From: an uncultured Christensenella sp.
GTDB lineage: Bacteria > Bacillota > Clostridia > Christensenellales > Pumilibacteraceae
DNA length: 26,908 nt
Reading direction: 5' to 3'
NCBI GenBank assembly: GCA_910577995.1
Contig: CAJTND010000012.1
Coordinates: 8,649 to 35,556 of the forward strand
In this document: positions 1 to 26,908 of the stretch, piece by piece
Layout of the letters: every line of letters begins with the position of its first letter
How positions within the stretch are numbered: position 1 is the first letter of the stretch
Notes under the pieces: model-generated
The model's input: only the letters and a program-made list of their open reading frames with translations
Told to the model about the DNA's origin: nothing
Database searches by the model: none
Position numbers and translations under genes: made by a program

Positions 1-806
1 AAGCCGCGGAGGAAGCGGCGCGTCGCGCTGCGGACAGATCGTCATCGCAACAGAACGATTCCGCCAATGAGGCGGCGCGTGTGATGATGGAACAGGCGCG
101 GCTCATGATGGAGCAGGCGCGTCAGGAACAGCTCAAAGCGCAACAGTCTACAGTCGTCGCGCCGTCCGCGGATGGGTATACCGTCAAGGAAGTGGACCGG
201 CTCAGGTCGGAGATGGACGGCATGCGCGATACCATCAACAAGCTCACGGCGTCGCTCGCGCAGGCGCAGGAGCAGGTGCGCGCGCAAGCGCAGACGCAGG
301 GCATACCCAATCAGCCCGTTTATCGCGGCGACGATTACCGTCGGCTCGAGCAGGAGCTCGACCGCATGCGCCGCGAGATAGCGGAAAAAGAGATCAAGGA
401 AAAGGAGCGCGAGCTCGAGCGCAAACAGCGCGAGGCGGAGAACGCCGTCAAGGATATCCGTCCCGAAATGATACAGCTTTCCGATTCGTCGGACATGCCG
501 ATAGCCGCGCCCGTCATGCCGGGCGGAGCGACCTCGGAGTATATAACGCTCGCCGACGGCGTGGTGTATTCGACCAAGGACAAGCAGGTATATGTGATGA
601 CGCCCGCATCCAAAGCGGCGATAGGCGCGGTGCAGCCTGCGCCTGCGGCAAAGCCCGCGGCTGTGCAGAAGCGCGTCGTCAAGAAGCCCGCGCCCAAGAA
701 AGCCGTCAAGCGCGCGCCGTCCAAAAAGCGCAGAGCGCCCGCGCCGCGCTCGCGCGGCGGCAGACCCGCAAGACGCCCGTCGGGCAGACCGACGCGCCGT
801 AGATAG
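1..806 (+). CDS. 5'-partial (window edge) coiled-coil protein with a Lys/Arg/Ala/Pro-rich basic C-terminal tail; function unknown
   Basis: The frame of ORF 81..806 stays open back to nt 3 with no stop, so the gene probably starts upstream of the window. The N-terminal part is Q/E/R/A-rich and coiled-coil-like (MMEQARLMMEQARQEQL, REIAEKEIKEKERELERKQREAE). The tail reads AAKPAAVQKRVVKKPAPKKAVKRAPSKKRRAPAPRSRGGRPARRPSGRPTRRR. A terminator follows. Confidence 0.6.
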   Translation, partial: AAEEAARRAADRSSSQQNDSANEAARVMMEQARLMMEQARQEQLKAQQSTVVAPSADGYTVKEVDRLRSEMDGMRDTINKLTASLAQAQEQVRAQAQTQGIPNQPVYRGDDYRRLEQELDRMRREIAEKEIKEKERELERKQREAENAVKDIRPEMIQLSDSSDMPIAAPVMPGGATSEYITLADGVVYSTKDKQVYVMTPASKAAIGAVQPAPAAKPAAVQKRVVKKPAPKKAVKRAPSKKRRAPAPRSRGGRPARRPSGRPTRRR

Positions 807-816
807 AGTTTATCCG

Positions 817-848
817 AAAAAGCCCGAGAGCGGGCTTTTTTTGTTTTT
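817..848 (+). terminator. Rho-independent terminator
   Basis: aaaaaGCCCG-agag-CGGGCttttttgttttt: a GC stem, 4-nt loop and T-run 11 nt after the stop at 806. Confidence 0.75.
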
Positions 849-904
849 GCGGCGGCAGGACTTTCGTCTTGCCGCGGCGGACGGCGCGCCGATTTTTATT
901 GCTG

Positions 905-933
905 TTGACAAAAGGCGCGGTCTGTGGTATAAT
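905..933 (+). promoter_or_regulatory. SigA-type promoter of the TetR/ABC operon
   Basis: TTGACA (905-910), 17-bp spacer, TATAAT (928-933), preceded by TGg (extended -10). It lies 23 nt upstream of the ATG at 956. Confidence 0.7.
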
Positions 934-955
934 GACCGCAACAAAAGAGGTAATC

Positions 956-1458
956 ATGACGGGCGAGAAGAAAGCGTCGGCGGTCAGGTATCACAGGCGC
1001 GCGCTGCTCGAAGCGGCGGACAGACTGTTGACCGAGTTCGGCTATGACGGTATGAACATGAATATGCTCGCCAAGGAAGCGAACTATTCCAAGGCGACTG
1101 TTTACGTCTATTTTGAGAGCAAGGACGAGATCGTGCGCGCGCTGTGTATCGAGCGGTTAAAGCTGATGCGGCGCGAGCTCGCGCTGGTGCTCAAAAGCGA
1201 CGCGGACACGGATGGCAAGCTCGCCGAAGTGCGGCAGATGCTCGACGAGCTCGCGTCGGGCGACGGCGTGTATTTCGACTTTGCGTGCGAGTTCGGCGGT
1301 CGTACCGACACCGACAGCGCGCGGGAGCTGAACGCGCTGATACGCGGGATATTCGACGATCTTACCGCGCTCGCGCCCGAGCAAGAGCTTAAAAACAAAT
1401 GGTACAGGTATTACGGCGAGGTCAAGACCAAAGGACTTTTCGCCGAAGGAGGCGAGGC

Positions 1459-1462
<4 letters not shown>
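956..1462 (+). CDS. TetR/AcrR family transcriptional regulator
   Basis: Internal ATG at 956 with AAAGAGG 6 nt upstream. The longer ORF start at 869 would overlap the promoter. The N-terminal TetR HTH signature is ALLEAADRLLTEFGYDGMNMNMLAKEANYSKATVYVYFESKDEIV. Confidence 0.9.
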
Positions 1463-2208
<746 letters not shown>

Positions 2209-2244
2209 CGCGGCTTTGCGAAAAAAACATCGGGAGGTGATATA

Positions 2245-4827
2245 ATGAAGTATATCATGCTTAAAACGTTCCGCGATATACGCGAGACGGTGGGCAGTTT
2301 CATATCGATACTCGTCATCATCTTTATCGGTTGTTTTTTCTTTGCGGGCATAGGCGAGGGCGCGGCGGCGATAACCGCGCAGGTCGAGGATTATTACATT
2401 GCGCAGAACCTCTCGGACGCGCGCGGCGAGTATATGTACGTCAACTCGGCGGCGGTCGCGGACATATCGGCGGCTGACGGAGTTACAGAGGCGGCGGGCT
2501 ACGATACTTTTCAAACGCGGACGACGAGCTTCGGCGGCATACGCTGCGACATGACTATAACGACGCTCACGCCCGGGATAGACGATCCCAAGCTGACCGA
2601 GGGCAGATTGCCCGAGTCGGGCAAGCGCGAAATGATAATAGACAGCGTTTTCGCAGGCAAGCACGGCGTGAAGATAGGCGACAAGGTGGAGTTCGGCATA
2701 AGCGCGTTGAACAAGATAAAGCTTTCGTTCAATCCGACTTTGCAGTATGCGCCGGAATACGAGAGCGTCGAGCACGAGTTTACGGTCTGCGGATTTTATC
2801 ACTCGCCAGACGTTATTTATAAAGTAAATCTTCTCAACACTTCCGCCGCGCCTGTGTCGTTTGTTTTCGCGCAGGTCAACTACGGCGAGATACGGTCTTA
2901 TACCGACGCCGCGTCGATAGTGCTTCGCGTGCAAACGCCGGGCGGCGAGATGGAAACGCCGCTTCTTGAATATTCCGCGCTCGACGTCGATCTATATAAC
3001 GGTATTAAGGTCAAGTGCGAAAAGGGCTTCGAGGGATATCCCGAGCTTTTTGACAGGTATACCGTGTCGACGCAGGAACAGCTCGAAGCGATATTCGCAG
3101 ACCCGAACGCCGCGGCAGGGCTGTATATGTACTCGCTCGAACGCGACCGGTTCCCGTCGGTGTCGGCGTTCTCGAGCATGAACGATACCATAGCCGCGCT
3201 CGCCGCGGTACTGCCGCTGATATTCTTCGCCGTCGCCGCAGCGATAACCGTGATATCGCTTTCCAAGACGGTCGACAATCAGCGCATGCAGATAGGCGTA
3301 ATACAGGCGCTCGGCGTGAGCAAGGGCAACGTTTACTTTTCGTATATCTTCTATGCGCTGTTCGCCTGTCTTATCGGCGGATCCGCGGGCGGGCTTGTCG
3401 GTACGTTCTTCGTGCCGTACCTGCTCGACATTATCTATGCTAGGCAGTTTTCCATGCCGCCGACCGCGTGGCACGTTACGGGCGTGTGGATGCTTATCGG
3501 CGTTGCGATAAGCGCGGCGCTCGCGTGTCTTTCCGCGTTCGTGTCGTGCTATAAGACGCTTCGCGTCGTGCCTGCGCAGGCGATGCGTCCGAAGCCGCCC
3601 AAAAAGACTCGGCGCATACTCGCCGAGCGTTGGACGGGACTATGGAAAAAGCTCGGGTTCGGCGCGAAAATGAACTTGCGCAATATGTTTTTGCACAAGA
3701 CCAAGATGGTTCTTTCGTCCGTCGGGATAGTCGGCTGTCTTGCGTTGCTCATCGGGCTCATCGGGCTGAAAGACAATATGTCCATGTCGTTCCGCGCATA
3801 TGACGCGAGCGCGAACTACGATATTTCGATAGTGACAGACGTCGCCGTAGATATAACCGACAAAGCGATATACGACGAGATGACGGGCGCGGACGGCGAA
3901 GAGTACATGCACACGCTGACTTTCGTCCCCGACTTTTCGGGACGGTTCGAGTTCGGCGGCAAGACCGCCGACCTTACGGTCATGGCGATACCGACTTATG
4001 CCGACGAAAAGAACTATCCCTATGCCGACGCGGACTGCGTGCGGCTGTATACCGACGTCGGCGGAAAACATCGCGTGCTGTTCGAGTCGGATACTTTCGT
4101 CATTCCCGAGATGCTTGCTCAAAAGCTCGGCGCAAAGGCGGGCGATACCGTGCGCGTCACGGGCTATTCGCTCGACAACCGTTCCATAGACTTCGAGGTC
4201 GTGATAACGGCGGTAGTGTGCGAGTACTTCGAGCAGAAGGCTTACTGCGCTTACGACGTGTTTGCGAAAAACAACGTCGGTCTGATTGCGGACAAGACCT
4301 ACGGCTCGTTCCTGCCCGGCGCGGACGAAACGGCGGCGATAGCGGCGCTCGAGAGCCATGACGCGGTGCGCGCGGTGCAGACTTTCCGCGAGAACTTCGA
4401 GGCGCTGGAAAAACAGATGTCGCTGCTCGATTACGCGGTCATCATATTCGTCGTCGGCGCGGCGGCGCTCGCGATAGCAGTCATTTACAATATCACCGCT
4501 ACCAACCTTAAAGAACGCACGCGCGAGATAGCGACGCTGATGGTGCTCGGCTACAATAAGCACGAAACGGCGAACATGCTGATAGTGGAAAACCTCGTGA
4601 TAACGGGGCTCGGGTGCGTGCTCGGTCTGCCGCTCGGCTACGGTCTGTTGTGGTGGCTCGTCGAGATAACCAAGTCGTTCAACGTCTTTATTTCGAGCTT
4701 TTTCAGCTGGTACGTCGTCCTCGGCTGTATCGCGCTGACATTTGCTTTCTCGCTTATCGCGACGATGCTGCTCAATACGAAACTGAAAAAGATATCTATG
4801 GTCGAGGCGCTGAAAAGCGTCGAGTAA
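2245..4827 (+). CDS. ABC transporter permease, FtsX/MacB-type, duplicated FtsX module (860 aa)
   Basis: GGGAGGTG RBS 6 nt upstream. Two blocks of multi-TM segments are each preceded by a large soluble domain. It sits immediately after its ATPase. Confidence 0.9.
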   Translation: MKYIMLKTFRDIRETVGSFISILVIIFIGCFFFAGIGEGAAAITAQVEDYYIAQNLSDARGEYMYVNSAAVADISAADGVTEAAGYDTFQTRTTSFGGIRCDMTITTLTPGIDDPKLTEGRLPESGKREMIIDSVFAGKHGVKIGDKVEFGISALNKIKLSFNPTLQYAPEYESVEHEFTVCGFYHSPDVIYKVNLLNTSAAPVSFVFAQVNYGEIRSYTDAASIVLRVQTPGGEMETPLLEYSALDVDLYNGIKVKCEKGFEGYPELFDRYTVSTQEQLEAIFADPNAAAGLYMYSLERDRFPSVSAFSSMNDTIAALAAVLPLIFFAVAAAITVISLSKTVDNQRMQIGVIQALGVSKGNVYFSYIFYALFACLIGGSAGGLVGTFFVPYLLDIIYARQFSMPPTAWHVTGVWMLIGVAISAALACLSAFVSCYKTLRVVPAQAMRPKPPKKTRRILAERWTGLWKKLGFGAKMNLRNMFLHKTKMVLSSVGIVGCLALLIGLIGLKDNMSMSFRAYDASANYDISIVTDVAVDITDKAIYDEMTGADGEEYMHTLTFVPDFSGRFEFGGKTADLTVMAIPTYADEKNYPYADADCVRLYTDVGGKHRVLFESDTFVIPEMLAQKLGAKAGDTVRVTGYSLDNRSIDFEVVITAVVCEYFEQKAYCAYDVFAKNNVGLIADKTYGSFLPGADETAAIAALESHDAVRAVQTFRENFEALEKQMSLLDYAVIIFVVGAAALAIAVIYNITATNLKERTREIATLMVLGYNKHETANMLIVENLVITGLGCVLGLPLGYGLLWWLVEITKSFNVFISSFFSWYVVLGCIALTFAFSLIATMLLNTKLKKISMVEALKSVE

Positions 4828-4833
4828 AGCAAT

Positions 4834-4866
4834 GCCGACGTCTCCCCAAACGATGGAGACGTCGGC
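4834..4866 (+). terminator. Perfect 12-bp hairpin after the permease gene (probable terminator)
   Basis: GCCGACGTCTCC-ccaaacgat-GGAGACGTCGGC starts 7 nt after the stop. There is only a weak T-run (gatatgctttat), so terminator function is inferred. Confidence 0.55.
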
Positions 4867-4876
4867 GATATGCTTT

Positions 4877-5045
4877 ATAGTGACAAAAAACGGAGACTCT
4901 TCGCTTGCGCTCAGAGTGACAAACGGGGGCGGCGGAGAGACGACAGAGAGACTCTTCGCTTGCGCTCAGAGTGACAAACGGGGGTGGCGGAGAGACGACA
5001 GAGAGACTCTTCGCTTATGCTCGGAGTAACAAACGGGGCGAGGAT
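4877..5045. repeat. 55-bp tandem repeat, about 3 copies
   Basis: Units at 4893-4947 and 4948-5002 differ at 1 of 55 positions (gagactcttcgcttgcgctcagagtgacaaacggggg[c/t]ggcggagagacgacaga). A degenerate third unit starts at 5003, and a partial unit (tagtgacaaaaaacg) precedes 4893. The period is not a multiple of 3. Confidence 0.85.
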
Positions 5046-5079
5046 CGGTGGATCTGTCGCCCGAGCGTTTGTACAAAGC

Positions 5080-5409
5080 TTACGATTTGCTCGTGTCGCA
5101 GGAATTGCCCGACGGGTCGATCATCTTATAATCGGGGTTGGTCGGGCGCGTGCGCTTGGACAGCGGTTTTTTTGCCGTAGTCGCCGAAGCAGTCGTCGCA
5201 GACTTCGCGGCGGCGCGTTTCGGCGCAGGTTTTGCCGCGGCGGATCTATTCGTCGTTTTTTGCTTGCCCGAGGGGAATATCTCCTCGCGGGTCACTTCCT
5301 CGACGGATATTTCCGCGTCGACTGCGGCACGGCGCGGCGCGGTCTTTTTTGCGGTCTTTTCGCCCTTGACCTTGCGCCACATGTCCTTGAACTTCTTTTT
5401 GATATCCAT
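5080..5409 (-). CDS. Small (109 aa) lysine/alanine/proline-rich basic protein; function unknown
   Basis: AAGGAG lies 6 nt upstream of the ATG on the minus strand. The product is MDIKKKFKDMWRKVKGEKTAKKTAPRRAA...AAAKPAPKRAAAKSATTASATTAKKPLSKRTRP. The overlapping + strand ORFs are Arg/Cys-rich with no RBS. Confidence 0.6.
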   Translation of the reverse strand: MDIKKKFKDMWRKVKGEKTAKKTAPRRAAVDAEISVEEVTREEIFPSGKQKTTNRSAAAKPAPKRAAAKSATTASATTAKKPLSKRTRPTNPDYKMIDPSGNSCDTSKS

Positions 5410-5585
5410 ATCATGCTCCTTTTTTCGGTTGGTTTGAATTTTTGTTTATGTTAGTATCGGCGGCGCGCGCGGAATTATGCACAGTTCGTGCCGCGCAGTC
5501 GCGGCGGTCGTGCGGTCGAGAAAATTCACTATGGTGAAATTTTCTTAAAGTTTGATTAAGAATTATAGCGGGCGCGGCTTAATCC

Positions 5586-5614
5586 TTTACAAACGGCGGC
5601 GAAGAGTATATAAT
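5586..5614 (+). promoter_or_regulatory. SigA-type promoter of the fused ABC gene
   Basis: TTTACA (5586-5591), 17-bp spacer, TATAAT (5609-5614), 30 nt upstream of the ATG at 5645. Confidence 0.55.
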
Positions 5615-5644
5615 ATATAGCACGATAAAAGGACGGAGATATAA

Positions 5645-8185
5645 ATGCTCGAGCTACGCAATATCACAAAGGATTATTCGGTAGGCGAAGAAAAGGTCCA
5701 CGCGCTGAAAGGCGTGAGCCTCGCTTTCCGCGAAAACGAGTTCGTTTCCATACTCGGTCAGTCGGGTTGCGGAAAGACCACGCTGCTCAACATCATCGGC
5801 GGGCTCGACGTTTACACCGACGGCGATCTTATAATAAACGGACGTTCGACCAAGGACTTCAGGGCGGCGGACTGGGACGCGTACCGCAACCGACGTATAG
5901 GGTTCGTTTTTCAGTCGTACAACCTGATACCGCACTTGACGGTGCTCGGCAACGTCGAGCTCGCTCTTACGCTTTCGGGCGTCAGAAAGTCCGAGCGGCA
6001 GAAGCGCGCCGCAGAGGCGCTCGCGCGGGTCGGGCTGGAAAAGGAAATGAAAAAGCGCCCGAACCAAATGTCGGGCGGACAGATGCAGCGCGTCGCCATT
6101 GCGCGCGCGCTCGTCAACGATCCCGATATAATCCTCGCCGACGAACCGACGGGCGCGCTCGACAGCGCGACGTCCGTTCAGGTCATGGATCTGCTTAAAG
6201 AGATAGCGGCGGATAAGCTCGTCATCATGGTCACGCACAACAAACCTCTCGCCGAGCAATACTCGACGCGCATAGTGTCCATGCTCGACGGCAAGGTGCT
6301 CGACGACACCGCGCCCGTACCGCTTATCGATACCGAGGCGGAAAGATCGGATAGCGGCGATGCGGTCGGCACTGAAAAGGTAAAGACGGAAAAAGAACTT
6401 GCCAAAGAGCACAAGCGCAGACAGAAGGAGATAACCAAGTCCAACAAGGCGGCGATGAAGCGCACGTCGATGGGGCTGTTCACCGCGCTCGCACATTCGG
6501 CGCGCAATCTTATAACCAAAAAGGGCAGGACGCTCGCGACCGCCGTCGCCGGGTCGATAGGCATAATCGGCGTCGCGCTCGTGCTGGCGCTGTCCAACGG
6601 CTTCAATCATTACATAGACGATATGGAAATGCAGATGCTCGCAAGCTACCCCGTTACCGTGTCGCAGACAGCCGTCGACGTCGAGTCGACCATGGGCAAT
6701 GCGACGGCGGGCGCGGTCAAGCGCGAGGAGTATCCCGACGGCAATAAGATAATAATCGATACGAGCCGCGTGATGACCTACCACTTCAACCGTATCGACC
6801 AAAACTACCTCGACTATGTAAACGCCATGCCCGAGGGGCTGTGCGTCGATATAACGTATTCTCACGCGATGTCCAAACCGCTGCTCAGCGCGAACACGTC
6901 CGACGGCTCGGTCAAGCAGGTCGAAGTCAAAGTCAACAGCATGCTCGGCACGTCGTCGTTCCAACCGCTGATGCGCAACACCGATTACGTCCTGTCGCAG
7001 TACGATGTGCTCGGCGGCAAGTACCCGAGCGAGGCGAACGAGATAGCGCTCATCATCGGCAGGGACAACGCGATCAACCTGACCACGATAAACGACGCGG
7101 GGCTTAGCGTGCCCGACGGCGCGGAAACGGTGACCTTCGAGGACGTTATCGGTCAGTCGATAAAGGTCGTCCGCAACAACGAGTGGTTCACCTACGACGC
7201 GGACGCCAAGTATTATAAGGCGTTCAACTTCAACAGCAGCTCGCCCGAGGCGAGGAAAGAACTGTACGACAACGAGAACAACCTCGAGCTGAAAGTCGTC
7301 GGCGTTATGCGCGTCAAGCAGTCGGCGGCGCTCGCGATGTATTCTTCGGGGCTCGCGTACTCGCCCAAGCTCGACGACTTCCTCATAGCCGACGCGCTCG
7401 CGAGCGAGGTCGGCAAGGCTCAGGCGGAAAACGCCGAGAGGTGCGTGAGCGACGCGCTCGTCATCGGCTCGGCGTCGAGTTCGATGCCTTGCGCGGGACT
7501 GACGTTCAGCTTTATATCGACGCTTCTCAAGCCGGCTATGAGCTCGATGGGGCTTGTCATGCGTCCCGAGGATATATACCTCATGGCGTGCCAAGCCGTC
7601 GGCGCGAGCAAGATCCCCACGACGATAAACTTCTATCCGACCAACTTCGACAGCAAAAAAGAAATGCTCGCTTACCTCGATGCGTACAACGTCGGCAAGG
7701 ACAAAGACGACGCGATATTCTCGCTCGACGCGGTAGCTATGGTCACCGACGCGGTCGGGCAGATGATAGACATCATGACATACGTGCTCGTCGCTTTTGC
7801 GGCGATCTCGCTCGTCGTGTCGTCGGTGATGATAAGCATAATCACTTACGCATCCGTAGTAGAGCGCACCAAGGAGATAGGTGTGCTCCGCGCGGTCGGC
7901 GCACGCAAGATAGACATCATGCGCCTGTTCAACGCCGAAACGATGATAATCGGGTTTGCGGCGGGCGTGATAGGCGTGCTGTTCACTTTCATACTGTCGT
8001 TCCCGCTGTCGTCGCTGTTCATATCTATATCCGAAGGCATGGTGACGACAAGCCTCGTGCTGATGGCGTGGTGGCACTTCGTGTTGCTGATAGCGGTGAG
8101 CGTTCTGCTGACGCTAGTCGCGGGCATGATCCCCGCGTACTCGGCGAGCAAGCGCGATCCCGTGACCGCGCTGAGATCGGAATGA
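5645..8185 (+). CDS. Fused ABC transporter ATP-binding/permease protein (MacB-like: N-terminal NBD, large extracytoplasmic domain, C-terminal FtsX TM bundle)
   Basis: Walker [10 protein letters not shown], signature [15 protein letters not shown] and Walker [13 protein letters not shown]. One TM segment near residue 300, a ~380-aa soluble domain, then 3 C-terminal TM segments ending in the FtsX-type motif ...[17 protein letters not shown]. Confidence 0.9.
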
Positions 8186-8229
8186 CGATAACGCGGTTTA
8201 TACCGCAATAACGACAAGGAGAGCTATCC

Positions 8230-10191
8230 ATGGCAAAAAGACCTGCGGCGAAAGCCGACAAAAAGACATTTTATATCACCACGCCCATATACTACGCGAG
8301 CGGCGCACTGCATATCGGGCACTGTTACACGACCGTGTGCTGCGACGCGATCGCGCGGTTCAAGCGCATGGACGGCTACGACGTTTATTACCTGACGGGC
8401 ACGGACGAGCACGGTCAAAAGGTACAGCAGGCGGCGGAGGAACGCGGCATGAGCCCGCAGGCTTTCGTCGACTCGCTCGCCGAGCGTATCAAAGCGCTGT
8501 GGACGCGCATGGATATAAGCAACGACGGGTTCATACGTACGACAGACAAAGCGCACGAAAAGGCTATCGCCGACATATTTACCAAGCTGTACGAAAAGGG
8601 CGATATCTACAAGTCCGAGTACGTCGGCAAATACTGCGAGCCGTGCGAATCGTTCTGGACGGAGTCGCAGCTCGTCGACGGCAAGTGCCCCGACTGCGGC
8701 AGACCCGTCAAGGAAACGAAGGAGGAATGTTACTTCTTCCGTCTCAGCAAGTACGCGGACAGGCTTAGAAAGCTACTTACCGAAACGGACTTTTTACAGC
8801 CCGATTCGCGCGTCAAGGAGATGGTCAATAACTTTATCGACAAGGGGCTTTCCGACCTCGCGGTGACACGCACCTCGTTCGATTGGGGGATAAAAGTCCC
8901 GTTCGATCCCAAGCACGTCATCTATGTATGGATAGACGCTCTGCCCAACTATATCACCGCGCTCGGCTACGGCGCGGACGGAAAAAACTTCTCCAAATAC
9001 TGGCCGTGCGATATGCACGTCATGGCGAAGGAGATAGTGCGGTTCCACTCGATAGTGTGGCCCGCGATACTCATGGCGCTCGATATCCCCGTGCCCAAAC
9101 GCGTTTACGGTCACGGCTGGATAATGTTCGACGGCGACAAGATGAGCAAGTCCAAGGGCAACGTCGTCGATCCGTTCATACTGACCGACCGTTACGGCGT
9201 GGACGCGCTAAGGTACTTCCTGCTCCGCGCGATGCCGTTCGGCGACGATATGCAGTATTCCAACGAGCTGTTGCTCTCGTCTATCAACAACGATATAGTC
9301 AACGACCTCGGCAACCTCGTAAGGCGCACTTTCGCGATGAGCCGTCAGTACTTCGGCGGCGCGGTAAAAAAGCCTGCGGCGGACAAGCTCGACGACGGCG
9401 ACAAAAAGTTCATCGCCGAGATAGACGGGCTGGCGGCGGCGGTGCGCGCGGATATGGACAGACCGCTCGTGTCCAAAGCGCTCGAACGCATATTCGGGCT
9501 TATCGACAGCGCCAATAAATACATCGACGCAAACAAGCCGTGGGCGCTTATCAAGACCGATACCGACAGGCTGAACACCGTCATGTACGTATTGCTCGAT
9601 GCGATACGCGTATCTGCCAATCTGCTTTTGCCCTTCCTCACGGCGTATCCGCGCCGCATATTCGACGGTCTGGGACTGCCCGTGCCCGAGGATCTTGCGG
9701 CGTGCGCGTTCGGCAAGGTCGATGCGTACAAAACGACGGAGATAGAGCCCATACTCAACCGCTTGGACATCAAGAAAGAGCTTTCGGAGCTCGAAGCGAT
9801 AGCCGCCGAGACCAACAAGCCCGCAGCGGCGGAAAAGCCCGCCGCGGACAAGGATAAGGACGGCGCGCCCGAACAGATAAGCATAGACGAGTTTTTCAAG
9901 ACCGAGCTTCGCGTCGTCAAGATAGAGGAGTGCGTCAAGGTCGAAAAGTCCAACAAGCTGTTGAAGCTGACGGTGTTCGACGGCGAGCGCCGCCGCACGA
10001 TAGTTTCGGGCATAGCGCACTGCTACGCGCCCGAGGACGTTATAGGCAAGAACGCCGCGCTCGTCGCCAACCTCAAGCCCGCTAAACTTTGCGGCATCGT
10101 TTCCGAGGGCATGCTGTTGTGCTCGGTCGGCGCGGACGGCAAGCCCAAGCTCGTAGAACCGAAGGGCGAGGCGGGCGAAAAGATATGCTGA
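8230..10191 (+). CDS. metG: Methionine--tRNA ligase with C-terminal tRNA-binding (EMAP/Trbp111-like) domain
   Basis: HIGH motif (ALHIGHCYT), KMSKS motif (DKMSKSKGN), Zn knuckle CEPCESFW...CPDCGRP, and a C-terminal OB-fold block (LRVVKIEECVKVEKSNKLLKLTVFDG...). AAGGAGAG RBS. Confidence 0.97.
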   Translation: MAKRPAAKADKKTFYITTPIYYASGALHIGHCYTTVCCDAIARFKRMDGYDVYYLTGTDEHGQKVQQAAEERGMSPQAFVDSLAERIKALWTRMDISNDGFIRTTDKAHEKAIADIFTKLYEKGDIYKSEYVGKYCEPCESFWTESQLVDGKCPDCGRPVKETKEECYFFRLSKYADRLRKLLTETDFLQPDSRVKEMVNNFIDKGLSDLAVTRTSFDWGIKVPFDPKHVIYVWIDALPNYITALGYGADGKNFSKYWPCDMHVMAKEIVRFHSIVWPAILMALDIPVPKRVYGHGWIMFDGDKMSKSKGNVVDPFILTDRYGVDALRYFLLRAMPFGDDMQYSNELLLSSINNDIVNDLGNLVRRTFAMSRQYFGGAVKKPAADKLDDGDKKFIAEIDGLAAAVRADMDRPLVSKALERIFGLIDSANKYIDANKPWALIKTDTDRLNTVMYVLLDAIRVSANLLLPFLTAYPRRIFDGLGLPVPEDLAACAFGKVDAYKTTEIEPILNRLDIKKELSELEAIAAETNKPAAAEKPAADKDKDGAPEQISIDEFFKTELRVVKIEECVKVEKSNKLLKLTVFDGERRRTIVSGIAHCYAPEDVIGKNAALVANLKPAKLCGIVSEGMLLCSVGADGKPKLVEPKGEAGEKIC

Positions 10192-10952
10192 TAGACACGC
10201 ACGCGCACATTTACGACGAGCAGTACGGCGACGGCGGCAAAGCGATAATAGCGGACATGGAAGCCGACGGGCTCGGCGCGGTGATAACCGTCGGATGCGA
10301 CGAGCAGACCTCGAGGATATGCGTCGAGCTCGCCGAGAAAAACAAAAACGTTTATGCGACCGTAGGCGTGCACCCGTACTATCCCGAAACGGTCACCGAT
10401 CGGTGTATCGCGTCGCTCCGCGCGCTCGCTAAGAGCGAGAAGGTCGTAGCTGTCGGCGAGTTCGGATTCGACTATCATCACGACGTGTTCGACAAAGCCG
10501 CGCAGATGCGGGCGGCGGTCATGCAGTACGAGCTCGCGCGCGAGCTGAAACTGCCCGTAGTTTTCCACGTCCGCGAGGCGGCGGGCGACTTCTACGCTTT
10601 TTCCAAGGACCGCGAGTTTCCCGAGAGCGGCGTCATGCACTGCTTTTCCGGCTCGCGCGAGACCGCGGAATACTGCATCAAAAAGGGACTGTATATATCG
10701 TTCGGCGGCAAGCTGACATATAAGAATTCCAAGACAATGGCGGAGGTCGCGGCGAGCGTGCCGATAGAGCGCATACTGCTCGAGACCGACGCGCCGTACC
10801 TTACGCCGTCGCAAAAGCTCGGCGAACTCAATTACCCGAAGTACGTCGCGTACGTGCGCGACAAGCTCGCGGAACTGCGCGGCATGACGCCCGAGGACGT
10901 CGAGCGCGTCACGACAGACAACGCGCGGCAACTGTTCGGGATAACGCTATGA
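10185..10952 (+). CDS. tatD: TatD family metal-dependent hydrolase/DNase (YabD-like)
   Basis: Starts MLIDTHAHIYDE (the TatD DTHxH motif). The ATG at 10185 overlaps the metG stop by 7 nt. The metG-yabD(tatD) order matches the conserved Bacillota synteny. Confidence 0.93.
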   Translation: MLIDTHAHIYDEQYGDGGKAIIADMEADGLGAVITVGCDEQTSRICVELAEKNKNVYATVGVHPYYPETVTDRCIASLRALAKSEKVVAVGEFGFDYHHDVFDKAAQMRAAVMQYELARELKLPVVFHVREAAGDFYAFSKDREFPESGVMHCFSGSRETAEYCIKKGLYISFGGKLTYKNSKTMAEVAASVPIERILLETDAPYLTPSQKLGELNYPKYVAYVRDKLAELRGMTPEDVERVTTDNARQLFGITL

Positions 10953-11605
10953 CGGGAAACAGTAACGAAATGACCGATAATTACGTGTATATGCTCGACG
11001 GCAAGGCTTACGTCAATCTGACCAACCGCTGTCATAACGCGTGCACTTTTTGCATAAGAAATACGGGCGACGGTGTTGCCGGAACGCCGCTGTGGCTGAA
11101 AAAAGAACCGACCGCGGACGAGGTGATGCGCGCTTTCGAGCAAATAAGACCTAAGCTCGAAAGCGACGAGGTCGTGTTCTGCGGCTACGGCGAGCCGACC
11201 GAACGGCTCGACGTATTGACGGAAACGGCGGCGCGGATAAAAGCCGCGGGTTACTCCGTAAGGCTCAACACCAACGGGCTCGGCAGTCTTGTCGCAGGCA
11301 GGGATATCGCGCCCGAGCTGAAAGACTTCGATCTCGTTTCGATCTCGCTCAACCATTGCGACGCGGACAAGTATGCCGCGGTCACTCGCTCGAAGTTCGG
11401 CGCGGCGGCTTTTCCCGCGGTCACGGAGTTCGCTGCGCAGTGCAAAGCGGCGGGGCTGAGCGTCGTGATGACGGTGGTCGACGTTATAGGCGAGGAGAGC
11501 ATCCGCGAGTGCGAGAGGCTTTGTCAAGGTCTGGGCGTGCCTCTGCGCGTCAGAAAATACATAGCGGATAATTACGGCGGAAGCGTCGATACCGACGGAA
11601 AATAA
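10949..11605 (+). CDS. Radical SAM protein, TatD-associated family (function unknown)
   Basis: CxxxCxxC cluster CHNACTFC near the N-terminus. The start overlaps the tatD stop (ATGA). The ~215-aa size and the position after tatD fit the family described as TatD-associated radical SAM (recalled as TIGR04038, not verified here). Confidence 0.85.
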   Translation: MTGNSNEMTDNYVYMLDGKAYVNLTNRCHNACTFCIRNTGDGVAGTPLWLKKEPTADEVMRAFEQIRPKLESDEVVFCGYGEPTERLDVLTETAARIKAAGYSVRLNTNGLGSLVAGRDIAPELKDFDLVSISLNHCDADKYAAVTRSKFGAAAFPAVTEFAAQCKAAGLSVVMTVVDVIGEESIRECERLCQGLGVPLRVRKYIADNYGGSVDTDGK

Positions 11606-11632
11606 CAACGGTCAAGGAGCGCATACATTAAC

Positions 11633-12634
11633 ATGCCCGATACACTCGTATATATAGGATACGCCGTAACGGTGATAGTCGTCGTACTGCTGTCGTTCAA
11701 GCTCGGCAAATACGTCGACATCATCGACGCCAAGAGCAAGATCTCCGGCGCGTTCATCGGCGGAGTCATGCTCGCGGCTGTCACGAGCCTGCCCGAGCTT
11801 TTTACTTCGCTGTCGTCGGTGTGGATAGTGCGCGAGAGCTCGCTCGTCATCGGCAATATCCTCGGTTCCGATCTTATCAACCTCGCATTCTTCGGCGTGA
11901 TACTGCTCGTGTTCACGCGCGGGATGAGAAAGGCGAAGTTCAGCAAGTATTACATAACGTCGCTGCTCGTCGGACTGCTGCTGTACGGGCTCGTCGCCGT
12001 CGGCATGTTCCTCGACGACTATATGCGGCTCGGTTGGTATTCCGTCACCTCGCCGATAATACTCGCTGCGTATATCATGCTCGTATACAAAATGCCCAAG
12101 ACCGCCGAGGAGGAGGGCGGCGCGGACGAGGACATGCCGTTAAAGACCGCGGTCATCAGGTTCTCGATATGCGCGGTCGTGCTTATCGGCGTTTCTATAC
12201 TTATGACGTACCTAACGGATATCGTGGCGGACAAGCTCGACCTCGGCAAGACCTTTGCCGGCGCGCTGTTCCTCGGCGTCGCGACGAGCCTGCCCGAGCT
12301 GATATCGTCGGTGACGCTGTGCTATCGCGGCAACTTCAACGCCGCGGCAGGTAATATAATCGGCTCCAACATGTTCAACCTGGCAATACTTACCGTTGCG
12401 GATATGCTGTCGTTCGGCTCGGCTTCGCACGTGTACGTGCTCAATGCCGAATCGTTCTGGCTGCTCGTCTTGGGCTTTGCCGCGACGATAGCGACGCTCG
12501 CGGTACAGCTTGTCAAGCGCAGAAAGCAGTTCATCGGCATCGGCGCGACCGTGGGCGTGCAGGCGCTGAACGCACTGCCGCCGATACTGTACCTGCTGTT
12601 CCTGCTGTTGACGACGGGCGTAATACCGATATAG
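11633..12634 (+). CDS. Ca2+/cation antiporter (CaCA, Na_Ca_ex) family membrane protein
   Basis: Two alpha-repeat motifs, GNILGSDLINL and GNIIGSNMFNL, one in each half of a polytopic protein. AAGGAGC RBS. Confidence 0.85.
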   Translation: MPDTLVYIGYAVTVIVVVLLSFKLGKYVDIIDAKSKISGAFIGGVMLAAVTSLPELFTSLSSVWIVRESSLVIGNILGSDLINLAFFGVILLVFTRGMRKAKFSKYYITSLLVGLLLYGLVAVGMFLDDYMRLGWYSVTSPIILAAYIMLVYKMPKTAEEEGGADEDMPLKTAVIRFSICAVVLIGVSILMTYLTDIVADKLDLGKTFAGALFLGVATSLPELISSVTLCYRGNFNAAAGNIIGSNMFNLAILTVADMLSFGSASHVYVLNAESFWLLVLGFAATIATLAVQLVKRRKQFIGIGATVGVQALNALPPILYLLFLLLTTGVIPI

Positions 12635-12650
12635 ACCGAACAAGGTGACT

Positions 12651-13130
12651 ATGGAAGAAAAGATACTGTTTCAATACGTTATGAGCTACAAGGCGTACCG
12701 CCGCGCGATGATATCGTGCCGCGCCGCTATCGCCGCCGTCGCCGCGGGCGCGCTCGCCGCGCTGTGCGTCGTGAGCATACCGCTCGGCATCGTGCTCGCC
12801 GTCGCCGCGCTGTTCGTCGGCGCGCTCGCCGTGATTGTTTCGTTGCATAGGGAATATACGTACACGGTGTACGGCGCGCGCATCGTGTTTAAGAAGGGCG
12901 GCGACGACAGGCGCGCGTCCGTTCCGACGGAGCGCGTGACGGCGGTTTCGTATAAAAGCGCGTTCTACGAAAAGGACCTCGGCACGGGCACAGTCACCGT
13001 TACGGTCAGGACCGACAAGGGCGGAAAAAAACGCTACCGCATGAAGCATATCCTCGACGCCGCGCCGTGCGTCGACTATCTCAAAAAAACGGCGGCGCGC
13101 AACAACGGCGCGACCGCGGACGGCGAGTAG
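12651..13130 (+). CDS. Small membrane protein, probable bacterial PH (YdbS/YdbT-like) domain
   Basis: The ATG at 12651 is preferred over the GTG at 12645. Two adjacent TM helices are followed by a ~80-aa soluble beta-rich segment. The family assignment is from memory only. Confidence 0.55.
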   Translation: MEEKILFQYVMSYKAYRRAMISCRAAIAAVAAGALAALCVVSIPLGIVLAVAALFVGALAVIVSLHREYTYTVYGARIVFKKGGDDRRASVPTERVTAVSYKSAFYEKDLGTGTVTVTVRTDKGGKKRYRMKHILDAAPCVDYLKKTAARNNGATADGE

Positions 13131-13144
13131 GGTATACGTAATAT

Positions 13145-13483
13145 ATGGAAGAAAACCAAAGAAAAGAGCTTGACGGGTGCGAGGGATTTGCGCGCGATGT
13201 GTATCGAGCCGTTATGACGGTGCCGCGCGGAACGGTCGTGACGTATGCGCAGGTCGCGCTTATGTCGGGACACCGCGGCGCGGCGCGCGCCGTCGGCAAC
13301 GCCCTGCACGTCAATCCGTTTTACGGCGTCGTGCCCTGCCATCGCGTGGTCAGCAGTCGCGGCAGGCTCGCCGAAAAGTTCGGGTTCGGCGGCGCGGAGC
13401 TGCAACGCTCGATGCTCGAGGCGGAGGGCGTGACCGTCGAGGACGGCGCGGTCGATCTCGACAGGTTTCAGTGGCGCGGATAA
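13145..13483 (+). CDS. MGMT-family protein (methylated-DNA-protein-cysteine methyltransferase DNA-binding/active-site domain only)
   Basis: Contains YAQVALMSG...ARAVGNAL..NP....VPCHRVV, with the PCHR active-site cysteine retained. At 112 aa it lacks the N-terminal Ada/Ogt domain. Confidence 0.85.
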   Translation: MEENQRKELDGCEGFARDVYRAVMTVPRGTVVTYAQVALMSGHRGAARAVGNALHVNPFYGVVPCHRVVSSRGRLAEKFGFGGAELQRSMLEAEGVTVEDGAVDLDRFQWRG

Positions 13484-13498
13484 ACAGTCCGGCGACGG

Positions 13499-13520
13499 GC
13501 GGCGGCATCGCCGCTTTTTT
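13499..13520 (+). terminator. Rho-independent terminator
   Basis: GCGGCG-gcat-CGCCGC followed by TTTTTT, 16 nt after the stop at 13483. Confidence 0.8.
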
Positions 13521-13571
13521 ATTGCCGAAATAAGTAACGCAACGTCGGCGCGGTTCATATATAACAGTGTT

Positions 13572-13982
13572 ATGTCAGAGCTTGAACTTCTTGCACGGAT
13601 AATAAAGTGCGAAGCCGGCGGCGAGGGCTTGGACGGTATGGCTGCCGTCGCGTCCGTCGTCATGAACAGAGTGCGTCAATCGCGCGGCGAGTACGGACGC
13701 TATAACACAGTCAACGACGTTGTTTTCGCGCCGCGGCAGTTCGAGTGCGCGACCGACCAGCCGCAGAGCGTTTTCAATCTTTCGCCCGACCAAATTCATT
13801 ACGATATAGCGCGGTGGGCGATCGGCGGCGGCAGGCTGGGCGTGACGGGCGACGCGCTGTGGTTCTTCAATCCGTATTCACCCAACTGCCGTCCCAACTT
13901 TCCCAATCAGAACGGCTATCTTATAACGCGTATCGGCGATCACTGTTTCTACGCGCCGACCGACAGCTATTTCCTTACCTGA
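13572..13982 (+). CDS. Spore cortex-lytic cell wall hydrolase, CwlJ/SleB catalytic-domain family (Hydrolase_2)
   Basis: LLARIIKCEAGGEGLDGMAAVASVVMNRV ... ALWFFNPYSPNCRPNFPNQ...IGDHCFYAPT parallels the CwlJ pattern (LLRAEAEGEG...LWYFRP..CP..W.NQ...HCFYQPT). Confidence 0.88.
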   Translation: MSELELLARIIKCEAGGEGLDGMAAVASVVMNRVRQSRGEYGRYNTVNDVVFAPRQFECATDQPQSVFNLSPDQIHYDIARWAIGGGRLGVTGDALWFFNPYSPNCRPNFPNQNGYLITRIGDHCFYAPTDSYFLT

Positions 13983-14025
13983 CGACGAAAAGAGTAATAT
14001 TGCCTTTAAGGAGGTCTTGTATATA

Positions 14026-14307
14026 ATGGATAATTGCAAGTGTGATCGTTGCGGCAAGCCGCCCGAGATCAATATCCCCGAGCTTCTGCCCGACTTCGAT
14101 TCGCCCGGCTCGCAGGGTTCGTGGCGACAGCTGTTCTCGGTAAATATCGGGCGCATGGTAAAGATCGAGGTCGGTCTGATAGACGGTACGGTGCGAAGCG
14201 TCATGGGCGAGATATACGCCGTCGGCAATGCCTGGGTCGCGCTCACATGCGGCGACAAGATAGTGCTTACCGATATCTTCGCGGTCAAGTTCGCCACGTT
14301 CTGCTGA
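14026..14307 (+). CDS. Small protein, possibly GerQ-like (CwlJ partner); otherwise hypothetical
   Basis: AAGGAGG lies 11 nt upstream of the ATG at 14026; the TTG at 14017 is too close to the RBS. The C-terminal half (NIGRMVKIEVGLIDGTVRSVMGEIYAVGNAWVALTCGDKIVLTDIFAVKFATF) resembles the GerQ C-terminal domain pattern. The position right after a cwlJ-like gene mirrors cwlJ-gerQ operons of the Bacillus cereus group. Confidence 0.5.
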   Translation: MDNCKCDRCGKPPEINIPELLPDFDSPGSQGSWRQLFSVNIGRMVKIEVGLIDGTVRSVMGEIYAVGNAWVALTCGDKIVLTDIFAVKFATFC

Positions 14308-14326
14308 TAATAAAACAGGCTACATA

Positions 14327-14364
14327 AAAAGCGTTCCTCTTATCGCGGAACGCTTTTGCTTTTG
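14327..14364. terminator. Bidirectional rho-independent terminator between convergent genes
   Basis: aaaAGCGTTCC-tcttatcgc-GGAACGCTtttgctttt, with an A-run on the left and a T-run on the right. It lies between the ends of the + gene (14307) and spmB (14391). Confidence 0.8.
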
Positions 14365-14390
14365 GGAAACAGCCGCGGTAGGCAAGCGGC

Positions 14391-14897
14391 TTAGAAAAAC
14401 CTGAGGAGGAAGCACCCGACGATACAGCCGGTGTACGTCGCGACGAGCGCGACGGGTATAGCATAGCGCAGGCAGCGGATATGCGATTGCGAAAAATAGA
14501 TAGTCGCAACGTAAAAGACCGTTTCGCTCGAACCGTAAACGACCGACGCGCACCGCCCGACATAGCTATCCGGTCCGTAGGTCTCGTATATGCCGTCGAG
14601 TATGGCGAGCGAGCCTGCGCCCGATACGGGGCGGAGAAACAGCAGCTCGGCGAGCTCCTTCGGAAGCCCGACCTTGCCGAGCACGGGCGCGAGCATGTTG
14701 GCAAGGTACGCCGACGCGCCCGATACGCGGAACGCCTCGACCGCGACCATAACCGCGAGCAGGTACGGGAAAACGTTGATAGTCAGGTCGACGGCTTGCC
14801 GCGCGCCGTCGATGAACCCGCCGTAGGGCTCGCGCCGCCTGAGAAACGACAGCAACAGCACGACGAGGAATATTACGGGTATTATGTATGCGCTCAT
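14391..14897 (-). CDS. spmB: Spore maturation protein B (nucleoside-recognition/Gate domain)
   Basis: Aligns by eye with B. subtilis SpmB (FRVSGA..., LRPVSGAGSLAI, YGPDSYVGRCASVV.GSSETVFYV.TIYF). Its start overlaps the spmA stop (ATGA). Confidence 0.9.
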   Translation of the reverse strand: MSAYIIPVIFLVVLLLSFLRRREPYGGFIDGARQAVDLTINVFPYLLAVMVAVEAFRVSGASAYLANMLAPVLGKVGLPKELAELLFLRPVSGAGSLAILDGIYETYGPDSYVGRCASVVYGSSETVFYVATIYFSQSHIRCLRYAIPVALVATYTGCIVGCFLLRFF

Positions 14898-15616
14898 GTC
14901 TTTTTCACCTCGGCGGCGGCAACTGCCGCGGCGCGTGGGGCGCGGCGCATAGATGGCTTGGCGCGTTTGTTGCGCGGTCTTTTTGTCTTTTTACCGCGCG
15001 CGGAGTCGGGATAGAGCGGCGGCGCGGATGGCGCGTCGGATACCGCGGAACGCTTTTTGCGGTCGAATATCTTAGCGCACAGCTTGACCCCGATTATGCC
15101 GATCAAGGTAGAAAGCACGGTCGCGACGAGCGAGGGAAAGAGAAAGTCCGCGGGATTGGCAGAGCCTGCGGTCGCGCGCATGCCGATGACCGTCGTCGGC
15201 AGGAGTTGCAGGCTCGTCGCGGAAATGACGGTAAGCATTATCATATCGACGGACGCGCGCGGCTCGCCGACGTACATGCGCTTTATCGCGTTTATCGCCA
15301 TGGGCGTGGCGGCGTTGCCTAGCCCGAGCAGGTTGGCGGAAACGTTCATAGTTATGAATTTGCGCGTTTCGGCGTCGCAGGATGGGAACAGTCGTGAGAT
15401 AACGGGACGCAAAAGCTTTTCCAGTCCGCGCGACAGCCCGAGCCGCTCGATAAGAGAGAAGAACCCGAGCCAAAACGCATACAGCGCCAAAAGATTGAGC
15501 GACAGCTCGACCGCGCCGTGCGCTCCGTCTATCATGGCGTTTACCGCCGCGGCGGGGTCGGTGAATATCATCAGCCCGAGCGACGCGGACAGCATAAGTA
15601 ACCATATAACAGCCAT
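14894..15616 (-). CDS. spmA: Spore maturation protein A, with a ~55-aa basic C-terminal extension
   Basis: LLGLGNAATPMAINAIKRM and LQLLPTTVIGMRA match the SpmA hallmark blocks (GLGNAATP, LIPTTVIA). The tail is RKKRSAVSDAPSAPPLYPDSARGKKTKRPRNKRAKPSMRRAPRAAAVAAAEVKKT. Confidence 0.9.
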   Translation of the reverse strand: MAVIWLLMLSASLGLMIFTDPAAAVNAMIDGAHGAVELSLNLLALYAFWLGFFSLIERLGLSRGLEKLLRPVISRLFPSCDAETRKFITMNVSANLLGLGNAATPMAINAIKRMYVGEPRASVDMIMLTVISATSLQLLPTTVIGMRATAGSANPADFLFPSLVATVLSTLIGIIGVKLCAKIFDRKKRSAVSDAPSAPPLYPDSARGKKTKRPRNKRAKPSMRRAPRAAAVAAAEVKKT

Positions 15617-15683
15617 GCTATATTATATGTAAGCGTATTCGCGCCGACGGAGCAAATACCGATAACAAATTGCGGTAAAAAGA

Positions 15684-15712
15684 TTGACAAGCCGCCGCGT
15701 TTATTGTATAAT
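15684..15712 (+). promoter_or_regulatory. Consensus SigA promoter driving the tRNA-Thr unit
   Basis: TTGACA (15684-15689), 17-bp spacer, TATAAT (15707-15712). It lies ~220 nt upstream of the mature tRNA 5' end. Confidence 0.7.
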
Positions 15713-15740
15713 GATTCTCGCGTGGAAAGTCGCCGTAAGC

Positions 15741-15930
15741 GACCGCCGCCTTGGTAATGGCAAACTGAATAAACATGCTGTTATGGCTCAGTCGGACCGC
15801 CACCTTGGTAAGGACGTCCTCAGCGGAGAAGAATCCACGAATTAAATAAATATGCTGTTATGGCTCAGTCGGACCGCCGCCTTGGTAAGGACGTCCTCAG
15901 CGGAGAAGAATCCACGAATTAAATAAACAT
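15741..15930 (+). repeat. Tandem 77-bp tRNA-Thr-derived units (two full pseudo-tRNA units plus one partial)
   Basis: Units 15777-15853 and 15854-15930 are 75/77 identical and in phase with the real tRNA at 15931. Each begins with the tRNA's first 19 nt (gctgttatggctcagtcgg) and keeps ccRccttggtaagg (anticodon stem/loop) and gaatcc, but lacks the D-stem 3' strand, T-arm and 3' acceptor strand. The partial unit at 15741-15776 keeps gaccgccgccttggtaa...aataaacat. Confidence 0.85.
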
Positions 15931-16006
15931 GCTGTTATGGCTCAGTCGGTAGAGCACCACCTTGGTAAGGTGGAGGTCCCGGGTTCGAATCCCGGTAACA
16001 GCTCCA
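15931..16006 (+). tRNA. tRNA-Thr (anticodon GGT), CCA encoded
   Basis: Cloverleaf read by hand: acceptor GCTGTTA/TAACAGC, D arm GCTC-AGTCGGTA-GAGC, anticodon arm CCACC-TTGGTAA-GGTGG, variable AGGTC, T arm CCGGG-TTCGAAT-CCCGG, discriminator T, then CCA. Confidence 0.95.
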
Positions 16007-16010
16007 CAAC

Positions 16011-16044
16011 GCCCTCCCTCTGCACTGCTTTGGGAGGGTGTTTC
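16011..16044 (+). terminator. Probable terminator of the tRNA unit
   Basis: gCCCTCCC-tctgcactgctt-tGGGAGGGtgttt directly after the CCA end. The T-run is short. Confidence 0.55.
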
Positions 16045-16085
16045 AAAATAAAATTATTTACGATCTACAAAGGACACAACACGGC

Positions 16086-17054
16086 ATGATGACAAAAGCG
16101 CAAAAGGATAAGCTGGTCAAGCTTTATTGTGAATTACAGGATGAAAAACATTATTACCGTAGCTTAAATAGCTTTAAGAAAGAGCAGGTCAAGCGGGGCG
16201 GTTATTGCGCCGACGCGCCGACGGAGGATCAAGTCGAGATGTGGCTCAGACTGCTCGGCGGCGACGGGTATGATCTCGTATATCTCGGCGCGATGCTTGC
16301 GTTACAGAAAGACGACATGCGCTATCTCGACGACGCGCTGTATACCGCTACTTCGATGATGCAATTCGCCTCGATGTCGTCGGGCTACGATCACTGCATT
16401 TATGCGTGGAATCTTTTGCCCGTGCTGCTGTCCGCCAACCGTTTCGACGATATAAAGCATATATTCCCGAAGGAAAACGGGCTGAGCAAAAACGGAATGA
16501 GAGTGTTGAAGCTCATTACGAATTTGGTCATGTATCTGTACTACGGCGAGGAAGAGTGGAGAGCGGAAGCGGTCGATGAGGGCAGAAGCTTCTCTAAGAA
16601 AGCGCCTATCGAGCAAAGAGCTATCGTCGACTGTCTTTTGAGCTTGGTCGATAAAGATCTCGACAGGTTTGCCGTCGAGCTCGATAACATATGCAAAGGC
16701 AAGCGTCGGGCGAGCGGATACGACGACAACAAGTTCACCAGACAGTTCCCGTTTTTTGCATTGGGGCTTTACAATTTTGCGCGGCGACTTTACGGCGAGG
16801 AGGTCGAAAATATCGCGCTTCCCGACGATGCGGGGGCGTTGATAGAGCTGCACGAATATCAAAAAGCCAACGGCTATGCGACGGGCAAGAATATCGCGGA
16901 TTTCAAAGAGACCGTTCCGCTCCTCGACGTGTTGCTCAATATCGAGCTGCCGCCCATGTACTTGGTGTTTGATAAAAGATACGGGTATACCGATATCGAC
17001 AGATACAAAAGCGACGTTACCGTCATAGCGCTGAAAAACCTCGTTCGGGACTGA
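16086..17054 (+). CDS. Hypothetical, predominantly alpha-helical protein (322 aa from the ATG at 16086; 338 aa if the GTG at 16038 is used); no family recognised
   Basis: A long ORF with no credible competing ORF and coding-like composition. The GTG at 16038 lies inside the tRNA terminator hairpin, so the ATG at 16086 is preferred (weak AAAGGA 12 nt upstream). Stops TGA TAG at 17052-17057. Confidence 0.7.
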   Translation: MMTKAQKDKLVKLYCELQDEKHYYRSLNSFKKEQVKRGGYCADAPTEDQVEMWLRLLGGDGYDLVYLGAMLALQKDDMRYLDDALYTATSMMQFASMSSGYDHCIYAWNLLPVLLSANRFDDIKHIFPKENGLSKNGMRVLKLITNLVMYLYYGEEEWRAEAVDEGRSFSKKAPIEQRAIVDCLLSLVDKDLDRFAVELDNICKGKRRASGYDDNKFTRQFPFFALGLYNFARRLYGEEVENIALPDDAGALIELHEYQKANGYATGKNIADFKETVPLLDVLLNIELPPMYLVFDKRYGYTDIDRYKSDVTVIALKNLVRD

Positions 17055-17060
17055 TAGGAT
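17036..17060. repeat. Left 25-bp direct repeat (att-like) bordering the AT-rich insertion
   Basis: aaacctcgttcgggactgataggat matches 19444-19468 (aaacttcgctcggggctgataggat) at 22/25, including an exact 10-mer ctgataggat. It covers the last 5 codons and the stop of the 16086..17054 ORF. Confidence 0.75.
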
Positions 17061-17147
17061 CGACTTGCCGATAGGTAAGTATGGAAATGATTTCCGCTTT
17101 CTTATGTCAAGATTATGTCTGCGGAATTTTTCTCATTCCGATTTTTC

Positions 17148-17365
17148 CTACTCTTGCTTATCAAGTGTACCGAAAGTATCTGTACTCTCGGTAGGAAAAT
17201 CGAAGCCGCTATCTAAAAGCACATTTAACGAAATGTGCCGCCGTGTTTCTTCGCGCTTGACTTTTTTTCGTATTTTTCCAACGGCTCGAACACCGCCGCA
17301 ACCTCGTCCGTTACTTCAATTTCTTCCGTATATCCGTTTGCAAATTTGTAGTGAATTATAGGCAT
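17148..17365 (-). pseudogene. Frameshifted remnant of a conjugative-element/phage-type small HTH (sigma-70 region-4-like) protein
   Basis: The minus-strand ATG at 17365 gives MPIIHYKFANGYTEEIEVTDEVAAVFEPLEKYEKKSSAKKHGGTFR*. A different frame continues ETRRHISLNVLLDSGFDFPTESTDTFGTLDKQE*. The Y-x-FANG-x-x-E-[IV]-EV ... RRH-x-SL pattern is what I recall from small HTH proteins of Firmicutes ICEs. The C-terminal HTH part is missing. Confidence 0.6.
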
Positions 17366-17453
17366 ATTATTTTTCTCTAAACCGAGCGAGCAAAGTGTTA
17401 AAACTTGAACTGCTACTTATTTCATTATCGGGGATAAACAAGTATTCAAAGCC

Positions 17454-18389
17454 TTATTGTATTGCGCGTTCTTTTTTTGCCATAACATCAGCATCGTTTA
17501 CTTTCCTCCTATCCTTCACTTCAACCAAATAATATTTATCTGCAGTTTCAACAACGAAGTCCGGTCTGTATTCGTGTCCGCGATTATATGTGATATTAAA
17601 TTGCTTCGCCGCAGGGCGCAACCATTGCAAAACCTCATCGGAATTATCGCAAGCAAGCGCAAATAATCTTTCGGGATTGCTGTCGAACTTAAAACACTTG
17701 GTGGCAGATTTTCTTGAACCGTTATACACGATAGTTTTTATGCTTTGACCTGTTTTAGGCGCAACAGCGATACTTTGCACTCCGTCTGTTATATCAACGT
17801 AATAACCCTGTATAATCGTTTCAATTTCTTGAACAATATCCACAATACCGTCATACTTAACTGCAAGATGTTGTATAAGTTGCGTTTTGAACTTATCAAT
17901 TATATCATGATACTCCATAATGCAAATACTGCGAACTTCTTGCTCGGTATATTTAGCTCGGTAATGCGTTAAAAACTGCATAACGATTTTTTGTATCAAT
18001 TTCAGGCATTTCTCGTAGTCGATTTCGTTTATTTTTCTAATCCAATCGATAAGCAATTTTTCAGGCTTTTCCGTATTGTAATCGATTACTCTACCTTTTA
18101 GCGTGTACGTTTCTTCCAACGAATCTATCATATTCTTAACCAATAAATCGTTACGGATAGGGACGTAGGTCATATTAGCTAAATCAAGGTCGAAATCCTG
18201 TATTATGTATTGTTCTTCACCGATTTGCTCGGTACGAATTTTCGGTATATACATCGTTTTTTCTTGAATACGGTCAACGATATTATTTTCCGAAACGCCG
18301 AACATCAATTCGATTATTTTTTGTAAGTCCGTCTCTTCACGAAATTGCTCACCGTGGTCGCGCTCAACCGCTAACCCCAAATTCTTGCT
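17454..18389 (-). pseudogene. C-terminal fragment of a type III restriction Res / DEAD-box-helicase-linked endonuclease (helicase part missing)
   Basis: The C-terminal block FDSNPERLFALACDNSDEVLQWLRPAAKQFNITYNRGHEYRPDFVVETADKYYLVEVKD is the PD-(D/E)xK nuclease signature found at the C-terminus of roughly 900-1000 aa Res-type enzymes. The frame opens only 8 nt after the fic stop, and the track start is a non-ATG (TTG) with no RBS. After the TAA at 17454 the same frame continues GFEYLFIPDNEI.... Confidence 0.6.
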
Positions 18390-18397
18390 TTAATTTA

Positions 18398-19288
18398 TCA
18401 GTATTGCACTTTGAAATAGTCAAGGTAAAGTTTGAATTTGTCTTGTGCCGTTAGGCAAGTATCACGCAAATAACCGCGTTCGGTCTGCCATTCCTTTAAG
18501 CCGCGATAGTAGAACAGTTTAAGCTCTTCGTCTATGATAAACGGCACGATATTGTATTTTAGGCACTCTTTGAATAAAAGCAGTCTGCCGATACGCCCGT
18601 TGCCGTCTTGGAATGGGTGAATACACTCGAATTTGTAATGAAAGTCCAAAAGGTCGTCGAACGTCTTTTCTTTCTTCTCGTTATACTCGAAAAGCAGTTC
18701 TTTCATTTTTTGGGAAACTTCTTCGGGCTGTGCTGTGAACATATCGCCGACGGTGTTCGGCAGGCGTTTGTAATCGCCGACTGCGAACCAATCCTGACGT
18801 GAGTCCGTCGTCCCGCTTTTCAACGTGCGGTGCAATTCTTTTATAAAGGTTTCCGTGATCGGCTTTTTTGCGTTTTCGATAATCAAGTCGATACACTTAA
18901 AGTGATTTGCCGTTTCTACGATGTCGTCAACCTTTACCGCGCCGCCGTCAATGCCGATCGTATTCGTTTCAAATATATAGCGCGTTTGGTCGTGCGTTAA
19001 GCGACTGCCTTCGATATGGTTGGAATTGTAGGTCAATTCAATTTGCACTTTATGATAAATGCCGCCCGAAAGTTTGGCGCGTCTTTCTGCCGTCAGCACT
19101 TCCAAAAGGGTAATCGGCAATTCAATTTTTTTATTTGCTCTGTCCGGCTTTTGCGCGTCTTCTGGTATATTCCAAGTCTTGCCTGTTAAAAATGCGCCGT
19201 CAACTTTTCCCAACGCGCAGTAGTTACGAACGCTCCGTTCCGATATATTCCATTTCTTTGCCGTTTCGGTTACAGACAGATATTTCAT
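18398..19288 (-). CDS. Fic family protein (AMPylase-type) with N-terminal HTH and an intramolecular inhibitory motif
   Basis: The ATG at 19288 has GAGGTG 8 nt upstream. The N-terminal HTH is MKYLSVTETAKKWNISERSVRNYCALGKV. The inhibitory (S/T)xxxE(G/N) motif is SNHIEG and the Fic core motif is HPFQDGNGRIGR. Confidence 0.92.
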   Translation of the reverse strand: MKYLSVTETAKKWNISERSVRNYCALGKVDGAFLTGKTWNIPEDAQKPDRANKKIELPITLLEVLTAERRAKLSGGIYHKVQIELTYNSNHIEGSRLTHDQTRYIFETNTIGIDGGAVKVDDIVETANHFKCIDLIIENAKKPITETFIKELHRTLKSGTTDSRQDWFAVGDYKRLPNTVGDMFTAQPEEVSQKMKELLFEYNEKKEKTFDDLLDFHYKFECIHPFQDGNGRIGRLLLFKECLKYNIVPFIIDEELKLFYYRGLKEWQTERGYLRDTCLTAQDKFKLYLDYFKVQY

Positions 19289-19309
19289 TGCAATAGCACC
19301 TCGTTTATA

Positions 19310-19338
19310 AGTATAGCACATTATCGGCAAAAAAGCAA
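19310..19338 (-). promoter_or_regulatory. Candidate promoter of fic
   Basis: On the minus strand: TTGCTT (19338-19333), 17-bp spacer, TATACT (19315-19310), preceded by TGc (extended -10). Confidence 0.45.
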
Positions 19339-19443
19339 TAGCAAGAACAGCAAAAACGCAATATTTTTGCCGTTGTCGGAAAGAAAAATGTGTTTGCTAC
19401 TTCCGTTAGACCCGTTAATATTTTTAGCTCCGATCGCTCTCCG

Positions 19444-19468
19444 AAACTTCGCTCGGGGCTGATAGGAT
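19444..19468. repeat. Right 25-bp direct repeat (att-like)
   Basis: See 17036-17060. In the same register this copy reads N F A R G TGA TAG, so the double stop is preserved. Confidence 0.75.
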
Positions 19469-19487
19469 AACTGCTTTATTAAACGAA

Positions 19488-19508
19488 ACACCCGATCGGG
19501 TGTTTTTT
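19488..19508 (+). terminator. Orphan rho-independent terminator (probably the original terminator of the 16086..17054 gene)
   Basis: ACACCC-gatc-GGGTGT followed by TTTTTT on the + strand. There is no + strand gene within 2.4 kb upstream, yet it sits 20 nt after the right direct repeat. Confidence 0.75.
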
Positions 19509-19531
19509 CGTAAATGTATTTTTTATGCGGT

Positions 19532-19560
19532 GTTGACATTACGGCGCGGACGTGGTATGA
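19532..19560 (+). promoter_or_regulatory. SigA-type promoter
   Basis: TTGACA (19532-19537), 17-bp spacer, TGgTATGAT (19552-19560). Confidence 0.6.
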
Positions 19561-19591
19561 TGAGCGTATATTCGATGCGGAGGCGGGGGAT

Positions 19592-20002
19592 ATGCGAAAA
19601 AGGATTCTGATACCTATATTTGCGATAGGGATAGCGGAGGCGGTCGCTTTTGCCGTTTTGAGCTTTGTCGATATTATCCCCGCGCGCTCGGTACTGCCCG
19701 GGCTTGACGCGAACGGTAACGAGATATTTATTGAGCGGACTTATTGGTTCTCGATATACGAGCTGATGTGCGCCGACGGTACGCTCGGCTCGACGGTGAT
19801 ATTCGCAATGTCGGGCGCGGTGTACGGGCTGACGGCGGTCGGGTGCGCGTCGGGGATATATCTTTGCGCGTCGGCGCGCGGACAAAAGCTCGGCAAAGCT
19901 TTTTTCGGCGCGTGCGTTTCCATGCTGATATCCGTCGGCTTGTCCGTGCTGCTGTTTCTCGTTTGCCGTATCGCGGCGTTCGGATTGACGCCGTGTTTTT
20001 AG
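19592..20002 (+). CDS. Small integral membrane protein (136 aa, about 4 TM); function unknown
   Basis: The ATG at 19592 has GGAGGCGGGGG upstream. The track start at 19514 would overlap the promoter. The sequence contains hydrophobic segments. Confidence 0.6.
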   Translation: MRKRILIPIFAIGIAEAVAFAVLSFVDIIPARSVLPGLDANGNEIFIERTYWFSIYELMCADGTLGSTVIFAMSGAVYGLTAVGCASGIYLCASARGQKLGKAFFGACVSMLISVGLSVLLFLVCRIAAFGLTPCF

Positions 20003-20022
20003 AAAGAAGTTTTTTTAACTCA

Positions 20023-20054
20023 AAAGACCGTCCGTTAAATCGGGCGGTCTTTTA
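20023..20054. terminator. Bidirectional terminator between convergent genes
   Basis: aaaAGACCGTCCG-ttaaat-CGGGCGGTCTtttaa, with one G-U pair. Confidence 0.75.
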
Positions 20055-20074
20055 AGTTCCGAAGGCAAGATCGG

Positions 20075-20233
20075 TCAGTCTATCTCGAAGTGGCTTCCGC
20101 CGTGCTGCGTCGGAGGCATTCTGTTGCCTTTCTTGACGCGAACCGTGCCGACGACGCGACCGTTAGGCGATACGACATTGTATTCGCCGGTCTTGGGCGC
20201 GATCTCGCCCGATGTCAACTTGTTGGATTTCAT
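20075..20233 (-). CDS. YjzC-like small protein (52 aa), absent from the ORF track (below its size cut-off)
   Basis: Minus strand: GAGGAGGG, 6 nt, then ATG. The product is MKSNKLTSGEIAPKTGEYNVVSPNGRVVGTVRVKKGNRMPPTQHGGSHFEID. The G-x-x-AP-x-x-G-x-Y ... G-x-x-x-PPT pattern resembles the YjzC family (from memory). Confidence 0.6.
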   Translation of the reverse strand: MKSNKLTSGEIAPKTGEYNVVSPNGRVVGTVRVKKGNRMPPTQHGGSHFEID

Positions 20234-20346
20234 CTTGATCCCTCCTCGTATTTAGCTTGCGCCGTTCCGCCGAGTTTATACGTTTTTTGTTCGATTTTGT
20301 CGAATCATATTGCCTGCCGTGCGCGCTATTTACACGGTCAAAAATG

Positions 20347-20375
20347 TTGACAAATCAACAAATTTGCTGTATAAT
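20347..20375 (+). promoter_or_regulatory. Consensus SigA promoter
   Basis: TTGACA (20347-20352), 17-bp spacer, TATAAT (20370-20375). Confidence 0.65.
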
Positions 20376-20409
20376 GGCGATACGGTGAAATGACCCGAAG
20401 GAGAGAGCG

Positions 20410-21129
20410 GTGAAAAAGATATTCTTTACAGTCAACATAATACTTATCGTCGCGGTGCTTATCGGCGACGTATGCTTTACGGCGCTTGGGGGACTGCCGT
20501 TAAAGGGCGTTACGAGCGCTGGGTTCGTTATCCTCGGCGCGGTCGATCTCGCTTATGCTTTCCTGACGCATGCGGAAAACAGAAAATATCCCGTCGTGAT
20601 GCTCGTCGGGCTTGCGTTCGCAATGGCGGGCGACGTCGTTTTGAATATCCATTTTATAGGCGGCGCGATACTGTTTGCCGTCGGGCACGTGTTCTACTTC
20701 GCGGCGTACTGCTTTTTGCACAGGTTCAAGCCGATTGACCTCGTTTACGGCGCGGCGCTGTTCGTGCCGTCGGTGCTGTTGATAACGCTCGCGCCGATAT
20801 TCGATTTCGGCGGCGTCGCTATGGAAATAGTGTGCGTGGTATACGCCGCCGTTATTTCCTGTATGGTCGGTAAGGCGGTTTCCAACCTCGTCGCGCAAAG
20901 GAGCTTGCTCAATATAGTATTGACCGTCGGCAGCTGTCTTTTCTTCTTTTCCGATCTCATGCTGCTGTTCAACGTGTTCGGCGACCTGCCGAGGATAGTG
21001 GATATACTTTGTCTTGCGACGTATTATCCCGCGCAGTGTCTGCTCGCTTTTTCCGTGTTTGTCGGCGCGAACGCGAATATGGAAGATCGGGCGAACGACT
21101 TTATCGTCAGGGAAGCGCCGGAGCTTTAA
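20410..21129 (+). CDS. YhhN/TMEM86 family (lysoplasmalogenase-like) membrane protein
   Basis: GTG start with AAGGAGAG 5 nt upstream. Eight hydrophobic segments, with the two conserved acidic motifs AMAGDVVLN and FFFSDLMLLF typical of YhhN proteins. Confidence 0.8.
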   Translation: MKKIFFTVNIILIVAVLIGDVCFTALGGLPLKGVTSAGFVILGAVDLAYAFLTHAENRKYPVVMLVGLAFAMAGDVVLNIHFIGGAILFAVGHVFYFAAYCFLHRFKPIDLVYGAALFVPSVLLITLAPIFDFGGVAMEIVCVVYAAVISCMVGKAVSNLVAQRSLLNIVLTVGSCLFFFSDLMLLFNVFGDLPRIVDILCLATYYPAQCLLAFSVFVGANANMEDRANDFIVREAPEL

Positions 21130-21189
21130 CGGAAGAACGGCGATACTCTTACACTTTGTTATCGTAAAGCTTCTATTTAACAAAATAAT

Positions 21190-21225
21190 AAGCCGTCGTC
21201 TTTTGGAAAAAGGCGGCGGCTTTTC
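21190..21225. terminator. Terminator hairpin between convergent genes (better on the + transcript)
   Basis: AGCCGTCGTC-ttttggaaaaa-GGCGGCGGCTttt. The + strand RNA has two G-U pairs; the minus RNA has two C-A mismatches. Confidence 0.65.
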
Positions 21226-21243
21226 GGTAGTAGGGACAGCTCC

Positions 21244-21699
21244 TCAGTTATGCAGGAATCGGCGCATTTCGTCGATGTTTTTTTGCTGTACCCAAAGCAG
21301 CTTATACCCGACGTTTTTTATATCGTCGGCTACGTCGGCGAAATCGGAGAGCTTGCTCGTGCATTCGGTCACGCCCTTTGTCGTGCCGTCGATTATCATT
21401 TTGGCGACCTCGCTGTCGGCGGTGTCGTCGGATATCTTCATGTCTATCATCATGCCAGCCATCTTGCGCACGACCTTGCCGACGGGCTTCGGGTCTTCGC
21501 CGCGTTTTTCGAGCTTTTCGGTTATCTGCGCGCAAACGTCGGAATAATCGAAAATATCCTGTTCGACTGCCTCCCGCAGTTCGCCCGGTCCGATATTGCC
21601 GTTGACGTGCTCGAGCGTGTCGCGTCCCATTTGCGCTGCCTGGTGAAGTTGTTTCAAAAACTCTATCTCGCGGTCGAGTTTTGCTTGCTTTTCGTCCAT
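21244..21699 (-). CDS. Hypothetical helical-bundle protein (151 aa), possibly DUF2383/ferritin-like four-helix bundle
   Basis: The ATG at 21699 (MDEKQAKLDREIEFLKQL...) has AAGGAG 9 nt upstream. The 225-aa track ORF's N-terminal extension is AT-rich junk overlapping the rpoB promoter. The family call is tentative. Confidence 0.6.
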   Translation of the reverse strand: MDEKQAKLDREIEFLKQLHQAAQMGRDTLEHVNGNIGPGELREAVEQDIFDYSDVCAQITEKLEKRGEDPKPVGKVVRKMAGMMIDMKISDDTADSEVAKMIIDGTTKGVTECTSKLSDFADVADDIKNVGYKLLWVQQKNIDEMRRFLHN

Positions 21700-21887
21700 T
21701 TCGTGGTTCTCCTTAGATCGTACTTGCTTTATTGTGCGCAGATAACCGTTTTTCATTATAGTGTCTAAAATTTTGAGCACGGCTTTCCTCTTTCTTATGC
21801 GCGAGCCGCGAGGCGCGGCAGCCGTCGGCGCGGTTTGCTGTCTATACAAAATATCAAAAATAAAACAAAAAATATATATAAATTCAT

Positions 21888-21916
21888 TTGACAATGTTGA
21901 CAAGTCGTGATACAAT
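21888..21916 (+). promoter_or_regulatory. SigA-type promoter of rpoBC
   Basis: TTGACA (21888-21893), 17-bp spacer, TGaTACAAT (21908-21916). It leaves a ~250-nt untranslated leader before rpoB. Confidence 0.6.
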
Positions 21917-22172
21917 ATCAAAATGCGTTAGTGTGCCTAATTGTAGCCACCCGTAACGGCGGTTGCGAACGTAACAAGCGCAATAAGTCTTTGAAAAAGA
22001 GATCGTATAGGTTGCTGTTCACAATCCAAAGCGAATATTCGGACTTACGGAGTTAGGCGAGGGCTTTGCTCCGCTTTTGTGCGTTCGGTCTGTTCGGGAC
22101 GCGTCAAAGGCGGCGTTTTGTCGTCGAATATTGCTTTTTTTACTATAAAATAACCTCTAACAGGAGTTCTTA

Positions 22173-25100
22173 ATGGCTGAAAGAAAGATCACGAAGGTCA
22201 AGTACGGTAATACCGAGCGCATGTCGTTTGCGCAGAGCCGCGAGGTCATCGACATGCCCGACCTTGTGGAAGTGCAGAAAAAGTCATACAACGATTTTAT
22301 TGACAACGGGATAAAAGAGGTGCTTGCGGACTTTTCGCCGATAACCGATTATTCCAACCGTGTCGAGCTGTTTTTCGAGGATTATTCGCTCGGTTTCCGC
22401 GAAGGCAACAATCAGAAGCGCAACTACACCGAGAAGGAATGTAAGGACCGCGACGCGACCTTCGCAGTGCCGCTGTATGTCAAAGTAAGACTTCGCAACT
22501 GCGAGACCGACGAGTCTACGCGTTCCGAGGTGTACATGGGCGATCTGCCCAAGATGACCCCGACGGGATCTTTCATCATAAACGGCGCGGAGCGCGTCGT
22601 CGTCAGTCAGCTCGTGCGCTCGCCCGGCGTTTATTTCGACTATAAAAAAGACATCAAGACCGGTCAGGCGCATTACAGCGCGCAGAACATACCGTCGCGC
22701 GGCGCATGGCTGGAATTCGAGGAGGATTCCTCGGGCGTGCTGTGGGTGCGCGTCGACCGTCAGAAAAAAGTCCTCGCGACCATACTTTTGAGCTGTTTCT
22801 CGGCTGTGACCGAGGGCGGCTTCGGTACGGACGAGAAGCTGCGCGAGATATTCAACAACGATCCGATGATCGAGCTTACCTGTCAGCGCTACGCGGACAA
22901 AGAGGACAAGCCGACGCTCGACGAGGAGCGCGCGCTGTACGAGCTCAACCACAAGCTGAGAAGCGGCGAGACCCCGACGATCGATTCGATCAAGCAGTTC
23001 ATTTACGGAATGTTCTTCGACCGCCGCAAGTACGATATTTCGCGCGTCGGCAGGTACAAATACAATAAGAAGCTCGCGCTCCGTTACCGCGTCGCGGGAC
23101 TGCGCGTCGCCAAAGACGTTATCGACGAGGACGGCATAGTCTACGCCCGCGCCGAGAACAAGCAGACGCACACATCGGCGGACATACTTACCGAGGAGCT
23201 TGCCGAAAAGATCCAGAACGCGGGCATCAACAAGATAAGCGTGCTCGACGAGGACGGCAAGGAGTTCGAGGTCATATCCAACGCGCACGTCGCGCTCGAC
23301 GGTTATATCGACGTAGATCCGCGCAGTATCGGCATAAACGAACGCGTGTACTATCCCGCGCTCAAAGAGCTCATGGACGAGGCGGACGGCGACCGCACCA
23401 AGCTCGCCGAGCTTTGCGCCAAGAACGTCGAAAACCTCATAGTCAAGCATATCGTCGTCGAGGACGTTATCGCGACGGTCAACTATATAATGGGACTGCA
23501 CCACGGTCTCGGCTCCTGCGACAACATCGACCACCTCGGCAACCGCCGCGTGCGCAGCGTCGGCGAGCTTTTGCAAAACCAATTCCGTATCGGTATGTCG
23601 CGGCTGGAGCGCGTCGTGCGCGAGCGCATGCAGATACAGACGGACGCGGAGCTTTCCGCACAGACGCTTATCAACGTCCGCCCCGTGTCGAGCGCGATAA
23701 AAGAGTTTTTCGGCTCGTCGCAGCTCTCGCAGTTCATGGACGAGACCAACCCCATTGCCGAGCTGACGCACAAGCGCAAGCTTTCCGCGCTCGGTCCGGG
23801 CGGTCTTAACCGCGAGCACGTTACCTTCGAGGTGCGTGACGTTCACTACACGCACTATTCGCGTATGTGCCCGATAGAGACGCCCGAAGGTCAGAACATC
23901 GGTCTTATATCGTCGCTTTCGAGCTATGCGCGCATCAACGAGTACGGCTATATAGAAGCGCCGTATCGCAAAGTAGACAAGGTCAATCGCGTCGTCACGT
24001 CGGAGGTCGAGTATTTGCCTGCCGACGAAGAGGACCGCTATATGATAGCGCAGGCGGGGGAGCCGCTCGACGACGATGGTCGGTTCGTGCGTCCGCGCGT
24101 CATGATGCGTTACCGCGATCAGATCGGCGAGGTGTCGAGCGACCGTATAGATTACGTTGACGTTTCTCCGCGCCAGATGGTTTCAGTCGCTACCGCGCTT
24201 ATCCCGTTCCTCGAGAACGACGACTCGCACCGCGCGCTGATGGCGTCCAACATGCAGCGTCAGGCAGTTCCTCTGCTCAAGACTGAAGCGCCGATAGTCG
24301 GAACGGGCATCGAGCACAAGATAGCCTACGACTCGGGCGTTATGATAATAGCGCGCGCGGCGGGCACTGTCGATTATGTCGACGCGGAGCGTATTATCGT
24401 CAACGAGGACGACGGCTCGCGTCAGATGTATATACTCAAAAAGTTCGTCGGGTCCAACCAAGGCACTTGTATCAATCAGCGGCCCATAGTCAATAAGGGC
24501 GACAAGGTGAGAAAAGGTCAGGTGCTTGCCGACGGTCACTCCACCTCGCAGGCGGAGCTTGCGCTCGGCAAGAATATACTCGTCGGCTTTATGGGCTGGG
24601 AGGGCTACAACTACGAGGACGCTATCCTTATAAGCGAGCGTATCGCCAAGGACGACGTTTTTACCTCTATCCATATCAACAAGCACGAGACCGAAGCGCG
24701 CGACACCAAGCTCGGCGCGGAGGAGATAACCCGCGATATACCCAACGTAAGTCCAGAGGCGCTCAAAAACCTCGACGAGGACGGTATCATCCGTATCGGC
24801 GCGGAGGTCGATTCGGGCGATATACTCGTCGGTAAGGTAACGCCCAAGGGCGAGACCGACCTCACGCCCGAGGAACGGCTCCTGCGCGCGATATTCGGCG
24901 ACAAGGCGAGAGAGGTGCGCGACACCTCGCTCAAAGTTCCGCACGGCGAGGGCGGCATAGTGGTAGACGTCAAGGTCTTTACGCGCGCCAACCGCGACGA
25001 GATGAAGCCGGGCGTCAATAAGCTCGTGCGCGTGTATATAGCGCAGAAGCGCAAGATATCCGTCGGCGATAAGATGGCGGGACGTCACGGCAATAAGGGC

Positions 25101-26015
25101 GTCGTTTCGCGCGTACTGCCCGAGGAGGATATGCCGTTCATGGCGGACGGCACGCCGTTGCAGATAGTGCTCAATCCGCTCGGCGTTCCCAGCCGTATGA
25201 ACATCGGTCAGGTGCTCGAGGTCCATCTCGGCTTGGTCGCGAAAGCGCTCGGCTGGAAGGTGTCGACGCCCGTTTTCGACGGCGCGATCGAGTCCGATAT
25301 AGAAAAACTGCTTGCCGAGAACGGCTATGTTTCGCCCGACGGCGAGGTCGACGGCAAGATCCAGATGTACGACGGCAGAACGGGCGAACCGTTCGAGAAC
25401 CGCGCGACGGTCGGTTATATGTATATGCTAAAACTGATCCACCTTGTCGACGACAAGATGCACGCGCGTTCGACCGGTCCGTATTCGCTCGTCACGCAGC
25501 AGCCGCTCGGCGGAAAAGCGCAGAACGGCGGTCAGCGTTTCGGTGAGATGGAGGTCTGGGCATTGTACGCTTACGGCGCGGCAAACGTGCTGCAAGAGAT
25601 AATGACCGTCAAGTCCGACGACATCATGGGCAGGAGCAAGACCTACGACAGCATCGTTCGCGGCATGGACATTTCCGAGCCGGGCATACCCGAATCGTTC
25701 AAGGTCCTTATCAAGGAATTGCAGGCGCTCGCGCTGGATGTGAAGGTGCTGACCGAGGACAAGGTCGAGATCGGCATGAAGGATCTCATGGACGACGAGC
25801 CCGTCATGTACGACGTCGAGCCGACCGAGAAGCATTACAGCGCGGACGGCGAAGCGGAGGGCGGCGATATACTCGGCGGTCTCGGCGACGAGGAGGAAGA
25901 GCCCGCGCCGCACGTCGAGGAGGACGCGTCGCTGTTCGACGACGACGTCGACTACGACGACCCGTTCGCGGACGGCAGCTTCGAGGACGACGACGAGACG
26001 GACAACGAGGATTAA
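22173..26015 (+). CDS. rpoB: DNA-directed RNA polymerase subunit beta
   Basis: Canonical blocks are present: [74 protein letters not shown] and [21 protein letters not shown]. Confidence 0.98.
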
Positions 26016-26028
26016 AGGAGAATAAGCG

Positions 26029-26908
26029 ATGTTTGAACTGAACAATTTCGATTCGATGCAGATACAGCTCGCCAGCCCCGACAAGATACGCGAATGGTCT
26101 TACGGCGAGGTCACCAAACCCGAAACGATAAACTACCGCACTCAAAAGCCCGAAAAGGACGGCTTGTTCTCCGAGCGTATATTCGGACCGACCAAGGACT
26201 GGGAATGCTACTGCGGCAAATACAAGCGCATACGCTATAAAGGCGTCGTTTGCGATAAGTGCGGCGTCGAAGTCACGACGGCGAAGGTCCGCCGCGAGCG
26301 CATGGGTCATATCGAGCTCGCCGCGCCCGTCACGCACATATGGTACTTCCGCGGCGTGCCCAGCCGTATAGGGCTCATACTCGACCTCCAGCTCAAACAG
26401 CTCGAGCAGGTCGTATACTTCGTCAATTATATAGTGCTCGATCCGGGCATAACCGATCTTCAATACAAAGAGATAATCACCGACGACAAGTACCGCCAAT
26501 ACCAGGAGCAGTACGGTCCCAAGGCGTTCAAGGTCGGTATGGGCGCGGAAGCGGTGCGCCAGCTGCTCAAAGACATCAACGTAAAAGAAGAGTACGAGAA
26601 GATGCGCGACGTCGTCGAGAAATCGGCGGGACAGAAAAAGCTCCGCGCGATAAAACGCCTCGACATCCTCGACGCATTCCTCAAATCGGGCGCAAACCCC
26701 GAATGGATGGTGCTCGACGTTCTGCCCGTGCTTCCGCCCGAGCTTCGCCCGATGGTCCAGCTCGACGGCGGCAGGTTTGCGACGAGCGACCTCAACGACC
26801 TTTACCGCAGGGTCATCAACCGCAACAACCGTTTGCGTCGGCTCATGGAGCTCGGCGCGCCCGATATAATCATCCGCAACGAAAAGCGCATGCTGCAAGA
26901 AGCCGTCG
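26029..26908 (+). CDS. rpoC: DNA-directed RNA polymerase subunit beta' (3'-partial, runs off the window)
   Basis: AAAGGAGA RBS, ATG at 26029. The hand translation is [83 protein letters not shown]...HIWYFRG. The frame is open to the window end, which is why it is not in the ORF track. Confidence 0.97.

Follow-up and report, generated by a model that had tools for sequence, protein, structure and literature searches.

Probable tandem tRNA-Thr(GGU) pseudogene units in the 5' leader of a bacterial tRNA gene

What are tRNA-like repeats doing between a strong promoter and the only tRNA gene that it appears to serve? This question is raised by a tRNA-Thr locus in the 26,908-nt stretch of DNA analyzed here (referred to as the window), whose chromosomal content is GC-rich and of the Clostridia type, with genes including metG, tatD, spmA/spmB, rpoB, and an ABC transporter. 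The single tRNA gene of the window, called by ARAGORN as tRNA-Thr(ggt) at 15931-16006 on the forward strand, encodes its own CCA end, matches Rfam family RF00005 with 75.6 bits (E = 1.6e-16), and has a folding z-score of -2.86, all as expected of a functional tRNA-Thr(GGU); the same letters are found in the related loci L002, L059, L072, L074, and L101. Its transcription unit opens with a sigma-70 promoter at 15684-15712 (forward strand) that matches the consensus at 12 of 12 positions (TTGACA, a 17-nt spacer, and TATAAT), and transcription is predicted to start near 15719. The module AAAAAGATTGACAA...TATAAT is also kept 5' of the homologous arrays in L001, L002, L072, L074, and L101. An initial annotation of this DNA had described the sequence between promoter and gene as tandem units in which nothing but the anticodon loop and the 5' acceptor/D segment of the tRNA survives, and had offered explanations ranging from neutral decay to RNA elements with a role in processing or as decoys.

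The leader starts with a truncated unit (U0, within 15719-15776 on the forward strand, recognized by sequence reading and string matching), in which a hairpin GTCGC-CGTAA-GCGAC at 15729-15743 is followed by CCGCCTTGGTAATG at 15746-15759 and by the tail GCAAACTGAATAAACAT. Downstream are two pseudo-tRNA-Thr units of 77 bp each, U1 at 15777-15853 and U2 at 15854-15930 (both on the forward strand), which were delimited by TRF, a repeat search, and alignment to the tRNA, and which differ from each other at only 2 positions (75/77 identical). TRF reports a tandem period of 77 bp with 2.6 copies and 92% matches over 15768-15970, and the separate repeat search gives equal phasing. The 19-mer GCTGTTATGGCTCAGTCGG, i.e., the first 19 nt of the tRNA, occurs exactly at 15777, 15854, and 15931 (expected 0), while the anticodon string CCRCCTTGGTAAKG occurs four times, at 15746, 15800, 15877, and 15957 (expected 0). 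U1 is made up of a decayed gene copy together with 14 A/T-rich nucleotides that flank the next unit on its 5' side, and no internal promoters were found in the unit tails by a promoter scan. The units are in-phase, head-to-tail copies homologous to the adjacent gene over their length, with a period of 77 bp in the window and of 86-115 bp in relatives. Within the window allele, the stretch ACGTCCTCAGCGGAGAAGAATCC would be suited as a probe for unit-derived RNA.

Past the gene, at 16011-16044 on the forward strand, lies a hairpin with the core CCCTCCC...GGGAGGG and an 11-bp stem in the predicted fold. It is kept in L072, and other relatives carry canonical terminators at this position. The terminator scan missed the window hairpin because its loop is 13 nt long and its T-run is weak; the hairpin probably acts as an intrinsic terminator of low strength, or else as a stem for 3' processing or stability. 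The promoter, the tRNA with its 77-bp phasing (on which ARAGORN, Rfam, TRF, and the repeat search agree), the near-identity of U1 and U2, the exact 19-nt heads, the anticodon string shared even by the partial unit, and the hairpin had all been read from the sequence in the initial annotation, and each of them holds here.

The description of the units as half-molecules does not. In a MAFFT alignment, the D arm is still present in the units, where GTCG---GACC stands against GTCGGTAGAGC in the tRNA, corresponding to a 3-nt D-loop deletion plus the substitution G24C; side by side, the arm reads GCTC-AGTCG-GACC in the unit and GCTC-AGTCGGTA-GAGC in the gene. The 3' strand of the D stem, previously listed as lost, is therefore altered rather than missing. 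Over positions 1-37, this 3-nt deletion and a single fixed substitution set the units apart from the gene, along with A/G variation among units at one or two positions. Beyond the anticodon loop, similarity to the tRNA is reduced to the scattered remnants GTCC, CGG, and GAATC, and the longer units of L001 also keep ACAG of the 3' acceptor strand. These T-loop remnants, together with the 3' acceptor remnants in the longer units of relatives, argue for whole decayed copies and against half-mimics. On this alignment, we interpret the units as full-length decayed paralogs of the tRNA plus the A/T-rich 5' flank of the gene, with a decay that is polar.

Standard tools do not recognize the units as tRNAs. 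ARAGORN is silent on them, and Rfam RF00005 matches only the real gene even at E<=10, which answers in the negative the suggestion that they might score as pseudo-tRNAs. The units do not keep properly paired acceptor, anticodon, and T stems, as the 3' acceptor strand is missing and T-stem pairing is not conserved. In the anticodon stem, 2 bp remain beside two central mismatches, and therefore no anticodon-arm mimic is predicted.

This bears on the proposal that the units are functional RNA elements of the tRNA precursor, acting as anticodon-loop decoys or sponges (for an anticodon nuclease, ThrRS, or a T-box leader), as processed small RNAs, or as alternative partners of the 3' acceptor strand that modulate maturation. 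The folding z-scores of the units range from -1.4 to +0.8 against dinucleotide shuffles (+0.31 for U1 and +0.64 for U2), compared to -2.86 for the tRNA. Two candidate helices were considered for covariation on the unit alignment, one pairing CCGC with GCGG at long range on either side of the anticodon string and the other a hairpin GCGGA/UCCGC resembling a T arm, and both were rejected as neither exceeds shuffles; L001 shows the single change that looks compensatory (CCAC/GUGG), but L059 and L074 have A-C mismatches that cancel it. The consensus fold from RNAalifold is weak (-7.4 kcal/mol) and contains 0 compensatory pairs. Of the conserved or compensatory positions that the initial annotation advised looking for, only conservation of the tRNA-identical head is seen. 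For the leader, Rfam 15 at E<=10 returns chance-level matches only, the tRNA aside. With no family match, no covariation, and no excess stability, the leader does not qualify as a riboswitch or T-box type leader.

The palindrome GGACGTCC, to which attention had been drawn earlier, was considered as a protein-binding site and rejected, as relatives carry GGGCGTCC, GGACGTTCC, or GGGAGACC in its place. It is a derived state that the units share with a tRNA fragment in L074 (see below), but it is not conserved in relatives.

One structural prediction does favor a role of the units in the precursor. At predicted equilibrium, the 3' acceptor strand of the tRNA pairs with the 5' strand of U1 (probability 0.62) or U2 (0.33), both identical to that of the tRNA, far more than with its own (0.01). 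The native cloverleaf in the full precursor is only 2.5 kcal/mol less stable than the predicted optimum, and this mispairing with the unit heads may more naturally be read as a small folding cost than as a function. Such a cost could help account for the loss of units described below.

We also considered whether each unit encodes a Thr-codon-rich leader peptide that senses the supply of tRNA-Thr(GGU). The candidate ORF (ATG CTG TTA TGG CTC AGT CGG ACC GCC ACC ..., 24 codons) exists since the real tRNA has a TAG that ends this frame and that is lost in the units with the 3-nt D-loop deletion, itself in frame, and the standard units of the window, L072, L074, and L001 all present an open frame with ACC codons. 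However, there is no Shine-Dalgarno sequence 5' of the ATG, the frame is not conserved (it is shut at codon 4 by TAA in the first units of L001 and L002), the differences between units are non-synonymous (ACC/GCC and ACG/GCG), and an open frame of 21 codons has a chance of about 1/3 of arising by itself. We rejected this candidate, and regard a leader peptide as extremely improbable.

How widely does the array occur? Among 185,579 GTDB species representatives scanned for the shortened-D-arm pattern, only two contain it, and both are metagenome-assembled genomes (MAGs) of Christensenellaceae: L001, on contig CAJUQF010000017.1 and with three units of 91-115 nt, and L002, with one unit. Further loci were obtained from metagenomes and from protein-anchored look-ups, and most related loci came from searching for the unit itself. 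They include members of the window's own species group (L059, L072, and L073, with SpmA 95% identical for L072 and L073), a group with one unit each and SpmA 88-90% identical (L074-L077), and a further lineage (L101-L110). All array-bearing loci share the promoter module 5' of the array and the tRNA sequence 3' of it. In the clade of the window the array adjoins spmA upstream, and in L001, L002, and L101 it is located elsewhere; the slot next to spmA holds tRNA-Val, tRNA-Glu, or nothing in more distant relatives, so SpmA-anchored synteny is informative only in the closest clade. A homolog search with the upstream protein of L002 returned the query alone.

As a control, a metagenome pattern GCTCAGTCGGAN{3,10}CTTGGTAAGG proved too loose to be specific, with 67 of its 69 matches being ordinary tRNA-Thr genes that have a GGAAGAGC D-loop. 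Among these 67 unrelated tRNA-Thr(GGU) loci, an extra copy is present at one, where it is a second tRNA-like copy. Taken together, the array is real, homologous across at least five Christensenellaceae lineages (with 0-3 units), and taxonomically narrow. No described equivalent was found in our literature searches.

Whether the units are needed can be judged best from L101-L110, ten contigs in which a neighboring protein of 129 aa is identical throughout. L101 and L104 have one 86-nt unit, whereas L106, L107, and L108 have none, with the leader joined straight to the tRNA; L103 and L109 contain a further unit that has diverged more, its head being changed at several of positions 1-26, and L105 has no unit and a tRNA that is itself split. 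Between L101 and L106, the flanks are identical at 1001 of 1004 positions over 1 kb (99.7%), and the arrays differ by one indel of 86 bp, with the direct repeat TATGCTGTTATGGCTCAGTCGG (22 bp) at its borders. An assembly collapse is unlikely to explain it, given that the k-mers of the final assembly (k119 and k141) greatly exceed this repeat in length. We read the indel as the footprint of an unequal crossover, or of slippage, involving the head of a unit and that of the gene.

Closer to the window, the picture is similar. The upstream flank of the window is ~99% identical to that of L072 or L059, and the arrays differ by indels of 54 nt and ~16 nt and in unit number. U0 is complete in L072 and L059, and in the window it is internally rearranged relative to both. 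At two A/G positions, sister strains carry either the tRNA state or the U0 state; patchy sharing of this kind is typical of conversion and would fit it here. Whole-unit copy-number polymorphism bounded by a repeat is thus found among close relatives, and judging from these alleles the units appear dispensable and structurally unstable on a within-species timescale. For a functional RNA, zero-unit alleles within one species in otherwise identical flanks, and a unit number and architecture that vary among close strains, are difficult to accommodate.

The rates of change point in the same direction. As a neutral reference we took fourfold sites of spmA and spmB, at which the window is 0.87 identical to L072, 0.68 to L074, and 0.59 to the L001 genome. 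Between the lineages of the window, L074, L001, and L101, unit positions 1-37 are identical at 36-37 of 37 sites, the unit-specific positions 38-47 at 7-10 of 10 (4-7 of 10 in pairs with L002), and the remainder of the unit at 30-52%. Measured against the fourfold identity of 0.59-0.68, the sequence that is not shared with the functional gene is unconstrained: it drifts at about the synonymous rate with many indels, and conservation beyond the neutral expectation is confined to the part that is identical with the functional gene. Such polar conservation is what concerted evolution with a constrained donor would predict, unlike selection on a unit-specific RNA, under which the unit-specific nucleotides should be conserved above the neutral rate; they are not.

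We therefore consider it likely that the leader consists of a few tRNA-Thr(GGU) pseudogenes in tandem, with variable copy number and no required function, and that the array is most likely a dispensable by-product of recombination rather than a new RNA device. A neutral, decaying tandem duplication was among the explanations listed in the initial annotation, which had also named the observations that would reduce the array to it; both of these, unit-free relatives with the same tRNA-Thr and near-neutral evolution with indels, are found here, along with 0-3 copies among close relatives and a clean one-unit indel. Its other proposals, processing or stability elements and anticodon decoys, find no support in units that lack a tRNA-like score, excess stability, and covariation and that can be dispensed with.

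A possible course of events is as follows. An ancestral duplication of the gene with ~14 nt of its 5' flank would have put a second copy downstream of the promoter and in front of the functional gene. This copy then lost its function, as the alignment shows, through the 3-nt D-loop deletion, G24C, and disruption of the 3' strand of the anticodon stem, the T arm, and the 3' acceptor strand. Subsequently, the array has expanded, contracted, and been reshuffled by unequal crossover or replication slippage between identical heads (the 5' flank plus the first 19 nt), as the one-unit indels show. Judging from the differences in rate, exchange with the constrained functional gene would hold positions 1-37 in the tRNA-identical state, leaving the rest to drift neutrally. 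The units are likely co-transcribed from the one strong promoter, and, from what is generally known of bacterial tRNA maturation, RNase P would cut at 15930/15931 to free the tRNA, with the A/U-rich, unstructured leader presumably degraded.

Several observations do not sit easily with a purely neutral array. Five lineages or more have retained it although their synonymous sites are near saturation, which is long for useless bacterial DNA. None of the units seen has lost the motif CCTTGGTAA, not even those with a mutated D-loop region, and the head as well as the anticodon-loop string are kept across these lineages. The D-loop deletion and C24 sit between two tRNA-identical blocks and were never erased by conversion in ~12 units. 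Further, at 19 nt and 14 nt, the blocks of homology offer little length for exchange by RecA. Because of the long persistence, the intact CCTTGGTAA, and the surviving D-loop deletion, we leave a small share of probability to some conditional role. Set against the dispensability of the units and their lack of structure, functional RNA elements of the tRNA precursor are in our view unlikely. A more specific form of this idea is that the units are conditionally useful, either as competing partners of the 3' acceptor strand that delay folding or maturation, or as anticodon-loop decoys whose targets might be an anticodon nuclease, an integrase core site, or ThrRS, with the polymorphism maintained by balancing or fluctuating selection; we hold this to be quite improbable.

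Precedents for tRNA-precursor by-products can be compared with the array. In the E. coli tyrT operon, 178-bp repeats 3' of the gene carry the tRNA 3' end, and a released RNA (rtT RNA) has been detected. These repeats resemble the window units in being tandem, in each having a short tRNA-derived segment, and in being co-transcribed with the tRNA gene; nothing comparable to rtT RNA is known for the window units. The 3' external transcribed spacer of leuZ (leuZ 3'ETS) is a conserved, functional tRNA spacer that acts as an sRNA sponge with defined complementary targets (PMC8166272), and as such it is a precedent for a functional reading. Like it, the window units are tRNA-precursor by-products that could act in trans, but they are dispensable and give no structure or target signal.

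A different origin was considered, namely that the units are recombination scars left by an integrase in the anticodon loop, i.e., attL-type hybrids that arise when an element with its own tRNA-Thr splits the resident gene, and that were then amplified by head-to-head crossover. This process has been described in actinobacteriophages as tRNA-dependent lysogeny, in which the promoter-proximal 5' part of the host tRNA is left behind with its break in the anticodon loop, and a replacement tRNA for the same amino acid comes after it (Guerrero-Bustamante and Hatfull, 2024; PMC10865867). Related loci do show such breaks. In L001 and L105, the anticodon loop of the resident tRNA is interrupted at ...CCTTGGTAAG|TATTTACTTAACCAGT, and L001 has another tRNA-Thr(GGU), complete and of different sequence, 125 nt further on, giving the layout reported for tRNA-dependent lysogeny (PMC10865867). 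The first 43 nt of this replacement tRNA match 7 IMG/VR contigs exactly, and the full-length copies there differ at one position. The element responsible for the split in L001 and L105 was not recovered by three IMG/VR pattern scans and a phage BLAST, which gave tRNA matches only. L074 has a classical att-type 3' fragment 60 bp past the terminator of its tRNA, and this fragment carries the derived GGACGTCC as the units do. The tRNA-Thr locus is a recombination hot spot, and the split tRNA-Thr of L001 and L105, with a replacement gene in L001, suggests that tRNA-dependent integration also takes place in gut Clostridia.

For the units themselves, the case for scars is that strong identity to the tRNA stops just past the anticodon loop, where the window U0 breaks as well. 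However, the units retain the GAATC T-loop remnants, and in L001 also the 3' acceptor remnants, in the right order; all of them are in phase and have the 5' flank of the gene itself, which is what a simple tandem duplication would give; neither integrase nor element DNA is present in the window leader or among the window ORFs scanned; and the D-loop deletion is left unexplained. The hallmarks of tRNA-dependent lysogeny are thus seen in L001 and in part in L105, whereas the window has neither an inserted element nor a replacement tRNA, and its units are full-length. We regard an origin as attL scars as unlikely. The ancestral unit could owe something to an integrase acting in the anticodon loop, as the strong homology ends at the same point, but since the units keep the 5' flank of the gene and have their T-loop and acceptor remnants in order, a simple tandem duplication followed by decay is the more economical origin.

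The units also differ from the more familiar tRNA fragments at integration sites. An Islander-type att fragment is the 3' part of a tRNA gene, from the crossover point to the 3' end, with an integrase-bearing element between the fragment and the intact gene (PMC4383910). Both situations involve a partial tRNA copy beside an intact gene at a recombination-prone tRNA locus. Islander fragments, however, are single 3' parts on the far side of a mobile element (PMC4383910), whereas the window units keep the 5' part (positions 1-37), stand in tandem between the promoter and the gene, and abut each other and the gene with no mobile element separating them. No integrase domain is present in the window ORFs scanned, and the tRNA 3' end is not repeated elsewhere in the window. 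The remark in the initial annotation that this is not the usual att-type duplication of a tRNA 3' end was therefore correct.

The closest likeness is to ordinary tandem tRNA clusters. Tandem bacterial tRNA genes with pseudogene copies are known to evolve by unequal crossing-over, as in the tRNA-Pro/His cluster of Photobacterium phosphoreum and in the tandem tRNA operons of Firmicutes. Similar to these, the window array consists of in-phase, head-to-tail repeats of gene plus spacer, some of them degenerate, that are co-transcribed and gained or lost by indels of one period. It differs from them in that a single functional copy is present, always in the last position, with the pseudogenes making up the entire 5' leader, and in that the decay is polar, with the 5' 37 nt kept and the 3' half lost. 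The array is a tRNA pseudogene array, unusual in filling the 5' leader and in its polar conservation.

As a mechanism, this finding matters little. The locus offers a clear and well-documented example of concerted evolution around a bacterial tRNA gene. In practice it serves as a caution, both for annotation and for screens of "tRNA-like" leaders, since polar conservation can mimic functional constraint. A more interesting by-product, outside the window, is the split tRNA-Thr in two Christensenellaceae lineages. For the array itself, the leader pseudogenes stay gene-like only where exchange with the functional gene is possible, and whole units are gained and lost within species.

In the clade of the window, the tRNA-Thr array sits in the slot upstream of spmA. 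Related lineages have tRNA-Val(CAC) or tRNA-Glu(TTC) there instead (L080, 1798-1872; L092, 1282-1356; and L082, 1794-1868), and the related loci L078, L084, L087, L091, and L093 have no tRNA at this slot. The tRNA-promoter module upstream of spmA is one that has been replaced repeatedly.

In the equilibrium folding of the precursor predicted by ViennaRNA (window 15719-16044), the 3' acceptor strand of the tRNA pairs with the 5' strands of the two decayed upstream copies, U1 and U2, with probabilities of 0.62 and 0.33 respectively, and with its own 5' strand with a probability of 0.01; the native tRNA fold is just 2.5 kcal/mol less stable. Based on this model, it is possible that the array carries a misfolding cost for tRNA-Thr. 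Every standard unit (window 15775-15930) also contains a 24-codon frame starting from ATG and including ACC (Thr) codons, which is open because an in-frame 3-nt deletion in the D-loop removes the TAG of the real tRNA. As this frame has no Shine-Dalgarno sequence, and is not kept in single homologous units from two Christensenellaceae MAG loci (L001_U1 and L002_U1), we judged it to be coincidental. Elsewhere in the window, the intergenic DNA that follows the FtsX-permease gene contains a 55-bp tandem repeat (4893-5038; 2.7 copies, 94% matches).

A classical att-type fragment of the tRNA 3' end (GAGCACCACCTTGGTAAGGACGTCCCGGGTTCGGTCGGTAACAGCTCCA) is present at about 2060-2110 (minus strand) of L074, 60 bp beyond the terminator of the tRNA, and likewise in L075-L077, which belong to the same one-unit lineage. 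The derived motif GGACGTCC occurs in both the L074 fragment and the upstream pseudo-units, which suggests common descent of the two or exchange between them.

On the 3' side of the window tRNA, a minus-strand gene pair (17454-19330) is located in a segment of 39-42% GC, inside a low-GC stretch (16000-22000). One of its proteins has a C-terminal region resembling Type III restriction enzymes, and the other, a Fic-family protein, scores 366 bits against PDC-S04, a candidate defence family in PADLOC. Judging from called-gene lengths (four genes from the tRNA to YhhN, none of about 308 or 310 aa), the close relative L072 seems to lack the pair, which has the appearance of a small, variable islet of defence genes. 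A Fic gene also adjoins tRNA-Thr in L074.

In two Christensenellaceae lineages, represented by L001 (three homologous units) and L105 (a zero-unit allele), the resident tRNA-Thr(GGU) is interrupted after ...CCTTGGTAAG by an identical foreign sequence starting with TATTTACTTAACCAGT... The split tRNA of L105 is located about 100-160 nt past the end of a repressor gene, at the contig end. In L001, the split is followed by a second, different, and complete tRNA-Thr(GGU) (2596-2835 for both), of which the first 43 nt exactly match seven IMG/VR viral contigs, whose full-length copies differ from it at one position. This layout, with its putative inserted element, resembles the tRNA-dependent lysogeny described in actinobacteriophages (PMC10865867), here outside that group.

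Follow-up and report, generated by a model that had tools for sequence, protein, structure and literature searches.

How did a stretch of AT-rich DNA come to lie between a gene of the gut clostridial order Christensenellales and a second copy of that gene's own 3' end? The question arises in a window of 26,908 nucleotides, the whole stretch of DNA from an uncultured Christensenella species that was analysed here. A preliminary description, made from the letters alone, had proposed site-specific integration of an element that has since decayed. Here, we examine the repeats, the DNA they enclose, related loci and the gene that provides the target.

Foreign DNA between two copies of a gene end

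The gene in question, gene X (16086..17054, plus strand), encodes 322 amino acids and matches no Pfam or PADLOC family. Its last 9 codons, the stops TGA TAG and a following GAT make up the left, attL-like repeat (17024..17060, plus strand). The right, attR-like repeat (19432..19468, plus strand) is non-coding; it is left over from the 3' end of an X gene and keeps both stops. A 25-bp repeat with an exact 10-mer had been reported earlier, and its coordinates and strings are exact: 17036-17060 and 19444-19468 are identical at 22 of 25 positions, with 3 differences and a longest exact stretch in the window of 10 nt. The ungapped match grows leftwards to 36-37 nt (17024/5-17060 versus 19432/3-19468, 28/36-37 identical). 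In-frame translation gives IALKNLVRD for the left and IALRNFARG for the right copy, in full agreement with the earlier claims that the left copy supplies the last codons and both stops of X and that the right copy reads in the same register.

Recurrence of the match, which had been named as refuting if frequent across the genome, was assessed with a degenerate pattern (up to 3 mismatches) over the whole window with 100 shuffles as control. Two sites were found, both of them the known copies, where 0 were expected. The right copy is kept in four lineages (the window, L032, L071 and L072), across which it drifts in the manner of a pseudogene (variants GGGGCTGA, GGGACCGA and TGATGCGAT), and its translation is similar to the C-termini seen elsewhere in the X family. 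No lineage of the clade lacks the repeat. The notion that the similarity over 25 nt is a coincidence and the AT-rich region a locally divergent stretch can point to the 10 nt of exact identity in the window, but is refuted by the shuffles, by the in-frame match over 37 nt including both stops, by the conservation in four lineages and by the likeness to X family C-termini; we give it practically no weight.

In L032, 31 of 37 positions are identical between left and right copy. The right copy, K-N-F-A-R-D, has its N in common with the left copy of the window and its F in common with the left copies of L032 and L084. As read from the alignment rather than from a computed reconstruction, the two copies could thus have been nearly identical at their origin. 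In all lineages the right edge of the repeat is the point, a few nucleotides past the stop, where X-family homology ends; the edges are fuzzy and enclose no sharp core.

Between the repeats, the G+C content is 0.403, compared with 0.579 upstream and 0.50 in X, and GC3 is 0.39-0.54 versus 0.77, a foreign composition that speaks for integration. All credible open reading frames in this segment lie on the minus strand, so that the earlier picture of an AT-rich insertion with minus-strand genes holds. The enclosed DNA is foreign, and the direct repeats on either side of it are duplicates of the end of the gene upstream.

Its right end (19289..19431, 37.5% G+C) is the upstream region of an intact HTH-Fic gene, in which neither X-derived nor cassette-end sequence was detected. 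Behind the right repeat follows an intrinsic terminator (19488..19508, plus strand; ACACCC-GATC-GGGTGT, then a T run) with no plus-strand gene before it. This is the "orphan" terminator of the preliminary description, a real hairpin with a folding energy of -13.2 kcal/mol; it is absent from the output of a consensus terminator scan, persists in L071 and L072, where its stem is changed by a G-U wobble, and has decayed in L032. When 17060 is joined to 19469, the terminator comes to lie 25 nt past the TGA of X, near the roughly 30 nt estimated before. The joined repeats are a natural site, that is, a normal gene end plus terminator, which argues for integration, and the terminator probably first belonged to the tRNA/X unit described below. 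A tRNA-Thr 3'-end repeat downstream, as present in L031, gave no match (19 nt, up to 3 mismatches). The 13 nt after the right copy agree with that repeat at 9/13 positions, but 25 other sites in the window match equally well, and this candidate is not supported. Rejected were 17061-17100 and 19370-19432, which by eye resemble the cassette tail (GGCAGTATTTTTATCAACTAAACAC) or an alternative (type-B) X upstream region; nhmmer profiles of both are empty there.

Deletions traced through sister lineages

In L032, the same repeats enclose a version of 6.5 kb that contains Fic, a DUF4145-like gene, Mod, Res and a pseudogene and thereby carries an intact type III restriction-modification system. Window positions 15553-18372 correspond to L032 1-2900 and positions 18385-22926 to L032 6996-11534. 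At the joint in between (18373..18384), a deletion of 4.1 kb removed the N-terminus of Res, Mod and the DUF4145-like gene. The 2.4 kb in the window are a deletion derivative and not the original element.

What is left of the restriction enzyme is a C-terminal fragment (17454..18380, minus strand) without the helicase half. It covers positions 544-821 of 871 in PADLOC REase_III (E 2.4e-20) and in alignment matches the 3' part of the Res in L032, which is intact at 885 aa. A type III system takes Mod and a full-length Res; the window has no Mod, whereas the sister lineage L032 possesses the complete pair. The adjoining Fic gene (18398..19288, minus strand) is a candidate defence gene (Pfam Fic, E 1.8e-19; PADLOC PDC-S04, E 1.6e-110), and HPFQDGNGR in its translation matches the Fic/DOC motif HPFx[D/E]GN[G/K]R. 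The restriction system in the window is dead, and of the Fic and type III cargo this candidate alone can still work. Beyond the pseudogene the cargo differs between lineages, with a type I HsdR in L084 and a type III Res in L032, which indicates recombinational turnover at the locus.

The pseudogene (17059..17365, minus strand) is a frameshifted and 3'-truncated relic of a small mobile-element regulator and stops at the left repeat's edge. A 46-aa reading frame at 17225-17365 is its N-terminal piece. With intact relatives as queries, tblastn recovered amino acids 1-39, 34-110 (E 6e-18, with in-frame stops) and 102-116. Together with the larger version in L032, this truncated gene bears out the earlier suggestion of a decayed remnant. 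The relatives' cluster P0188 (8 members, 298 aa) runs on into Phage_int_SAM_3, the N-terminal domain of tyrosine integrases, and L092 has a distant relative, a Sigma70_r4 protein, next to a MobL relaxase and a T4SS coupling protein. The evidence that ties the pseudogene family to an integrase consists of one cluster at 90% identity and one distant relative. Intact relatives fall into clusters P0188, P0204-P0210 and P0216, the last with 183 contigs. Neither the 46-aa reading frame nor a full-length relative had a match in phage and plasmid collections.

The pseudogene is oriented towards the left repeat, and an integrase downstream of it would therefore adjoin attL. Since one cluster of its intact relatives reads into an integrase N-terminus and a distant relative adjoins a relaxase, an integrase has probably been deleted from that very spot. 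The pseudogene is cut exactly at the repeat edge; a later deletion has therefore shaped the left junction, which is a deletion scar and no pristine attL. In line with the earlier report that neither integrase nor transposase is left, family scans detected no recombinase domain in any reading frame of the island, be it in the window or in its 6.5-kb form in L032; the island has no integrase of its own.

Comparison with relatives had been suggested in order to find an empty site, and there every match proved filled. No empty site was present in the exact-protein contexts of X, in the 94% relative, among orthologues of the downstream membrane protein or in JGI metagenomes searched with two junction patterns, and all retrievable contigs of the clade (94-100% nucleotide identity) carry the insertion. 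Of the larger parent elements that had likewise been suggested as a check, the 6.5-kb version between the same repeats was found, but no intact, recombinase-bearing element with the same att core. The closest Res homologues (80-91%) reside in different surroundings that contain neither X nor an integrase. Fic homologues occur on 38 viral contigs, to which Fic alone is common. L032 and L075 both show the order Fic-Mod-Res, L073/L074 have Mod-Res, and the homologues are 75-81% identical at the DNA level; the Fic-Mod-Res module also occurs elsewhere without X. Our search of the literature on mobile elements of Christensenellaceae yielded nothing relevant.

Gene X as a mobile cassette behind tRNA genes

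Gene X is preceded by tRNA-Thr(GGT) (15931..16006, plus strand), detected by ARAGORN and with 75.6 bits by the Rfam tRNA model; the Rfam scan found nothing beyond this tRNA. A few bases past the CCA end of the tRNA the X cassette starts with a leader and ribosome-binding site (16007..16085, plus strand) containing the hairpin CCCTCCC...GGGAGGG (about 16011-16043, folding energy -22 kcal/mol). An equivalent hairpin directly follows the CCA of other tRNAs in L004, L007, L008, L009, L011 and L031. The tRNAs preceding X cassettes are Thr-CGT, Arg-CCG, Glu-CTC and Pro-CGG, in addition to Thr-GGT in the window. The cassette of about 1.05 kb is 93-97% identical among species, compared with flanks that are unrelated or about 72-75% identical, and has spread to at least 8 species-level Christensenellales genomes. 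It occurs in more than one copy per genome (one MAG contains both L001 and L012), and X is where several contigs break off. In L017, X has decayed through an internal deletion with its 3' end retained. The conserved end motif of the cassette also trails unrelated genes, and distant members of the X family, which comprises 52 clusters, reside in arrays of small unknown genes. The target gene X is a horizontally mobile cassette of about 1 kb and no resident chromosomal gene.

The AlphaFold model of the X protein (pLDDT 92.8) is all-helical. Comparison with the PDB by sequence and fold and with BFVD by fold yielded no match, and the predicted all-helical fold is a new one. X was not encountered in viral contigs, and more than 10 contexts of X, inspected over 5-8 kb, contain no recombinase. 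An IS200/IS605-type or otherwise transposase-driven element was rejected, as X has no Pfam match and no fold relative, and the GC-rich hairpin at the left end of the cassette is unlike the sequence at its right end, which argues against a sub-terminal hairpin pair. An integron gene cassette is not supported either, as no recombinase was found in those same surroundings. Single-gene mobile cassettes with conserved ends are familiar from integrons and from the recombinase-associated immunity-gene arrays of gut Bacteroidales. X resembles them as a unit of about 1 kb with one reading frame of unknown function and conserved end sequences and differs from them in having no recombinase nearby; to our knowledge, insertion directly after tRNA CCA ends is no feature of those systems. 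We tentatively consider that X may be a new kind of cassette, without a recombinase but with a new helical fold and a hairpin of its own, which would be inserted precisely after tRNA CCA ends by trans-acting machinery recognising tRNA 3' ends. The 37-nt repeat would then be a by-product of cassette-end traffic.

Origin of the island

The reading that we prefer, with a probability of roughly 0.58, is that the inserted DNA is what decay has left of an IME/ICE-type integrative element, similar to a CIME and with anti-phage cargo, that entered the last 37 bp or so of X in the manner of a Campbell insertion, most likely by means of its own tyrosine integrase. A circular element would have brought along its own version of the X 3' end, and recombination with the chromosomal one would have duplicated this segment. 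X would have kept a complete reading frame through the left copy, and the other copy, along with the old terminator, would have been displaced 6.5 kb downstream as the right copy. The integrase that presumably performed the insertion would have had its place next to the left repeat, with the pseudogene on its other side; a later deletion, ending 6 nt past the stop of X, would have taken it along with the small regulator gene's tail. A second deletion, that of 4.1 kb, then removed Mod and most of Res in the window's lineage and left Fic intact. Of the site-specific integration originally put forward, the foreign DNA, the repeats duplicating a gene's 3' end and the decay are borne out, whereas an empty site is missing and the left junction is no pristine attL. 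It also counts against integration that X is followed by ordinary host genes in 10 other species, where its 3' end has not been used as an insertion site. The same holds for the exact stretch, which is just 10 nt long in the window.

The mobility of X opens a different route to the same arrangement. The right copy may be the last piece of a second, older X cassette in a pile-up behind the tRNA, from which deletions spared 37 nt, so that the repeats would not be att sites at all. X cassettes do occur more than once per genome, they decay internally with the 3' end spared, L017 being an example, X-family homology stops at the right edge of the repeat, and the layout at the right copy, an X end followed by a terminator, is similar to the right cassette junction in L031. 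We nevertheless consider this unlikely. Two cassette insertions, an island insertion and at least two deletions would be needed, all of them independent; no other X fragment is present between the repeats or near 17061 in the window, and L032 has just the right copy. Furthermore, possibly near-identical original copies, as judged from the alignment, would fit a local duplication better, and the abutment of the integrase-proximal end on X would be left unexplained. Still less probable in our view is entry of the island without a dedicated recombinase, be it through RecA-dependent Campbell insertion, via about 37 bp of homology, of a circular or linear fragment that by chance bore an X 3' end, or through copying during break repair. 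The resulting topology would be the same as with an integrase, and the lack of an integrase, the fuzzy repeat edges and the turnover between type I HsdR and type III Res are in line with it. However, 37 bp are short for homologous recombination, and with an integrase-associated pseudogene facing the left repeat, a self-encoded integrase is the simpler explanation.

An integrase-driven origin also has precedents. In E. coli, phage 21 and e14 insert in the 3' end of icd and carry a substitute end. As in these cases, the gene's 3' end is duplicated at our locus, the copies differ by few, mostly conservative changes and the displaced copy resides at the far end of the element; unlike them, the window island has neither phage content nor an integrase, and the duplicated segment is much shorter. 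IMEs with tyrosine integrases are documented to enter the 3' ends of protein genes, one repeat then holding the gene end, and elements in which attL and attR survive but the integration genes are gone are classified as CIMEs, as reviewed for Firmicutes (PMC5704250). The window island likewise has its flanking 37-nt repeats, the left one being the end of X, no integrase and a backbone pseudogene (17059-17365), and descent from an ICE or IME is what these features suggest. It shares with CIMEs the loss of integration and transfer genes, a backbone-gene remnant, adaptive (defence) cargo and its stacking beside another mobile unit behind a tRNA. It departs from them in its target, a non-housekeeping gene that is itself mobile, and in a left junction reshaped by deletion. 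L032 and L075 share the gene order of a Fic-linked type III system, from which the window differs by the missing Mod and the fragmentary Res.

Insertion into the 3' end of a gene, duplication of that end and decay to a defence island constitute an ordinary, textbook-type event. Here, the decay can be traced across sister lineages, from the presumed loss of the integrase to that of the restriction system, with Fic kept and a type I system swapped in elsewhere. For recombinase-free defence islands, the locus offers a useful view of how they come about in gut Clostridia that have been little studied. Greater novelty lies in the X cassette, a single gene without a recombinase that is found at the exact 3' ends of several different tRNA genes in many species. 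If its mechanism of insertion is new, a mobile unit targeting tRNA ends would be added to the known repertoire.

The duplicated 3' end of gene X and the DNA between the repeats

The 25-nt strings at the end of gene X (322 aa; 16086-17054, plus strand) and at the right copy, 17036-17060 and 19444-19468, differ at 3 of 25 positions, just as the preliminary description had reported. A degenerate pattern tolerating up to three mismatches finds these two sites and no others in the whole 26.9 kb, and 100 dinucleotide-preserving shuffles of the window gave no match; shuffles and alignment together rule out a chance match. Ungapped, the match reaches leftwards to 36-37 nt (17024/5-17060 versus 19432/3-19468), and the common register claimed earlier holds through two stops, which follow IALKNLVRD in the left copy and IALRNFARG in the right copy. 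The strong terminator described behind the right copy is also present, as a hairpin ACACCC-GATC-GGGTGT with a T run (19488-19508, -13.2 kcal/mol) that the consensus terminator scan did not list. When the two repeat copies are joined, it comes to lie 25 nt past the TGA of X, as close behind the stop as had been proposed, and it probably served the tRNA/X unit first. The right copy differs between lineages in the pattern of a non-coding relic, as judged by alignment, and in the sister lineage L032 the repeats are identical at 31/37 positions. Because the right copy K-N-F-A-R-D has its N in common with the left copy of the window and its F with the left copies of L032 and L084, another relative, we infer from the alignment, rather than from a computed reconstruction, that the two copies could have been nearly identical at origin.

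Between the repeats, G+C amounts to 40.3%, compared with 57.9% in the upstream flank and 50% in gene X, and all credible ORFs are located on the minus strand, which bears out the AT-richness and gene orientation noted before. From right to left, these are an intact HTH-Fic gene (18398-19288, minus strand; Pfam Fic, E 1.8e-19; PADLOC PDC-S04, E 1.6e-110), a 308-aa ORF for the C-terminal third alone of a type III restriction enzyme (17454-18380, minus strand; REase_III positions 544-821 of 871) and a 46-aa ORF (17225-17365, minus strand). Pfam and PADLOC scans of the ORFs between the repeats yielded no recombinase or transposase domain, in agreement with the absence of integrase and transposase stated at the outset.

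The insertion in related lineages

Twenty-four contigs encoding an identical X protein were read, and the arrangement is the same in all ten places shown; the insertion is therefore fixed in the species of the window. An empty site, suggested as a check in relatives, was found neither among these contigs nor in the 94% relative nor in the other relatives retrieved. The search for a larger related element was successful in part. L032, whose X is 94% identical, carries a 6.5-kb version bracketed by the same repeats, with the order X, 46-aa ORF, full-length Res (885 aa), Mod (526 aa), DUF4145-like gene, Fic and right copy, past which the downstream genes are those of the window. The window thus equals L032 less 4.1 kb, with the deletion joint at 18373-18384. 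An intact parent element with the same core and a recombinase was not found. The right junction is present also in lineages L071 and L072 (~94% at the nucleotide level). L084 is 97% identical across tRNA, X, left repeat and 46-aa ORF; from the exact start codon of the latter, where homology to the window stops (L084 1675-1692), the C-terminal part of a type I HsdR replaces the type III Res. The cargo has therefore turned over beside a left flank that stayed. In the stop region of this HsdR, the 10-mer GATAGGATAA occurs as at the right junction of the window, and the next 8 nt come after it in reverse-complement form. This may be due to chance or be what is left of a common recombination core.

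A pseudogene beside the left repeat and the history of the insertion

With the 46-aa ORF as query, a full HMMER scan revealed a small family of proteins of 120-155 aa that have the first ~39 residues of the ORF in common with it. In translated searches with these proteins, the window proved to retain the remainder of the gene, now a frameshifted pseudogene (17059-17365): residues 34-110 are matched with in-frame stops (E 6e-18) and residues 102-116 in a third frame. The match stops at 17059, the exact edge of the left repeat, and about 20 codons of the full gene are missing. In cluster P0188 of this family (8 members, 7 of them with 298 aa, on contigs of up to 49 kb) the same frame runs into Phage_int_SAM_3, the N-terminal domain of tyrosine integrases, while on contig L092 a MobL relaxase and a type IV coupling protein come after a more distant relative, a Sigma70_r4 protein. 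The family thus appears to be a backbone gene of integrative mobilizable or conjugative elements, with one cluster and one distant relative providing the tie to an integrase. Given the orientation of the pseudogene, an integrase gene downstream of it would fall between pseudogene and left repeat, beside the target gene. In the window, the junction alone is left there.

The simplest history, to which we assign a probability of about 0.58, is that a decayed integrase-bearing element with defence cargo resides in the 3' end of X. Recombination of such an element with the final ~37 bp of X would have duplicated the 3' segment and displaced the old end and the terminator downstream. A later deletion took the tail of the regulator gene and would have taken the integrase with it; it stopped 6 nt past the X stop codon, so that the left repeat ends on its right side in a deletion scar, and the original core may have been longer than the left repeat shows. 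A second deletion then killed the restriction system in the lineage of the window. Against integration speaks that in ten other species the 3' end of X is no insertion site and is followed by ordinary host genes. The right copy could also be the relic of an older X cassette, in line with the multi-copy nature of X and with decay that spared the 3' end at locus L017, but this requires many more steps and no further X fragment is present, which renders it unlikely. Insertion by homology or repair, without an integrase, would produce the same topology but leaves the integrase-associated pseudogene out of account and strikes us as quite improbable.

Integrative mobilizable elements that use the 3' end of a protein gene as insertion site and leave the gene undisrupted have been described, as have CIMEs, i.e., elements devoid of integration genes that keep attL and attR (PMC5704250). 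The insertion resembles the former in its position in the 3' end of protein gene X and the latter in lacking integration genes while keeping att-like repeats. We class it with the known decayed integrative elements or defence islands that have att-like repeats in a gene 3' end. The original proposal of site-specific integration followed by decay is probably right for the most part, amended by the two deletions.

Gene X as part of a cassette

X belongs to no Pfam or PADLOC family. Its predicted model is all-helical and confident (pLDDT 92.8), neither PDB nor BFVD yielded a relative by fold, and its family comprises 52 clusters in all among 5.8 billion proteins. Nineteen X loci were found in species-representative Christensenellales genomes. 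The unit of ~1.05 kb (16007-17060 in the window; about 5935-6986 each in L004, L005, L007, L008, L009, L011, L016 and L019) is 93-97% identical between species in which the genes on either side have no relation or share about 72-75% identity (e.g., L007 versus L011). At five loci it starts directly after a tRNA CCA (Thr-CGT, Arg-CCG twice, Glu-CTC, Pro-CGG); it opens with a conserved hairpin and ends with a conserved tail, succeeded by a locus-specific terminator. The tail motif also occurs 3' of unrelated genes: this stretch of ~26 nt, GGCAGTATTTT(T/C)(A/G)TC..(A/T)A(A/C)A(C/G)A(C/T)A, mostly stands just before a terminator (L002:1804; L019:5025, 5914; L006:5584; L014:5437; L018:235, 284(-)). 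In L019 the X cassette begins right behind one copy, and the two copies in L018 adjoin each other tail to tail.

In L031, the X unit lies between exact 19-nt direct repeats of the tRNA-Thr(CGT) 3' end (5905-5923 and 6977-6995) with the tRNA's terminator past the second copy, an att-like signature around a 1-kb element without integrase. No recombinase was detected near the X cassettes in the contexts examined, and distant family members occur either among arrayed small unknown genes or in the context of mobile elements. From its sequence contexts, X itself appears to be mobile. The X family member P0051 is a 474-aa chimera, in which ~225 X residues precede Rep_trans rolling-circle replication domains; this suggests the insertion of another element into X, or a fusion of the two, on that contig. 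In a further species (L083 1-2058 versus L082; L085-L091), the DNA upstream of the X copy differs between strains, the alternatives being HTH genes, DUF4238 genes or a FokI-like restriction-modification system that has two methylases. This amounts to a second variable defence slot adjoining an X gene.

Upstream of tRNA-Thr (15931-16006) the window contains about three tandem 77-nt units (15741-15930, plus strand), each of which carries the leader and the initial 19 nt of the tRNA plus an anticodon-arm-like CCACCTTGGTAAGG but has no T arm. No Rfam family matches these units and tRNA prediction does not call them; L032 has them, L084 lacks them. All lie downstream of a perfect TTGACA-17-TATAAT promoter (15684-15712). 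Two such sigma-70-type promoters exist in the window, in 37-nt stretches that are 70% alike (15677-15713 and 20340-20376), one before the tRNA array and one before a YhhN-family gene.

The X of the window follows tRNA-Thr(GGT) in the same manner as at the other loci; from the tRNA through the terminator at 19488, the whole stretch therefore consists of stacked mobile DNA. The integration finding is of modest interest, and it is the X cassette that deserves follow-up.
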